From Minisyncoccota bacterium (GTDB lineage: Bacteria; Patescibacteriota; Minisyncoccia; Phycocordibacterales; UBA2100), in assembly GCA_035500505.1 (NCBI GenBank), contig DATJXE010000003.1, positions 267,605 to 331,604 of the forward strand: DNA of 64,000 bases, given 5' to 3'. Below are positions 1-64,000 of the stretch, piece by piece; within the stretch, counting starts at the first letter, position 1; every line of letters starts with the position of its first letter. The position numbers were made by a program, and so were the translations under genes. The notes beneath the pieces were generated by a model that was given only the letters and a program-made list of their open reading frames with translations, was not told where the DNA came from and did not search any database.

Positions 1-24
1 GCGCCGTTCAAGTGGCTGGTGCCG

Positions 25-348
25 TTAGGCTGCTTCCAGCTTGCAGTATTGCTCCGGCTTGGAATTGTCGTCGGGCCAGACGATACTGTACCCGCGCTCC
101 TTCCACCACGCTTCTGCAAACGGGGTGATGTATCTGGCCCAGTGAGCCATGATGCCGTGGACTTCGGCGCGGTCGCGTTCTGACATCACTTCGTAGACGT
201 CTCTCGAGCGTGAGCGGTTTTCCGCGCACCACGGCCGCTGTAGCCCCTCGATGTATTGCCGGTACTCCTCTTGCAGAGCGGCCGGCGGTGACACAAGGTC
301 GCTCATGGCATCCTCCTGCTTCACGCTGCGTCGGCGACCGGCGTGCAC
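25..348 (-). CDS. hypothetical protein (on the tmRNA 3' side, at window edge)
   Basis: ORF track; no recognisable motif; a more likely start is the internal MSDLV (~306). Confidence 0.4.
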   Translation of the reverse strand: MHAGRRRSVKQEDAMSDLVSPPAALQEEYRQYIEGLQRPWCAENRSRSRDVYEVMSERDRAEVHGIMAHWARYITPFAEAWWKERGYSIVWPDDNSKPEQYCKLEAA

Positions 349-905
349 TTGTACCGGACGCCGTTCATCGACGGATGCCAGAGCACGAAACGCTCACGCT
401 CCTCGATCCATTCGTTGTCGAACATCAGAGCCGGCCTCTTGAGCGTTGCCTCGCACGTATGACACGTACAGTAGGGCACGCCGTTGTCGGTCTCGCCGAC
501 CTCAACGTCATGCCGCGCCCAACGCTCGAAGATCACGCCGCTACTGAAGTTATTGGCGACGAAAACGCCGGCCGACTCGAAGACCGGCTCGAGGTAGTCG
601 ATGTCTTCGACCGCGAATGCGACCCACGGTTTCTCTGGGTGCTTGGCGATCGCTTCGGCGAGCTTGGTGCAGTCGGCAATCATCTGCTCCTGCGAGTGGC
701 CGGCATCGTTGAAGATGGCGACGATCTGCAAGTCCTTACGCTCGGCGATGTATTGGAGGGCGCCGTGGAGCGTGTCGCGGGGGTTGGAGATGTAGGACCA
801 GCCCATGTGATCGCTCTGGAGCGAACCCTTCATCCATATCTTGGTCTGCATCCACTGGTCGACTGATTGGCCGAACAGCAGCACGTCCGTGTGTCTCCGA
901 CTCAT
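321..905 (-). CDS. hypothetical protein with C-terminal CxCxxC cluster
   Basis: 194-aa ORF; C-terminal YCTCHTCE Cys cluster; family not recognised. Confidence 0.45.
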   Translation of the reverse strand: MSRRHTDVLLFGQSVDQWMQTKIWMKGSLQSDHMGWSYISNPRDTLHGALQYIAERKDLQIVAIFNDAGHSQEQMIADCTKLAEAIAKHPEKPWVAFAVEDIDYLEPVFESAGVFVANNFSSGVIFERWARHDVEVGETDNGVPYCTCHTCEATLKRPALMFDNEWIEERERFVLWHPSMNGVRYKCTPVADAA

Positions 906-1071
906 GTCGGTCTCCTGTCTGGAACTCCCACGGGTACCGCCGTGGTGCGGTTGTTGGCGAAACCAACGCCGCCCGTACTAAACCACAGATTGGTTTACAA
1001 TGGAAGGCGTGGTTTCAAGTTCAAATCTCCTGACATTAAAATGTCTTGGAAAATAAAGAAGAAATTATGAG

Positions 1072-1424
1072 TGGAGGTGGGGAGAATCGAACTCCCGTCC
1101 AGAAAAAAGCACAGGCACGTGTCTACGATGCGTAGTTCATCTCAAGATTTGAACGCGCCACATAAAAGATGAGCAGAAACGAGACGCGTCGAGTCCTTGT
1201 CTTACGCGAGCGTCGGACGCCGCTCGCGAGTGCTTGAAGAATGACGCCCAACGAGCTTACTCAAGCTCTAGACTCGCGGACGGCCGGTTAGGCAAAGGCC
1301 GGAACCGGCGCAAATGCTACTTTGTTCGCACTTGATGTTTTGAATGGGTTTGGAGAGACATTCACTCTCGCATCGCGCGCACAAGCGCCGATTTTCCTGT
1401 CGAAGCCAGTCACCCCCCACCTCC
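1072..1424 (-). ncRNA. ssrA: tmRNA (SsrA)
   Basis: Minus-strand 5' end GGAGGTGGGGGGTGACTGGCTTCGACAGG (tmRNA-like). 3' tRNA-like T-arm GGGAGTTCGATTCTCCC plus acceptor CACCTCC that pairs with the 5' GGAGGTG. ~353 nt; smpB is adjacent. Putative tag ORF GCG AAC AAA GTA GCA TTT GCG CCG GTT CCG GCC TTT GCC TAA (ANKVAFAPVPAFA*). Confidence 0.85.
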
Positions 1425-1483
1425 GAATCACAAAGTGACTCAGAGGTGGCGATTGACTGGCCTGCCTGCGTAGGCAGGCAATA

Positions 1484-1924
1484 TTATTTTTTCAACGTGC
1501 GTTCGATCCGACGCTTCTCCTCGCGCCCCCGAATGTTCTGACGCTTGTCTTCCTTTTTCTTTCCGCGCGCGATCGCTAGGAGGAGCTTCAATCGAGTGCC
1601 TTTATTGTATACCTTTAAAGGCACGATTGTCAACCCCTTTTGGCCTTCTGCGCTCGAGATATGAGCGATCTCGCTCCGAGAAAGGAGGAGCCGCCGCGTC
1701 CGCTCCGGGTCATATCCCTTCGGCGCATTCGCCACCTGCCACGCGGGGATGCTCGCCCCCACCAAATACGCTTCGCCGCCGCGTGCGACCACGCGGGCGC
1801 CTTTCAGGGAACCGTTCCCCGCGCGTAGCGATTTCACTTCGAATCCATGCAATTCCAAACCCGCCTCGAGCTCTTCGAGGATCGTGTAATCAAACCCGAC
1901 TCGCTTGTTTTCGACGACGGTCAT
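1484..1924 (-). CDS. smpB: SsrA-binding protein SmpB
   Basis: VENKRVGFDYTILEELEAGLELHGFEVKSLRAG matches the SmpB N-terminus; start taken at the internal MTVVENKR; adjacent to tmRNA. Confidence 0.9.
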   Translation of the reverse strand: MTVVENKRVGFDYTILEELEAGLELHGFEVKSLRAGNGSLKGARVVARGGEAYLVGASIPAWQVANAPKGYDPERTRRLLLSRSEIAHISSAEGQKGLTIVPLKVYNKGTRLKLLLAIARGKKKEDKRQNIRGREEKRRIERTLKK

Positions 1925-1972
1925 TCGAGCAGTGTACCGCGCGCAACAATTCTTTCCACCGCGCGTCAAATA

Positions 1973-1980
1973 TGTATAAT
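1973..1980 (+). promoter_or_regulatory. extended -10 (TGTATAAT) 11 nt upstream of the ftsH ATG
   Basis: Sequence motif only. Confidence 0.35.
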
Positions 1981-1991
1981 GACGCTTTCAT

Positions 1992-3914
1992 ATGCCGAAC
2001 TCCGACGACAACAAGAACAAAAAGCGCCCGCAAAGCGCTCCACCCCAAGGTCCTTCGATCTGGGTGCAGCTCGCGATCGCAGCGGTTGTGTTCCTCATTC
2101 TCTCGGCGGGATACTCGGCGGTGCGCGACTACGTCTCGCAGAAGAGTGAAACGGTCGCCATCTCACAGATAGCCGACGACATCAACGCCGGCAAAATATC
2201 CTCCATCACGGTCGAAGGGGACACGGTGACCGCGACGTACACCGACGGGACGAAGAAGCAATCGCACAAAGAAACCGAAGACTCGCTCACGCAGACACTC
2301 GTCAACTACGGGCTCTCGCCTGAAAAAATAGCCGCGGTCCAGGTAACGATCCAGGATCAGTCCGGGCTGGAATTCTGGACGCTGGAGCTGCTCCCCATCG
2401 TCATTCCGACGCTCATGATCCTCGGGCTCGTCTGGTACATCACGCGTCAGTTGCGCGGCGGAGGCGGCATGCAAGCGTTCACGTTCGGCCGTTCGCTCGC
2501 GCGGATGATATCACCGGAAGACTCCGCGCAGCGCGTCACGTTCGCCGACGTCGCAGGCGCGAAAGAAGCAAAAACGGAACTCCTTGAGATAGTCGACTTC
2601 TTGAAAAATCCCAAAAAATTCATCCAGATAGGCGCACGCATCCCCAAGGGCGTGCTTCTCATGGGTGCGCCGGGCACCGGCAAGACGCTGCTTGCGCGCG
2701 CGGTCGCGGGCGAAGCGGGCGTGCCGTTTTTCACGATATCCGGTTCGGAATTCGTCGAGATGTTCGTCGGTGTCGGCGCCTCCCGCGTGCGCGATCTGTT
2801 CCTGACGGCAAAAAAGGCGGCACCGGCGATCATTTTCGTGGACGAGATAGACGCGGTCGGGCGCGTGCGTGGCTCCGGAGTTGGCGGCGGCAACGATGAG
2901 CGCGAGCAAACACTGAACCAGATCCTCGTTGAGATGGACGGCTTCGAGCCGGCCGAAAAAGTCATCGTCATGGCGGCGACCAACCGTCCAGACGTCCTTG
3001 ACCCGGCGCTCTTGCGCCCTGGCCGTTTTGACCGCCGCGTCGTCATCGACCTGCCCGATAGAAAAGACCGCGAGGACATTCTCATGACGCATGCGCGCAA
3101 AAAGCCTTTGGGCGCCGACGTGAAGCTCACGGTCATCGCGGAAAGGACGCCCGGGTTCAGTGGCGCTGACCTTGCCAATTTGATGAATGAAGCAGCCATT
3201 CTTGCCGCGCGGGAAAACCGCAAAGAAATAACGCAGTACGACCTCATTCGTTCGATAGAAAAAGTCATGCTCGGGCCGGAGCGCCGCTCGCACGTGTTGA
3301 ACACGAAGGAAAAGGAGATAACTGCATACCACGAAGCCGGGCACGCGCTCGTCGCATCGGTCTTGCCGCACGCCGATCCCGTGCACAAGATCTCCATCAT
3401 CTCGCGCGGCCGCGCCGCCGGATACACGCTGAAACTCCCGCTCGACGAGCGCCGTATGCAATCGCGCAAGGAATTCCTCGATGACATCGCGGTGAGCCTG
3501 GGCGGTTTCCTTGCGGAGAAGACCGTCTTCGGTGACATCACGACGGGAGCCTCGAACGACTTGCAGGTACTGACCGCGCTCGCGCGCAACATGGTCGCGC
3601 GCTTCGGCATGTCGGACAAAATGGGACCCGTCGCTTTTGCGGCAAGCGCGCGGCAAGCGCTTTTCGGCGAGGGCGTCGAAGAGGAAGCGTCGCAGGAAGT
3701 TGCCGCGCAGATAGACGCTGAAGTGAGAAAGATAATCGAAGGCGCGCAGAAGAAAGCGGAGGGTGTTCTGAAGAAGCACCGCAAGACACTGGATGCGATC
3801 GCACAGAGGCTCGTGGAGGTGGAAACCATCGAGCGCGAAGAGTTCGAGGACATCCTGATAGCGCACGGGATCACGCCGAAGAAAAAAGAGGTCATCGAGC
3901 CGCCGCTCGTGTAA
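1992..3914 (+). CDS. ftsH: ATP-dependent zinc metalloprotease FtsH
   Basis: N-terminal TMs; Walker A GAPGTGKT; AAA SRH region; HEAGHAL zinc motif. Confidence 0.95.
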
Positions 3915-3919
3915 ACGGA

Positions 3920-3948
3920 ACACTCGCGAACCTCCGGCTCGCGAGTGT
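3920..3948. terminator. 10-bp perfect hairpin between convergent ftsH and downstream ORF
   Basis: ACACTCGCGA ... TCGCGAGTGT inverted repeat; no clear T-run. Confidence 0.35.
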
Positions 3949-4370
3949 CATTGCGGTTCGACCGCCTCACATTTGAACGGGTCAGCCCGGCGCAGATGTC
4001 GATGCTCCCGAGAAAGTTTGAGACCCGTCAGCACTGCTGGAATGCCGGCCCCGATATAGGGACCCAAAAAGTTGAGAAAAACCATGACGTCCGGTTCGAA
4101 TGCCATTGCAATCGCGCACATGGCCAATATTCCGAAACCAGCATAGCACCATGAGAACAGTTGTTGCCGGAGTTCCGCGGGCACATGGTGTGCGCGTGCG
4201 GCCCAATTCCAAACAACAAAAGGCCATCTCAGAAAAAACGGCACGGACAGCACGATGCGCCCGGCTCTAGCGAGATAGTCGCGCATGCGCACCCTCCACG
4301 TTCGCAAGTCGGAATGACCCGCCTGTCGGAACTTTACCGCCCTTTCTTTTCTGGTCAATTTTGCGGGCAA
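3948..4370 (-). CDS. hypothetical membrane protein
   Basis: ORF with two hydrophobic segments; no family recognised. Confidence 0.4.
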
Positions 4371-4425
4371 AAATCGCCTACGGACAAAATTTGTACTTCG
4401 GAAAAGAGCGTGCTACAGTCTGCTT

Positions 4426-5445
4426 TTGATGGCCGTAGTATTGAGCAAGAAATCTCCCTCGGCGGCGGAAAAGGACCTCAATTCCATCCGCAAAGGCCGT
4501 GACCTCTCTTTTTTCGATCTCCTTTCGATAGATCAGGTTTCCAAAGAAGACCTGGTCCTTTTGTATGACGTCGCACGCCGCTTTCGCGACTACAAGACCT
4601 ATAAGTTCTCGTTCAACAAGGGGTACTCGCAAGTGAACGCGTTCTTCGAGCCTTCGACGCGCACGAGCTCGAGCTTCGATCTCGCCGCGAAGCAACTTTC
4701 GATGGACACCGCGGGGGTAAGCTCGAACAGCTCCGTCGAAAAAGGCGAGAGCTATCTCGACACCATTCAGACGATAGACGCCTACAACGTGAGGACCATC
4801 GTCATCCGCTCCAAAGAGAGTGGCGTCCCCGAGGTGATGGCGCGGCATACGCAGGCTTCCATCATCAACGCGGGCGACGGCTGGCACGAACATCCGACGC
4901 AGGCGCTTCTCGACGGTCTTACGATGCTCGACCACTTCGGCACAAGGGACCTCAAAGGCCGCACGATCCTCATCGTCGGCGACATCATGCACTCGCGCGT
5001 GTTCGGCTCGCTCGTGCGGCTTTCGCGCAAACTCGGCGCCACGGTACGCATCGCCGCGCCGCTCACGCTCATTCCCGAGCACGTGGAGAAATTCGGCGTG
5101 AAGTGGTACGGCAATGTCGAAGAGGCGCTCAAGGGAGCCGACGTCGTCTACGCCCTTCGGGTGCAAAGCGAACGCGGCGCCAACGGCTTCATCCCGACCT
5201 TGCGTGAATATTCGAAGATGTTCGGCATCTCGCGCAAACGCCTCGACCTCGCCAAAAAAGACGCCATCCTCATGCACCCCGGTCCCGTCATCCGCGATAT
5301 AGACGTGCACTCGGCGCTAGCCGCCGTGGACGAGCAATCGTACATCCTGCGACAGGTCGAGAACGGCATGGCGGTGCGCAAGGCGCTTTTGTGGCTCCTC
5401 GCCGACCGTTTGGACGGGAAGCAAAAGACCTTCACGCGCAAATAA
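4426..5445 (+). CDS. pyrB: aspartate carbamoyltransferase catalytic subunit
   Basis: STRTSSSF, HPTQALLD and HPGP motifs of the ATCase/OTCase fold; pyrC immediately downstream. Confidence 0.88.
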   Translation: MMAVVLSKKSPSAAEKDLNSIRKGRDLSFFDLLSIDQVSKEDLVLLYDVARRFRDYKTYKFSFNKGYSQVNAFFEPSTRTSSSFDLAAKQLSMDTAGVSSNSSVEKGESYLDTIQTIDAYNVRTIVIRSKESGVPEVMARHTQASIINAGDGWHEHPTQALLDGLTMLDHFGTRDLKGRTILIVGDIMHSRVFGSLVRLSRKLGATVRIAAPLTLIPEHVEKFGVKWYGNVEEALKGADVVYALRVQSERGANGFIPTLREYSKMFGISRKRLDLAKKDAILMHPGPVIRDIDVHSALAAVDEQSYILRQVENGMAVRKALLWLLADRLDGKQKTFTRK

Positions 5446-5446
5446 T

Positions 5447-6739
5447 ATGAGCACGCTTCTCATCCGCGGCGGACACGTGATAGACCCGAAGAACGGTATC
5501 GACGGGCAGAACGACGTCTTTGTGCGCGACGGCAAGATCGCGGCAATTGGAAAAAAATTGAAAGAGAAGGCCGATAGGGAGATAGACGCCAAGGGCCTCG
5601 TCGTGACGCCCGGTCTCATCGACCTCCACGTGCATTTCCGAGAGCCGGGCAGAGAAGACAAAGAAACACTGGAAACCGGTTCAAAAGCGGCGCTTGCCGG
5701 GGGCATCACCGCGGCGCTTGCGATGCCCAATTCGACCCCGGTCGCCGACAACCAGACCGTCATCGAATTCATTCTGAAGCGCTCACGCGAGCTCGACCTC
5801 ATCACCATTTACCCGACGGGAGCGATCACGAAAGCCCAAGAGGGAGTGATGCTCGCGGAGATAAACGAATTGAAGAATGCCGGCGCGCTCGCGGTGACCG
5901 ACGACGGGCACGACGTGCAGAAAGAAGGCGTGCTGAAGCGCGCGATGGAATACGCGAAAACGTGTGGCATACTCCTCATGAGCCACTGCGAAACGAAGGA
6001 CCTGACCGAAGACGGCGTTATGCACGAGGGTTGGGTCTCGACCCAACTCGGGCTCCCCGGCAGCCCCGCGCTCTCCGAGGACATGGCCGTGTACAAGAAT
6101 ATTTTGCTTGCGGAGAAGACCGGTGCGCGACTACATCTCATGCACAACTCAACCGCAGGCGCCATTCGCGCGATACGCGAGGCAAAAGCGCGCGGCGCCA
6201 AGAACATCACTGCCGAAGTGTCCGTCCAGCACTTCGCGCTTACCGATGAAGAATGCATGGGCTACAACACCAACGCAAAAATGTATCCGCCACTTCGTTC
6301 GCAGGAGCACCTCGACGCGGTAATAACGGGTATCAAGGACGGCACAATAGACGCGTTCACGACCGATCACGCGCCGCACATCGAGCCGGAAAAGCTCAAA
6401 GCCTTCCAGGATGCCGCGTTCGGCAGCGTCGGGCTCGAGACGAGCTTCGCGGTCATGTACACCTACCTCGTGAAGCCAAAACACCTCTCGCTCGCGAAGG
6501 GCATAGAAAAAATGACGAGCGCACCCGCGCGCATCGTGGGGCTCGACAAGGGCCATCTCTCTGTAGGGGCCGACGCCGACATCGCGATATTCGACACGGA
6601 CAAGACATGGACGGTCGACGAAAAGAAATTCTTCTCGAAAGGCAAGAGCTCCGCGTTCATCGGCAAAAAACTCACCGGCAAAGCCGTGTATACGATAGTC
6701 GGCGGCGCGGTGAAATACGAGAACGGCGCCATCGTGTAG
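5447..6739 (+). CDS. pyrC: dihydroorotase
   Basis: DLHVHFREPG metal-binding signature of cyclic amidohydrolases; follows pyrB. Confidence 0.9.
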   Translation: MSTLLIRGGHVIDPKNGIDGQNDVFVRDGKIAAIGKKLKEKADREIDAKGLVVTPGLIDLHVHFREPGREDKETLETGSKAALAGGITAALAMPNSTPVADNQTVIEFILKRSRELDLITIYPTGAITKAQEGVMLAEINELKNAGALAVTDDGHDVQKEGVLKRAMEYAKTCGILLMSHCETKDLTEDGVMHEGWVSTQLGLPGSPALSEDMAVYKNILLAEKTGARLHLMHNSTAGAIRAIREAKARGAKNITAEVSVQHFALTDEECMGYNTNAKMYPPLRSQEHLDAVITGIKDGTIDAFTTDHAPHIEPEKLKAFQDAAFGSVGLETSFAVMYTYLVKPKHLSLAKGIEKMTSAPARIVGLDKGHLSVGADADIAIFDTDKTWTVDEKKFFSKGKSSAFIGKKLTGKAVYTIVGGAVKYENGAIV

Positions 6740-6769
6740 TCCGAAAACACGTTTTGCTATACTGCCGCG

Positions 6770-7906
6770 ATGGCGAGTAACGACAAAAAAGCGCTCGCGC
6801 TCCACAAAAAACTCGGCGGAAAAGTGCGCATCGAGCCGGCGGCGCCGGTGCGCAACAGAAAAGATCTCGCGCTCATCTACACGCCGGGCGTTGCGGCCGT
6901 TTCCTCGCTCGTTGCCGCACATCCAGAACTCGCGCGAGAGTATACGATGAAAGGCCGCACCATCGCCGTCGTTTCGGACGGTTCGGCGGTGCTCGGCCTC
7001 GGCAACATCGGCGCTCTCGGAGCGCTGCCCGTCATGGAAGGGAAGTGCGCGATACTCAAATCGTTCGCGGGCGTTGATGCGGTGCCCATCGTGCTTGACA
7101 CGCAGGACCCGGACAAAATAGTGGAGACCGTTATCGCCGTCGCGCCGGCATTCGGCGGGATAAATCTGGAAGACATCGCCGCGCCGAAATGTTTCGGAAT
7201 AGAACGTCGCCTCATCGAAGCACTCGACATCCCCGTCATGCACGACGATCAGCACGGCACGGCGATCGTCGTTTTGGCCGCGCTCATGAACGCGCTCAAG
7301 GTCGTCGGCAAATCGCTGGAAAGCGCGAACATAGTGATAAGCGGCGCGGGCGCGGCCGGTTCCGCCGTGGCAAACCTCCTGTATGCCGCAGGCGCGAGGC
7401 ATCTCGTGGTACTCGACAGCAAGGGCATCATCGGTGTGCACCGCGCAGACCTAGTGAAACACAAGCTTGAATTGGCCGAGCGCACGAACCCGCACAAGTT
7501 ACAGGGATATTTACACCACGCACTTCCGGGCGCCGACGTCCTCATCGGCGTTTCTGGTCCCGGACTTGCCCGAGCGGCAGATATTCGCTTGATGAACAAA
7601 AAAGCCATAGTGTTCGCGCTCGCCAATCCCACTCCTGAAATTATGCCGGACGAAGCAAGGAAGGGCGGCGCGGTTGTAGTCGGCACGGGCCGCTCGGATT
7701 TCCCGAATCAGATAAACAACTCACTCGTTTTTCCCGGAATTTTCCGCGGCGCCCTCGACCATCACGTTCGTCGCATTACCGAAGCGCACAAGCTCGCGGC
7801 GGCGAAGGCAATCGCCGGACTCGTCAAAAAACCGACGGCAAACAAGATCGTTCCGGACATGTTCGATAAGAGGGTGGCGAAGGCAGTGGCAAAAGTGATA
7901 CGCTAG
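6770..7906 (+). CDS. NAD(P)-dependent malic enzyme (short form)
   Basis: IYTPGVAAV, AVVSDGSAVLGLGNIG and ISGAGAAG Rossmann motifs typical of malic enzymes. Confidence 0.88.
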   Translation: MASNDKKALALHKKLGGKVRIEPAAPVRNRKDLALIYTPGVAAVSSLVAAHPELAREYTMKGRTIAVVSDGSAVLGLGNIGALGALPVMEGKCAILKSFAGVDAVPIVLDTQDPDKIVETVIAVAPAFGGINLEDIAAPKCFGIERRLIEALDIPVMHDDQHGTAIVVLAALMNALKVVGKSLESANIVISGAGAAGSAVANLLYAAGARHLVVLDSKGIIGVHRADLVKHKLELAERTNPHKLQGYLHHALPGADVLIGVSGPGLARAADIRLMNKKAIVFALANPTPEIMPDEARKGGAVVVGTGRSDFPNQINNSLVFPGIFRGALDHHVRRITEAHKLAAAKAIAGLVKKPTANKIVPDMFDKRVAKAVAKVIR

Positions 7907-7913
7907 CACCTAG

Positions 7914-7977
7914 CCGCCCGTAGCTCAATTGGTTACCTGCCTGCCGGCAGGCAGGGAGCACCGAGCTTATGATTGGC
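7914..7977 (+). other. 5' half of an interrupted tRNA paralogue (acceptor, D-arm with 20-nt palindromic insertion, anticodon stem 5' strand plus CTTATG)
   Basis: CCGCCCG TA GCTC AATTGGTTA [CCTGCCTGCCGGCAGGCAGG] GAGC A CCGAG CTTATG; nearly identical to the intact tRNA at 8080-8153 apart from the insertion and compensatory stem changes. Confidence 0.5.
7937..7956. repeat. perfect 20-nt palindrome CCTGCCTGCCGGCAGGCAGG inserted in the tRNA D-loop
   Basis: Direct reading; a related palindrome is at 46847-46862. Confidence 0.8.
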
Positions 7978-8041
7978 AGCGAGTGGTCATTGAAAATGTG
8001 TGTCCGTCTGTAAGCACAGCTTTCATACGGGGCGCTCGGAA

Positions 8042-8068
8042 AAAATGAGAATATGGTATTCTCATTTT
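8042..8068 (+). terminator. AT-rich perfect hairpin followed by T-run
   Basis: AAAATGAGAATA tgg TATTCTCATTTT then GTT; lies between the 5' tRNA half and the nested tRNA. Confidence 0.4.
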
Positions 8069-8079
8069 GTTCCTCGCTA

Positions 8080-8153
8080 CCGTCTGTAGCTCAATTGGTT
8101 AGAGCACCGAGCTTATACCTCGGGGGTTCCTGGTTCGAGTCCAGGCAGACGGA
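8080..8153 (+). tRNA. tRNA with anticodon UAU (Ile, AUA-decoding)
   Basis: CCGTCTG TA GCTC AATTGGTTA GAGC A CCGAG CTTATAC CTCGG GGGTT CCTGG TTCGAGT CCAGG CAGACGG A; canonical cloverleaf, anticodon loop C-U-UAU-A-C. Confidence 0.8.
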
Positions 8154-8197
8154 CAGACATTTTCACTTGACCCGAGCGAACCAATCACACGAAGTAT

Positions 8198-8233
8198 CCT
8201 CGGGGGTTCTTGGTTCGAGTCCAAGCGGGCGGA
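8198..8233 (+). other. 3' half of the interrupted tRNA paralogue (anticodon stem 3' strand, variable loop, T-arm, acceptor 3' strand)
   Basis: C CTCGG GGGTT CTTGG TTCGAGT CCAAG CGGGCGG A; acceptor CGGGCGG pairs perfectly with CCGCCCG at 7914-7920 and the T-stem CTTGG/CCAAG is self-consistent. Confidence 0.5.
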
Positions 8234-8259
8234 CAAAAAGACCGTGGTACCATGCCGAA

Positions 8260-8511
8260 ATGGAATCGCGTGGAGAAAAGATATGGAACACGATAGTGCA
8301 GGTATGTTTACCGAGCCTTACGGTGCTTGGATTTTTCTTGACCGCATCGAAGCTTCCGCAATACGGTGTCATCGTCGGATTGGTCTCTGAAATTTTCTGG
8401 GCGTACGCTTCATACCGGTCGTGGAAGGAAGGACAGTGGGGGATCGCGGTCACAACGACCGTTGTGACCATTATCTTTATTTACGGGATACTCAACTACT
8501 GGTTCTTCTGA
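8260..8511 (+). CDS. small two-TM membrane protein, possible PnuC-like fragment
   Basis: 84 aa; Trp-rich TM motifs (EIFWAYASYRSW) recall the PnuC N-terminus. The upstream part of ORF 8053-8511 overlaps tRNAs and is discounted. Confidence 0.4.
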   Translation: MESRGEKIWNTIVQVCLPSLTVLGFFLTASKLPQYGVIVGLVSEIFWAYASYRSWKEGQWGIAVTTTVVTIIFIYGILNYWFF

Positions 8512-8512
8512 T

Positions 8513-8977
8513 ATGGCACACATCCACGAGAAGATAGATTTTACCGTAACTGTTTTCGTCGTATATCGCCATAAAGTTCTCCTGCGCAAGCACGAAAAGT
8601 ATGGTTTGTGGCTCGCACCCGGCGGGCATGTCGAACTCGACGAAGATCCGACGCAAGCCGCACTAAGGGAGGTGAAAGAGGAGGTCGGCCTCGATTTGAT
8701 ATTGGTCGGCAACCCAATACCACCGATCGTTGGTACGAAACGATACCGACAACTTCTTCCGCCGAAATACTTAAACAGGCATATTGCGGATAATAATGGA
8801 CACGAACATGTCGATTCCGTGTACTTTGCTCGTTCGGAAACAGACGTGATCATCCCAGAGGACCCTTCCGACGAATGCCGTTGGTTGACGAAAGAAGAGG
8901 TTGAGAAGAACGAACTCAGTATCCCCGAGGATGTGCGATGGTATGCACTCGATGCCCTCAAAGAGCTCGCTTCGTGA
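8513..8977 (+). CDS. NUDIX hydrolase
   Basis: Nudix box GGHVELDEDPTQAALREVKEEVGL (GX5EX7REUXEEXGU). Confidence 0.9.
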   Translation: MAHIHEKIDFTVTVFVVYRHKVLLRKHEKYGLWLAPGGHVELDEDPTQAALREVKEEVGLDLILVGNPIPPIVGTKRYRQLLPPKYLNRHIADNNGHEHVDSVYFARSETDVIIPEDPSDECRWLTKEEVEKNELSIPEDVRWYALDALKELAS

Positions 8978-9026
8978 GTGTGCATAGGCGCGTTGCGCCT
9001 CCTGGGGGTCGTGCCACAATACGACC

Positions 9027-10706
9027 ATGAGAACCCAATCGTCCCTCGTCGGTTTTTCGCTGGCGCTCCTATTGCCGGCATTCGCGCTCGCGGCACAGAC
9101 CACCGTCTCGCTCGGCGCGGGCTACATCAACCCATCGACGGTCGTCGTGAACGCGGGCGACACGGTGGTGTGGAACAACGTGAGTTCGAGCCAACAGGTG
9201 GTCATCGCCAACAATGGCTCATTCCAAAGCGGTGCGATCGCGCCCGGCGGACAGTTCGCGGCGACCTTCAACACCGGCGGCACCTACAACTACTACGACA
9301 ACGCAACCGGTTCCGCGATCTCGGGAACCGTCATCGTCAGCGGGACGTCCATCGTGCCGCAGCCGACGTACGTGACCACACCGACGCAGTCGGGCGTCAC
9401 GGCCGCATCGCTCGCAGCGGAGGTCCAGGCGCTGATAGCGGAGATAAACGCCATCCAAGGGCAATCTGGCTCAGGCGTCGTCGCGCCGACATCGTCCGGC
9501 GCGTGCCCGCAAATAGGGCGCGTACTCGGCCTCGGCTCTTCCGGAAGCGATGTATCCAGCTTGCAGGCGTTCCTCGCGGCGAATCCCTCGATATATCCCG
9601 AAGGGCAGATCACCGGCTACTACGGTGCCCTCACGCAAGCTGCCGTCCAGCGTTGGCAGGTGACGTATCACATCGTTTCCTCCGGCAGTCCGTCCACGAC
9701 CGGCTACGGACAAGTCGGCCCGCGGACCGCAGCTGCAATGGCGATCGTGTGCGGTGGCGGCACCTACAACGGCGTCGGCCCGAGTACGGGGACTTCCGGC
9801 TCCAACACGGTGAGCGGATTCATCCAGGTTTCCCCGGTCTCCGGAGCTGCGCCGCTCTCGACCAACATCGTCGCCACCGTGAACACGGCGAACGCGTGCG
9901 GCGGCGCGACGTACACGCTCAATTTCGGCGACGGCACCGCGCCGCAGCTCATCCCGACAGCGCCCGGGAACTGTACGCAGCAAAACCAGACCTTCCAGCA
10001 CACGTACCAGTACGGTGGTTCGTACACCGTTACGCTTTCTGCGGGCTCGCACCAGTCGACCGCCGTAGTGACGGTCTCCGGCCCCGGAGGATATTCGACG
10101 GGCACGACGAATTCCTCGCAGCCGACCGGTTCCATCACCGCGCTCATCTCTTCCGGTCCCGCGCCGCTCAACGCGACGTTCTACGTCTCATGCGCTTCCG
10201 GGCTCGCATACGACGTCGTCTTCGGCGACGGCACCGACCTCGGCAGCACCGGCGTGTCGCAATCGAGCTGCAACGGTGGTCTGCAGGGGGTCGCACACAC
10301 CTATTCGAGCAACGGCAGTTATACCGCGCAACTTGAGATATTCGTGCGCAATTCCAACGGGACGGTAACGCCTACCAGCGTCGCGTCGCAGCCCATCATC
10401 GTCGGTTCAGGTTCGTCGGGCTCTTCCGGCTCGAATTCGACCACGTATCAGCCGCCGACCGTGACGCCGAATGTTGGTGGCAACCCGCTTGCGGTCTCGC
10501 TCCAATACGGCTATGACACGAACGGCTGCCAGGTCTCAATACAATGGGGCGACGGCACCGCCATCAACCCGACCGGCTGCTCGACGTTCTCCGGCCAGAC
10601 CCAAACGTACACGCAAACTCATACGTATGCGCAGGCAGGTTCCTACACCATCACGCTGCAACGGGCCTCCCAGACGAACAGCGTCGGTGTTTCCATCACG
10701 AATTGA
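9027..10706 (+). CDS. secreted multidomain protein: degenerate cupredoxin-like domain, PG-binding domain, PKD-like repeats
   Basis: Signal peptide; GDTVVWNN...GTYNYYDNATG cupredoxin-like fold lacking Cu ligands; LGLGSSGSDVSSLQAFL...GYYGALTQAAVQRWQ PG_binding_1 pattern; repeated FGDGT/WGDGT PKD signatures. Confidence 0.8.
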   Translation: MRTQSSLVGFSLALLLPAFALAAQTTVSLGAGYINPSTVVVNAGDTVVWNNVSSSQQVVIANNGSFQSGAIAPGGQFAATFNTGGTYNYYDNATGSAISGTVIVSGTSIVPQPTYVTTPTQSGVTAASLAAEVQALIAEINAIQGQSGSGVVAPTSSGACPQIGRVLGLGSSGSDVSSLQAFLAANPSIYPEGQITGYYGALTQAAVQRWQVTYHIVSSGSPSTTGYGQVGPRTAAAMAIVCGGGTYNGVGPSTGTSGSNTVSGFIQVSPVSGAAPLSTNIVATVNTANACGGATYTLNFGDGTAPQLIPTAPGNCTQQNQTFQHTYQYGGSYTVTLSAGSHQSTAVVTVSGPGGYSTGTTNSSQPTGSITALISSGPAPLNATFYVSCASGLAYDVVFGDGTDLGSTGVSQSSCNGGLQGVAHTYSSNGSYTAQLEIFVRNSNGTVTPTSVASQPIIVGSGSSGSSGSNSTTYQPPTVTPNVGGNPLAVSLQYGYDTNGCQVSIQWGDGTAINPTGCSTFSGQTQTYTQTHTYAQAGSYTITLQRASQTNSVGVSITN

Positions 10707-10707
10707 T

Positions 10708-11436
10708 ATGCGAACATTTCGCGTGATCACGGTCTCGTTCGTCGTGCTAGTCGTCCCGCTCGTGGCGTCCGCGCAAAGCACCAACGCCTCCGTTTCCGCG
10801 CTCCTTGCGCAGATAACGGCGCTCCAACAGCAAATAGCCACCCTCACCGGCAGCACGTCTGCGGCGACCTCGGCAGCTTCGACCGGAGGCTCGTACGTTC
10901 CGGCCGCATGCCCGCTTCTTACTCGTTCGCTTTCGCTCGGAGCAAGCGGCGCGGACGTTGCCTCGCTCCAATCGTTCCTCATCGCACAAGGCGACCTGCA
11001 GGCTTCCGCGACCGGCTACTTTGGCACGTTGACGCAGGCGGCCGTTTCGCAGTGGCAACAGCAACATGGCGTGGTCGCCGGGGGCGACCCAACGGCGGTC
11101 GGCCTGGGCGTCGTCGGGCCAAAGACGCGCGCGGCGATACAAACTTCGTGCGCCGGCGCAGGCCAGTCTTCCGTGCAAAACCCTTCGAAAACACAGTGTC
11201 TTCCCGCATCGCCGCCGCAAACGAATTGTTCGACGGGTTGGAAACGCGTGCTCGACTCGGCGGGTTGCACGATGTACTACCAATGCTCGATATCGCTGCC
11301 CACGCCCAGCGCTGCGACATCATCATCGTCCGGAACATCCTGTCCGCTCGTCAACAAGCCGGTGTGTTCAGGAGCGGTGACGCCGTTCCAGACCAACGCG
11401 AACGGCTGCATCGTTTCGTATCAGTGCACCATCTGA
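10708..11436 (+). CDS. secreted PG-binding domain protein with Cys-rich C-terminus
   Basis: Signal peptide MRTFRVITVSFVVLVVPLVASA; LSLGASGADVASLQSFL...GYFGTLTQAAVSQWQ PG-binding motif; 10 Cys in the C-terminal 100 aa. Confidence 0.75.
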   Translation: MRTFRVITVSFVVLVVPLVASAQSTNASVSALLAQITALQQQIATLTGSTSAATSAASTGGSYVPAACPLLTRSLSLGASGADVASLQSFLIAQGDLQASATGYFGTLTQAAVSQWQQQHGVVAGGDPTAVGLGVVGPKTRAAIQTSCAGAGQSSVQNPSKTQCLPASPPQTNCSTGWKRVLDSAGCTMYYQCSISLPTPSAATSSSSGTSCPLVNKPVCSGAVTPFQTNANGCIVSYQCTI

Positions 11437-11438
11437 CC

Positions 11439-13595
11439 TTATTCCGCGTGCAACTCGCTCGCAGTTTCCTCGATGCGCTCGGCGAGCGCTTGGTGCTGCG
11501 AAAGTGCCGGGTCGCGCTCGATGAGCGCCTGCGCTTCCTGCCGTGCCGCTGCGATGAGGCGCGGGTTTTTCAGCGCTTCCATACCGAGGTCGGAAACGCC
11601 CCACTGCGCTCTGCCGAAGAGATCTCCCGCGCCGCGGTTCTCGAGATCGGCTTCTGCGAGCTTGAATCCGTCGTCGGACCTTTCCAGTGTTCGCAAGCGC
11701 TTGAGCGAAATGTCGCTCTTCGATCCGGTGAAGAGAAAGCAGATGGGAGGGTGAGACGAGCGCATGACCCGTCCACGCAATTGGTGTAGCTGCGAAAGGC
11801 CGAACCGCTCGGCGCCTTCGATGATGATGGCGGTCGCGTTCGGCACATTGACGCCGACCTCGACGACGGACGTCGCGACGAGTACGTCGATCGTTCCGGC
11901 GGAAAAGTCGCTCATGACGGCATCTTTTTCCGAAGGCTTCATCGCGCCGTGCAAAAGGCCGACGGTGAACTCCGGGAACACCTCTTTCTTGAGCCGCGCG
12001 CTTTCCGCCTTGGCCGACTTCGCCTGCAGTGCGTTCTGGTTCGCCGGGTCCGGCTCTTCGATGCGCGGGCAAATGACATACGCCTGCCGCCCTTGCTGCA
12101 GTTGCGCTCGCACGGCCTCGTAGGCGCTTTCGCGTCCTTTCGGCTGCACGATCATCGTCCGTATCTTTGCGCGACCGGGCGGCAGTTCGTCGAGCACCGA
12201 AATGTCCAGGTCGCCGTATATCGTGAGTGCGAGCGTGCGGGGGATCGGTGTCGCCGTCATCGATAGAAAGTGCGGCGCGGCGTCGCCTTTGTGCGCAAGT
12301 GCGCGCCGCTGCCGTGTCCCGAAGCGGTGTTGCTCGTCGACGATGGCGTAGGCGAGGTGCTGGAATTTCACGGATCTTTGGATGAGCGCATGCGTGCCGA
12401 GCAGTATCGCTATCTCGCCGTTGCCGACCCACTTTAAAAGCTGCGCGCGTGAAATATCGGTCGCTTTTCCGGGGGAGGATTTTGACGGGAATTTTTTGCA
12501 GCCGGAACCCGTGATGAGCCCGATCTGGATAGGCAGGTCTTTGAAATATTCGATGAACGATTCGAAATGCTGCTGCGCAAGTATTTCCGTCGGCGCCATA
12601 TAGGCGACCTGCAGCGTACCGCTTTCTCGGCCTGGCGGACGCGACGTCACGACCGCGTAGCTCGTCGCCGCGGCGACGAGCGTTTTGCCCGAACCGACGT
12701 CGCCCTCGAGAAGCCGCGCCATCGGATGCCCGCCGTCGAAATCAGCGCAGATATCCTGTATAGCGCGCGTTTGCGCCGAGGTGGGTGGGAAGGGAACCGA
12801 ACTCAAGAAGGTTGTTGCAGCTTGCAGCGCTCCTCGTACGGGGAACGACGGTTGTGCATCGTTTTGCGCGCGATCGAGCGCGCGAGAGATCTGTATCGCG
12901 AATATTTCTTCGAAAGAGAATCGTTTTCGAGCCGCTTCCGCGTGCGGCAAGGTGTCCGGCGTGTGAACGTACCGCAGTGCGGCACCGAGCTCCGGCAGGT
13001 GATAGCGCTCAAGCACCTCGCGCGGGATAGGGTCTTCCATCGAATCCAAAACTCCCGACGTGAGAATGCGCGCGATGGCGTGCCGGAACCACAATGAGGT
13101 CACCCCGCGACTTTCCGGATACACCGCGAAGAATTCCGTTTTGTTCTTGCCCTTCGCTCCCGCCTTGGCGAACATGCCGGCTTCCGTCCGGTCGGCGAGT
13201 TCGACGTGCGGATTCGCCAGGTAAAGTTTCCGGTCCTTGCCGCCGATCTGTCCGACTGCTTTCACGAAGGCGCCTTCTGTGAATTTTTTTGCGAGGTACG
13301 GCTGGTGGAACCACATCACCTTGATCTTGCCGCTCCCATCCTCGATGACCGCCTCACCGATGGGGATCTTGCGCTTCCACGAGCGCCGCGTCTCGAGTTT
13401 TTTGATGGTGCCGTAGATCGTTGCTTCCTGTCCGGGCGCGAGGCCCGCTATGGATTCCTCATTGCCACTCTGGTCGTAGCGCGAGGGGAGATGGTACAGA
13501 AGCTCGGCTATCGTCCCTATGCCGAGCTTCCTGAGCGCGCGCTCCTGTATAGGTGTGAGGCGGAAGTGCCTCGAAAGCGAGTCGTCGGGATGCAT
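11439..13595 (-). CDS. recG: ATP-dependent DNA helicase RecG
   Basis: N-terminal wedge domain; helicase motifs GDVGSGKT and DEQHRFG; C-terminal helicase domain. Confidence 0.92.
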   Translation of the reverse strand: MHPDDSLSRHFRLTPIQERALRKLGIGTIAELLYHLPSRYDQSGNEESIAGLAPGQEATIYGTIKKLETRRSWKRKIPIGEAVIEDGSGKIKVMWFHQPYLAKKFTEGAFVKAVGQIGGKDRKLYLANPHVELADRTEAGMFAKAGAKGKNKTEFFAVYPESRGVTSLWFRHAIARILTSGVLDSMEDPIPREVLERYHLPELGAALRYVHTPDTLPHAEAARKRFSFEEIFAIQISRALDRAQNDAQPSFPVRGALQAATTFLSSVPFPPTSAQTRAIQDICADFDGGHPMARLLEGDVGSGKTLVAAATSYAVVTSRPPGRESGTLQVAYMAPTEILAQQHFESFIEYFKDLPIQIGLITGSGCKKFPSKSSPGKATDISRAQLLKWVGNGEIAILLGTHALIQRSVKFQHLAYAIVDEQHRFGTRQRRALAHKGDAAPHFLSMTATPIPRTLALTIYGDLDISVLDELPPGRAKIRTMIVQPKGRESAYEAVRAQLQQGRQAYVICPRIEEPDPANQNALQAKSAKAESARLKKEVFPEFTVGLLHGAMKPSEKDAVMSDFSAGTIDVLVATSVVEVGVNVPNATAIIIEGAERFGLSQLHQLRGRVMRSSHPPICFLFTGSKSDISLKRLRTLERSDDGFKLAEADLENRGAGDLFGRAQWGVSDLGMEALKNPRLIAAARQEAQALIERDPALSQHQALAERIEETASELHAE

Positions 13596-13708
13596 AACGG
13601 CATGATACCCGATGTACTATCCACAGTCGCGCGATTTTTCTCTTGCGTCCCGGTATAGCGTCGATACTATAATCGTGTCGATGAATTATTTGTCACACCA
13701 AATAGTAC

Positions 13709-13864
13709 ATGGCATACGACGATAAAAAGAAAAAGCGCCGTTCGGAAGACGACGAAGAGAAGCCCGAGGAGCCGAGCGAAGACGAACTCGAGGAAGAAGA
13801 CGAGGATGACGAAGAAGACGACCTCGCACTCGGCACCCAGGAAGAGGACGATAAGTGGGAATAA
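13709..13864 (+). CDS. tiny highly acidic protein (51 aa, >55% D/E)
   Basis: ATG...TAA ORF below the 60-aa cutoff of the ORF track: MAYDDKKKKRRSEDDEEKPEEPSEDELEEEDEDDEEDDLALGTQEEDDKWE. The listed minus-strand ORFs here are its reverse frames. Confidence 0.35.
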   Translation: MAYDDKKKKRRSEDDEEKPEEPSEDELEEEDEDDEEDDLALGTQEEDDKWE

Positions 13865-13936
13865 ATAAGGAGGGGCGCCGCCGCGGCTGACGTGGCGGCG
13901 CTTGCCGTATACTTCCAGCGGCGTATACTCCAGTCC

Positions 13937-14272
13937 ATGCATACGGTCCTGCGCTACCTCGGCACCGTCGCTGCGATACTTCTCACGGTCTACATCGTAC
14001 CGGGCGTGACCATCTCCGGCGGGTGGGTCAACGTGCTTTTGGCCGCACTCGTGTGGTCGGTCATCACGCTCCTCATCCGTCCCGTCCTTTCATTCCTCAC
14101 GCTCCCCATCACCATCCTCACGTTCGGGCTCTCCGCGCTGATACTGAACGCGCTCTTGTTTTGGGCCATGACGCTCATCGTACCGGGATTCGCGGTCGCC
14201 GGTTTCTTCAGCGCCCTCTTGGGTGTCGTCGTTCTCTCGGTGCTCTCGTGGTTCATCCACCTCGTGCTCTAG
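13937..14272 (+). CDS. phage-holin-superfamily-IV-like membrane protein (DUF360-like)
   Basis: 3-4 TM helices; pattern VPGVTISGGWVNVLLAALVWSVITLLIRPVLSFLTLPITILTFGLSALILNALLF resembles Phage_holin_4_2/YvlD. Confidence 0.5.
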   Translation: MHTVLRYLGTVAAILLTVYIVPGVTISGGWVNVLLAALVWSVITLLIRPVLSFLTLPITILTFGLSALILNALLFWAMTLIVPGFAVAGFFSALLGVVVLSVLSWFIHLVL

Positions 14273-14273
14273 G

Positions 14274-15173
14274 TCAGCTCATCAATATCCCGCCGAACAC
14301 CAGAAGCGCGATGGCGGCCGCTTTCCACTGTAATCTCCCGCGCGCGAATTTTTCCTCAACACGCAGGCGCAGCACGTCCTGCGCGAGATAGGTCGCGACG
14401 AATAGCACCAGCGGCTCGAGCGATTGCATCGCGCTCACCTGAGAAACTGCCGCGAAAACCAACGCCTGGGTCCACAAAATGGTGCTGCCGGCATCGAATG
14501 CTTTGCTTATTGCGATGCGCGGGAGGTAGCTGCGCGCGGCGCGTCCCCACAACTGGGATGATTTTCCCTGCAGGAGAACGATGACGAGCAGCATGGCCGT
14601 CATCGCGAGCCCGTAGCTCGCGCAGAAACCGATAGAGCCGATGCCATAGGCGGCGTGCGCATACTTGAAAGCATACCCCTCGATGCCGACATAGAGCGCG
14701 CTGTAGAGGAACATGACCCACACGACGGGCGACCAGGCTTTATTGAAATGGTGTGTCTTGTTGTCTATCGCAAATGCGAACCCGCCGAGAACCATCAAAA
14801 CGATGCCGAATACCTCCTGCCCGGAGAACGACGTGTGCAGCACGTTCGTGTCGATGACCAAGAAGAGGAACGGGGCCAAGTACGACATGGCGCCGATGCC
14901 GAGGACCTCGATGTGCCGCAGAAGGTAGGTATAAAAAAGTGAATTGATGACGCCCGCGACCGCGACAAGAAAGACCACGGGCGCAAAAAGCAACTGTATG
15001 CCGCCCCAGAAGCCGAGGAGTCCGATCAGGGCCGTGAACAAGGAGAAAAAAACGAGGCGCCAGAAGGTCGCCACCATCGAATCGATCTTTCGATTGCTCG
15101 CGATGGCGAATTTATCCACGACACTCTCTCCCGCCGAAGCGATCAAAGAGCCAAGCACATACAGCTGCCACAT
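14274..15173 (-). CDS. DMT/EamA-family transporter
   Basis: ~10 TM segments in two tandem EamA-like halves. Confidence 0.7.
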   Translation of the reverse strand: MWQLYVLGSLIASAGESVVDKFAIASNRKIDSMVATFWRLVFFSLFTALIGLLGFWGGIQLLFAPVVFLVAVAGVINSLFYTYLLRHIEVLGIGAMSYLAPFLFLVIDTNVLHTSFSGQEVFGIVLMVLGGFAFAIDNKTHHFNKAWSPVVWVMFLYSALYVGIEGYAFKYAHAAYGIGSIGFCASYGLAMTAMLLVIVLLQGKSSQLWGRAARSYLPRIAISKAFDAGSTILWTQALVFAAVSQVSAMQSLEPLVLFVATYLAQDVLRLRVEEKFARGRLQWKAAAIALLVFGGILMS

Positions 15174-15283
15174 AGGAGCAGTATAAGATATCCACGGCTA
15201 TGGGCCTTCGGATTGTCCCAAAGACCAGCCCGGACGTGTCGGTTGTCATTTCCCACTTTCTGAACTACTATTATCCGACTTAT

Positions 15284-15970
15284 ATGGAACGAAGCACTCA
15301 AATGTGGCTCGTCGGCGGATTCATCGTTGTTGTCGTCGCGGTCGTCGTTATCGCGGCGGTGGCCTCGCAGGGCGCGCAGCCGGGCACGACGTTCGTCGCG
15401 ACCACGGTGCCCGCGATAGACTCGACCGATCACGTGAAAGGCGACACGAACTCGAAGGTTTCCGTCATCGAGTACGGCGATTTTGAGTGTCCGGCGTGCG
15501 GTGAGTGGGAGCCCATCGTCGAGCAGGTCGAGGCCGACTACGGCAACCGCGTCGAGTTCGTCTTCCGCAACTTCCCGCTCTACCAGATCCACCCCAACGC
15601 GAAGATCGCGGCGCAGGCCGCAGAGGCCGCCGGCTTGCAGGGCAAATATTGGGAAATGCACGACCTTCTCTACAAGAACCAGAACAACTGGGTCAACGCC
15701 TCGAATAACAGCGTCGTTTCGCAGTTCTTCGACGGATACGCGCAATCGCTCGGGCTCGACGTGACGAAATTCAACGCCGACATAACCTCTTCCGCCGTCA
15801 TCGCGCGCGTGCAGCGCGACATCGATTCCGGCGACACTGCAAAAATAGACCACACGCCGACCTTCTTCGTGGACCTTGCCCAGATCCAGAATCCGACAGG
15901 CCTGCAGCAATTCGAACAGGTCATCGACCAGGCGCTCGCGTCGTCGAGCGCCGCAACCTCGACCAAATAA
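15284..15970 (+). CDS. DsbA-family thiol:disulfide oxidoreductase (membrane-anchored)
   Basis: N-terminal TM; CPAC active site within a thioredoxin fold (EYGDFECPACGEWEP). Confidence 0.8.
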   Translation: MERSTQMWLVGGFIVVVVAVVVIAAVASQGAQPGTTFVATTVPAIDSTDHVKGDTNSKVSVIEYGDFECPACGEWEPIVEQVEADYGNRVEFVFRNFPLYQIHPNAKIAAQAAEAAGLQGKYWEMHDLLYKNQNNWVNASNNSVVSQFFDGYAQSLGLDVTKFNADITSSAVIARVQRDIDSGDTAKIDHTPTFFVDLAQIQNPTGLQQFEQVIDQALASSSAATSTK

Positions 15971-15971
15971 C

Positions 15972-16508
15972 ATGTCTGCGTTCGCTTCGACGCTTATCTA
16001 CCTGATGGCGCTCGGCACCGTCCTGCTTGATGCGGCCATCGTCGTAAAGGTGTTCGCGCTTTTCCACCGACCTTCACGCGCGCAGATCGTCCGCGGCGGG
16101 CGCAGCTACGGCCTTCTTGCGATATTCATTCTCTCGGCCCTTTCGATCGCGGGGACGCTTTTCATGCAATATGCGGGCGCCCTCCCGCCCTGCGTTCTGT
16201 GCTGGTGGCAGCGGATCTTCATGTATCCGATCGCCATCATCTCGCTCATCGCGTTCATCAAGAACGCGAAACTATCCGACATCGCCGATTACGTGCTCGC
16301 GCTCTCGTTCCTGGGTGCCTTAGTCGCTTTGTACCAGCACCTCTTGCAGGTGTTGCCGCAAGGCTCGCTCATTCCGTGCGACGCGACGAACGATTGTGCG
16401 GTGCGCAGCGTCTTCTACTTCAACTTCGTCACCATTCCCTGGATGGCTCTCACCGTGTTCGCCGCCGTGTTCTTGATAGCGTTCATCGGGCGAAGATATC
16501 GCTCGTAG
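15972..16508 (+). CDS. dsbB: disulfide bond formation protein B-like
   Basis: 4 TM protein with the PPCVLCWWQRI Cys pair and a second Cys pair (CDATNDC) in the periplasmic loop; immediately follows the DsbA-like gene. Confidence 0.7.
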   Translation: MSAFASTLIYLMALGTVLLDAAIVVKVFALFHRPSRAQIVRGGRSYGLLAIFILSALSIAGTLFMQYAGALPPCVLCWWQRIFMYPIAIISLIAFIKNAKLSDIADYVLALSFLGALVALYQHLLQVLPQGSLIPCDATNDCAVRSVFYFNFVTIPWMALTVFAAVFLIAFIGRRYRS

Positions 16509-16524
16509 TACAATACGTCTCCAC

Positions 16525-17565
16525 ATGGGGTCGAGGAGGAGATCGGCGTTGTTCGGCGCACTCGCTGTCGCGTTGTTTTTCGTTTCCGGTGCGGCATTGT
16601 ATGCGGCGCAGCAAGGCGCATTGCCGCAAGAGGAGAAGCCCGCATCTTCACAAGGCGCCGGTGCGCCGCCGGGCTCTCTTTCGCTCATCATCGAGCCGCA
16701 GGCGGGAACTGCGCCGCTTCAAGAGATGATAAAAAGCGCATCAAGTTCCATCGACCTTGTGATGTACGAATTCGAGGATAAAAATATTGAACAGCTCCTG
16801 GCGCGGCGCGCGAAAGAGGGAATAGCCGTACGCGTCATTCTCGACAACGGATATTTCGGCGAAGGTTCGAGCATCAACGAACAGGCATTCGATTACCTGC
16901 GTTCGAGTGGCGTCTCCGTTCACTGGTCGCCGGAGTATTTCGCCCTCACGCACCAAAAGACGCTCGTGGTCGACGACAATGAAGCGCTCATCATGACATT
17001 CAACCTCACGCCGAAGTACTACAAGTCGGACAGAGATTTTGGCGTCGTAGACACTGATCTAAATGACGTCGCAGCGATAAAAGAAGCTTTCGATTCCGAT
17101 TGGGACGGGAACGCTATCTCGGCGCACAGCGGCGATGACCTCGTGTGGAGTCCGCATTCGCGTGAGCAACTCCTTGCGCTCATCAACGATGCACGGACGT
17201 CGCTTCAGATCTACAACGAGGAAATGGCGGATGCGGGCGTAGTTGCCGCACTCGAGAGTGCGGCGGCCCGCGGCGTTGATGTCGAGATCGTCATGACGTA
17301 TTCGAGCAACTGGAAGCCTGCGTTCCAAGCTCTGTCGGACGCCGGCGCGCATATCCGCACCTACAAAGCGACGGCGCCGCTCTACATCCATGCGAAGGTC
17401 GTTATCGCCGACGGCGCACAAGCGTTCGTCGGCTCGGAAAATTTCTCTTCCACCTCGCTCGATCAGAACCGGGAATTGGGACTCATCCTTTCCGACCCCG
17501 ACGTCGTTGCCTCTCTGCAACGAACGTTCGAACAAGATCGGCAAAGCGCCGCACCGTTCCAGTAG
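16525..17565 (+). CDS. phospholipase D-like (HKD) domain protein, secreted
   Basis: Signal peptide; two HKD motifs (THQKTLVVDD; IHAKVVIADG...GSENFS). Confidence 0.85.
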   Translation: MGSRRRSALFGALAVALFFVSGAALYAAQQGALPQEEKPASSQGAGAPPGSLSLIIEPQAGTAPLQEMIKSASSSIDLVMYEFEDKNIEQLLARRAKEGIAVRVILDNGYFGEGSSINEQAFDYLRSSGVSVHWSPEYFALTHQKTLVVDDNEALIMTFNLTPKYYKSDRDFGVVDTDLNDVAAIKEAFDSDWDGNAISAHSGDDLVWSPHSREQLLALINDARTSLQIYNEEMADAGVVAALESAAARGVDVEIVMTYSSNWKPAFQALSDAGAHIRTYKATAPLYIHAKVVIADGAQAFVGSENFSSTSLDQNRELGLILSDPDVVASLQRTFEQDRQSAAPFQ

Positions 17566-17582
17566 CTGCTACAATATCGGTC

Positions 17583-18650
17583 ATGGCAGCCCCGATATAT
17601 GAAAAACTGCTCGCGCAGCATCTAGAGATATTGGAAAATTTACAGTACGAATCCGGCCTTTTCGCCGCATCGAAAAAGGGCGAGGGAGAGGGCTACGACA
17701 AAGCGTGGCTGCGCGATAATTTCTACGAATGCCTCGCATTTGAGGTCGTAGGCGACTACGAGACCGTACAGAAAACGTATCGCGCCGTTCTCGAAATATT
17801 CAAGAAACACGAATATAAAATAGATTATGCGATATCGAAAAAGCCCGAACATACCCACCAATACATCCATCCGCGCTACAACCCGCAAACATTCGAAGAG
17901 TATTGGGAAGAATGGGGGAACAAGCAGAACGACTCCATCGGCTGCGTCCTCTTTGAGATCGGCGAACTTGAGAAGAAACAAAAAGGACTGATAGTCCAGA
18001 ACGACGACGATCGCCGCGTACTCCAAAAGCTCGTCTGGTATCTCTCGACGCTCGAATACTGGCAGGACCCCGACTCCGGCATGTGGGAAGAGAACGAGGA
18101 GGTGCACGCTTCATCCGTCGGTGCGTGCCTCGCGGGGCTCATTTCCATACGGAACGTCGAAGGCGTCGAGGTGCCGGAAGAACTCATCGAACGCGGCAAG
18201 GTCGCGCTTGCAGCCATCTTGCCTCGCGAGTCGAAGGGAAAATTCGTCGACCTCGCACTCCTATCGCTCATTTGGCCATATCACGTGACCGATGCGGCGC
18301 AAACAAAGATGATACTCGAGCATGTCGAATATCATTTGCTGCGCGAGCGCGGCGTTATCCGCTACAAAGGCGACCGTTACTACAACAAGAACGAGGACGG
18401 CTGGTCGGAAGAGGCCGAGTGGACGTTCGGCCTAAGCTGGCTTTCCATCATTTACGAGAAACTCGGCGACAAAGAAAAGGCCAAGGAATACCTGGAGCAA
18501 GCGAAGGCGACCTCAACGAAACGCGGCCTTCCGGAACTCTACTTCTCGAACTCGACGAAATACAACGACAACACGCCCTTGGGGTGGAGTGAATCGCTTT
18601 TCATCATCGCGCTGCACGACGTGAACGAAAAGCGGATGGGGAAGCGCTAG
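17583..18650 (+). CDS. glycoside hydrolase family 15-like (glucoamylase/trehalase-type) protein
   Basis: AWLRDN catalytic-region motif and overall (alpha/alpha)6-like pattern; preceded by TGCTACAAT -10. Confidence 0.65.
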   Translation: MAAPIYEKLLAQHLEILENLQYESGLFAASKKGEGEGYDKAWLRDNFYECLAFEVVGDYETVQKTYRAVLEIFKKHEYKIDYAISKKPEHTHQYIHPRYNPQTFEEYWEEWGNKQNDSIGCVLFEIGELEKKQKGLIVQNDDDRRVLQKLVWYLSTLEYWQDPDSGMWEENEEVHASSVGACLAGLISIRNVEGVEVPEELIERGKVALAAILPRESKGKFVDLALLSLIWPYHVTDAAQTKMILEHVEYHLLRERGVIRYKGDRYYNKNEDGWSEEAEWTFGLSWLSIIYEKLGDKEKAKEYLEQAKATSTKRGLPELYFSNSTKYNDNTPLGWSESLFIIALHDVNEKRMGKR

Positions 18651-19028
18651 CTACTTCACCTGGGAATAGTCGTAGAATACGGCTTCGACGTTGTGGCCGT
18701 CCAGGTCGTGGACGAACGCGGCATAGTAGCCGGGCCAGTAATCCTTGCGATAGCCGGGCTTGCCGTTGTCCTTGCCGCCCGCCTTGAGCGCGGCGTCGTA
18801 GAAAGACTGCACCGCATCCTTGTTTTTGACCGCAAAGGCGACGTGCAGAGGAACAACGCCCTTTTCGTTCGTGCCGATCCAAAAGTCGGTATTTTCACCG
18901 TCGCTGAAGCCCGCGGCCTCGCCGTATTCCATGTTCTGCGTGTAGCCGATGGCGCCGAGGACGGCAGTGTAAAACTTCTTGGACTTTTTGTAATTGCTAA
19001 CCGGGACGCTGGTGTGTGCGATGACCAT
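18651..19028 (-). CDS. VOC/glyoxalase-family protein
   Basis: Paired beta-alpha-beta-beta-beta modules; pattern HVAFAV...FVHDLDGHNVEAV. Confidence 0.7.
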   Translation of the reverse strand: MVIAHTSVPVSNYKKSKKFYTAVLGAIGYTQNMEYGEAAGFSDGENTDFWIGTNEKGVVPLHVAFAVKNKDAVQSFYDAALKAGGKDNGKPGYRKDYWPGYYAAFVHDLDGHNVEAVFYDYSQVK

Positions 19029-19161
19029 AGGGATCGATTTGGTGAGGAATAACTTCTTCAGCCTACCGCCGTCATATAAAAGCGCAATGAACATCGGAAT
19101 GGGCACATACGACAACAGACCCCGAAGGGTCTGTTGTGGGAGATATTTTTCAAGTTCGGTG

Positions 19162-20214
19162 TCAGTTGTCGCCGTGCCCGTTCCCGTGGTCGTTGCCCTG
19201 GCCCTTTCCTTGGTAGCCCGGGAAGAGGAACCAATTTTGGGTGGACGTTGCGGTGGTACTTGTGGCGTTGTTGCCCAATCCGGCTCCGCAGTTGCGCTGG
19301 AAGAAGCCGCGCGTCAGAGGTCCGACGCTCCCGTCGGTGTTGCTCGACGAGGCGATGCCATAGAGCATCTGGAAACGCATCATTGCGCGCGCCGTGAGCG
19401 GGCCGAAGAAGCCGGTGGGCGCGCCCGAGAAGCCGAAGCGCGAATCTCCCGCGAGCATCTGCTGAAGCTGCCGCACGTCGTCGCCGTCATCCCCGATGCG
19501 GAGATTGCGATTGAGCGCGACGCAGAAGCCTTTGCCGATCTGGCCGGGCGGAATGACCGGAGGCGTGGTCGTAGGATGGTTGAATTGACCTGCAAGAAGA
19601 TTCTTGAGCTGCAGCTGGAGCTGTAAGATCTGTTGCAGAAGCGCTTGTATCTGCGCCTGCACCGACGACGATGTGCTCGTCGCGATCACGACGACGATCG
19701 TTTGTGCCGTGGTCGTCCCAACGGGATTCACTGCGGTGAGGGTGTACGTCGTAGTCGTTGTCGGAGAGACAACGTACGACGTGCTCCCGACAGCGCCAAT
19801 GCCGTTATCGAGCGAGGTCGAACTCGCGTTGCTCACGGTCCACGAGAGGGTCGAGCTCTGGCCGCTCGTGATGGAAGCGGGACTCGCCGTGAACGATGCG
19901 ATCGAAGGAAGCACCGGCTGCGCGACCATAGCCGAGCAGGTGCTTGTCGCGACCGAAGAGGACGCGTCCGTCGCCTGGATGCCTATCGAGTAAGTGCCGG
20001 GCGAGTAGGAGAGTGTTTGCGACGTCGATGTGCTGCCGTTGCCCCACAAAAGGGCGATGGGCGCCACGCCTCCCGTGGCGCTCGCGGTCCAGGTGATGCT
20101 CGCGGTCGACGGGACCCCGGAGCAGGATACTGATAATGGCGTGTCGGCATTCGCGATCCCAAAAGAGAGCGCGAGCGCGAGCGCCGCTGAAATGCTAAGC
20201 GTACGAATGTTCAT
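19162..20214 (-). CDS. secreted Ig/PKD-like repeat protein with C-terminal PG-binding domain
   Basis: Signal peptide MNIRTLSISAALALALSFGIANA; Thr/Ser-rich beta repeats; C-terminal LRIGDDGDDVRQLQQML...GFFGPLTARAMMRFQ. Confidence 0.75.
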   Translation of the reverse strand: MNIRTLSISAALALALSFGIANADTPLSVSCSGVPSTASITWTASATGGVAPIALLWGNGSTSTSQTLSYSPGTYSIGIQATDASSSVATSTCSAMVAQPVLPSIASFTASPASITSGQSSTLSWTVSNASSTSLDNGIGAVGSTSYVVSPTTTTTYTLTAVNPVGTTTAQTIVVVIATSTSSSVQAQIQALLQQILQLQLQLKNLLAGQFNHPTTTPPVIPPGQIGKGFCVALNRNLRIGDDGDDVRQLQQMLAGDSRFGFSGAPTGFFGPLTARAMMRFQMLYGIASSSNTDGSVGPLTRGFFQRNCGAGLGNNATSTTATSTQNWFLFPGYQGKGQGNDHGNGHGDN

Positions 20215-20487
20215 ACAATGCGGTGTTGCAATGTGTACTGACTCCAATTTACTGATAAATAAACCGAACACATTTCGCCCGTATGCCAGCAAAAGGCCGC
20301 ATACAAGCTCTCAGTATAGACGATTCCCAGAGCGCTTCATTACAGATTCACTTTAGGTACCAAGGTCCACCTATAAAAGATATCGACTGCGGGCAGGGTC
20401 GGTCTAGAACCAGAGCCCGTCAAGCCACATCAGCACTTCTTAGCGAATTGACGACTCGGCAAAATGAGGGGGAGCGGTCGCGATCTA

Positions 20488-21072
20488 TTATCCGTTATCC
20501 GGCGGAGTCGGAGTTGTACTAACCATAAACGTCACTGTCTGAGCAGTTGGATCGATAGCGGTCACTTTTAGTTTTACGATCCCTGTGGAAGAATTTGTAT
20601 CGTACCATTCTTCGTCACCCCATTTAGCAGACCAGCTAAGATAAGAACCAATTCCTGCACCAGGTCCATACTCATCCTGAGTAAGTCCCCACGTTTTTGC
20701 TGTTTCAGCAAGCCCGGCCTCCATGGTGCTGCTGGCATCAATGACATTCACGATTGTGGACGGATATTGCCCACCCGTAACGGATTTGAGTTTAATAGTT
20801 ACGCCGCCTGGACCATCAGTAGCGATTTGACCCATGCCAAGCGTAAAAGCAGTACCGTCAACAGCTTGAAAAGTTTTCGGGTTGGTGGAATTTGTTTGAC
20901 TCGTTTTCGCATTTTGTTGAACAGGCTGTTGTGTAGCAATTTCGGTAGTCTGCTGAGTTGACGTTTGCGTTGTTTCCGAAATCGCAGGCGTGTTGGATTG
21001 ACCCACGTACCACCACGCTACTGCCGCAAGAACAATCAAAATGACGATTCCTATCCAGGTATTTCGACTCAT
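20488..21072 (-). CDS. membrane-anchored hypothetical protein (N-terminal TM, Thr/Gln-rich linker, globular C-domain)
   Basis: ORF with TM WIGIVILIVLAAVAWWYV; low-GC island. Confidence 0.6.
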   Translation of the reverse strand: MSRNTWIGIVILIVLAAVAWWYVGQSNTPAISETTQTSTQQTTEIATQQPVQQNAKTSQTNSTNPKTFQAVDGTAFTLGMGQIATDGPGGVTIKLKSVTGGQYPSTIVNVIDASSTMEAGLAETAKTWGLTQDEYGPGAGIGSYLSWSAKWGDEEWYDTNSSTGIVKLKVTAIDPTAQTVTFMVSTTPTPPDNG

Positions 21073-21299
21073 GAGTTTATTAGAAAGGAGTAAGTGAACG
21101 CCTCAACTCTAGCTTACACAACCGCAAAGTAAAGCAACTTGCAAACTCACGAATGGCGAACGGTCGCCCACTGCCTCAAGAGCATTGGTCACTCGATACC
21201 ATGCCCATTCCTGCGGGCTACCCGAGATTCAACAATTATAGCTCAACCCCCATAAGGGTATTTTAGAGGATTCTTAGGAGCCATGCCGAGGTACTCGGG

Positions 21300-21566
21300 T
21301 CATTGCGATTTATTTGTATTTGACTGAATAGCATCCCCAGCTTTGTAAGTCCCGGGGCCGATGTAAACGTTGCCACCGTTACCTTGGACACTTCCATCTC
21401 CGGCGCGAATTATTATATCGCCTCCTTTATTCGAAGGTGTTTGGGTGTTTTTAGGCTTACTTGAAAAGTAATTAGCCACAAGCGCGATAGTCAAAGGCAC
21501 GAGAACCACCGCTACCCAAAATTCTGGAGTTTTAAGGAAGTTCCACATCTTTGAAATTTTACTCAT
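21300..21566 (-). CDS. small TM protein with Gly-rich C-terminus
   Basis: 88 aa; TM FWVAVVLVPLTIALVANYF; GDGSVQGNGGNVYIGPG tail. Confidence 0.5.
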   Translation of the reverse strand: MSKISKMWNFLKTPEFWVAVVLVPLTIALVANYFSSKPKNTQTPSNKGGDIIIRAGDGSVQGNGGNVYIGPGTYKAGDAIQSNTNKSQ

Positions 21567-21698
21567 ATAGTAAGTAGGCGGGTCTACCGATAAATAGTAT
21601 TCACTGCGGTGAAGGTCGGTTGCGAACTAACCCGTTCCAATCAGTGTAAGGGTTTTTCGAGCGACTTTGGAACTAGCCAAAACTAGGGGGAACGGTCG

Positions 21699-22376
21699 CT
21701 ACTCCAAATCACTTTTCCCGATGTTACAGACTGAACAAAGGGTCTGGAGATTTTCGAGAATTGTCTCGCCCCCGTTCGCCCATGCTTTTATGTGATCTAC
21801 ATGGAGAATGATACTTGGATCAGTGGCAGGAGAACGTCCACAATTTTTGCACTTAAAATTATCGCGCCTCATTACTACAAAACGAAGTCGCCAATTTATC
21901 TCACGCTTAGTTTTGTGTTTGGAAGAAGGTTCAACTTGTAGATTTTCAATCGAACTTTCAGAAGCGACATCTGCGTCATTATTTATATATGCTACAAAAC
22001 TTTCTAAGCCTTTCATCCATGTACCAAAGTGCTTTTTGTAGGTCCCTGCGGAGTATTTTGAGAGCGGTGGGAACATATCTGCCTGTATCGGCTGGTGCCC
22101 CAATTTTGTCCAGACCTCTTCAAGATTTTCAAAAAGCTCCTCGTCACTTACGCGAATATTTTTTTGGTGTCTTGCCATATTAAGACCCGCACGCTCGTGG
22201 GCCTTTGCCCAACCCCCTAACCTATCAGCCATGTTCGAACTATCGAATTTTCCAAACTCGTCCTGTTGCTCTCTCGTAACAAAATCCTGATTTAATTTAG
22301 CAGCAGTATTTTTCAGATCAGCGATGAGCTCATCTTCTGGCGTATTTCTATGGACTTTTTTGAGCTCAAATTTCAT
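21699..22376 (-). CDS. HNH endonuclease domain protein
   Basis: C-terminal CKNCG...HVDHIKAWANGGETILENLQTLCSVCN (HNH motif); N-terminal domain unrecognised; low GC. Confidence 0.85.
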   Translation of the reverse strand: MKFELKKVHRNTPEDELIADLKNTAAKLNQDFVTREQQDEFGKFDSSNMADRLGGWAKAHERAGLNMARHQKNIRVSDEELFENLEEVWTKLGHQPIQADMFPPLSKYSAGTYKKHFGTWMKGLESFVAYINNDADVASESSIENLQVEPSSKHKTKREINWRLRFVVMRRDNFKCKNCGRSPATDPSIILHVDHIKAWANGGETILENLQTLCSVCNIGKSDLE

Positions 22377-22442
22377 AGCCCCATCTTAGCTTGGTTATAG
22401 GAAATATGGCACTCGGTCTCATAACACCGGTGCTCAATCCTG

Positions 22443-22529
22443 CGGAGAGGGAGGGATTCGAACCCTCGGACCGGTTTCCCGGTCAACACATTAGCAGTGT
22501 GTTGCATTCGACCGCTCTGCCACCTCTCC
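22443..22529 (-). tRNA. tRNA-Ser (GCU)
   Basis: GGAGAGG...anticodon loop CUGCUAA, long variable arm GACCGGGAAACCGGTC, T-arm GAGGGTTCGAATCCCTC. Confidence 0.9.
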
Positions 22530-22611
22530 CCATACGCCCCGGCATCGGGCGTACAATTGCGAGCAATTGTTTTAGCCCGAGCACACAAGATACCACGAGC
22601 GATACTTCTTT

Positions 22612-23487
22612 TCACATCGCCGCGGGAGCGGGCACTTGATCCTCAGCTGCGGAGCGCAGGCCCGGGATAACCTTATCGGTAAAGTTGTCAGCGAGGTCGT
22701 GGAGTTCGAGGAAGTCTTCGCGTTTGTAAATGGGCCCGGTTCGCGTCAAATACACTTTGTTGCCGACTATTTCACAGTTGTATCCCGAGAACTTCTGTAT
22801 CAAATCTTGCATGATATCTGGCTCGAATATCTCGCGTGCCTGCACTTGCGCGTCATTGCCGACGAGAAGCGTGAAGTGCTTCCCGAAGTCGCCTTCGAGA
22901 TTCACGGTGCTCATGCCGGCGACGGAACCGAATTCATTCGTCCATGAAGCGGGCTTGAGAATAATATGTGGCAAAGCGTTCGTGTACGTGAGCTCGAATA
23001 CAGCTTTCGTGTAAGTGCGGGCATTCTTTCCGTAACCGACCGTATATTGATATGTGAAGATCCGCACTGGATAAGAGTGATATGTCCCGGAAATCACGTC
23101 ATACACCCTCTGACTATGGCCGATCGCGAGGGACGTGCCAACGACGCTCTCCACGGGCGCGCTTTCCTCGTACGTATAACCGAGGGTGCTCGCTATTTGT
23201 TCGACAAAAAGATGTTGAACGCGCAAGCGATAGTAGTTGTAGAGCCAAGAAATACCTAAGATGGGGAGTATCGGGAGGATGATGATCCTCGCGTCAAACG
23301 CGGCGGGGTTCGCCAAATACAGTAGGTAGATCTCGTACCCCGAGACGGCGCTGATCGCAAGACAGAGGATCGCGACGCCGCCGAACAATAGTGCGTGTTG
23401 GTGAATGATATACGTGTTTGTGCTCGACCGCACATCCTCGATCGAACCGCCGACCTGACTCTGTAATGCTTCGTCCGCCCCATCCAT
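22612..23487 (-). CDS. hypothetical membrane protein
   Basis: 291-aa ORF, N-terminal TMs; family not recognised. Confidence 0.6.
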   Translation of the reverse strand: MDGADEALQSQVGGSIEDVRSSTNTYIIHQHALLFGGVAILCLAISAVSGYEIYLLYLANPAAFDARIIILPILPILGISWLYNYYRLRVQHLFVEQIASTLGYTYEESAPVESVVGTSLAIGHSQRVYDVISGTYHSYPVRIFTYQYTVGYGKNARTYTKAVFELTYTNALPHIILKPASWTNEFGSVAGMSTVNLEGDFGKHFTLLVGNDAQVQAREIFEPDIMQDLIQKFSGYNCEIVGNKVYLTRTGPIYKREDFLELHDLADNFTDKVIPGLRSAAEDQVPAPAAM

Positions 23488-23509
23488 GGCCTAATGGTAC
23501 CATCACCCG

Positions 23510-24412
23510 ATGCGCACGTTATTTGCAATCCTTAAATGGCGCTTCGGGCTTTCGCGTGCAAAAGCGAGGGAGCGGACGGCGTACGTTCCGGAATACGGGA
23601 TGCCGGACATCCATAGTATCGAGGAACCGGACCCCAACAAGATACAACTCACCTGGGTCGGGCATTCGACCTTCCTCATCCAGGTTGCGGGGGTGAATAT
23701 ATTGACCGACCCGATATGGAGCGAGCGGGCGTCGCCCGTGTCGTGGGCGGGGCCAAAACGTTTTGCACGACCGGGGATACGTTTTGAGGATCTACCAAAA
23801 ATTGATCTCGTTCTTATCAGTCACACGCATTATGATCATCTTGATCGGCCGACCATTTTGAAATTGGGGAACGCGCCGCGTTACATATTGCAGGAGCGTA
23901 CGAAGTGGTGGTTCGCGAGCGAAGGCATTACCAACGCATCAGAATTGTCTTGGTGGGAAACGGAAAAACGCGGAGCGGTCGCAGTAACCGCCGTCCCAGC
24001 CAAGCATTGGTCCAAGCGAGGACTCTTCCGCACCAACGAAGCGGGATGGGGCGGGTTCGTCATTGAGTCTCCCGCCGGAATTATTTATTTCGCGGGCGAT
24101 ACCGGCTATCACGATGAGTATTTCAAGGAGATAGGAAAACGTATCCCGAACATCGACCTCGCGCTCATTCCGATAGGCGCGTACTTTCCGCGTGCGATAT
24201 TCGGGCGTTTTCACGTGGACCCGCGCGAAGCGATACTGGTGCATACGGAAGTGAAGGCGAAGACCTCCATCGGCATGCATTGGGGCGTCTTCGAGCTCAC
24301 GCAAGAACCGCTTAGCGAGCCACCGCGGCGCCTCGCCGAAGAGCGTTCCGTGTTGGGAATCTCTCCGCAAGAATTTTCGGTGATGAAGATAGGAGAGACG
24401 CGGCTTCTCTGA
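23510..24412 (+). CDS. MBL-fold metallo-hydrolase
   Basis: HxHxDH motif LISHTHYDHLD. Confidence 0.85.
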   Translation: MRTLFAILKWRFGLSRAKARERTAYVPEYGMPDIHSIEEPDPNKIQLTWVGHSTFLIQVAGVNILTDPIWSERASPVSWAGPKRFARPGIRFEDLPKIDLVLISHTHYDHLDRPTILKLGNAPRYILQERTKWWFASEGITNASELSWWETEKRGAVAVTAVPAKHWSKRGLFRTNEAGWGGFVIESPAGIIYFAGDTGYHDEYFKEIGKRIPNIDLALIPIGAYFPRAIFGRFHVDPREAILVHTEVKAKTSIGMHWGVFELTQEPLSEPPRRLAEERSVLGISPQEFSVMKIGETRLL

Positions 24413-24414
24413 TC

Positions 24415-25098
24415 TCACGCTCGCGCGAGGGCAAGCAACGAGACCTCGGCGCCGCACCTTTTGAGCGGCTTGCCGGCGTTGACGAGGGTCGCGCCGGTCG
24501 TCGCGACGTCATCGATGAGGAAAATGTGCGCGTGTGCGATGCGCGCGGGGTCGGGAACCTCGAACGCACCCGCGACGTTCCTTACGCGCTCTTTGCGCGA
24601 AAGTTTCGTCTGCTGCTTCGTCGCTCTCGGGCGCACGAGGACTTCCGGCGAGAGCTTCGAGAGTGTTCCGTCCCGGAACTCTTGCGGAAGCGCCTTCAGA
24701 ACGATCTCTATCTGATTGAACCCGCGCTCGCGTTTGCGGGAACTGTGCAGTGGTATTGGCACGAGCAGAATTTCTCGGGGCGAAAATTGCCGCGCGCTTG
24801 CGAGCTCTTCCCGCAGATAGTCAGCAAGCGCGGCGGCGGCCAGAGCCGCCGCCGCGCCGGAGCCATCGTACTTAAGCGCACGTATCAAGTCTTGCACGAC
24901 CGCGTGCTGATAGTTCATGACGGTCGTTATGCGCGCGCCGAGAAGCTCATGCACAGCCGGTGTGACAGGCACGTCTTCGAGCGAGCGTGCCTTGGTGCGC
25001 ATGGCACGCTCGCGCGGCGGCGCGATAGCGTCCGCCACCGAATCAAAAAAGCTCCGTACCTGCCTCGCGGCAAGGCGGGCGACCCCGAGTACGTCCAT
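24415..25098 (-). CDS. comFC: ComF-family phosphoribosyltransferase-domain protein
   Basis: PRTase motif IFLIDDVATTGATL at C-terminus; typical ComFC length. Confidence 0.8.
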   Translation of the reverse strand: MDVLGVARLAARQVRSFFDSVADAIAPPRERAMRTKARSLEDVPVTPAVHELLGARITTVMNYQHAVVQDLIRALKYDGSGAAAALAAAALADYLREELASARQFSPREILLVPIPLHSSRKRERGFNQIEIVLKALPQEFRDGTLSKLSPEVLVRPRATKQQTKLSRKERVRNVAGAFEVPDPARIAHAHIFLIDDVATTGATLVNAGKPLKRCGAEVSLLALARA

Positions 25099-25136
25099 TC
25101 ACTCATTGTACGACCTCATTATGGTACACTTCCGCG

Positions 25137-25463
25137 ATGACAGAACTCGCGCAGAAGAAATGCGTCGCGTGTGAGGGCACCGAGACACCCTTCACGAAGG
25201 AAGAGGCCGATGTCCTGATGAAACAGCTGAACGGCTGGACCCTAAGCGGCGACGTGCGCTGGATATCCAAGGAATTTAAGTTCAAGAACTTCAGGGAAGC
25301 CCTGCAGTTCACCGACAAGGTGGGCGCGATCGCTGAAGAGGAGGGCCACCATCCCGACATCCAGCTCTCCTGGGGCAAGGTAATCGTCGAACTCACGACG
25401 CATGCGATAAAAGGTCTTTCGGAAAACGACTTCATCCTCGCGGCGAAGATCGATTCACTTTGA
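25137..25463 (+). CDS. pterin-4a-carbinolamine dehydratase (PCD/DCoH)
   Basis: EEEGHHPDIQLSWGKV PCD signature. Confidence 0.85.
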   Translation: MTELAQKKCVACEGTETPFTKEEADVLMKQLNGWTLSGDVRWISKEFKFKNFREALQFTDKVGAIAEEEGHHPDIQLSWGKVIVELTTHAIKGLSENDFILAAKIDSL

Positions 25464-25470
25464 ATAGCGG

Positions 25471-25479
25471 TGCTATAAT
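25471..25479 (+). promoter_or_regulatory. extended -10 TGCTATAAT 6 nt upstream of the pilM ATG (leaderless)
   Basis: Motif position only. Confidence 0.4.
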
Positions 25480-25485
25480 TTCATA

Positions 25486-26625
25486 ATGGCGTTCTCTATC
25501 AGTGATGTTTTCAAGAACCTCTCAAAAGGCGGCGCGGGTGACTCAGTGCTCGGCATCGACATCGGCGCTTCTTCGGTGAAGATCGTGCAGCTTCGCGCTT
25601 CGCGCGGCGCGGCCGTCCTTGAGACCTACGGCGAGATAGCCCTCGGCCCCTATGGCAAGCAGCCGATAGGGAAGTCGGTGAAGCTCGAACCGGAGATCGT
25701 CGCGACGGCCATTACCGATCTCATGAAAGAAGCGAACGTGACCGCGCGCTCCGGCGGCATTTCCATTCCGTTCTCTTCAAGCCTCGTCACTATTCTCGAC
25801 CTGCCGAAGGTCGACAAATCCGCTCTCAAGCAAGTGATCCCCATCGAAGCGCGCAAATACATCCCCGTCCCGATCTCCGAAGTATCGCTCGATTGGTTCG
25901 TCATTCCCGAAGAAGAGGCCCAGGACAGCGCGTTCGATCAGCTGAAACCGAAGACCCAAAAGGCGCCTGGCATCGAGGTGCTCCTCGTCGCCATCCAGAA
26001 CGGCACCATCTCGAATTTCCAGGCCATCACGCAGGCCGCGGGGATCCACGTGGAGTTCTTCGAGATAGAGATATTCAGCGCGATACGCTCTTCGCTCTCG
26101 CACGGCATCGCCCCTATCCTTATCGTGGACATTGGTGCGGCATCCGCGAAAATGTACGTCGTCGAGCGGGGCATCGTGCGCCTCACGCACCTGGTCACCC
26201 AAGGCGGTTCGCAGATGACCGACGTCTTGGCGCGGTCGATGAACTGGGATTTCGAGAAAGCCGAGCGCGTGAAGCGCGAACGCGGCCTCCTTCCGCAGAA
26301 GGCATATTCGATGGAGGAGAATGAACGCATCTCGCAGGCGCTGTTATCAACACTAACGCGGCTCTTTTCGGAGGTGAATAAGGTACTATTGAGTTACGGG
26401 CAGCGGTATAACAAAAACGTATCGCGCGTCGTGCTGACAGGTGGCGGCGCCTCACTGCCCGGACTCTCCGCCGAAGCGAAAAAATCGCTCAATGCGGAAG
26501 TCGAGATAGCCGACCCGTTCTCGCGCACGGAGGCACCCGCGTTCTTGGGGGAGGTGCTTCGCGACATCGGGCCCGGATTCGCGGTTTCCGCGGGACTCGC
26601 GCTCCGAAAACTCCGCGGACAATAG
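25486..26625 (+). CDS. pilM: type IV pilus assembly protein PilM
   Basis: Actin-like ATPase fold; N-terminus GIDIGASSVKIVQL typical of PilM. Confidence 0.88.
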   Translation: MAFSISDVFKNLSKGGAGDSVLGIDIGASSVKIVQLRASRGAAVLETYGEIALGPYGKQPIGKSVKLEPEIVATAITDLMKEANVTARSGGISIPFSSSLVTILDLPKVDKSALKQVIPIEARKYIPVPISEVSLDWFVIPEEEAQDSAFDQLKPKTQKAPGIEVLLVAIQNGTISNFQAITQAAGIHVEFFEIEIFSAIRSSLSHGIAPILIVDIGAASAKMYVVERGIVRLTHLVTQGGSQMTDVLARSMNWDFEKAERVKRERGLLPQKAYSMEENERISQALLSTLTRLFSEVNKVLLSYGQRYNKNVSRVVLTGGGASLPGLSAEAKKSLNAEVEIADPFSRTEAPAFLGEVLRDIGPGFAVSAGLALRKLRGQ

Positions 26626-26638
26626 CAATACTTTCTAT

Positions 26639-27316
26639 ATGGACTCGCCGACGCAGCCCACATTCATTCCGCACGAAGCGGTGACGGCTTCTGCGCGCCG
26701 CGGCGGAGGCGGGCTGTCCGATCTGGCGCTACTCATTTCAATCACGCTCATCATCATTTCGGGCGCACTCGCCGCGGGAGTCTTCCTCTACTCCCAGTAC
26801 CTGCAGACCTCGAACGCGAACAAGCTCGACCAACTCAACCGCGCCGAAGCTTCCTTCAATCCGTCGCTCATCCAACAGCTCACCCGCCTCGACGAACGAA
26901 TGAACGCGGCCCAGACACTTCTCTCCACCCACCTCGCACCCACGCAATTCTTCGCGATGCTGGAGCAGTCGACCGTGCAGGATATTTCGTTCACTTCGCT
27001 TTCGTATGATGCGACCAACCCGACCGGCATCACGCTCACGATGTCGGGAGTTGCCGGCAGCGTGAACTCCATCGCGCTCCAAGCGCAGGTTTTCTCGCAA
27101 AGCGGCATCATTACAAGTCCGATCTTCTCGAACATCGACGCAGAACCGGGAGGCGTCCATTTCAACTTCTCGGCGCTCATCGATCCCTCTTCCATCAACT
27201 ACGAGAAGCTCATCACGGGCGCGGAGGGCGCCGCGCAGCCGCAAACGCAAGCTCCGCAAACGCCTGCGCAGCCCACTTCACCGTTCACGAGTTCCTCGAC
27301 GCCAGCAACACAATAG
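26639..27316 (+). CDS. pilN: PilN-like pilus assembly protein
   Basis: Single N-terminal TM, coiled-coil region, position after pilM. Confidence 0.6.
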   Translation: MDSPTQPTFIPHEAVTASARRGGGGLSDLALLISITLIIISGALAAGVFLYSQYLQTSNANKLDQLNRAEASFNPSLIQQLTRLDERMNAAQTLLSTHLAPTQFFAMLEQSTVQDISFTSLSYDATNPTGITLTMSGVAGSVNSIALQAQVFSQSGIITSPIFSNIDAEPGGVHFNFSALIDPSSINYEKLITGAEGAAQPQTQAPQTPAQPTSPFTSSSTPATQ

Positions 27317-27317
27317 T

Positions 27318-27881
27318 ATGGTACGCAACATCATTTCACTGCTCTTCTTAGTCGGCGCCATCGCCATGTTCTTCTTCTACACGAAGCCCGCGTACGACAA
27401 CGAGCAGGTGCTCGCGGCGCAGGGAGCCCAGTACGACGCAGCGCTCTCGAAAGCGACCCAGCTGCAAGCGCTCAAGCAGACGCTTCTCGCCCGCTATAAT
27501 TCCTTCGATCCCAACGCCATCTCGCGTCTCTCCGTCATGCTTCCGGACCAGGTCGACAACATCCGTCTCATCCTCGACCTCGACAATCTCGCCGGCAAGT
27601 ACGGCATGGCGCTTCAGAACGTCGATATTTCCGCCCCGCAGGACGCGCAGAACGGGACGGTCGTAAGCGCCATTGCGAGCGCATCGCAGCCGTGGGATTC
27701 GCTCACCTTGCAGTTCACGACGCGCGGCACGTACGACGAGTTCAAGCAGTTCCTGACCTCGCTCGAATCCTCGCTGCGGCTCGTGGATCTTCTGACGCTC
27801 ACGATAGCGCCCGGCGGCTCGACGGGCGGGGATCCCGTGTACACCTATTCCGTGACGCTACAAACCTATTGGCTCCGCTAA
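27318..27881 (+). CDS. pilO: PilO-like pilus assembly protein
   Basis: Single N-terminal TM and operon position. Confidence 0.55.
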   Translation: MVRNIISLLFLVGAIAMFFFYTKPAYDNEQVLAAQGAQYDAALSKATQLQALKQTLLARYNSFDPNAISRLSVMLPDQVDNIRLILDLDNLAGKYGMALQNVDISAPQDAQNGTVVSAIASASQPWDSLTLQFTTRGTYDEFKQFLTSLESSLRLVDLLTLTIAPGGSTGGDPVYTYSVTLQTYWLR

Positions 27882-27886
27882 CACGT

Positions 27887-28249
27887 ATGATGGACTTCAT
27901 TTCAAGCCACAAACTCATGTCACTCGTCGTCCTGGCGCTCCTCGTCGGTGCGGCCTGGTGGGAATTCACCGCATCTTCTTCGTCGCCCATCCTTTCGACC
28001 ACCGGCGCGGCCGGGAACAACCAGCAGGAGAACCAGATCGTCTCGACTCTTTTGCAGCTCCAGGCGGTGACCCTGAGCGGCACTATTTTGACCGATCCCG
28101 GATTCATGAGCCTGCAGGATTACACGACGCAGATCATCTCGGAGCCGCTCGGTCGCCCCAATCCTTTTGCTCCCGTTTCTCCGGGCACCTCCGGCGTACC
28201 GTCGACGCAGCCGGTGAATCCCAACCTCTTCGCGCCCGCGAAGCACTAA
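27887..28249 (+). CDS. TM-anchored pilus-operon protein (hypothetical, PilP-position)
   Basis: Internal start MMDFISSHKLMSLVVLALLVGAAWW; lies between pilO and pilB. Confidence 0.45.
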   Translation: MMDFISSHKLMSLVVLALLVGAAWWEFTASSSSPILSTTGAAGNNQQENQIVSTLLQLQAVTLSGTILTDPGFMSLQDYTTQIISEPLGRPNPFAPVSPGTSGVPSTQPVNPNLFAPAKH

Positions 28250-28252
28250 ACG

Positions 28253-29983
28253 ATGCCTGCCTCTGCAAAAGCACCGGTCGCACAAAAACCAGAGGTGCGC
28301 CAGGACGTTCCCGCGCGCGACATTGGGAACGAGAAGATCCCGTACGACGTGTTGAAACTCATCCCGCAGGAAAGCGCGGAGCACTACCAGCTCGTTCCGC
28401 TCGGTGTCGTCGAGGGAGTGCTCGAGATCGGCATGCTCGATCCGGAAGATATCGGTGCGTACGATGCCCTCAACTTCATCACCCGCTCGACCGGCATGCC
28501 GTTCAAGGTGTTCCGCATAACGAAGGACAACCTCGAACACGTCCTTGAGATGTACAAAGGCCTCGGCGGAGAGGTCGACCGTGCCGTCTCGGACCTCGAA
28601 ACGGAGCAAAAAACCGACGCACCGCCTTCGGACTCCGAAGCGACATTCCTCGACCTCGACGACCCTTCAATAGGGCGCGCAAAGCAGCAAGAAGACGATT
28701 CGCGCGCCATCCAGGAGGACGCGCCGACCATCAAGATCGCGTCGACCATCCTGCGTTTCGCGATAGACGGCCGCGCATCCGACATCCACATCGAGCCGCA
28801 GGCGAGCGGCGTGCGCGTGCGTTACCGCGTGGACGGCGAACTCCACACGAGCGTCATATTGCCGCTCTCGACGCACCGCGCGCTCACCGCACGCATCAAA
28901 GTGCTGGCTTCTATCCGTCTCGACGAGCGTCGCAAACCGCAAGACGGTCGCTTTTCCGCCTCGATCGACGGGCGCGGTATCGACTTCCGCGTTTCGACCT
29001 TTCCGTCGTACTACGGCGAGAAGATCGTGATACGTATCCTCGACCGCAAGCAGGGATTCATTCCGCTCGACAAGATCGGGCTCACGGAATCGAACATGGC
29101 CGTCATGCGCAAGGCGATCGCCGCACCGCACGGCCTCATCCTCGTGTCGGGCCCGACCGGTAGTGGAAAGTCGACGACGCTTTATTCCCTCCTTTCCGAG
29201 CTTGACCGCGAACACAAGAACGTCCTATCGCTCGAGGACCCGATCGAATATTTCATCGACGGCGTGACGCAGTCGCAAGTGCGTCCCGAGATAGGTTACT
29301 CGTTCGCCAACGGCTTGCGCACCACCTTGCGTCAGGACCCGGACATCATCATGGTCGGCGAGATCCGCGATGCGGAGACCGCGCAGCTCGCCATCCAAGC
29401 CGCACTCACGGGTCACCTGGTGCTCTCGACCATCCACACCAACGACGCCGTCGGCGTGGTCACGCGTCTCGTCGACATGGGCATCGAGCCATATCTCATT
29501 CCGCCTGTCCTGGTCGCCTCCATCGCGCAGCGCCTCGTGCGCACGTTCTCCGAGGGCGCCGAGAAGGAGGTGGAACTCTCGCCAAGCGAGATAGCGGCCA
29601 TCGAGGACGACCTGAAATTGCTGCCGGAAAAGTACCGCTTCCCGGTCCAGAAGAAAGCATGGGAGCCGCAAAAGACCGCTACATCCCCGACGGGGCTGCG
29701 CGGCCGTATGGCCGTTTTCGAGGTAATGGAAATGACGCCCGTCATCGAACGCATCGTTCTCGACCACCCGGTAGAGACCAAGCTTTGGGCGGCGGCGCGC
29801 GCGCAAGGAATGCTCACGATGCGCGAAGACGCTATCATGAAGGCGTTCGCGAAAAAGATCCCGTTCTCCGAGGTCAACAACCTCTCTACCATCATGCTTT
29901 CCGAGGACGAGGACCTCTCGGCGCTCGGGCCAAAGACCAAGGAACCGGAAAAAGAAGCCGCCACCGAACCAGAGAACGTATGA
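28253..29983 (+). CDS. pilB: type IV pilus assembly ATPase PilB (GspE family)
   Basis: N-terminal GSPII_E_N-like domain; Walker A LVSGPTGSGKSTT; Asp/His boxes. Confidence 0.92.
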   Translation: MPASAKAPVAQKPEVRQDVPARDIGNEKIPYDVLKLIPQESAEHYQLVPLGVVEGVLEIGMLDPEDIGAYDALNFITRSTGMPFKVFRITKDNLEHVLEMYKGLGGEVDRAVSDLETEQKTDAPPSDSEATFLDLDDPSIGRAKQQEDDSRAIQEDAPTIKIASTILRFAIDGRASDIHIEPQASGVRVRYRVDGELHTSVILPLSTHRALTARIKVLASIRLDERRKPQDGRFSASIDGRGIDFRVSTFPSYYGEKIVIRILDRKQGFIPLDKIGLTESNMAVMRKAIAAPHGLILVSGPTGSGKSTTLYSLLSELDREHKNVLSLEDPIEYFIDGVTQSQVRPEIGYSFANGLRTTLRQDPDIIMVGEIRDAETAQLAIQAALTGHLVLSTIHTNDAVGVVTRLVDMGIEPYLIPPVLVASIAQRLVRTFSEGAEKEVELSPSEIAAIEDDLKLLPEKYRFPVQKKAWEPQKTATSPTGLRGRMAVFEVMEMTPVIERIVLDHPVETKLWAAARAQGMLTMREDAIMKAFAKKIPFSEVNNLSTIMLSEDEDLSALGPKTKEPEKEAATEPENV

Positions 29984-30375
29984 CCGACACCAAAGGCAAG
30001 ATACTGCTCCTCGACGACGACAAGTTCCTCGCCGACATGTACAGCATGAAATTTACGCAAAGCGGTTATGAGGTAGCGGCCTGTCTTTCCGCCGCCGATG
30101 CCGTCGCGGCCATCAAGAAAGGGTTCGACCCGGACGCCGTTCTCTTCGATCTCGTCATGCCGGGACAGGACGGCTTTACGTTCCTGCAAATGCTGGAGCG
30201 CGAGCAGCTGGCAAAGCGCGCGGTGAAGGTCGCGCTCACCAACCAGAGCGAGGACAGCGAGCGTGAGAAGGTCATGCAGCTCGGCGCCGACCGCTACATC
30301 GTGAAGGCGAGCATGATACCTTCGGAAGTCGTCAACGCCGTCAGCGAGGAGATCGGGAAGCGTAAGACGGCATAG
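29980..30375 (+). CDS. orphan response regulator receiver domain protein (CheY-like)
   Basis: KILLLDDD, phospho-acceptor Asp in VLFDLVMPGQDG, conserved K; no output domain and no kinase nearby; ATGA overlap with pilB stop. Confidence 0.85.
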   Translation: MTDTKGKILLLDDDKFLADMYSMKFTQSGYEVAACLSAADAVAAIKKGFDPDAVLFDLVMPGQDGFTFLQMLEREQLAKRAVKVALTNQSEDSEREKVMQLGADRYIVKASMIPSEVVNAVSEEIGKRKTA

Positions 30376-30381
30376 CGGCCC

Positions 30382-30493
30382 GCGCGTCCCGCAGCAGGGC
30401 ATTTGGCCGTCGGATAATTTTCTGCTGAAAATTTCCTCCCTCTCGCGCCGACGCGCTCCGAGAGACGGCCAAATGCCCTGCTGCGGGACGCGC
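30382..30493. promoter_or_regulatory. 30-bp perfect inverted repeat with 53-nt structured spacer between the response regulator and pilT
   Basis: GCGCGTCCCGCAGCAGGGCATTTGGCCGTC ... GACGGCCAAATGCCCTGCTGCGGGACGCGC; spacer holds two smaller hairpins; followed by TCGCGGTTTTG and the pilT -10 GCGATACAAT. Confidence 0.5.
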
Positions 30494-30552
30494 TCGCGGT
30501 TTTGCACAATACGTCCCGAAATCCGCGCGAAGGTGCGATACAATACAGTGCA

Positions 30553-31617
30553 ATGACCGACCACGCCGCGAACCTCAAGAAATACATCACCGTCCTTGCG
30601 CACGAAGGAGGCTCCGACCTGCACTTCTCGGCTGGCGCGCACCCGACCATCCGCGTGTCCGGGCAGCTCTCCCCGATGCTCAAGGAGGACGTCCTCACCT
30701 CGGAGGACACGCTCGCGTTCGGGAAGCTTCTTATGCGGCCCGACCAGGAGAAGCGTTTTCTGGAGGAATTCGAGATGGATTTTGCATATGAAACTCCCGA
30801 GGGTTTCCGCTTCCGCGGCAACGCGTTCTTTGAGCGCGGCTCCGTTTCCATCGCATTGCGCCTCATTCCCAAGACGATCCGCTCCATAACGGAGTTGAAT
30901 CTGCCGGATGTCCTGACCTCCTTCGCGCGCAAGTCGCAAGGGTTCTTCCTCGTCGTGGGGCCGGTGGGACAGGGGAAAACGACGACACTCGCGGCCCTCA
31001 TCGATCTCGTCAACACCGAGCGCATGGAGCACATCGTCACCATCGAAGACCCGATCGAGTACATTTTTGAACCCAAACAATCGCTCATCGACCAACGCGA
31101 AGTGAAGATAGACACGAAGGATTTCGAAACGGCGCTCGTCTCCGCGTTCCGACAGGACATCGACGTCCTACTCGTGGGCGAGATGAGAGGCCACGAGACG
31201 ATGTCCGCTGCGGTGACCGCCGCCGAAACGGGGCACCTCGTTTTCTCGACCATGCATACCAACGACGCGGCGCAAACGGTAGACCGCATCATCGACACGT
31301 TCCCGGCGGGGCAGCAGGACCAGATACGCCTGCAGCTCGCGGCGTCGCTCGCGGGCATCTTTTCGCAGCGCCTCGTGCCGCGCATATCCGGCGGCCTCAT
31401 CCCGGCATGCGAGCTTCTCATCAACAACAAGGCGGTTGCCAACTTGATACGCGAAAAGCGCACGCATGAGATCCCGACCGTCATCGAGACCGGCTCGACC
31501 GAAGGCATGATCGACATGAACCGCTCGCTCGCGGAATTGGTCGGGCGCGGAGAGATCACCGTCGAATCCGCCTACCAATACTCATTGAACCCCAACGTGC
31601 TCCAGAAGCTCTTGTAA
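30553..31617 (+). CDS. pilT: twitching motility ATPase PilT
   Basis: Walker A LVVGPVGQGKTTT; PilT-type N-terminus; start taken at internal MTDHAANLKK. Confidence 0.9.
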   Translation: MTDHAANLKKYITVLAHEGGSDLHFSAGAHPTIRVSGQLSPMLKEDVLTSEDTLAFGKLLMRPDQEKRFLEEFEMDFAYETPEGFRFRGNAFFERGSVSIALRLIPKTIRSITELNLPDVLTSFARKSQGFFLVVGPVGQGKTTTLAALIDLVNTERMEHIVTIEDPIEYIFEPKQSLIDQREVKIDTKDFETALVSAFRQDIDVLLVGEMRGHETMSAAVTAAETGHLVFSTMHTNDAAQTVDRIIDTFPAGQQDQIRLQLAASLAGIFSQRLVPRISGGLIPACELLINNKAVANLIREKRTHEIPTVIETGSTEGMIDMNRSLAELVGRGEITVESAYQYSLNPNVLQKLL

Positions 31618-31620
31618 GCT

Positions 31621-32832
31621 ATGGCAGTTTTTGAATACCAGGCGATCGACCAAGAGGGGAACTCGCGCGAAGGAACGATCGAGGCGGTGAACGTCGATCT
31701 CGCGATAAGTGCTCTCCAGCGTCGCGGCCTCGTCATTTCCTCCATCGACGCCGCCAGTACGAAGAAGGGCGGCCTTTCGATGGAGCTGCACCTGTTCGAA
31801 CGCGTCACCAACGAGGACGTGGTCATGCTCTCGCGCGAGATAACCTCGCTTTTCGAGGCGCAGGTCTCCGCCTTGCGTGCCTTCCGCCTTCTCGCGAGCG
31901 AGGCGCGCACGCAAAAGCTCGCCCAAAAACTCACCGAGATCGGCAATGACATCCAAGGCGGCGCGACCATCTCCGCCGCACTTTCCAAGCACCCCGACGT
32001 GTTCTCGCCCTTCTATATCAACATGGTGCGGGCGGCCGAAGAATCGGGGAAACTGGACGAGACATTTGCCTTTCTTGCGGACTACCTCGACCGCAACTAC
32101 GAAATAACCTCGAAGGTGCGCAACGCCCTCATTTATCCCGCGTTCATCATCGTTACGTTCATCGGCGTCATGACGCTCATGCTCACGGTCATCATCCCGA
32201 ACATTTCCGGCATGCTCGATCAGGTTGGGCAAAGCGTTCCGTTGTACACGCAGGTCATCATCGGCTTCAGTAATTTCCTCATCAAATACTGGCTATTCCT
32301 CGTCATCGCGCTCATCGGTGCGGGATTCTTCCTCTACCGGTACGGACAGACGGAAACGGGAGCGGAAACTCTTTCCCGCGCGAAAATGCAAGTGCCCGTC
32401 ATCGGTCAGGTCTTCAAAAAACTCTACCTTTCGCGCATCGCGGACAACTTGGCGACCATGCTCGGAAGCGGCGTGCAGATATTGCGCGCGCTCGAAATAA
32501 CAGGCTCCGTCGTGGGTGACCCGACCTACTCGAGGATACTTGCCAGATCCGCCGAGGACGTCAAAGGCGGACTCCCGGTCTCGGAGGCGCTCAGAAAATA
32601 CCCAGAAATGCCGGGCATCATGGTCGCGATGATGAAGATCGGCGAAGAGACCGGCAACATGGGCTCCATTCTGCAGACCATCGCCAAATTCTACCGCCGC
32701 GAGGTCAACAACTCCGTAGACACGCTCGTTTCCCTCATCGAGCCCCTGATGATAGTCGCACTCGCCGTCGGCGTCGGATTCTTGCTTGCGTCCGTCCTCA
32801 TCCCCATCTACAACCTCGCGTCGAGTTTCTGA
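31621..32832 (+). CDS. pilC: type IV pilus platform protein PilC (GspF family)
   Basis: Two T2SF repeats, 3 TM topology. Confidence 0.9.
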   Translation: MAVFEYQAIDQEGNSREGTIEAVNVDLAISALQRRGLVISSIDAASTKKGGLSMELHLFERVTNEDVVMLSREITSLFEAQVSALRAFRLLASEARTQKLAQKLTEIGNDIQGGATISAALSKHPDVFSPFYINMVRAAEESGKLDETFAFLADYLDRNYEITSKVRNALIYPAFIIVTFIGVMTLMLTVIIPNISGMLDQVGQSVPLYTQVIIGFSNFLIKYWLFLVIALIGAGFFLYRYGQTETGAETLSRAKMQVPVIGQVFKKLYLSRIADNLATMLGSGVQILRALEITGSVVGDPTYSRILARSAEDVKGGLPVSEALRKYPEMPGIMVAMMKIGEETGNMGSILQTIAKFYRREVNNSVDTLVSLIEPLMIVALAVGVGFLLASVLIPIYNLASSF

Positions 32833-32999
32833 CCCCGCGGCCACGCTTCAAAAGCCAACTTGGGAAAGCAAGGTTGAACCTTGCACGGTCGATATCCACA
32901 GGGTACGGCGCTTTGGTGCAACGTTCCTATATAATATCTTCATAAACCTGTAAACCAGGGGACTATTTATAAGCGTCATTACTAATCATTTATAAACAC

Positions 33000-33473
33000 A
33001 TGAAATCAATTCGTTCACGAGGTTTCACCCTCATCGAACTTCTGGTGGTCATCGCCATCATCGGTCTCTTGGCTTCGATCATCTTGGCCTCCCTCAACAC
33101 CGCGCGCCAAAAGGGCCGCGACTCGCGCCGCTTGGCCGACCTGAAGGAAATAGCCAATGCGCTGGAATTGGCGAACAACGGCACAGCCGTGGGAACAATG
33201 ACCTGTGCGGGAACGCTACCAGTAGCTGTCAGTACATGTTCGGCCCCAACCAGTTTGGCGTCCTACACTGACCCCTCAGTGGCAGCCGGGGCCGCCGCTT
33301 GTACCAAGACTGCTACTGGGCCTTGTAACTACGCTGTTTATTTGACCACGGATACTCAGCACTATGAGATTTGTGCGTACCTGGAGACTCAGAGCGGCCC
33401 TCTGACCACTGCTGGTGGTATGGTGAATATACAGGGCTCAAACTCAGGGAACATAACTGCGGGATGCCCATAA
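33000..33473 (+). CDS. type IV major pilin paralogue 1
   Basis: Prepilin leader MKSIRSRG|FTLIELLVVIAIIGLLASIIL with E5; C-terminal Cys pair. Confidence 0.85.
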   Translation: MKSIRSRGFTLIELLVVIAIIGLLASIILASLNTARQKGRDSRRLADLKEIANALELANNGTAVGTMTCAGTLPVAVSTCSAPTSLASYTDPSVAAGAAACTKTATGPCNYAVYLTTDTQHYEICAYLETQSGPLTTAGGMVNIQGSNSGNITAGCP

Positions 33474-33508
33474 TCAGGTTATTGAAGGAAGTTTATCTCT
33501 GAAGAAAA

Positions 33509-33540
33509 GCCCCGGTTTCTCGGGGTTTTTCTTTTTTTTG
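33509..33540 (+). terminator. rho-independent terminator after pilin 1
   Basis: GCCCCGG tttct CGGGG followed by TTTTTCTTTTTTTT. Confidence 0.75.
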
Positions 33541-33590
33541 TGTTATCAACAGAGCGGGGGCGTGACTGAAAAGCCTCGATTTTACAACGG

Positions 33591-33596
33591 TATAAT
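33591..33596 (+). promoter_or_regulatory. -10 TATAAT 9 nt upstream of the pilin 2 ATG
   Basis: CGGTATAAT motif; the same CGGTATAAT recurs before pilin 3 (34157-34165). Confidence 0.4.
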
Positions 33597-33605
33597 ACGG
33601 CTAAT

Positions 33606-34082
33606 ATGAGAGGAGGTGATTCAAATGGTTTTACCTTGATAGAACTTCTGGTGGTCGTCGCCATTATCGGCCTCTTGGCGTCCATCATCCTTGTGTCGCT
33701 CACGACCGCACGGGCAAAAGGCCGCGATGCGCGCCGCTTGGCAGATCTCAAGGAAATGGCCAATGCGATGGAGCTTGCAAGTGCTGGGACAAAACCGATT
33801 ACACTCACGGGATGCACCACCGCAGGATCGCTTGCGAGCGCTTGCGCGACCGCGTCGACTGGCCTTAACCTCTCTTCGTATGCCGATCCCTCGGGGGTTG
33901 CCACCGCGTGCGCAAGCAAGACCGGGACCGTAAATTGCAACTACACAATGGAGATCGCGAACGGAACGACCCAAAACTTCGAGATCTGCGTGTATCTTGA
34001 AACGCAGTCCGGACCGCTCACAACAGTGGGAGGCATGGTCAGCGTAAGCCAAACGGGGAACATCATCGCAGGTTGTCCGTGA
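33606..34082 (+). CDS. type IV major pilin paralogue 2
   Basis: MRGGDSNG|FTLIELLVVVAIIGLLASIIL; C-terminal Cys pair. Confidence 0.85.
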   Translation: MRGGDSNGFTLIELLVVVAIIGLLASIILVSLTTARAKGRDARRLADLKEMANAMELASAGTKPITLTGCTTAGSLASACATASTGLNLSSYADPSGVATACASKTGTVNCNYTMEIANGTTQNFEICVYLETQSGPLTTVGGMVSVSQTGNIIAGCP

Positions 34083-34174
34083 TTCGCTAGGCAGAACGCA
34101 ACCGATTCAAGTTATCAACACCGCTGCTGTTCCATTGCGGTTCGTCCCGGTTTCGAGCGGTATAATGAACCGTC

Positions 34175-34690
34175 ATGAGCCGCTCAAAGGGTTTTACTTT
34201 GATTGAATTGTTGGTCGTTATCGCCATCATTGGTCTCTTGGCATCCATCATCCTGGCTTCTCTCAACACAGCGCGCCAAAAAGGCCGCGACGCAAGGCGT
34301 ATCGCGGATGTAAAGGAAATCCAGCTCGCTCTTGAACTCTACTATGACGCCAACACCACCTACCCGCCGGTCACTGTCACATTGAGCGGGACCCCGAGCG
34401 CCGCCAACATTCCTTCGCTTCTCGCCCCGACCTACATTTCCGTCATCCCGACAGATCCGAGCCAGCCCGCGAGCGGTAACTCTGCCTACTACTACCAATA
34501 TGAATCGCTCGCAACGGATGGCACGACCGCTTGCACTTCGGGCACGTGCCCAAACTATGTCGTCATTGCGCACCTTGAAGCCGGAGCGAATAGCTCGACG
34601 TGGTCCGGTAGTGGTACTGGGATAGCGGCTGGAATTTGCCCAGCGAGCGGCGGAAGTACGTCACCATACCCCTACTGCGTGCACAGCTAA
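34175..34690 (+). CDS. type IV major pilin paralogue 3
   Basis: MSRSKG|FTLIELLVVIAIIGLLASIIL...EIQLALELYY. Confidence 0.85.
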   Translation: MSRSKGFTLIELLVVIAIIGLLASIILASLNTARQKGRDARRIADVKEIQLALELYYDANTTYPPVTVTLSGTPSAANIPSLLAPTYISVIPTDPSQPASGNSAYYYQYESLATDGTTACTSGTCPNYVVIAHLEAGANSSTWSGSGTGIAAGICPASGGSTSPYPYCVHS

Positions 34691-34705
34691 GGCACTCAGC
34701 ATCCT

Positions 34706-35284
34706 ATGAAAGCGCCCGCACGCTCTCAGGCAGCTGCGAAGGGCTTTACGCTCATTGAACTCCTGGTCGTCATCGCCATCATCGGCTTGCTGGCGTCCAT
34801 TATTTTGGCCTCTCTCGGCGGTGCGCGGCAAAAGGCGCGCGACGCGCGAAGGATTGCCGATATCCGGGAAATCCAGAACGCACTTGAACTGTATGTGGAG
34901 ACGTGCAAGCAATACCCGGAGCCCTCGCCGTTGGCAACGACTGACAGTAATGGGTGTTCGGGCGGAGTGAATTTGGGGACTTTCCTCCCGACCATCCCTA
35001 AGGATCCGAGCAGCTCAAGCACAAACTACCCATATACAGCCAATGGTTCCCTCGGCTCCTGCACCTCATACCACCTCGCCGCTATTCTTGAGGCGAAGCC
35101 TAGCAACGCTGCAGCAACATGCTTAGCTAATCGTGGTTACTGCACGGGCGGCAACTATGCCGGAGGGTACGGGAACGGAAGTGGGGATACACTTTCGTCG
35201 ACGGCCGGAGACTTTGATGAGTCTGGCACCAATTGTGGCGCAGTACTGACACACGGGAGCTACGTATACGACGTAGGACCGTAA
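34706..35284 (+). CDS. type IV major pilin paralogue 4
   Basis: MKAPARSQAAAKG|FTLIELLVVIAIIGLLASIIL...EIQNALELYV. Confidence 0.85.
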   Translation: MKAPARSQAAAKGFTLIELLVVIAIIGLLASIILASLGGARQKARDARRIADIREIQNALELYVETCKQYPEPSPLATTDSNGCSGGVNLGTFLPTIPKDPSSSSTNYPYTANGSLGSCTSYHLAAILEAKPSNAAATCLANRGYCTGGNYAGGYGNGSGDTLSSTAGDFDESGTNCGAVLTHGSYVYDVGP

Positions 35285-35305
35285 CGCACACGGTATACTT
35301 CCCAG

Positions 35306-36148
35306 ATGCTTCTCTACGCGCTCGTTTTTGGGGTCTTCGGCGCAATCATCGGGAGTTTTTTGAACGTTCTCATCTTGCGCCACGGAGTAAAGGCGCTCAC
35401 TGGAAGGAGCGCGTGCGCATCGTGCGGACACGAGCTCGGGGTCGTTGACCTCGTGCCTATTTTTTCGTGGATATTCTTGCGGGGACGATGCCGCTTTTGC
35501 GGAAGTCGCATTTCGATACAGTACCCGTTGGTCGAAGCGACGACGGCGCTTCTGTTCGCCTTCATCGGAGCCGCTCCTTTACCGCTTACGCTGCAAGTGC
35601 TCGCACTCCCGATACTCGCGCTCTTGGTCGCCATCTCGGTGTATGACATTCGTCATACGGTCATTCCCGATGCGTGGGCATATGCGTTCGCGGGCTTGGC
35701 GCTCGTCTTCTCCTTGGCGTACCTCACGTTCTTCGGGGAACTGTCCGAATTCACGCCGCTTTTCCTCGCGGGTCCCGTATCTGCGCTGCCGTTCTGGGCT
35801 CTGTGGTACGTGTCCGGCGGCCGCTGGATGGGGCTCGGCGATTCGAAGCTTGCGTGGGGGGTGGGCTGGCTTCTCGGCCCCGTGTACGGCTTCATGGCCA
35901 TCGTTCTGGCCTTCATTCTCGGCGCGCTCGTTTCGGTCTTCATTTTGCTGCCGCTCTCTTCGCCAAAAGTCACGTCGTTCCTCGCGCGCGTTACTCACAT
36001 GAAGGGCTCCGCGAGAGCGCAATGGGGGTTTACAATGAGGAGCGAGGTCGCATTCGGCCCCTTCCTGGCGGCTGCATGTATCGTCATATGGCTGATGCTT
36101 CTGTACGGTCACGATCCGCTCGCCTATACCGGGCTGGTTTCACTTTGA
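35306..36148 (+). CDS. pilD: prepilin peptidase PilD (A24 family)
   Basis: N-terminal CxxC...CxxC zinc finger, multiple TMs, catalytic Asp motifs (VYDIRHTVIPD; GLGDSKL). Confidence 0.9.
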   Translation: MLLYALVFGVFGAIIGSFLNVLILRHGVKALTGRSACASCGHELGVVDLVPIFSWIFLRGRCRFCGSRISIQYPLVEATTALLFAFIGAAPLPLTLQVLALPILALLVAISVYDIRHTVIPDAWAYAFAGLALVFSLAYLTFFGELSEFTPLFLAGPVSALPFWALWYVSGGRWMGLGDSKLAWGVGWLLGPVYGFMAIVLAFILGALVSVFILLPLSSPKVTSFLARVTHMKGSARAQWGFTMRSEVAFGPFLAAACIVIWLMLLYGHDPLAYTGLVSL

Positions 36149-36720
36149 TAGAACTGCTCGTCGTCTGCGCCATCATCGTCGTTATCACCGCCGTCATCTT
36201 GGTCGACAACAACAAATTCGGCGGCGCAATACTCCTTGAGAATCTCGCATACGACGTCGCACTCACGGTGCGGCAAGCCCAGGTCTATGGCATCGCGGTC
36301 GAACGTTTTGGTCAAAACACGAACGTCTTCAATGTCGGCTATGGCATGTATTTTTCGACGTCAGATCCAACGCACTATTATCTCTTTGCGGACAGTGAGG
36401 GTACCGGAATTTATGATTCAGGTGCTTCCCCGACCGAGGTTCAGCAGAAGACCACCATTCAGAATGGTTACGCCATCTCCAGCTTGTGCGCGGTATCGCA
36501 GTTCGGCGGGACGACCTGCACGCCCATGTCGGAAATAGACATACTCTTCCAACGTCCGGAACCCAACGCTTTCATCAGCGCTGCGGCAAGCGGGGCACCG
36601 CCCTCATGTGTGCAAAGCGCGGTCGCGTGCTATTACGAAGCGCAGATAACACTCCTCTCTCCCAAGGGAGATACAAGGACCGTTATCGTTGACGCGACCG
36701 GGCAGATATCGGTGAAATGA
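36088..36720 (+). CDS. minor pilin/pseudopilin
   Basis: Prepilin-like N-terminus RAG|FTLIELLVVCAIIVVITAVIL; start inferred at ATG overlapping the pilD 3' end by ~60 nt (uncertain). Confidence 0.65.
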   Translation: MADASVRSRSARLYRAGFTLIELLVVCAIIVVITAVILVDNNKFGGAILLENLAYDVALTVRQAQVYGIAVERFGQNTNVFNVGYGMYFSTSDPTHYYLFADSEGTGIYDSGASPTEVQQKTTIQNGYAISSLCAVSQFGGTTCTPMSEIDILFQRPEPNAFISAAASGAPPSCVQSAVACYYEAQITLLSPKGDTRTVIVDATGQISVK

Positions 36721-37325
36721 CCATGGAAACAAGAAACAAAAAACAAGAAACAAAAAACAAGGGGTTCACCTTGATAGAAATGATGGTCTCGGTCGCGCTC
36801 TTCGCCATCGTGTTCCTCGTCGCGGGGGCGACGCTCCTTTCGCTCGTGTACGCCAACAGGAAGGCGCAAGCGCTTCAATCAGTCATGAACAACCTCAACG
36901 TCTCACTCGACCAGATGGTGCGCAGTATGCGCGAGGGCCAGAACTATCGCTGCGGTGGAGAGGCCGCATCGTACGGCGATTGCACGGGAGGCGGGGCGCT
37001 GCTCTACTTCACACCATTCGGTTCTTCTCCGGACGACCTTCCGGCGGACGACTGGGCCTACGTGTACGACAGCGGCGGGACGTATTGCGGGCAGGGGAGG
37101 TTATGCGAAAAAGAAAAAGGCGGACCGTGGATCCCCATCACGTCGCCCGAAGTGCAGATCCAGAGCATGGTGTTCTACGTCGTGGGAACGCAACCGGCTT
37201 CGAGCGGAGGAACACAGCAGCCGAAGGTCATCTTTACGATAAAGGGCCAAGCCGGTGCCCAAACGAGCACGAAAACGACCTTCGATATCCAGGCGACAGC
37301 GGTACAACGACTTCTCAACCTATGA
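36717..37325 (+). CDS. minor pilin/pseudopilin
   Basis: KG|FTLIEMMVSVALFAIVFL prepilin N-terminus. Confidence 0.75.
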   Translation: MTMETRNKKQETKNKGFTLIEMMVSVALFAIVFLVAGATLLSLVYANRKAQALQSVMNNLNVSLDQMVRSMREGQNYRCGGEAASYGDCTGGGALLYFTPFGSSPDDLPADDWAYVYDSGGTYCGQGRLCEKEKGGPWIPITSPEVQIQSMVFYVVGTQPASSGGTQQPKVIFTIKGQAGAQTSTKTTFDIQATAVQRLLNL

Positions 37326-37975
37326 GACAAGAAACGAGAAACAAGATGCAAGGTACAAAGCGGGGGTTCACGCTTATCGAAACCATGGTCGCGATCTCGA
37401 TCCTCATGCTCGCACTCATCGCGCCGATGTCGCTTGCGACGGAGTCGCTCACGGTCGCCTTTTATGCGCGCAACCAGATAACCGCCTTCTATCTTGCGCA
37501 GGAGGGAATAGAGATCGTGCGAAGCGTGCGTGACAGTAACATCATCACCGCCGCGAGCGGGCAGTCCGTCTCCAGCATTTTCGCGGGCATCCCCCAGGGG
37601 ACGACCGCTTCGGACGCGCCGCTTTTCACCGTCGACTCACTGCAGACGACTTCCAATGCCCTGGATGTGTGTGCTTCTTCGGGCCCAACACAGGTGTGTC
37701 CGCCACTACAAACGGACGGTTCGGTCTATGGGTATCCGTCCGCGTGCTACAGCGCGCACGTATCGAACGGCACGTGGCAGACCTCGGATTGTGCCGGGAC
37801 CGACCAGAACTGGAAGAACTCTACGTTCACGCGCTCGATCAAGGCGTACCCCGTCAATGGCAGCCCCCACGAACTCCGCGTTTCGGTGACCGTGACCTGG
37901 CAACAAGGGTCTTTCTCGACGCGCAGCGTCATCATCAACGAAGACCTCTACAAGTGGGTCAACATCGGCTCTTGA
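37322..37975 (+). CDS. minor pilin/pseudopilin
   Basis: RG|FTLIETMVAISILMLAL; ATGA overlap with the upstream gene. Confidence 0.75.
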   Translation: MRQETRNKMQGTKRGFTLIETMVAISILMLALIAPMSLATESLTVAFYARNQITAFYLAQEGIEIVRSVRDSNIITAASGQSVSSIFAGIPQGTTASDAPLFTVDSLQTTSNALDVCASSGPTQVCPPLQTDGSVYGYPSACYSAHVSNGTWQTSDCAGTDQNWKNSTFTRSIKAYPVNGSPHELRVSVTVTWQQGSFSTRSVIINEDLYKWVNIGS

Positions 37976-37976
37976 T

Positions 37977-38549
37977 ATGAAGGAAAAAACAAGGAATCAG
38001 GGACGAACGATAAGAAATTCGCGAGGATTCACGCTGCTTCTTGCGGCGCTCGTCGCTTCCGTCGCGCTCACCCTCGGGAGTTCCATCTATGAAATAGTCT
38101 CGAAGGAATTGGCGCTTTCCTCCATCGGACAAAATTCGCAGTATGCCTTCTACGCCGCCGACACCGCCGCCGAGTGCGTTCTCTACTGGGACGACCGCGT
38201 CGACAAGCACCCGAACACGTTTGCCACATCGACCGACTCGACTGGCCCGTTCGCTCCGGCCGCCTCGATACTATGCGATGGACAATCCGCTCCCGTGACC
38301 ATTCAGAGCCACTCTTCGACGGCCGCGACATCGCTCGTCGGGCCTTCGGGCGGCGGTACGCTTGGTTTTGATCTGTTCACCGACGTATCCTCCGGGTACT
38401 GCGCCAACGTGATCGTGGCGAAGACCAAAGACCCCAGCACGGGCGCAGTGGATACCGTCATCACCGCCAACGGGTACAGCGTCTCGTGCGCCAACGTTCA
38501 GACGTCGCCGAGTGCGCTGCAGCGTACCGTCCAGCTGCTCGAGAAGTGA
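37977..38549 (+). CDS. pilus-associated protein with prepilin-like N-terminus (PilX-like)
   Basis: RG|FTLLLAALVASVALTLG (no Glu at +5); last gene of the pilin block. Confidence 0.6.
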   Translation: MKEKTRNQGRTIRNSRGFTLLLAALVASVALTLGSSIYEIVSKELALSSIGQNSQYAFYAADTAAECVLYWDDRVDKHPNTFATSTDSTGPFAPAASILCDGQSAPVTIQSHSSTAATSLVGPSGGGTLGFDLFTDVSSGYCANVIVAKTKDPSTGAVDTVITANGYSVSCANVQTSPSALQRTVQLLEK

Positions 38550-38576
38550 TATTGCCTCCGCGCTCTGGTGCGATAA

Positions 38577-40601
<2,025 letters not shown>

Positions 40602-40644
40602 CCTGTTACAGTGCGCGCGGAAATCGCATCTGGAGGGATTCGTC

Positions 40645-41133
40645 ATGCAGCAGTCTGTTTGGAGACCGTTAACGATCGGTACGTTCGATACTATAGGATC
40701 GTACTTCGTCGCGCTGGCAGAAAAGAAACGCAACATCAGCGATAGTGCCCGCGCAACGCTCACGGCGGGGGAAATGCGCACCATCAGGGGAAGAAGGGAC
40801 CTTGAACTCGTCCTGGCAAGCCTTCCTGAGCTCGGCTTCAAGAAAGAAGCCGCATACAAGGAGATCGCGGAATGTGCTAAAACGGCCGGCCTTTATCCTT
40901 GTCCCCCGGAGGTCGGACCATCGCTGAGTTTGCAGTATGACGATCAGCCGAACGGCGAGATCGTAATCGTCGCCATGAACCCGATATTCGTGTCCCAACG
41001 GGACTCGCGTCTTTTCGCAGTCGGTCACGGACACGTTCACGGGCGTCGCGATTCTTATTATTTGGCTGCCGGACCAGCGTCAAAAAACTGGGCCTTGGAT
41101 CGCCGTTTCGTTTTCACCAGGGGTCGGCTATAA
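40645..41133 (+). CDS. hypothetical protein
   Basis: 162-aa ORF, no family recognised. Confidence 0.5.
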   Translation: MQQSVWRPLTIGTFDTIGSYFVALAEKKRNISDSARATLTAGEMRTIRGRRDLELVLASLPELGFKKEAAYKEIAECAKTAGLYPCPPEVGPSLSLQYDDQPNGEIVIVAMNPIFVSQRDSRLFAVGHGHVHGRRDSYYLAAGPASKNWALDRRFVFTRGRL

Positions 41134-41203
41134 AACCCTCGTCTCGGAACCGCCCTCGGGCGGTTCCAATTTCTTTTACATGTATTTCGGGTATCATAGA
41201 ACG

Positions 41204-41494
41204 ATGACTAAGGTTGATGTGAGAGCCCTCGCGGAACTTGCCAGACTTGAAGTTTCCGATGCAGAACTCGCGAAGCTCGAAAAAGAAATCCCGGATATTT
41301 TGAAATTCGTCGAGCAGATACAACAAGTGGGCACGAAAGCGGCACCGTCCTCGCCGGAACTTCGCAATGTGATGCGGGCCGATGAAAATCCGCTCGAGAG
41401 CGGTATCTATACCGAGAAACTCCTTGAAGCTGCCCCGAAGCGCAAGGGAGATCGCATCGTCGTGAAGCAGGTCGTTTCGCGCAAGAAAAACTAG
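41204..41494 (+). CDS. gatC: Asp/Glu-tRNA amidotransferase subunit C
   Basis: ~97 aa, DVRALAELARLEVSDAELAKLEKE pattern; directly upstream of gatA. Confidence 0.85.
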   Translation: MTKVDVRALAELARLEVSDAELAKLEKEIPDILKFVEQIQQVGTKAAPSSPELRNVMRADENPLESGIYTEKLLEAAPKRKGDRIVVKQVVSRKKN

Positions 41495-41495
41495 C

Positions 41496-42911
41496 ATGGA
41501 CCTCTCCAAACTCACGATCGCCTCTGCTCGAAAATCTTTGGACGCAAAGGAATATTCTGCGCTCGAGCTCACGAACGCATACCTCGAAAATATTCGAGCG
41601 AAGGACAAAGAACTGCACGCGTACCTTGAAGTATGGACGGATTCGGCGCGCGAGGAAGCGAAGAAAGCCGATGCGATGATAACGGCGGGAAGATCATTGC
41701 CGCTTACGGGCATTCCGCTCGCCATCAAGGACAATATGCTCATCGAGGGCAGGATCGCGAGCTCGGCGTCAAAAATACTCGAGAATTATCGCGCCTCATA
41801 CGACGCGACGGCCATCAAAAAACTGAAAGAACAGGGAGCCGTCTTTTTGGGCAGGACGAATATGGACGAGTTCGCGATGGGCTCCTCGACCGAGAATTCC
41901 GCTTTCGGCCCGACGAAGAACCCGCACGATCTCTCGCGCGTGCCGGGCGGCTCTTCCGGCGGCTCCGCTGCCGCGGTTGCGGGTTCTATTGCACTCGCCG
42001 CGCTCGGAAGCGACACCGGCGGCTCCATCAGGCAACCCGCATCGCACTGCGGCATCGTCGGCTTGAAAACGACGTACGGAGCAGTCTCGCGTTTCGGTCT
42101 CATGCCGATGGGGTCGTCGCTCGACCAGATAGGACCGCTGACCAAAACGATCGAAGACGCAAAGATGGTTTTTGACGCCATCGCGGGACATGACGCGAAC
42201 GACAGCACGTCGCTTCCGGACATTCCGCGAGTCCAAAAATCGATCCGAAAAGTCATCGGCGTGCCACGCGCGTTCGTGCAAACAGGCGTGGATCCCGACG
42301 TGCTTGAACGATTCAATGAAACGCTCGACAAGCTGAAGGCAGCGGGCTATGAGGTGCGGGACGTTGAGATGCCGAATTTGCCGTACGCGCTGCCTGTCTA
42401 TTACATCGTGTGTCCCGCGGAGGTTTCTACCAACCTTGCGCGCTACGACGGGATCCGGTACGGACTTTCAATCGATGCTCCCACGATCGGTGAGGTCTAC
42501 ACGAAGACCCGTGGTGCCGGTTTCGGCCCCGAAGTGCGCCGCCGGATCTTGATAGGCACGTTCGTGCTCTCTTCCGGTTATTCCGACGCGTACTATCGCA
42601 AAGCGCGCGCCGTGCGCGAGCTCATCCGCGCGGATTTCACCCGCGCATTCGAGGATGTTGATGCCATCGCGATGCCGACCTCGCCGAACCCGGCGTTCAA
42701 GATAGGGGAGAAGGCGAACGATCCGCTCGCCATGTATTTGGAAGATATTTTCAGCGTGACCGCCAATCTCGCAGGAGTGCCTGCCGTCTCCCTGCCCGCG
42801 GGAGTAGTCGCGCGCGAAGGCAAGGAGCTTCCGGTCGGGTTCCAGCTCATCGCGCCGCATCGGCACGAAGAAGTGCTGTTCGCGATCGGAAAAGACGTCG
42901 AGGGCGCGTAA
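41496..42911 (+). CDS. gatA: Asp/Glu-tRNA amidotransferase subunit A
   Basis: Amidase signature GGSSGGSAAAVA, catalytic Ser-cisSer-Lys context. Confidence 0.92.
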   Translation: MDLSKLTIASARKSLDAKEYSALELTNAYLENIRAKDKELHAYLEVWTDSAREEAKKADAMITAGRSLPLTGIPLAIKDNMLIEGRIASSASKILENYRASYDATAIKKLKEQGAVFLGRTNMDEFAMGSSTENSAFGPTKNPHDLSRVPGGSSGGSAAAVAGSIALAALGSDTGGSIRQPASHCGIVGLKTTYGAVSRFGLMPMGSSLDQIGPLTKTIEDAKMVFDAIAGHDANDSTSLPDIPRVQKSIRKVIGVPRAFVQTGVDPDVLERFNETLDKLKAAGYEVRDVEMPNLPYALPVYYIVCPAEVSTNLARYDGIRYGLSIDAPTIGEVYTKTRGAGFGPEVRRRILIGTFVLSSGYSDAYYRKARAVRELIRADFTRAFEDVDAIAMPTSPNPAFKIGEKANDPLAMYLEDIFSVTANLAGVPAVSLPAGVVAREGKELPVGFQLIAPHRHEEVLFAIGKDVEGA

Positions 42912-42932
42912 AACGCGCGGTATACTTGTGGC

Positions 42933-43625
42933 ATGGGAGTCGACACGCTCCATGGCGCCATCGGAAATATTTTCTGGTTTTTCGGCGACGTCGCGTTCAC
43001 GTGGGTGCCGGCAACTATTGGCGCAATAACCGGGACGGCCCCCGGCGCTTCGCCGCCGTTCAGCCTTATTTCGCAGCCCGTCACCGCCTCCGACGTCGTC
43101 GCGTACATGCGGCAATATGCGCCGCCCCCGGAATACGCCGACCTGGTGCGCCACTGGGGAGAGCTCGTCGCCATAGCGCTCGTCGTTTCACTCCTCCTCG
43201 CGGCACTCATGGCGTATTGCATTTTCCGCATACTCGAAATACGCCGGCACGAACGGGAGCGGTTTCAAGTCGCCGCGCACCCCGTCGCGGCACACGATAT
43301 CTCGCGCACGCAACTGCATTGGAACAGGGTCGTCGAAGAATCCATGTCGAATGATGAGAAGCGCTGGCGCCTCGCCATACTGGAGGCCGACATCATGCTC
43401 AATGAACTTCTCGACCTCAATGGGTATCGCGGCGAAACGATGGCAGACAAGATGAAGCAGGTGGACCGCGCGAATTTTCACACCATCGATCTCGCGTGGG
43501 AGGCGCACCGCGTGAGGAACTCGATAGCGCACGAAGGCTCCGCGCGCCTTTTGAATGAGCGCGAAGTCCGGCGCGTGATAGGGCTCTACGAGCAGGTCTT
43601 CCGTGAATTCAAATTGGTCAGCTAA
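42933..43625 (+). CDS. hypothetical membrane protein
   Basis: 230-aa ORF, TM at LVAIALVVSLLLAALMAYCIF. Confidence 0.55.
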   Translation: MGVDTLHGAIGNIFWFFGDVAFTWVPATIGAITGTAPGASPPFSLISQPVTASDVVAYMRQYAPPPEYADLVRHWGELVAIALVVSLLLAALMAYCIFRILEIRRHERERFQVAAHPVAAHDISRTQLHWNRVVEESMSNDEKRWRLAILEADIMLNELLDLNGYRGETMADKMKQVDRANFHTIDLAWEAHRVRNSIAHEGSARLLNEREVRRVIGLYEQVFREFKLVS

Positions 43626-44239
43626 ACTTCTTCCTCGATTGAAATATCTTCGCTGTCCTCATCTTCTTCGAACTCATCCGCGTCATCCTCACCGGAAGCT
43701 TGCCGCACGAGGAAACGCGAGAGCGCTCTCGCGATGGACGTGTCGATGTGCGGAACAAGGAAATCTTTTTTCGTTCGGACCTTGCTTAAGGACGTGTGGG
43801 ATGAGGCGATGGTGATGTCGAGCAGCGCGAGTCCGAGGAACCTCCAGTGGTAGGGCTGCTCAATGTGAATGTTGTTTATCTGGTGGTAGGGAATAGTTAT
43901 CTCCTGCACACGTATCAACCCGCGGCGCAAATGCAGCGCGTGTTCGTCGAGGTGGAAAGAATGGGCTCGGTAGATAACGGACGCACGCAGATACGCGATG
44001 AGGAGGAATGCGACGCCCGCGAAGAGTATCCACTGCGAGAGCATGCCGTCGGAGAGGTACCAATTCGGATGATTTGCCAAGAATCCCGCCATTCCGGTTT
44101 CCATCTGCCCGAAGGAAAATTCGTAGGCGAGGTAACAAAGCCCCGCCCCGATGAGGATGAGCCACCAGCCGTGGCGCACGATGAGATACACGAAGGTTCG
44201 CTTGCCGGAGTGGTATTTCCTGTCCAACTCAAGCTCCAT
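43622..44239 (-). CDS. bacterial PH-domain (YdbT/DUF304-like) membrane protein with acidic C-tail
   Basis: Two N-terminal TMs then PH-like domain; C-terminal EDDADEFEEDEDSEDISIEEEV. Confidence 0.55.
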   Translation of the reverse strand: MELELDRKYHSGKRTFVYLIVRHGWWLILIGAGLCYLAYEFSFGQMETGMAGFLANHPNWYLSDGMLSQWILFAGVAFLLIAYLRASVIYRAHSFHLDEHALHLRRGLIRVQEITIPYHQINNIHIEQPYHWRFLGLALLDITIASSHTSLSKVRTKKDFLVPHIDTSIARALSRFLVRQASGEDDADEFEEDEDSEDISIEEEV

Positions 44240-44441
44240 TGCGGTAAGTGTACCACCTCCGGTCCGTGCAAGGTTTCGTGGCTTTTTCGCCCTTTGAAGC
44301 GGGTTTGCGCCGGGTCTGTGGGGACCGGACAACTCAACGGGTTTTCATGTAGTGATCATGAATACGCGAGTAAGACATCGAGTTCATGTCCCGTCTGCAG
44401 GTATGTCCGGTCGAGATTACTCACATTAATGAACACAGCGC

Positions 44442-45152
44442 ATGAAAACGACACAAAGAAAAGCAGATCGTCTCGTAATCGCATGGGTCCTCACCATCGG
44501 CGCTCTTGTCTTCGGCGCATTCGCTTTTGCTCACGCGCAGACGACCATGGTGACGATGCAACTGGGCCCCGGCGACGCAGGTACCCAAGTGACCGCATTG
44601 CAGCAATTCCTCGCGCAGGATACCTCGGTATACCCCGAAGGTCTCACGACGGGATACTATGGCGACCTTACAACGGCCGCCGTGCAGCGCTACCAGTGTA
44701 AGTACAGCATCGTTTGCCAAGGTGATGTCGCCTCCACGGGCTACGGTCGCGTCGGCCCAGCGACGCTCGCTGAAATTGAGACGCAGGAAGGCATCTCGCC
44801 AGGGAACGGCGTTTCGCTGCCCCCGACGAGCACTCCGGTCACAGGACCGGACGTGAACGCCCCTGTCTTGAGTTGGCCGACGGTCTCAACATCGTCCGCT
44901 TCTGCCATCATCAGTTGGACGACGAACGAACCGGCAAATAGCAGCATTCTCTACGCGACAGTGCCGCCAACACTCTCAGCAGCCGGCTTTGCGGCTATGA
45001 CGCACATGACAGCTTCGACGCTAGGCATGTCCCCGAGCGTGATACTATCGGGACTCGTTCCGAACACAAGGTACTACTACGTCATCGAGTCGGTGGACCC
45101 CTCTGGCAATATCCAGTATGGTATCGACCACTCGTTCGTAACGAATTCGTAA
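44442..45152 (+). CDS. secreted PG-binding plus Fn3-like domain protein
   Basis: Signal peptide; LGPGDAGTQVTALQQFL...GYYGDLTTAAVQRYQ; Fn3-like C-domain. Confidence 0.7.
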   Translation: MKTTQRKADRLVIAWVLTIGALVFGAFAFAHAQTTMVTMQLGPGDAGTQVTALQQFLAQDTSVYPEGLTTGYYGDLTTAAVQRYQCKYSIVCQGDVASTGYGRVGPATLAEIETQEGISPGNGVSLPPTSTPVTGPDVNAPVLSWPTVSTSSASAIISWTTNEPANSSILYATVPPTLSAAGFAAMTHMTASTLGMSPSVILSGLVPNTRYYYVIESVDPSGNIQYGIDHSFVTNS

Positions 45153-45235
45153 CGAACCGAACTGTGACAAAACGATGCCCCGCCCGGGCATCGTTTTGTA
45201 CGCGCACTGCAACAAACAATGGGATCGAATTTGTG

Positions 45236-45263
45236 TGCGGGGGCGGGACTGGTCAGGGATAAT
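45236..45263. repeat. partial direct copy of the tRNA-fMet 3' end (TGCGGGGGCGGGACT) plus GGTCAGGGATAAT
   Basis: 15/15 identical to the tRNA 3' terminus at 45432-45446 (plus-strand view); 190 bp beyond the tRNA 3' end; followed by an 11-bp perfect hairpin (45261-45286) and the 20-nt palindrome GTCGCAAAAGCTTTTGCGAC. Confidence 0.6.
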
Positions 45264-45390
45264 TCGTTCGCCGTCGCGAACGAATTTCCACGACCCTGGC
45301 TCGCCGGTCGCAAAAGCTTTTGCGACATGGCTCCGCCTTGCAAGTCCCGACGAGAAGCGCGCAGGCGCTTCTCTCCCCACGCAACAGCAA

Positions 45391-45428
45391 CAAAAGCAGA
45401 ACGCCCCACGAGGAGGCGTTCTGCTTTT
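45391..45428. terminator. bidirectional intrinsic terminator
   Basis: AAAAGCAGAACGCC ... GGCGTTCTGCTTTT (A-run/stem/T-run). Confidence 0.6.
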
Positions 45429-45431
45429 GGC

Positions 45432-45506
45432 TGGTTGCGGGGGCGGGACTTGCACCCGCGACCTCCAGGTTATGAGCCTGGCGAGCTACTACTGCTCCAC
45501 CCCGCT
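45432..45506 (-). tRNA. tRNA-Met (CAU), probable initiator
   Basis: AGCGGGGTGGAGCAGTAGTAGCTCGCCAGGCTCATAACCTGGAGGTCGCGGGTGCAAGTCCCGCCCCCGCAACCA; unpaired 1:72 (A.A) and encoded CCA. Confidence 0.85.
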
Positions 45507-45754
45507 ATCAAAGAAAGACCATTATACGCTCGCGAGAGCCCGGAAGCAAACGGCATTTTTTCCTGAAATGAAGGCGTTTTTCGAACGTCATTGCATGCAC
45601 ACCGTTCGCAAGTTGCGCAAGGTTGAACCTTGCAGAAGGGGACTTGTGAAATATCTCTTAAGAGGCGCGTTGTACTAGACGCACGAGGGAAGCCTCGGAT
45701 CCGCCTCTTGGGAGGGTTCATGGACGGCGTGATCTTAGCAATAACATTCAACCT

Positions 45755-46525
45755 ATGAGACAAACCATTCTCTACGGGCTTATCAGCATTCTTATGGCGC
45801 TCGGCCTGTTGACCGCTGTGCCTGCGTTCGCACAAGGAACGCAAGGACCGGGCGGTTGGGGAGGCCCCGGTCACATGATGGGGAGCATGATGCGTCGTCC
45901 GCCAGGCGTGTTCGGCTCCGTGACCGTCGTGAGCGGCAATACCATCACGCTCCAAAGCAAGGGCTTCGGGAAGAGCGCGACCAGTACGACTACGTACAGC
46001 ATCGACGCGAGCAATGCGACGGTGTTCAAAGACGGCGCCACGTCGACCGTCTCTTCGATAGCGATCGGCGACAACCTCATGGTGCAAGGCACCGTGAGCG
46101 GCACGAGCGTTGCAGCGACGAAGATATATGACAGCATGCCGCAAGGAAAGTTCGGTGGGGGACCGGGCATGCGCCCGCAGCCTTCCTCCTTCCAGGGTAA
46201 CGGCGAGCCGGTCATCGGCGGAAGCATTACTGCGGTGAGCGGCAATACGTTGACGGTCACCAACAAAAGCAACGTGACCTACACCATCGATGCGTCGGGA
46301 GCGACGATACTCAAAGGCAATGCGACGTCTTCGGTCGCGGATATTGCGACAGGCGACAACGTGCTCGTGCAAGGCACCGTGAGCGGGAACACCGTTACGG
46401 CGTCATCGGTCATCGATCAGGGCGTTCCAAAAACTCCTTCCGGCAACGGCTTCGCGCCGCACGGTATCGGGGGATTCTTCGGCGTCATTGGCGGGCTCCT
46501 GCAGCACCTCTTCGGGTTCTTCTAG
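45755..46525 (+). CDS. secreted protein with two ~95-aa internal repeats (DUF5666-like)
   Basis: Signal peptide; repeats VTVVSGNTITLQSK...GDNLMVQGTVSG and ITAVSGNTLTVTNK...GDNVLVQGTVSG. Confidence 0.7.
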   Translation: MRQTILYGLISILMALGLLTAVPAFAQGTQGPGGWGGPGHMMGSMMRRPPGVFGSVTVVSGNTITLQSKGFGKSATSTTTYSIDASNATVFKDGATSTVSSIAIGDNLMVQGTVSGTSVAATKIYDSMPQGKFGGGPGMRPQPSSFQGNGEPVIGGSITAVSGNTLTVTNKSNVTYTIDASGATILKGNATSSVADIATGDNVLVQGTVSGNTVTASSVIDQGVPKTPSGNGFAPHGIGGFFGVIGGLLQHLFGFF

Positions 46526-46528
46526 AGG

Positions 46529-46729
46529 CTAACTGATCTCCTCGAGCGCCGAGAACACGACCTCGGTGCACAGCAAAATAAACACGAGAATGATCGCGAG
46601 TTCGATCGGGCGGGGCGTCAGATAGTAGATCGACGCCCCGGCCGCGTACACCGTATAGCCGGACGCGAGCGCGAGCAGCGCCGAGTTGATATTCAGAACC
46701 GTGTTCCACAACTCCAACTCCAATTCCAT
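46529..46729 (-). CDS. small hydrophobic ORF (uncertain)
   Basis: 66 aa, TM-like; weak evidence. Confidence 0.3.
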   Translation of the reverse strand: MELELELWNTVLNINSALLALASGYTVYAAGASIYYLTPRPIELAIILVFILLCTEVVFSALEEIS

Positions 46730-46777
46730 GGTTCAGCAATATACCACTACTTTGTATAAAGGCAAGTTTTTTCGGTA

Positions 46778-46805
46778 TCGGGGGCGGGATTCGGTCACAG
46801 ATAAC
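46778..46805. repeat. second partial copy of the tRNA-fMet 3'-end repeat (TCGGGGGCGGGATTCGGTCACAGATAAC)
   Basis: Aligns with 45236-45263 (CGGGGGCGGGA[C/T]T-GGTCA[G/C]...GATAA); the downstream sequence looks like a degraded tRNA with an expanded T-loop. Confidence 0.55.
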
Positions 46806-46846
46806 CCGCATGCCGCCGTACGCGGGTTTCCGCGACCCCGCCTCGC

Positions 46847-46862
46847 CCTGCCGGCAGGCAGG
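46847..46862. repeat. palindrome CCTGCCGGCAGG(CAGG), relative of the 20-nt D-loop palindrome at 7937
   Basis: Direct reading; flanked by further hairpins (TTTTGCttagtgGCAAAA; GCGCATC...GATGCGC). Confidence 0.6.
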
Positions 46863-46953
46863 GGTTTTGCTTAGTGGCAAAACATCGCTCCGGCCTTCGA
46901 ATCCCACACGCGCATCGGGCAGGCGATGCGCTCCTCGCACGTCACTTCGTTTG

Positions 46954-47027
46954 TGTCGGGGGTGGGATTCGAACCCACGACCTAGCGCTTATGAAACGCT
47001 CGCTCTAACCGACTGAGCTACCCCGAC
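46954..47027 (-). tRNA. tRNA-Met (CAU), elongator type (could alternatively be Ile2-LAU)
   Basis: GTCGGGGTAGCTCAGTCGGTTAGAGCGAGCGTTTCATAAGCGCTAGGTCGTGGGTTCGAATCCCACCCCCGACA; paired G1:C72. Confidence 0.88.
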
Positions 47028-47234
47028 AAGCTGAGGAGCAAAGTGAGAATAACACATTTGCGCAAGGGGGGCTCGGCCAAGAACAAATCTTGCTTCCGTC
47101 GCAGCAAGATTTTTCTCGGCCCTGATTTTGCGACCCATTCTACTGAATGGGTACCCCGCAAAATCTTTCGAGTCCCGCTGCTCGGCGGCAAAAATATAGT
47201 CACCCGAAGACATGCTTCGGGTTCCTTATTTTTG

Positions 47235-47308
47235 CGCGAGCGGCGGGACTCGAACCCGTAACCTCTCCCGTGACAGGGGAGTGCTCTAACCAGTTGAGCT
47301 ACGCCCGC
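47235..47308 (-). tRNA. tRNA-Asp (GUC)
   Basis: GCGGGCGTAGCTCAACTGGTTAGAGCACTCCCCTGTCACGGGAGAGGTTACGGGTTCGAGTCCCGCCGCTCGCG. Confidence 0.9.
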
Positions 47309-47395
47309 AGGTTGCTTTGTCCCCTGCAAACGTGCGAAGCATAGCAAATTCAGGAGATTTTTCGAGTGCCGGGATGCGATGCTACAATTACACCC

Positions 47396-47881
47396 ATGGA
47401 CAAGGGTGTTGGCAGTGGAGGGCGCATCGAACGGCAGCGCGAGGAACCGGCGGAACTGGTCGTCGAAGAGCTGAAGGACGCCTCCGCGGTGCGGGATGCG
47501 ATCGCTGGGCTCGGACACAACCGCCTGAACGAGCGCGGATTTCTAGACCGGTCGCCCGGCGAGCAGGGTAGGTGGCTCGATCACGTGCAATCGGAGGTGA
47601 TAGATGCCAAGGGCGCCGCGCTCGCAATAAAGCAAGGTGACAAGGTCATCGGATTCGTTCTGGCTGATCCCGATGGCGTCATCACGCAGCTTCGGAGCAT
47701 CGACGAAGAAAGCACTGCTCCCGCGCTCGAAGCGGCGCTCAGGAAGCTGCGGGAGAAGGGGTTCGAGCATCCGATAGTGAAGCTGACAGAAAAAAGCGAA
47801 GACGCGCGAGAGATCCTTTTGAAGAAAGATTTTCACGGAGGAGAGTCGGAGGACGGAAAGATCATGATGAAAAAAGAGTAG
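47396..47881 (+). CDS. hypothetical protein
   Basis: ORF; start at MDKGV placed 6-8 nt after TGCTACAAT. Confidence 0.5.
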   Translation: MDKGVGSGGRIERQREEPAELVVEELKDASAVRDAIAGLGHNRLNERGFLDRSPGEQGRWLDHVQSEVIDAKGAALAIKQGDKVIGFVLADPDGVITQLRSIDEESTAPALEAALRKLREKGFEHPIVKLTEKSEDAREILLKKDFHGGESEDGKIMMKKE

Positions 47882-47885
47882 CGGT

Positions 47886-48539
47886 ATGCGGACCGCGCAG
47901 GAGATATACGCGGCATACCGCATCATGTCGAGCTTGCAGCTGCACCAGTTGCGCGTCGCTGCGGTCGGGAAAACCATTTGCGACCGATTTTCGGGCGTGC
48001 TCGACACGCGCAACGTCGTCCTCGCGTGTCTTTTCCACGATATGGGCAACCTTATCAAGTCCGATCTCGTGACGTTCCCGGAATTTCTCGAGCCGGAAGG
48101 GTACGACTATTGGAAAAAAGTGAAAGACGAATTTGAGGCGAAATACGGAAAGAACGAGCATCACGCGACGATCGAGATCGCGGGGGAGCTCGCGTTGCCC
48201 AAACGCGCGATCGAGCTCATCGACGGCGTTGGTTTTTCGAAACTCGAGACGGCGCGCGATTCGGATTCGTATGAGCAGAAGATCGTGGAGTACGCGGATC
48301 TGCGCGTCGGCCCGTACGGCATACTCTCGATGGACGACCGCATCGCGGAATCGGCAAAACGGTACGTCGGCAAACACCCCGACATGCCGCGCTCGCCGGA
48401 GCGGTTCGCCCAACTCGCCGAGGCCGCGCATGAGGTGGAACGGCAGCTCTTTTCGCGCACCGATATCAAACCTGAAGACGTCAACGACAAAAGCACGGCA
48501 GCGCTCATCGAGGAACTTCGGAATTATTCCATTGAGTGA
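47886..48539 (+). CDS. HD-domain phosphohydrolase
   Basis: H...HD motif (LACLFHDMGNL). Confidence 0.8.
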   Translation: MRTAQEIYAAYRIMSSLQLHQLRVAAVGKTICDRFSGVLDTRNVVLACLFHDMGNLIKSDLVTFPEFLEPEGYDYWKKVKDEFEAKYGKNEHHATIEIAGELALPKRAIELIDGVGFSKLETARDSDSYEQKIVEYADLRVGPYGILSMDDRIAESAKRYVGKHPDMPRSPERFAQLAEAAHEVERQLFSRTDIKPEDVNDKSTAALIEELRNYSIE

Positions 48540-48634
48540 TATTATCGCGGAGCGTTTGCCGAAGTAAGCCCTACGGGCTTTCATCGGCGGCGCTCGGAGA
48601 AAGTGGAAGCAAGCTTCCACTTTGCTCCTCGCTT

Positions 48635-48707
48635 GCCGATGTAGCTCAGATGGTAGAGCAACTCCATGGTAAGGAGTAGGTCGCCGGTTCAATTCCGGCC
48701 ATCGGCT
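48635..48707 (+). tRNA. tRNA-Thr (GGU)
   Basis: GCCGATGTAGCTCAGATGGTAGAGCAACTCCATGGTAAGGAGTAGGTCGCCGGTTCAATTCCGGCCATCGGCT; preceded by an 11-bp perfect hairpin (48601-48626). Confidence 0.9.
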
Positions 48708-48809
48708 CAGGAATTGAACAGGAGAGGGCGGGGAAGTATTGGGAAAACCGTGGGTTTCCCAGGAGTTATTTTCCGACCACCGGCTCAAAGAATGGTAAGA
48801 TAGAAATAC

Positions 48810-50372
48810 ATGGATATCCGCAGGCTCCTTTCCAATCGGTACGTGCTTGGTGCCGCCCTCGTCGTGATAGTCGGGGGTGCCGCGTGGTTCTATACCGCCC
48901 ACCGAAACTCATCGTTCGGAGCCACCGTCACGGTCCATACGGCCGATTTTACGCAGGGTATTGAGGTCTCGGGCACGGTGCAGGCCGCCCAGAACGTGGA
49001 TCTCGGTTTTGCCCAAAGCGGCAGGGTTTCCGCCGTGTACGCGCAGGTCGGCGACATGGTGCCCGAAGGAGCGGTGCTCGCAGAGGTAGACAACGGCGAT
49101 CTGCAGGCGACCGTCGCGCAGAAGGAGGCCGCGCTCGAAGCAGCGCAGGCGACGCTTGCATCTCTGCAGGCGGGCACGCGTCCCGAAACGATAGCGATAA
49201 CCGAGACCCAGATACAGAACGACCAGGTGGCACTCGCGCAGAACCGGCAATCGGTCATCAATGCCATCAAGAACGCCTACACCGAATCCGATGACGCGGT
49301 CCACAACAAGGCCGACCAATTGTTCTCAAATCCGTATGGCTCCACGCCCACACTGGACTTCACAACATCCGATTCGCAACTGCAGGCAAAACTCGTGAAC
49401 GATCGCGTAGCTATTGAGTCGGTCCTGTCGGGCTGGGAAACGGACGTCGCGCAACTCTCGACTTCCACCGCCGATCTTTCCGCCGCGCAGGATGAGGCGC
49501 AGGCGAACCTCGCGCTCGTGTCGAACCTTCTCTCCGACGCGAATGCGGTACTGAACCTCGCCATCCCCTCGCAGCAAGCGTCGCAGACGACCGTCAGTGA
49601 CTACGTTTCCAGCATCTCGACGGCGCGCACCAACGTGAACGCCGCGCAGTCGACACTAACGACCGCGGTAACGACCGAACAAGGCACCGAAGCCGCGCTT
49701 GCCGCCGACCAGAAGAACCTCGCGCTCCAGCAGGCCGGTTCCACGCAAGAGGATATCGACGCGCAGAAAGCCCAGGTAGCTGCGGCGCAGGCCGCCGTGA
49801 CGAGCGCGCAAGCGCAACTTCAACAGACCATCGTCACCGCGCCTTTCAGCGGTGTCGTGACCCGCATGGACGCAAAGGTGGGGCAGGTCGTCTCGCCCTC
49901 CACTCCCGAGATCTCCATGATATCGAGCGGACTCTTCCAGATCGTCACGTACGTGCCCGAGGTCGAGGTAGCGGGGCTTTCGGTCGGGAACGAGGCCACA
50001 ACGACGTTGGACGCGTATGGCGCTGATACCTACTTCGCGGCAAAGGTCATCTCGATCGATCCGGCGGAAACAGTGGTGAATGGCGTCTCGACCTACAAAA
50101 CAACGCTACAGTTCCTTGCTCCCGACCCGCGCATCAGAAGCGGCATGACCGCCGATGTGCACATAACGACAATGGACGTGTCCAACGCGATAGCCGTGCC
50201 GCAAGGGGCCATCTTCGAAAAGAACGGGCAGGAGATGGTGCAGGTCGCACAGGGCAGGACGGCCGTCGATGTGCCTGTCACGACCGGCGGGCAGTCTCTC
50301 GGCAACGTGCAGATAACTTCGGGCCTCACGAGCGGCGATGTCGTGATCCTTTCTCCCGACACATCGCTCTAG
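48810..50372 (+). CDS. HlyD/MacA-family periplasmic adaptor (membrane fusion protein)
   Basis: N-terminal TM, lipoyl-like hairpins, long coiled-coil, beta-barrel C-domain; upstream of the ABC permease/ATPase. Confidence 0.8.
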   Translation: MDIRRLLSNRYVLGAALVVIVGGAAWFYTAHRNSSFGATVTVHTADFTQGIEVSGTVQAAQNVDLGFAQSGRVSAVYAQVGDMVPEGAVLAEVDNGDLQATVAQKEAALEAAQATLASLQAGTRPETIAITETQIQNDQVALAQNRQSVINAIKNAYTESDDAVHNKADQLFSNPYGSTPTLDFTTSDSQLQAKLVNDRVAIESVLSGWETDVAQLSTSTADLSAAQDEAQANLALVSNLLSDANAVLNLAIPSQQASQTTVSDYVSSISTARTNVNAAQSTLTTAVTTEQGTEAALAADQKNLALQQAGSTQEDIDAQKAQVAAAQAAVTSAQAQLQQTIVTAPFSGVVTRMDAKVGQVVSPSTPEISMISSGLFQIVTYVPEVEVAGLSVGNEATTTLDAYGADTYFAAKVISIDPAETVVNGVSTYKTTLQFLAPDPRIRSGMTADVHITTMDVSNAIAVPQGAIFEKNGQEMVQVAQGRTAVDVPVTTGGQSLGNVQITSGLTSGDVVILSPDTSL

Positions 50373-50378
50373 CCCAGC

Positions 50379-51638
50379 ATGCCGTCTTTGCTTGATGTCC
50401 GCGTCGGTTGGTACCTCGCGCGAAGGCAGTTGAAGCGCGCGTCGCTGTGGACGACCGGCCTCATCGTGTTCGTCATGACACTCACGTTCCTCGACCTCGT
50501 CGTCGTGACGGGGCTTTTGGTCGGCATCGTCGCGGGCATTACGAATCTGTACCGCGTCCAGGTGACGGGCGACGTATTGGTCTCCACTCCCGACACCAAG
50601 AACTACATCGACCACAGCCAGGAGATCATTTCGTTCATCAAGACGCTACCGCAGGTGCAGGACTTGAGCGCTCGGTATGTCACCGGCGGCACCATTGAGG
50701 CGAACTACTTGACCGCGGTCGACCCGAATGAAAAGCCGGACGAAACCGGCGCCAGCATCGTCGGCGTGGATCCCGCCGCGGAGAACACGTTCTCGGGGCT
50801 TGCCTCCGACATCGGCGAAGGCAGCTACCTTGCGCCGGGAGACTACGACGAAGTTCTCATCGGCTCGGAACTCATCGACCGCTATTCGTTCGGCAAGCTT
50901 CCGGGATTGACGCCGCTCACCAACGTCTACCCCGGCACGAAAATACTCCTCACGGTGAATGGCCAGACGCGAGAGGTGACCGTCAAGGGTATTATCGTCA
51001 CGACCGCGAACTCGCCGCTTTCCGAAGAGGTGTTCATGCCCGCCGCAGAATTGAGCGAGCTCATGGGACGCACCGACTACAACGTCAATGAAGTAGCGAT
51101 ACGCCTCAAGCCCGGAGAAGACGCAGCGGCATTTCGGGATCTTCTTGTCCGGAGCGGCGTTTCGCAGTACGCGACGGTGCAAACGTTCGAAGAGGGTATC
51201 CCCAACGGAGTGGCGGAGATCACGAGCACGTTCGCCGAGATCGGCAACGCCATCTCGTCCGTCGGACTCGTCGTCGCATCTATCACGATTTTCATCGTCA
51301 TTTTCGTCAACGCGGTCACGCGTCGCAAATTCATCGGCATCTTGAAGGGCATCGGCATCAGCGCGCAGGCGATCGAGATCTCCTACATGTTCCAGTCGTT
51401 CTTCTACGCGGCGATCGGCTCGGGTATCGGCCTCCTGATCATTTACGGTTTTCTCGTCCCGTATTTTTCGGCGCACCCCATCGTGCTGCCGATCTCCAAC
51501 GCCATCATCGTCGCGCCGGTCGGTGAGACGTTCCTGCGCATCGCGCTCCTCGTCGTGGCGACCGTCATCGCAGGGTTCATCCCCGCACGTATGATCGTCC
51601 GCAAGAACACGCTCGATTCCATCTTGGGCAGAGAATGA
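50379..51638 (+). CDS. ABC transporter permease (FtsX/MacB-type)
   Basis: N-terminal TM, large periplasmic domain, C-terminal 3 TM FtsX-like module. Confidence 0.85.
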   Translation: MPSLLDVRVGWYLARRQLKRASLWTTGLIVFVMTLTFLDLVVVTGLLVGIVAGITNLYRVQVTGDVLVSTPDTKNYIDHSQEIISFIKTLPQVQDLSARYVTGGTIEANYLTAVDPNEKPDETGASIVGVDPAAENTFSGLASDIGEGSYLAPGDYDEVLIGSELIDRYSFGKLPGLTPLTNVYPGTKILLTVNGQTREVTVKGIIVTTANSPLSEEVFMPAAELSELMGRTDYNVNEVAIRLKPGEDAAAFRDLLVRSGVSQYATVQTFEEGIPNGVAEITSTFAEIGNAISSVGLVVASITIFIVIFVNAVTRRKFIGILKGIGISAQAIEISYMFQSFFYAAIGSGIGLLIIYGFLVPYFSAHPIVLPISNAIIVAPVGETFLRIALLVVATVIAGFIPARMIVRKNTLDSILGRE

Positions 51639-52351
51639 GTATGACCATCATCGACGTACAAAACCTCGTGAAAACGTTCCGAAGCGGCGCGATAGAAACG
51701 CGCGTTCTGAAAGGCATCGACCTTGCCGTGCCGAAAGGGGAATGGCTCTCCATCATGGGCCGAAGTGGTGCGGGCAAGTCCACGCTCATGTATCAGATGA
51801 GCCTGCTCGACGACCCCACTTCGGGCAAGATCTTGATCGAGGGGCGGGAAGTGCACGGCATGTCGGAAAGGGAAAAAATGAATTTTCGCCTCTTTAAATT
51901 CGGGTACGTCTTTCAGGATTACGCGCTCCTTCCGGAATTGACGGCGCTTGAGAATGTCGTCGTACCGCTCCTTATGGAGAACCTGGCGCACGCGCAGGCG
52001 CAGGCGCGCGCGGGGGATGCGCTCACGAAGGTCGGCCTGGGCGAAAGGTTCCACAATCTGCCGAGCCAGCTTTCTGGCGGGGAACAGCAACGCGTTTCCA
52101 TCGCTCGCGCCATCGCGGAATCGCCGGACATCCTGTTTGCCGACGAACCGACAGCGAACCTCGACCGCGAGTCATCGTTGGTCGTTATGGATATTTTCCG
52201 CGATCTCCACAGAGAAGGGCAGACCATCATCATGGTCACGCACGAGGAAGAATACGGCGCGCTCGCCGATCGTCGCGTCCGGCTCGACGACGGCAGGATC
52301 ATTTCCGACGAGCGTCTGAAGAACGCGCACGGCAACGCCGCATCGATATGA
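51635..52351 (+). CDS. ABC transporter ATP-binding protein (MacB/LolD-like)
   Basis: Walker A GRSGAGKST, signature LSGGEQQRVSIARA, Walker B ILFADEPT. Confidence 0.9.
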   Translation: MSMTIIDVQNLVKTFRSGAIETRVLKGIDLAVPKGEWLSIMGRSGAGKSTLMYQMSLLDDPTSGKILIEGREVHGMSEREKMNFRLFKFGYVFQDYALLPELTALENVVVPLLMENLAHAQAQARAGDALTKVGLGERFHNLPSQLSGGEQQRVSIARAIAESPDILFADEPTANLDRESSLVVMDIFRDLHREGQTIIMVTHEEEYGALADRRVRLDDGRIISDERLKNAHGNAASI

Positions 52352-52971
52352 CACACGACATCATTCCACGTCGGCATCACTTTGTTTTTTTCTTCACACT
52401 CTTTTATATCGTCGCTTTTTCGTTAGGATTCCTAATCGGTGGCAACTACGAGTTCGTGATCTACACGGCCGTTATGCTCGGCGTTCTCCTCGTCGTGACC
52501 TTACTTGTGCGGGAATACGACATTCCAGACCCACTTTTGTGGACATTCTCGTTCGCAGGAATTCTACATATGCTCGGCGGCGGCGTACACGTGAACGGCG
52601 ACCGCCTCTATGGTTTCATTTTGTACCCAGTCTATATAAGTTCGACCGACCCTGGCTTCCAGATATTCCGCTACGACCAGCTTGTGCACCTGTTCGGCTA
52701 CGGCGTCATCGCGCTATGCATCCACTATGCGCTCCGCAGGTATACGCCGCAGAGCGACCCCGTTTTGCGCGCGTGCATTACCATCCTGGCGACGATGGGC
52801 ATCGGCTCATTCAACGAGGTCGCGGAATTCTTCGCAACCCTCACACTGCCTTCGACGGGCGTCGGCGATTATTCCAACACGCTCCTCGACCTCACCTCCA
52901 ACATGCTCGGCGCCATCGTCGCCGTAAGCGGATACGAGACGTGGATACGATTGAAAAAGGGGCGTCAATAA
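52348..52971 (+). CDS. hypothetical polytopic membrane protein
   Basis: 207-aa ORF, ~6 TM; translationally coupled to the upstream ATPase. Confidence 0.55.
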   Translation: MTHDIIPRRHHFVFFFTLFYIVAFSLGFLIGGNYEFVIYTAVMLGVLLVVTLLVREYDIPDPLLWTFSFAGILHMLGGGVHVNGDRLYGFILYPVYISSTDPGFQIFRYDQLVHLFGYGVIALCIHYALRRYTPQSDPVLRACITILATMGIGSFNEVAEFFATLTLPSTGVGDYSNTLLDLTSNMLGAIVAVSGYETWIRLKKGRQ

Positions 52972-53003
52972 CGTACGATACGCAAGTTCGCCGCCCCGTT
53001 ACT

Positions 53004-53076
53004 GCCGAGATAGCTCAGTTGGTAGAGCACCGCTTTCGTAAAGCGGGGGTCCCGGGTTCAAATCCCGGTCTCGGCT
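53004..53076 (+). tRNA. tRNA-Thr (CGU)
   Basis: GCCGAGATAGCTCAGTTGGTAGAGCACCGCTTTCGTAAAGCGGGGGTCCCGGGTTCAAATCCCGGTCTCGGCT. Confidence 0.9.
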
Positions 53077-53077
53077 C

Positions 53078-53974
53078 ATGGACAAAGCAGGCATTGAAAA
53101 AAAGATCAGCGAGATCGAAGCGGCGATGGGCGCGGCGGACTTTTGGAGTGACAAGGAAAAGGCGCAGGCAACGGTGAAGGAGTACCAGGACCTCAAGCAG
53201 CAGCTCGCGGGCGGCGGAGGGCACGACAAATCCGACGCGCTCGTGTCCATCATCTCCGGCGCCGGCGGCGACGACGCCGAAGATTTTTCGCGGATCTTGT
53301 TCCAGATGTATTCGAAATACGCGGCGAAGAGAGGATGGAATGTACTGCTCCTCTCGTCGAACCAAAATTCGATGGGCGGATACCGCAGTGTCTCGTTCGA
53401 GGTTTCCGGGAGCGGCGCGTACGGTGCGCTCAAGAAGGAAGCGGGTGTGCACCGTCTCGTGCGCATGTCGCCCTTCAACGCTGCAGGCAAACGACAGACC
53501 AGCTTCTCGCTCGTCGAAGTGTTGCCGAAATTGCCCGACCAAGGCGACCTCCACATTCCCGAAAGCGACATCGAGGTGACGGTCGCGCGCTCCGGAGGCC
53601 CCGGCGGGCAGAACGTGAACAAGCGCGACACGGCCGTGCGCATGACCCACAAGCCGACCGGCATCGCCGTGCACGTCACAAGCGAGCGCTCGCAGGCCCA
53701 GAACCGCGAAAAAGCGCTTGAGATGATACGCGGCAAGCTCTTCCAGATGCGCGAAGAGGCTGCGGAAAAAGAGTCGCGCGGACTCTCCGCCGGCGCGTCG
53801 ACCAAAATAGAGTGGGGAAGCCAGATACGCTCCTACGTGTTGCATCCGTACCAGCTCGTGAAGGACCATCGCACCGACCACGAGGAGCGGAACGTGGAAA
53901 AGGTGCTGGAAGGGGACATTCAGGGCTTCATCGACGCGGAAAAAGCTTTGGATGGTCCTGCGGGCGAGGTATAA
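53078..53974 (+). CDS. prfB: peptide chain release factor 2 (short N-terminal domain, no programmed frameshift)
   Basis: SPF motif ([12 protein letters not shown]) and GGQ ([11 protein letters not shown]); 298 aa; starts 2 nt after tRNA-Thr. Confidence 0.85.
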
Positions 53975-54675
53975 TGAGCGACATTGGTTACATGATCTAC
54001 TACGACAAAGTAACGAAAGTCTATTTTGACGGTGCGCCGCCTGCGGTCGAGGATGTAACGCTCGGCATCGAACCGGGCGAATTCGTTTCCATCGTCGGGC
54101 ACTCCGGCGCCGGCAAGACGACGCTCCTCAAAATGTTGTTCGCCGAAGAGCGACCGACCGAAGGCTCCGTCTTTTTTGGTTCTCGTCCGGTCGCGGAACT
54201 CGCTCCGAAAGAACTTCTGGAACTGCGCCGCCATATCGGCACGGTATTCCAGGATTTTCGCTTGTTGCCGACGAAGAACGTCTATGAAAATATCGCATTC
54301 GCGCTCGAAGTAGCCGGCAAGGACGACGAGGATATTCGCGCCGACGTGCCGCACGTGCTGGACCTCGTCGGCCTCACCGACAAAATTTGGAACTTTCCCC
54401 ACGAGCTCTCCGGCGGGGAGCAGCAGCGGGTCGCCATCGCGCGTGCCATCGTGAATCAGCCGGAGGTCTTGCTCGCGGACGAGCCGACCGGCAACCTCGA
54501 TCCCATCAACGCGCACGACGTCGTCGAGATATTGAAAAAAATAAACGACCTGGGCACCACGGTGCTCCTCACGACGCACAACAAGACGGTCGTCGACTCC
54601 ATCGGCCGGCGCGTCGTCACGATGGACCAGGGCAGGATCGTGCGAGACGATAAGCACGGCAAGTACGTTCTATAA
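53974..54675 (+). CDS. ftsE: cell division ATP-binding protein FtsE
   Basis: Walker A GHSGAGKTT, LSGGEQQRVAIARA; 1-nt overlap (TAATG) with prfB; GGTATAAT just upstream. Confidence 0.9.
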   Translation: MSDIGYMIYYDKVTKVYFDGAPPAVEDVTLGIEPGEFVSIVGHSGAGKTTLLKMLFAEERPTEGSVFFGSRPVAELAPKELLELRRHIGTVFQDFRLLPTKNVYENIAFALEVAGKDDEDIRADVPHVLDLVGLTDKIWNFPHELSGGEQQRVAIARAIVNQPEVLLADEPTGNLDPINAHDVVEILKKINDLGTTVLLTTHNKTVVDSIGRRVVTMDQGRIVRDDKHGKYVL

Positions 54676-54682
54676 TTCTCGT

Positions 54683-55609
54683 ATGTCATTCTGGAACACA
54701 ACCAAGCGAGTCGCGCGGTACGGATTCATCGGATTTCTCCGCAACGGATTCGTCTCATTCTCGGCGATCCTCGTTATGACGATAACCCTGTTCGTCATCG
54801 CCGCGCTCCTGATCGGCAACGCCGCGCTTTCGGTCACGCTGAAAGATCTCACGAGCCAGGTCCAGGTCACCGTGTACTTCACGCCGGACGCGACGGAAGA
54901 TCAGGTGCAAAACGTGCAGCAGAGCGTGCAGGCGCTTCCGGAGGTCGCTTCAGTGACGTACGTTTCCGCCGACCAGGCGCTGGCCAATTTCCAAGCACGC
55001 CACCAGAACGACCAGCTCACGCTGCAGGCGCTGGACGAGCTCTCCGGCAACCCGCTGGGCGCGTCGCTCCAGGTCCGCGCCAAAGACCCGACCCAATATC
55101 CCGCGATCGCGCAGTATCTTGAGACTCAAGCCACCCAGGGCGCCGAGGCCGCGGTCATCGAGAAAGTCGATTACCAACAGAACCAGACCGCCATCACGAG
55201 ACTTACCGCGATCATCAACACGTCCAAGGAGGTCGGCATCGTCATCGCTGTCATCTTGGGACTCGCGTCGGTCCTGATATCGTTCAACACGATACGCCTC
55301 GCGATCTACACAGCTCGCGACGAGATAGCGGTCATGAATTTGGTGGGGGCTTCGCACTGGTACGTGCGCGGGCCTTTCATTATTGCGGGCATCCTCTACG
55401 GGCTCATCAGCGGCGCGGTCGTGCTGTTCCTCATGTATCCCATCACGGCGGCCCTTGGCCCCGGAAGCCAGGAATTTTTGGGCAGTTTCAACGTATTTTC
55501 GTACTTTATCGGCTCGTTCGTGTACCTGTTCCTCATCGTTATGTGCTCCGGCATCTGTTTGGGCGCGTTGTCCAGCTATCTAGCCATCCGAAGATACCTC
55601 CGGGCGTAA
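54683..55609 (+). CDS. ftsX: cell division permease FtsX
   Basis: N-terminal TM, periplasmic domain, C-terminal 3 TM; follows ftsE. Confidence 0.85.
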   Translation: MSFWNTTKRVARYGFIGFLRNGFVSFSAILVMTITLFVIAALLIGNAALSVTLKDLTSQVQVTVYFTPDATEDQVQNVQQSVQALPEVASVTYVSADQALANFQARHQNDQLTLQALDELSGNPLGASLQVRAKDPTQYPAIAQYLETQATQGAEAAVIEKVDYQQNQTAITRLTAIINTSKEVGIVIAVILGLASVLISFNTIRLAIYTARDEIAVMNLVGASHWYVRGPFIIAGILYGLISGAVVLFLMYPITAALGPGSQEFLGSFNVFSYFIGSFVYLFLIVMCSGICLGALSSYLAIRRYLRA

Positions 55610-55684
55610 CCCGTATCAGGTCGGCTTGTTCGCGAAGTTCTCCACGCCCGAGCAGTCTTCGGTTTTCGGAACTATTGTGGTACA

Positions 55685-57352
55685 GTGAATGCCCGTATGG
55701 CGCGCGCGCTTGCGGGACACAAGTATATTTTCGTTGTAGGCGGCGTCATGTCCGGCGTCGGAAAGGGAATAGCCACCGCCTCCATCGGAAAAATACTTTC
55801 GGCGCGCGGCCTCTCCGTGAATTTGATGAAAATAGACCCGTATCTCAACGTGGATGCGGGAACGATGAATCCGACGGAGCACGGCGAGGTGTTCGTGCTC
55901 GACTCCGGGCTCGAAACCGACCAGGACATGGGCAACTACGAGCGATTCCTCAACCGCGATCTGGGACCGGAGGACTACATGACGAGCGGCATGGTCTACA
56001 AGGCGGTCATCGAGCGCGAGCGCAACCTGGGGTACGGAGGAAAATGCGTCGAAGCGGTGCCGCACGTGCGCGACGAGATAATCGAGCGCATCGAACGCTC
56101 GGCGAAGCTCGCGGGATCCGACGTGACGGTCATCGAAATAGGCGGCACCTTGGGTGATTTTTCCAACGCGCTTTTCATCGACGCGGCGCGCGTCATCCAT
56201 CTGAAGAGTCCGCGCGATACGCTCTTCGTCATGGTGTCGTATCTGCCGGTGCCGGGCACGCTCGGCGAGATGAAAACGAAGCCGACGCAGAACGCGATGC
56301 GCGAACTCAACTCCTACGGCGTGCAGGCCGACGTTCTCATCGCGCGTTCGACACATCCACTCGACAAAAAGCGCAAAGAGAAGTTGGCCATTTCATGCAA
56401 CGTGCGGCCCGAGTGCATCATCTCCGCGCCCGACGTGGACTCCATCTACGACGTGCCGCTGAATTTCGAGCGCGACAAGCTCTCCGACGTGCTGCTCGAG
56501 TCGCTCGGCATCGAGAACGGGCACGGGTCCGACTTCGGCGAGTGGAAAGATTTTGCGACGAAGACACACAACGGCCAAGACGTTGTGAAGATCGGCATCG
56601 TCGGCAAATATTTCGATACCGGCGACTTCGTGCTCTCCGACGCGTACCTCTCCGTCATCGAGGCCATCAAATTTTCCGCGTACACGCAGGGCAAAAAGCC
56701 CCACATCGATTGGCTCAACGCGAAGGAGTACGAACAGCATCCCGAAAAGGTATCCGAATTGGAGGGGTACGACGGCATTCTGGTGCCGGGCGGATTCGGC
56801 GAAACGGGCATCGAGGGAAAGATTTTCGCAATTAAATTCGCGCGTGAGCACAAGATCCCGTACTTCGGCCTGTGCTATGGCATGCAGCTCATGACGGTCG
56901 AATACGCGCGCAACGTCGCCGGGCTGGAGAGAGCGCACACGACCGAGATAGACCCGAACACACCGCATCCGGTCATCATGATATTGCCCGAGCAGATAGA
57001 AAAACTCGCCAAAAAGGACTACGGGGGCACGATGCGTCTCGGCGCATACCCCTGCGACCTCGTTCCTGGAACTATCGCTGCGGAAAGTTATGGGAAGAAA
57101 GATGTATCGGAGCGCCACCGCCACCGCTTTGAGGTAAATCCCGACTATATCGCGCAACTCGAGAAAGCCGGACTTGTTTTTTCCGGTCGCTCGCCCGACG
57201 GCAGGCTCATGGAGATAGCCGAGCTTCCAAAAGAGACGCATCCGTTCATGCTGGGCACGCAATTCCATCCGGAACTCAAGGCGCGCCCGCTCGCCCCGCA
57301 TCCGCTTTTCAATGCGTTCATCAAGGCGGCTATCGAACGGGGCAAGAAATGA
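55685..57352 (+). CDS. pyrG: CTP synthase
   Basis: N-terminal synthetase domain (YIFVVGGVMSGVGKG) and C-terminal GATase (GLCYGMQ, HRHRFEVN). Confidence 0.95.
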   Translation: MNARMARALAGHKYIFVVGGVMSGVGKGIATASIGKILSARGLSVNLMKIDPYLNVDAGTMNPTEHGEVFVLDSGLETDQDMGNYERFLNRDLGPEDYMTSGMVYKAVIERERNLGYGGKCVEAVPHVRDEIIERIERSAKLAGSDVTVIEIGGTLGDFSNALFIDAARVIHLKSPRDTLFVMVSYLPVPGTLGEMKTKPTQNAMRELNSYGVQADVLIARSTHPLDKKRKEKLAISCNVRPECIISAPDVDSIYDVPLNFERDKLSDVLLESLGIENGHGSDFGEWKDFATKTHNGQDVVKIGIVGKYFDTGDFVLSDAYLSVIEAIKFSAYTQGKKPHIDWLNAKEYEQHPEKVSELEGYDGILVPGGFGETGIEGKIFAIKFAREHKIPYFGLCYGMQLMTVEYARNVAGLERAHTTEIDPNTPHPVIMILPEQIEKLAKKDYGGTMRLGAYPCDLVPGTIAAESYGKKDVSERHRHRFEVNPDYIAQLEKAGLVFSGRSPDGRLMEIAELPKETHPFMLGTQFHPELKARPLAPHPLFNAFIKAAIERGKK

Positions 57353-57431
57353 AAGGGGACAACCACTTGACCGCCCCAATGGAAAGTTGTACCGTGTTTG
57401 AAGCCTTATTCCAATTGGGGAACCGGGCTCA

Positions 57432-57644
57432 ATGGAGGAGACCATGCAGCTCATCGTCAGTGGTGGATGCACACCAAAACAGTACTCGGACTTTTTCCGC
57501 CGGGAGGAGAATCCTGTAACGGAAATCATCGTTATGCCGCCGGCGAACGAAGAGCACGCTGCGCGCATCCGTGAGGGCATCAGGATCGCACGGCACAGTG
57601 GACTGCGCATCGTCTTCCATCCGGGCGCCAATTGCTACAAGTAG
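57432..57644 (+). CDS. small hypothetical protein (70 aa)
   Basis: ORF only; weak. Confidence 0.3.
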   Translation: MEETMQLIVSGGCTPKQYSDFFRREENPVTEIIVMPPANEEHAARIREGIRIARHSGLRIVFHPGANCYK

Positions 57645-57728
57645 TGACCCATCACGATAGTTTGTGGGCGAAGGACCCGTCTTGGACGGGCCCTTTTGCT
57701 TTCTTCAGCATCGTCAGTATACTTAGAC

Positions 57729-58775
<1,047 letters not shown>

Positions 58776-58779
58776 TCTT

Positions 58780-59688
58780 ATGACTTTCGAGGACAGCATA
58801 CTGCGCAAGATAGATCGTGAAAGGCATCAACGGCAGCGCGAATCCGTACGTACGCCAACATTCGATAGAGCACACGCGCGAGCGCAAGCGGTGCTCAAGG
58901 ACCCCAAGTTTTCCATCCAGGCGCCAAGTTTCATCGATCTCTACGGCGAAGAAAATGTCATTAACGATATGAAGCGAGTAATGAAGAAGAGAAATAGCTT
59001 CGCGAAAGTAAATTCCCCAGAGCAGGAGGAGTCGAAGAGAGTCGCTGAAGTTTTCGAGGCGATAATTCTGGAGAAGTCTCAGGGAGATGGGTGGCTGGGT
59101 GACGGCGTCAGTGCGCTGAAAACCTCCTTGTACGACGATTATTTCAACGGCTCGGACATGCTCGCCGAGTGGGAGATATCCGAAGGTGATTCACAAGTAC
59201 TTGCCCTTTCGGTGGATGTTACATTCAGCACATTAAAGATGTCCGAAAAGATCGAACACATAAGAGAAAATGTTAAAAATGGGAAGCTTGGTTCCGTAAA
59301 GTACTTCAAAAACAAGGACGGATCGTTCAGGGGCGAGCGCAACGGCATACCGCAAGTCGTCGTTGGCGTAGACAGAAATACCGTTTTCAAACTGGCGGAT
59401 TTCTGGATAAAGGGGGACACGTCGGGTCTTGCGAGTCACCCCGTGCAACGCGTTCTGATAGATGAAATTGCTCACCAACTGGAGCTCATTAAGGATTTCG
59501 CTGGGAGTCGGGGCCAAAAGCAGGTCGCCGATGCGTACAGTCGCTCTCTTTCTCTCATCAGAAAGATACAAAAGCAAAAAGAGAACATCGCTCACGGTGA
59601 ATTTGGGAACGACCGCGTTTATAAAGCCATACTCGAACAGTCCAAGAAAGCTTTCGCTTCGACTGATGGGGAGAAATCCACAGGGTGA
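58780..59688 (+). CDS. hypothetical protein (lower GC than flanks)
   Basis: 302-aa ORF; no family recognised; visibly AT-richer codon usage. Confidence 0.55.
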   Translation: MTFEDSILRKIDRERHQRQRESVRTPTFDRAHARAQAVLKDPKFSIQAPSFIDLYGEENVINDMKRVMKKRNSFAKVNSPEQEESKRVAEVFEAIILEKSQGDGWLGDGVSALKTSLYDDYFNGSDMLAEWEISEGDSQVLALSVDVTFSTLKMSEKIEHIRENVKNGKLGSVKYFKNKDGSFRGERNGIPQVVVGVDRNTVFKLADFWIKGDTSGLASHPVQRVLIDEIAHQLELIKDFAGSRGQKQVADAYSRSLSLIRKIQKQKENIAHGEFGNDRVYKAILEQSKKAFASTDGEKSTG

Positions 59689-59731
59689 AACTCATCGAAG
59701 CTTAATTATAACGTTGTATCCTTTCCCGAAT

Positions 59732-60223
59732 ATGCCGAACAAAAACGCACTTATCGTCATTATCGTGGTCGTCGTAGTTGTCGTCGCGGCGACGTTCGTC
59801 GGCGCGCTTTTGGGGGGCGGCATTGGAGGCACGCAGGCGCCCACGGCGGACACGGCGAGTTCGACCGTCGCATCCTTTGGGAAAACACTGCAGCAAGTCT
59901 CCATCCTTGCGCCGGATGCTTCGACGACTATCGCGAGCACCTACGCGCCCTATGTCGATCCGGCTCTCCTTGCGCAGTGGGAAGCGGACCCGCAATCCGC
60001 GCCGGGCAGAGTGGTTTCAAGCCCGTGGCCCGACCGCATTCAAATAGATTCGATAGTTCCTCAAGGCAGCGGCTTTGTCGTGAGGGGCGAGCTTGTCTTT
60101 ATGACCAGCAATGAAGTCGAGCATGGCGGCAATGCGGGCACGACGCCCGTCGTCATCCAACTTGCCAATGAGGAGGGGAAGTTGATGATAGTCGCCTTTG
60201 AGGGACAGAATAGTGGACAATAA
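59732..60223 (+). CDS. membrane-anchored hypothetical protein
   Basis: N-terminal TM ALIVIIVVVVVVVAATFVGALLGG; internal start of ORF 59462-60223. Confidence 0.5.
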   Translation: MPNKNALIVIIVVVVVVVAATFVGALLGGGIGGTQAPTADTASSTVASFGKTLQQVSILAPDASTTIASTYAPYVDPALLAQWEADPQSAPGRVVSSPWPDRIQIDSIVPQGSGFVVRGELVFMTSNEVEHGGNAGTTPVVIQLANEEGKLMIVAFEGQNSGQ

Positions 60224-60247
60224 TTCGTTCCGAGTGATACTTGTGCT

Positions 60248-60865
60248 ATGGCAGGAGAGCTCAACGTCCTCGTACTGAATGCTTCGCTCAAGCACGGCGA
60301 CAAGCTTTCGAGCACCGAAGAGGTCACAAAGATGGTGCTCGATGAAATGCAAAAGACCTCGCCCATCTCTTCGGAAACGATACGACTTTCCGACAAGCGT
60401 ATCCCGGTGGGACTTGGCTTCAAAGAGAGTGACGACGATGAGTGGCCGGACATCGTGAAGAAAATAATCGCCGCCGACATCGTCATTTTTGCCACCCCCA
60501 TCTGGTGGGGCGGGCGTTCGAGCCTCATGCAGCGAGTCATCGAACGCATGGACGCCTTTGATGAGGAAGCGCATGTCGAAGGCGGCAGGAGCGTGCTCCT
60601 GAACAAAGTTGCCGGCATCGTTATTACCGGCAGCGAAGACGGCGCGCAGGCCGTCATGGCGGGCATTATGGAAGTTTTGTCATTTTTGAATTTCACGCTG
60701 CCGCCACAGTGTTGCACCTACTGGGTCGGGGAAGTTGGATTCGATCCCGCGACCGACCGCGAGCGGCGCCTCAAAAACAAGGCCGTCGGCGCGATGGCGA
60801 AAGCGACGGCGAGGAATTTGGTGCAGACAGCGAAGCTTCTCAAGGAACATCCGCTGACGAGTTAA
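60248..60865 (+). CDS. NAD(P)H-dependent FMN reductase/flavodoxin-like oxidoreductase
   Basis: Flavodoxin-like fold pattern LVLNASLKHG...; typical length. Confidence 0.75.
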   Translation: MAGELNVLVLNASLKHGDKLSSTEEVTKMVLDEMQKTSPISSETIRLSDKRIPVGLGFKESDDDEWPDIVKKIIAADIVIFATPIWWGGRSSLMQRVIERMDAFDEEAHVEGGRSVLLNKVAGIVITGSEDGAQAVMAGIMEVLSFLNFTLPPQCCTYWVGEVGFDPATDRERRLKNKAVGAMAKATARNLVQTAKLLKEHPLTS

Positions 60866-60894
60866 TAAAATCTGGATTTCTGCTAGAATGCGTG

Positions 60895-60918
60895 CGTCCG
60901 CCTGAGGCGGACGTTTTT
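60895..60918 (+). terminator. rho-independent terminator
   Basis: CGTCCGCC tga GGCGGACG followed by TTTTT. Confidence 0.75.
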
Positions 60919-60990
60919 GGGAGATCGTCTAATGGCAGTCGCCTCCACGGCGACCCGCCGCAAGGGCGGGGACAACTGTCCGCGTTACCG
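60918..60990 (+). pseudogene. degenerate 5' copy of tRNA-Gln with 34-nt hairpin-forming insertion in the D-loop
   Basis: TGGGAGATCGTCTAATGG (identical to the first 18 nt of the tRNA at 61008), then CAGTCGCCTCCACGGCGACCCGCCGCAAGGGCGG, then GGACAACTG (matches tRNA positions 21-29), then divergence; no 3' acceptor strand. Confidence 0.55.
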
Positions 60991-61007
60991 ATCTTCCGAA
61001 GAAACAT

Positions 61008-61078
61008 TGGGAGATCGTCTAATGGTAGGACAACTGACTCTGGATCAGTTAATCTAGGTTCGAGTCCTAGTCTCCCAG
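61008..61078 (+). tRNA. tRNA-Gln (CUG)
   Basis: TGGGAGATCGTCTAATGGTAGGACAACTGACTCTGGATCAGTTAATCTAGGTTCGAGTCCTAGTCTCCCAG; U1:A72 as in many bacterial tRNA-Gln. Confidence 0.85.
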
Positions 61079-62674
61079 CAGAGTTGGACTTTGAGAGCAG
61101 GTTTGCTCGAAAAGTCGTTGTTTTTCCTTGGTATCTATCGGTTCGAACCGTTTGTGTATCTCGCGCACCTCGTTTGAGATTTTCCTGACCGGGAATAGAC
61201 AGTTTTCCGTATCAATGCTCAGTATTTTGTTTTTGACCGTGAGGTTCGAACCGAGAGCTGCCAGAATGCTGCGACGCACCTCGAGGTTACCTTTCTCCAG
61301 CTTCCACTTCGCTTGTTCGATGAACGCGAACATCTCATCGGCTGTGTTCGCCCAACGCTCCACGCGCTCGGTCGTATTGTCGTAGTTGCTATCAAGCTGT
61401 TTCTTTTCGGCAAGTAGCTTCGCTTTCTTTTCCGCGTACTCCTCCGGCCCAATCTCTCCGGCGGCACGCATGTCGGTCAGGCCGTCGAGTTTTGCGAGAC
61501 ACGTCTTGTATGCCTTTTGTTGCGTTTGCACAAGCGCGTTACGTTGCTGGGCCTCTTTCGCATTCTGCTCCCTGAACCATTTCATCGCGAAGCTGTGGAA
61601 CTCCGGCGGGATCTCGAGCCGGTCGATCTCAGCGACGATTTGCTCCTTGAGTTTGGTTTCCTCAATACTACCTTGCGAACAGTCCGGCTTGATGCGTTTG
61701 GTGCAGTGATAGTAGACGTATCGGTGGACCTTGCCATTTTTCGGTCGCTTGAACTTCAGCTCGGCCGTGATAGCAGCACCGCACTCTCCGCAGCGCATCA
61801 TGCCGACAAAGTCGAACACATGAGTTTTTGGGCGCGGCCGGCCTTTGCGTCCGAGGATGACTTGAACTCGGTCAAACTCCTCCTCGGTGATGATGGCTTC
61901 GTGATTGCCGCGATACCAGTTGCCGGTCTTGAGCGGATACTCGAACATGCCATAGTAGACCGGGTTCGAAAAAAGATAGTACAGCGTGTTCCGGCTCATT
62001 TTCTTGCCGTTCGGCATGCGGAAACCCCAGACCCCATTCACCTCATTCAAAAGCTGCGGAACAGTGTAGGTGCCGGTCAGCATCAAGTCCCACATCTTTC
62101 TCACGAGCGGTAGTCGTTCAGGATCGCTCAACAACTTCTTGCTGCCGCGGGGAGTATGTTTGTCGTTCATGTAACCGACCGGCGCGTGGTTCGGCACGTC
62201 GCCGAGTTTCGCTTTCTTTTCGAGACCGCGCTTCACGTCTAATCCTTTTTTGTCGTTCTCCATTTTGGCTTGGCCGCAGGAGAGCGAGAGCATGAACTTG
62301 TCTATCGGAGTGTTTCGGAACGTCTGGCCCGGCGTGACTATCTCGCGGAGTTTGTCGCGGTCCATGAGGTCGATGAGTAGTGCCGCGTCCATCGCGTTGC
62401 GTGAGAGGCGATCAGCGTGCCACACGATGATGCCTTGTATTTCGCTGCGCTCTATGGCGTGCAGCATGTCGGAGAACCGCGGGCGATGGTTCGCCACCTT
62501 GGCCGACTTCGCCTCGCTGAACACGTGCTCGCTTTTTATTTTCGCACCGAGCGACTTCGCGATCTCCTCCGCTTTGTCGGCTTGCGCGTCGAGTGAGAGC
62601 ACCTGCCGGTCCTCGCTTTCAGTGGACTTGCGGCAGTAGGTTCCGTATTGGAGTTTAGTAGCTGTATCCTTCAT
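61067..62674 (-). CDS. large serine recombinase
   Basis: N-terminal resolvase catalytic domain (YCRKSTESEDRQ...SLDAQ), recombinase domain, zinc ribbon (CGECGAAI...YYHC), C-terminal coiled coil; 3' end overlaps tRNA-Gln by ~12 nt on the opposite strand. Confidence 0.9.
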   Translation of the reverse strand: MKDTATKLQYGTYCRKSTESEDRQVLSLDAQADKAEEIAKSLGAKIKSEHVFSEAKSAKVANHRPRFSDMLHAIERSEIQGIIVWHADRLSRNAMDAALLIDLMDRDKLREIVTPGQTFRNTPIDKFMLSLSCGQAKMENDKKGLDVKRGLEKKAKLGDVPNHAPVGYMNDKHTPRGSKKLLSDPERLPLVRKMWDLMLTGTYTVPQLLNEVNGVWGFRMPNGKKMSRNTLYYLFSNPVYYGMFEYPLKTGNWYRGNHEAIITEEEFDRVQVILGRKGRPRPKTHVFDFVGMMRCGECGAAITAELKFKRPKNGKVHRYVYYHCTKRIKPDCSQGSIEETKLKEQIVAEIDRLEIPPEFHSFAMKWFREQNAKEAQQRNALVQTQQKAYKTCLAKLDGLTDMRAAGEIGPEEYAEKKAKLLAEKKQLDSNYDNTTERVERWANTADEMFAFIEQAKWKLEKGNLEVRRSILAALGSNLTVKNKILSIDTENCLFPVRKISNEVREIHKRFEPIDTKEKQRLFEQTCSQSPTLLGD

Positions 62675-62688
62675 ACCTTCATTATGCG

Positions 62689-63795
62689 CTATCTTCGCGC
62701 GAGAAGCCGCTCCAAAATCGCCCTCTCTGCGTCAGTGAGGGGATAACCGCTGCCTTCGTTGGCTTGATAGTCCTTGAGTTTTTGTACGATGCGAACCGCA
62801 TCCTCCTCGCTCATGCCGCCGTAACCGTAGGAGCCAAAGGTGGTAGCGATATTCTCGTGCCCGAGGTTCAAGCTGATGGCGCGTTTTTCCTCCTCGGTGA
62901 GGCGCGTTTTGCTCATCATGCTGACGATGAGATGCCGGAATGAGTGGGGGTGGAAGTATCGCACTCCCGCATCGTGACACCTTTTTTCGAAGATCTTGCG
63001 GGCGGCATCCGTGCCATTCCAAAACGCTTTTCCCACATCGTCTTTGCTGTATCGCACCGAGCCCGCGTCGTGCAGTGTTGCAGGAAAGATGGGATCGTTC
63101 GGGCCGTACCCTTTTCGTTCAAGATACTCGTACCACTCCACGAAAAAGCGCTCTGGGTCGTCCCACCCGATCGGGAAGAACGTCGTGAGTATCGTTTTTG
63201 AGTTTTTGGTGTGAACGCCGTCGCCGGGATTTTGGTGTATCAGTCGCTTCTCTTTGTCGAAGTTCTTCATTCGGAGCGAAATGATCGCGAAGATGCGGCA
63301 GCCGGTGGTGAGGGCAAAACTGATCATCGCACGGTCGCGCCTGTCGATCTCGTTCTTTATCTCGATACCCTCGATGATCTTCTTTGCATCGTCGAAGGAG
63401 GGCGTTGCTCGCGTCGTGCCCGCCCGAGCGATGCGGGCATCACCCTTCGAGAGGCGCAAAAACTCGATCTCATTTTTGAGCACCTTGTTGCGATAGTCGG
63501 GCTGGCCGGAGAGCCATGTAAAGAAGCGCTTGAGGCGGCGCAGGTAGTTGTATTGCGACACGAGCGTGAGTTTGCCCGCCACCGTTTTGGTCTCGCGGGT
63601 TTTGAGCCAATCTCGGAAAGAAGTCGCCGTGGTTTTGTTGAAGGAACCGAAGTCCTCGTTATCGGTGAAGGTCTGCCACTGGCTGATGGCTTCCGCGAAC
63701 TTACTGACCGATGCCGGGGCGAACCCTTCGGCCCCCCGAAGATGCTCAAAAAACTCTCGCTTGAGCTGCTCGTTTTTGTAACTTGTTTTTGTCAT
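62689..63795 (-). CDS. tyrosine recombinase/phage-type integrase
   Basis: N-terminal SAM-like core-binding domain; catalytic R...HxxR...Y pattern (HPHSFRHLIV; GHENIATTFGSYGY). Confidence 0.9.
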   Translation of the reverse strand: MTKTSYKNEQLKREFFEHLRGAEGFAPASVSKFAEAISQWQTFTDNEDFGSFNKTTATSFRDWLKTRETKTVAGKLTLVSQYNYLRRLKRFFTWLSGQPDYRNKVLKNEIEFLRLSKGDARIARAGTTRATPSFDDAKKIIEGIEIKNEIDRRDRAMISFALTTGCRIFAIISLRMKNFDKEKRLIHQNPGDGVHTKNSKTILTTFFPIGWDDPERFFVEWYEYLERKGYGPNDPIFPATLHDAGSVRYSKDDVGKAFWNGTDAARKIFEKRCHDAGVRYFHPHSFRHLIVSMMSKTRLTEEEKRAISLNLGHENIATTFGSYGYGGMSEEDAVRIVQKLKDYQANEGSGYPLTDAERAILERLLARR

Positions 63796-63839
63796 GATGC
63801 GGTTTCTTGGGTTAGTTTCGGATAACGGACATTCAAGTG

Positions 63840-63986
63840 CTATGGCGGAGTATCAAATAGTCCTTTCTGGTGGGGTTTGATTGTCCTGCTCATTTTGCCG
63901 CTACAGACACTGCAACGGGCTACTTTCCGGTCGTAGAGCGTCTCTGCCGAGCCGCGTTTTGCCAGTCGTGGTGCCTTGCAGGTCAT
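63840..63986 (-). CDS. small CxxC zinc-ribbon-like ORF (48 aa), possible regulator/excisionase of the element
   Basis: ATG...TAG ORF below the ORF-track cutoff: MTCKAPRLAKRGSAETLYDRKVARCSVCSGKM...; speculative. Confidence 0.25.
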   Translation of the reverse strand: MTCKAPRLAKRGSAETLYDRKVARCSVCSGKMSRTIKPHQKGLFDTPP

Positions 63987-64000
63987 ACAGAAGAACTGGC

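Follow-up and report, generated by a model that had tools for sequence, protein, structure and literature searches.

The stretch of DNA analysed here, referred to as the window, is 64 kb long and contains eight tRNA genes and one tmRNA gene, as identified by ARAGORN and Rfam. Rfam scans of the window, both at the gathering thresholds and with E-value cut-offs, returned tRNAs, the tmRNA and sub-threshold noise only. A malic enzyme and a recombinase encoded in the window share 100% identity with proteins from a Candidatus Paceibacterota (CPR) metagenome-assembled genome. Two of the tRNA genes, an intact tRNA-Gln and an intact tRNA-Ile, are each accompanied by a displaced copy of the same tRNA carrying a hairpin-forming insert, and alignment to the intact genes placed both interrupted copies where the initial annotation had reported them. 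However, the proposal that two once-functional genes had simply been broken did not hold, as both copies were found to be displaced duplicates lying beside an intact copy. The features of the two loci, together with the neighbouring recombinase genes and two tRNA-like elements, are collected in Table 1. The last recombinase codons lie inside the tRNA, both in the window and in loci L006 and L008 from other genomes.

Table 1. Positions of the interrupted tRNA copies, their intact counterparts and associated features in the window.
Feature	Positions	Strand	Basis or remark
Displaced (outer) tRNA-Ile, gene nt 1-22 (canonical 1-21), acceptor CCGCCCG	7914..7935	+	alignment
Perfect 20-nt palindrome CCTGCCTGCCGGCAGGCAGG, canonical 21/22	7936..7955	.	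exact 20-mer widespread elsewhere
Outer tRNA-Ile resumed to anticodon, GAGCACCGAGCTTAT	7956..7970	+	alignment
Inserted leader of intact tRNA-Ile	7971..8079	+	homologous to upstream region of tRNA-Ile in relative L001
Intact (inner) tRNA-Ile(UAU), acceptor CCGTCTG	8080..8154	+	ARAGORN, Rfam
Outer tRNA-Ile 3' half, anticodon loop to discriminator	8195..8233	+	26 nt, 96% identity to tRNA nt 39-64
Multi-hairpin tRNA-like element, downstream of tRNA-Met (45432-45506), homologous to the next	45215..45385	-	alignment
Multi-hairpin tRNA-like element, downstream of tRNA-Met (46953-47027)	46755..46945	-	alignment
Displaced tRNA-Gln copy, nt 1-20 (acceptor 5' strand, D-stem 5' strand, D-loop)	60918..60937	+	one T>C vs intact gene
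Gln insert, 32 nt, GTCGCCTCCACGGCGACCCGCCGCAAGGGCGG, canonical 21/22	60938..60969	+	alignment, DNA fold
Displaced tRNA-Gln resumed, GGACAACTG	60970..60978	+	alignment to intact gene
Spacer from displaced copy to intact tRNA-Gln	60979..61007	+	fold of region
Intact tRNA-Gln(CTG)	61008..61079	+	ARAGORN; Rfam tRNA 65 bits
Large serine recombinase	61067-62674	-	directly after tRNA-Gln
Tyrosine recombinase	62689-63795	-	after large serine recombinase

The displaced copy of tRNA-Gln ends 29 nt upstream of the intact gene. Its insert had been described as 34 nt long and forming two hairpins, and both hairpins were recovered (GTCGCC-TCCAC-GGCGAC and CC(C)GCC-GCAAG-GGCGG(G)), while the aligned length was 32 nt, 34 nt being reached with the ambiguous flanking bases. 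Folded as DNA, the insert reached -12.8 kcal/mol (z -3.1), a value that none of 200 shuffles equalled, and its sequence occurred a single time within the 64-kb window. After the insert, the copy resumes with GGACAACTG, which corresponds to the D-stem 3' strand and the anticodon-stem 5' strand of tRNA-Gln, and the likeness stops there. Within the spacer, CGATCTTCC (60989-60997) is able to pair with GGGAGATCG in the displaced copy's own 5' end, and the fold of positions 60918-60998 had a z-score of -2.7, equalled by 1 of 200 shuffles. The spacer showed neither significant similarity to the 3' half of the intact tRNA-Gln nor a remnant of a GIY-YIG gene.

At the tRNA-Ile locus, a distance of 109 nt separates the displaced copy from the intact gene downstream, and nt 1-22 of the copy differ from those of the intact tRNA-Ile(UAU) at two positions, both in the acceptor stem. 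The copy had been taken as a 5' fragment only; however, a matching 3' half was located downstream of the intact gene, whose acceptor sequence CGGGCGG is complementary to the CCGCCCG at 7914-7920 and not to the CCGTCTG of the intact gene. Moreover, the outer and inner tRNA-Ile present compensatory differences in the T-stem and in the acceptor stem. Since the outer 5' and 3' acceptor strands pair with each other, they represent an older tRNA-Ile whose anticodon loop was interrupted by a segment of about 225 bp, which contains the intact tRNA-Ile and its leader, the layout being nested and not tandem. Within the leader, an AT-rich hairpin (8042-8068) is preceded by a 9-nt repeat of the 5' end of the inner tRNA (8004-8012). 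In one relative (L003) a plain tRNA-Ile follows a malic enzyme gene, while in another (L001) a gene for an Mrr-type nuclease is followed by an inverted tRNA-Ile, and these differing arrangements show the locus to be unstable.

The palindrome is present in the window as one exact copy and one 16-nt copy, while no 20-mer within three mismatches of it appeared in 100 shuffles of the window. The 16-nt version (46847-46862) forms part of one of the two multi-hairpin elements located beside the tRNA-Met genes, which share conserved blocks, differ in their hairpin stems and both terminate in a copy of the tRNA 3' end. A similar multi-hairpin element with the exact 20-mer lies beside a tRNA-Val in locus L047. 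Rfam held no family for the palindrome or for the multi-hairpin elements.

The two inserts were found by alignment to occupy the same structural position, as had been claimed, lying between canonical nt 21 and 22, at the boundary of the D-loop and the 3' strand of the D-stem. Aligned to each other, however, they were not related in sequence. Further examples, which the initial annotation had proposed to look for, turned out to be numerous. In particular, the Ile insert corresponds to the consensus of a family of hairpins found elsewhere, and the stem of the second Gln hairpin (CCCGCC/GGCGGG) recurs in a minority variant of the same family, found in three loci (L133, L152, L157).

Metagenome contigs were scanned with an alignment of five GIY-YIG proteins of about 80 aa, and 80 loci were kept. 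These were ranked and kept by similarity to the protein of locus L008, itself linked to the palindrome, so that the frequencies given below describe that subfamily and not all UPF0213 proteins. The palindrome, allowing up to three mismatches, was found in 43 of the 80 loci, and 31 of them had the exact 20-mer ahead of the ORF. For the majority of the 43 loci, the distance from the palindrome start to the ORF was 31-72 nt. Furthermore, the 130 nt preceding the ORF contained a perfect GC-rich hairpin in 59 of the 80 loci, compared to 7 in a control window placed 300 nt further upstream. A tRNA gene was found within 400 nt in 71 loci, in most cases with the same orientation as the ORF and a start 0-35 nt past the ORF match, and a 5' fragment of the same tRNA appeared upstream of the ORF in 50 loci. 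The stop codon of the ORF often fell within the first 10-23 nt of the intact tRNA (e.g. UAG at nt 8-10), and at least a dozen amino-acid specificities were represented among the tRNAs.

The full cassette thus reads, in order: tRNA nt 1 to x, a GC-rich hairpin (usually CCTGCCTGCCGGCAGGCAGG), tRNA nt x+1 to y, a short AT-rich linker, the GIY-YIG ORF of about 80 aa and an intact copy of the same tRNA. In L008, the sequence upstream of a tRNA-Asn is TCCGCGGTA[CCTGCCTGCCGGCAGGCAGG]GCTCAGTGGT, that is, the palindrome inside a 5' tRNA fragment, and this hairpin-bearing fragment precedes the small GIY-YIG ORF, after which comes the intact tRNA-Asn. The same signature with the ORF present was found for tRNA-Lys (L045), tRNA-Gly (L114, with a frameshifted ORF), tRNA-Leu (L126) and in a viral contig (L240), while the ORF was missing or truncated in L009, L012, L038 and L091. 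The involvement of an element or nuclease, which had been suggested from the window, is supported by the physical linkage of a GIY-YIG UPF0213 gene to the hairpin in relatives. Tandem arrays of the form palindrome, GIY-YIG ORF, palindrome, GIY-YIG ORF and tRNA were detected in L147 and L208, and also in L163 and L193; these arrays indicate repeated invasion of the intact tRNA copy. Moreover, in several pairs of cassettes the DNA similarity was confined to the part from the fragment through the tRNA, with unrelated flanks of more than 1 kb. Both the arrays and the confined similarity may be regarded as indirect signs of homing.

The positions of the hairpin in 33 fragments were turned into canonical numbering via the position of the anticodon. 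The modal site was 21/22 (15 of 33), followed by 13/14 or 14/15 (8 of 33, all of them tRNA-Leu) and 31/32 (4 of 33, all of them tRNA-Arg(TCG)), while the remaining six lay elsewhere. Among other sites, hairpins were found at 9/10 and 10/11 (L008 and L038), at 12/13 in the other tRNA-Gln cassettes, which differ in this from the Gln copy of the window, and in the variable loop of a viral tRNA-fMet. Most of the sites are stem-loop junctions. As 21/22 is the commonest site of the family, the same position seen in both window copies is explained. At least 14 independent cassettes of other genomes carry the 20-mer of the Ile insert at this tRNA position, and paired substitutions preserved the 6-bp stem in variants of it (CCTGTC..GACAGG, CCTGAC..GTCAGG and GCTGCC..GGCAGC), a 19-nt form also occurring. 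The initial annotation had proposed a site-specific process acting on the tRNA D-loop; the preference for a site is apparent from the modal 21/22, whereas the restriction to the D-loop is contradicted by the hairpins at 9/10, 12/13, 13/14, 31/32 and in the variable loop. The underlying idea of a structure-directed process is thus largely supported, in a form not restricted to the D-loop.

The cassette ORF consists of the GIY-YIG catalytic domain alone. Its best matches in the PDB were the UPF0213 structures 1zg2 and 1ywl (E about 1e-10), followed by the structure-specific endonuclease SLX1 (E = 3.7e-5), which is the closest relative that has been characterised, with I-TevI being weaker, and no NCBIfam model matched it. 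The protein lacks a DNA-binding domain able to read a long sequence. This absence and the linkage to hairpins at stem-loop junctions would fit a nuclease that recognizes structure, as far as can be judged from sequence. SLX1 cuts branched and stem-loop DNA where single and double strands meet, which fits the hairpins located at stem-loop boundaries. A profile search for GIY-YIG domains in all six frames of the 64-kb window gave nothing better than E = 5. Therefore, the membership of the window copies in the family rests on their architecture and, in the case of the Ile copy, on the palindrome, and given the ORF-less and truncated versions found elsewhere, the window copies are read as relics.

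Taken together, the interrupted copies of the window are probably relics of selfish cassettes that consist of a GIY-YIG gene and a GC-rich hairpin and form a family of tRNA-gene invaders. The Ile copy shows the full cassette signature apart from the ORF, with the palindrome at 21/22 and an intact tRNA of the same anticodon downstream. It is very probably a relic whose nuclease ORF was deleted, this high confidence being due to the exact palindrome, the modal site and the correct layout. For the Gln copy, the chances that it is a relic of the same kind appear even, since its layout and site are right while only one stem is shared with the family, the insert has no relatives and an ORF remnant is absent. 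In particular, neither Gln hairpin was matched as an exact string among all the loci fetched, and a metagenome scan for tRNA-Gln copies with an insert of 8-38 nt at the same place found none.

By analogy with SegB of phage T4 and from the architecture of the cassettes, a homing mechanism can be envisaged. The nuclease would cut a tRNA gene that lacks an interruption, either at a stem-loop junction or close to one and in most cases at 21/22. Repair of the break would then use a cassette-bearing copy, in which the displaced 5' fragment provides the left homology arm and the intact tRNA provides the right one, the nuclease gene being copied in while a functional tRNA is retained. In the displaced copy, the hairpin occupies what is presumed to be the cut site, where it would abolish that site or shorten the direct repeat able to delete the cassette; alternatively, it might act in the transcript. 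The nuclease ORFs would since have been lost from the window, leaving hairpin-bearing fragments beside the intact tRNA-Ile and tRNA-Gln. However, the intact tRNA keeps all the within-tRNA target bases, so that the usual immunity logic of homing endonucleases is not obviously applicable. Moreover, the retention of the outer 3' half and the nested layout of the Ile locus are unexpected under simple two-armed homing. A 3' tRNA copy was found downstream in 8 of 48 cassettes, and a full-length second tRNA copy bearing the palindrome alone at the end of the D-loop was present in three loci (L166, L181, L142); the nested Ile locus belongs with these cassettes bearing extra downstream or palindrome-only tRNA copies.

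The palindrome itself has a much wider distribution. The exact 20-mer was found in at least 120 stretches of species-representative genomes, compared to a chance expectation of about 0.5 exact copies in 596 Gb, as computed from the size of the collection, and chance is thereby excluded. The genomes carrying it included classes of Patescibacteria, Bacteroidota (cultured isolates among them), Omnitrophota, Planctomycetota, proteobacterial metagenome-assembled genomes and others, and the 20-mer was also present in 35 stretches of viral contigs. A total of 127 genome palindromes were considered (126 in the fetched genome loci and the window's own copy). A tRNA lay within 400 nt of 17 of them, and the cassette layout, with or without the GIY-YIG ORF, was recognized in at least nine of the 17. 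Most of the palindromes, in genome and viral loci alike, are located at a distance from any tRNA or GIY-YIG gene, so that the hairpin exists outside the cassette too.

Alternatively, the palindrome could be an autonomous miniature mobile hairpin, inserting at stem-loop junctions or into other hairpins, with tRNA genes and GIY-YIG cassettes being only two of its habitats and the window inserts representing independent hits on redundant tRNA copies. We consider this unlikely, although several findings speak in its favour. A total of 110 of the 127 genome palindromes had no tRNA within 400 nt and only seven had a GIY-YIG ORF within 1 kb, while among 42 viral palindromes one was linked to a GIY-YIG gene, one lay within 600 nt of a called tRNA and two more had tRNA-like flanks (L210, L240). 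Apart from tRNA sequences, no similarity between palindrome loci was found past the 20-mer, and an Rfam gathering scan of 18 of these loci returned tRNAs only. Furthermore, palindromes nested in palindromes were observed (L026, L050, L029, L036), and 19% of the solitary copies lay inside, and at the top of, larger hairpins at z < -2 (mean z of -0.66, p = 3e-6). Full-length tRNA copies bearing the palindrome alone (L233 in addition to the three loci above) point in the same direction, as do the short direct repeats around some solitary copies (e.g. 14/14 nt in L217). On the other hand, the palindrome occupies the fixed place before the ORF described above in most of the 43 loci, which would not be expected from independent insertion, no target duplication was seen in its tRNA contexts and few copies are present per locus. 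Moreover, we know of no enzyme, established or proposed, that moves a unit of 20 bp. For REP/RAYT-type or MITE-type repeats, many copies in each genome, terminal inverted repeats with target duplication and an associated transposase would be expected, compared to the two copies present in the 64 kb and the direct repeats around some solitary copies.

A less probable explanation is ordinary decay, in which tandem tRNA duplicates turned into pseudogenes with unrelated insertions and deletions, the shared 21/22 position being coincidental. The Gln copy lends itself to such a reading, as it lies directly upstream of the intact gene, its tail is able to pair with its own 5' end as in a degraded full-length duplicate and no relative of its insert was detected in the loci fetched. 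In addition, two random inserts in a fragment of about 30 nt are estimated to coincide a few percent of the time, which is small and not negligible. Nevertheless, the Ile 20-mer recurs at the same tRNA position in the independent cassettes mentioned above, the outer and inner tRNA-Ile are nested and show compensatory changes relative to each other, and in both loci the DNA upstream of the displaced copy is unrelated to that upstream of the intact gene. For the Ile copy, ordinary decay is refuted by the recurrence in other genomes, and the view that the shared site of the two copies is not a coincidence of decaying pseudogenes is supported.

It is very improbable that the copies are attachment-site scars of the integrative element downstream of tRNA-Gln, or of similar integrases. 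The serine and tyrosine recombinase genes directly follow tRNA-Gln in the window, the same gene pair abuts a tRNA-Gln(TTG) in L006 and the tRNA-Asn in L008, and in L008 the tRNA is preceded by a 5' fragment bearing a hairpin. However, the homology of the element starts exactly at the tRNA 3' end (continuing into GCAGAGTTGGAC), that is, on the opposite side from the fragments, and a junction at that end leaves the 5' fragments on the other side unexplained. Moreover, L006 had no fragment in the 340 nt available, and recombinase genes are absent from the vicinity of the Ile locus. Scars of integrases usually correspond to the 3' part of the tRNA and are located at the distal end of an island, whereas the window fragments are 5' parts separated from the intact genes downstream by 29 nt (Gln) and 109 nt (Ile), and duplication of an attachment site was rejected on these grounds. 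No relatives of the recombinases were found in viral contigs. Finally, a tRNA intron was discarded because no Rfam intron family was detected even at an E-value cut-off of 5 and a complete exon pair is missing (the Gln copy has no recognizable 3' half, and the outer tRNA-Ile is split by a segment holding a whole tRNA), an assembly or adapter artefact because the 20-mer appears in isolates and in assemblies of many projects with one architecture and compensatory variants, and an intrinsic terminator because the hairpin is not followed by a T-run in tRNA contexts.

If the relics do derive from such a family of invading cassettes, tRNA genes in many phyla, including small-genome CPR bacteria and cultured Bacteroidota, would host an overlooked compact homing cassette in which the problem of invading an essential gene is solved by partial duplication of the target and not by splicing. 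This would account for tRNA-like fragments that muddle tRNA annotation, assign a function to some of the orphan UPF0213 proteins and provide a 20-bp sequence exactly conserved across phyla whose role is directly testable, while a minimal structure-directed nuclease would be of practical interest. A bolder extension, to which we give little credence at present, would be a system spanning phyla in which a minimal SLX1-like GIY-YIG nuclease reads a hairpin structure available to tRNA-gene DNA, and not a sequence, and cuts at stem-loop junctions, the 20-bp palindrome is pasted at the cut and a functional tRNA copy is supplied or preserved by the cassette, in a manner resembling cleave-and-rescue, with the palindrome also spreading alone into other hairpins, including those of phages.

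Free-standing GIY-YIG homing genes and nuclease ORFs carrying a replacement piece of their target are both known kinds of elements. The combination of a minimal UPF0213 nuclease, a partial 5' tRNA duplication, a near-invariant 20-bp junction hairpin and a spread across phyla is apparently undescribed in the open-access literature, in which neither the 20-mer or its 14-nt core nor bacterial GIY-YIG cassettes with tRNA fragments were found, a prior description being possible. Among the known systems, mobile GIY-YIG ORFs of fungal mitochondria (e.g. in Allomyces atp6) bring with them a duplicate of one end of the gene they invade, and GC clusters or double-hairpin elements, which are short GC-rich palindromes, are scattered through the same genomes. 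As in the cassettes, a nuclease ORF arrives with a substitute for part of its target, so that the gene remains functional while a displaced fragment persists. However, the fungal ORFs are organellar, their targets are protein-coding and they duplicate the 3' end, whereas the cassettes duplicate the 5' part of a tRNA; likewise, the mitochondrial GC clusters are lineage-specific, while the 20-mer of the cassettes is common to several bacterial phyla. In terms of protein sequence, UPF0213 and SLX1 are the best PDB matches of the cassette nuclease, the latter being a repair enzyme of eukaryotes that acts together with SLX4 and for which we know of neither mobility nor a link to tRNA genes.

Another close known system, T4 SegB, is a free-standing GIY-YIG homing endonuclease in the tRNA gene cluster of the phage, with a 27-bp recognition site that includes a conserved tRNA stem-loop motif (T-psi-C), and segB and the neighbouring tRNA genes are preferentially inherited (PMC2330249). 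Unlike SegB, which is longer and phage-borne, the cassette protein has about 80 aa, comprises the catalytic domain only, is found in the cellular genomes of many phyla and is nearer to UPF0213 and SLX1 than to I-TevI; moreover, neither partial tRNA duplication nor a conserved hairpin has been reported for SegB, while the cassettes have both. Finally, the fragments left by integrases and the archaeal split or disrupted tRNA genes (PMC3293823) resemble the cassettes in that the entry of mobile DNA results in partial tRNA copies beside an intact or complementary copy. Nevertheless, integrase scars are 3' fragments at the ends of islands produced by site-specific recombination, whereas the cassette fragments are mostly 5' parts that lie at most a few hundred nucleotides from the intact gene, carry a hairpin and are linked to a nuclease instead of an integrase.

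The two multi-hairpin elements lying beside the tRNA-Met(CAT) genes were found to be homologous to each other, both having a size of approximately 170-190 nt. The blocks GGGAYTYGMAAGGCSGGAGCSATG, GGCGAG and GGGTCGYGGAAA..TTATCNNTGACC were common to both of them, whereas the hairpin stems were unlike, and the 16-nt form of the palindrome was present in one of the two. Moreover, each element terminated in a copy of the 3′ end of its own tRNA. A similar multi-hairpin element, harbouring the exact 20-mer palindrome, appeared after a tRNA-Val gene in a metagenome-assembled genome (MAG) labelled Gammaproteobacteria (locus L047). Overall, these elements look like displaced tRNA copies bearing several insert modules, one of them in the T-loop. 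An inverted copy of approximately 23 nt of the tRNA-Asp 3′ end (GCCGCCGAGCAGCGGGACTCGAA on the tRNA strand) was also observed downstream of tRNA-Asp, and a similar inverted T-loop copy formed the start of both Met-linked elements.

Features of the window located in or near tRNA and tmRNA genes
Feature	Position	Strand	Context
Multi-hairpin element 1	45215-45385	-	directly 3′ of a tRNA-Met(CAT) gene
Multi-hairpin element 2	46755-46945	-	directly 3′ of the other tRNA-Met(CAT) gene
Inverted tRNA-Asp copy	47160-47185		between tRNA-Asp (47234-47308, -) and tRNA-Met (46953-47027, -)
Hairpin GCCTGCCTACGCAGGCAGGC	1460-1479		between the tmRNA gene (1069-1417, -) and the gene directly upstream of it
Tyrosine recombinase, then large serine recombinase	61067-63795	-	conserved pair, also in loci L005, L006 and L008

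Regarding the recombinase pair, it constituted the end of an island whose junction fell exactly at the tRNA 3′ end, with the tRNA sequence supplying the stop codon and the last ~4 codons of the recombinase. The tRNA genes joined by this island differed (Gln-CTG, Gln-TTG and Asn-GTT). In L005, the pair appeared without a tRNA, surrounded by methyltransferase and helicase genes, and may represent the free form of the element.

The palindrome and a GIY-YIG domain were also found within one long open frame of a Thermodesulfobacteriota MAG (L068, ~3861), where the palindrome encodes PACRQAG and, judging by its sequence, the rest of the frame may be the specificity subunit of a type I restriction system. 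This frame suggests that the cassette of hairpin-bearing tRNA fragment, GIY-YIG gene and intact tRNA is able to invade protein-coding genes too.

The 20-bp palindrome was also observed as a solitary sequence, distant from tRNA and GIY-YIG genes, among the genome (L009-L128) and viral (L209-L243) loci. It occupied the apex of longer inverted repeats in L087, L121, L027 and L039, was nested in further copies of itself in L026 and L050, and formed part of short tandem repeats in L109, L090, L058 and L209, while direct repeats (14/14 nt) lay on either side of it in L217. As many as six copies were present in a single viral contig of 29.5 kb (L229, L236 and L237).

Within the window, the hairpin upstream of the tmRNA gene, next to a gene that is presumably smpB, was related to the palindrome, and two identical copies of a 17-nt hairpin, GCAAGGTTGAACCTTGC, appeared 12.7 kb apart (32868-32884 and 45617-45633). 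Finally, a tRNA-Ile with anticodon UAU is encoded in this lineage (8080-8154 of the window, and relatives' loci L001 and L003); such a tRNA is uncommon in bacteria, where AUA is normally read by a lysidine-modified CAU tRNA.
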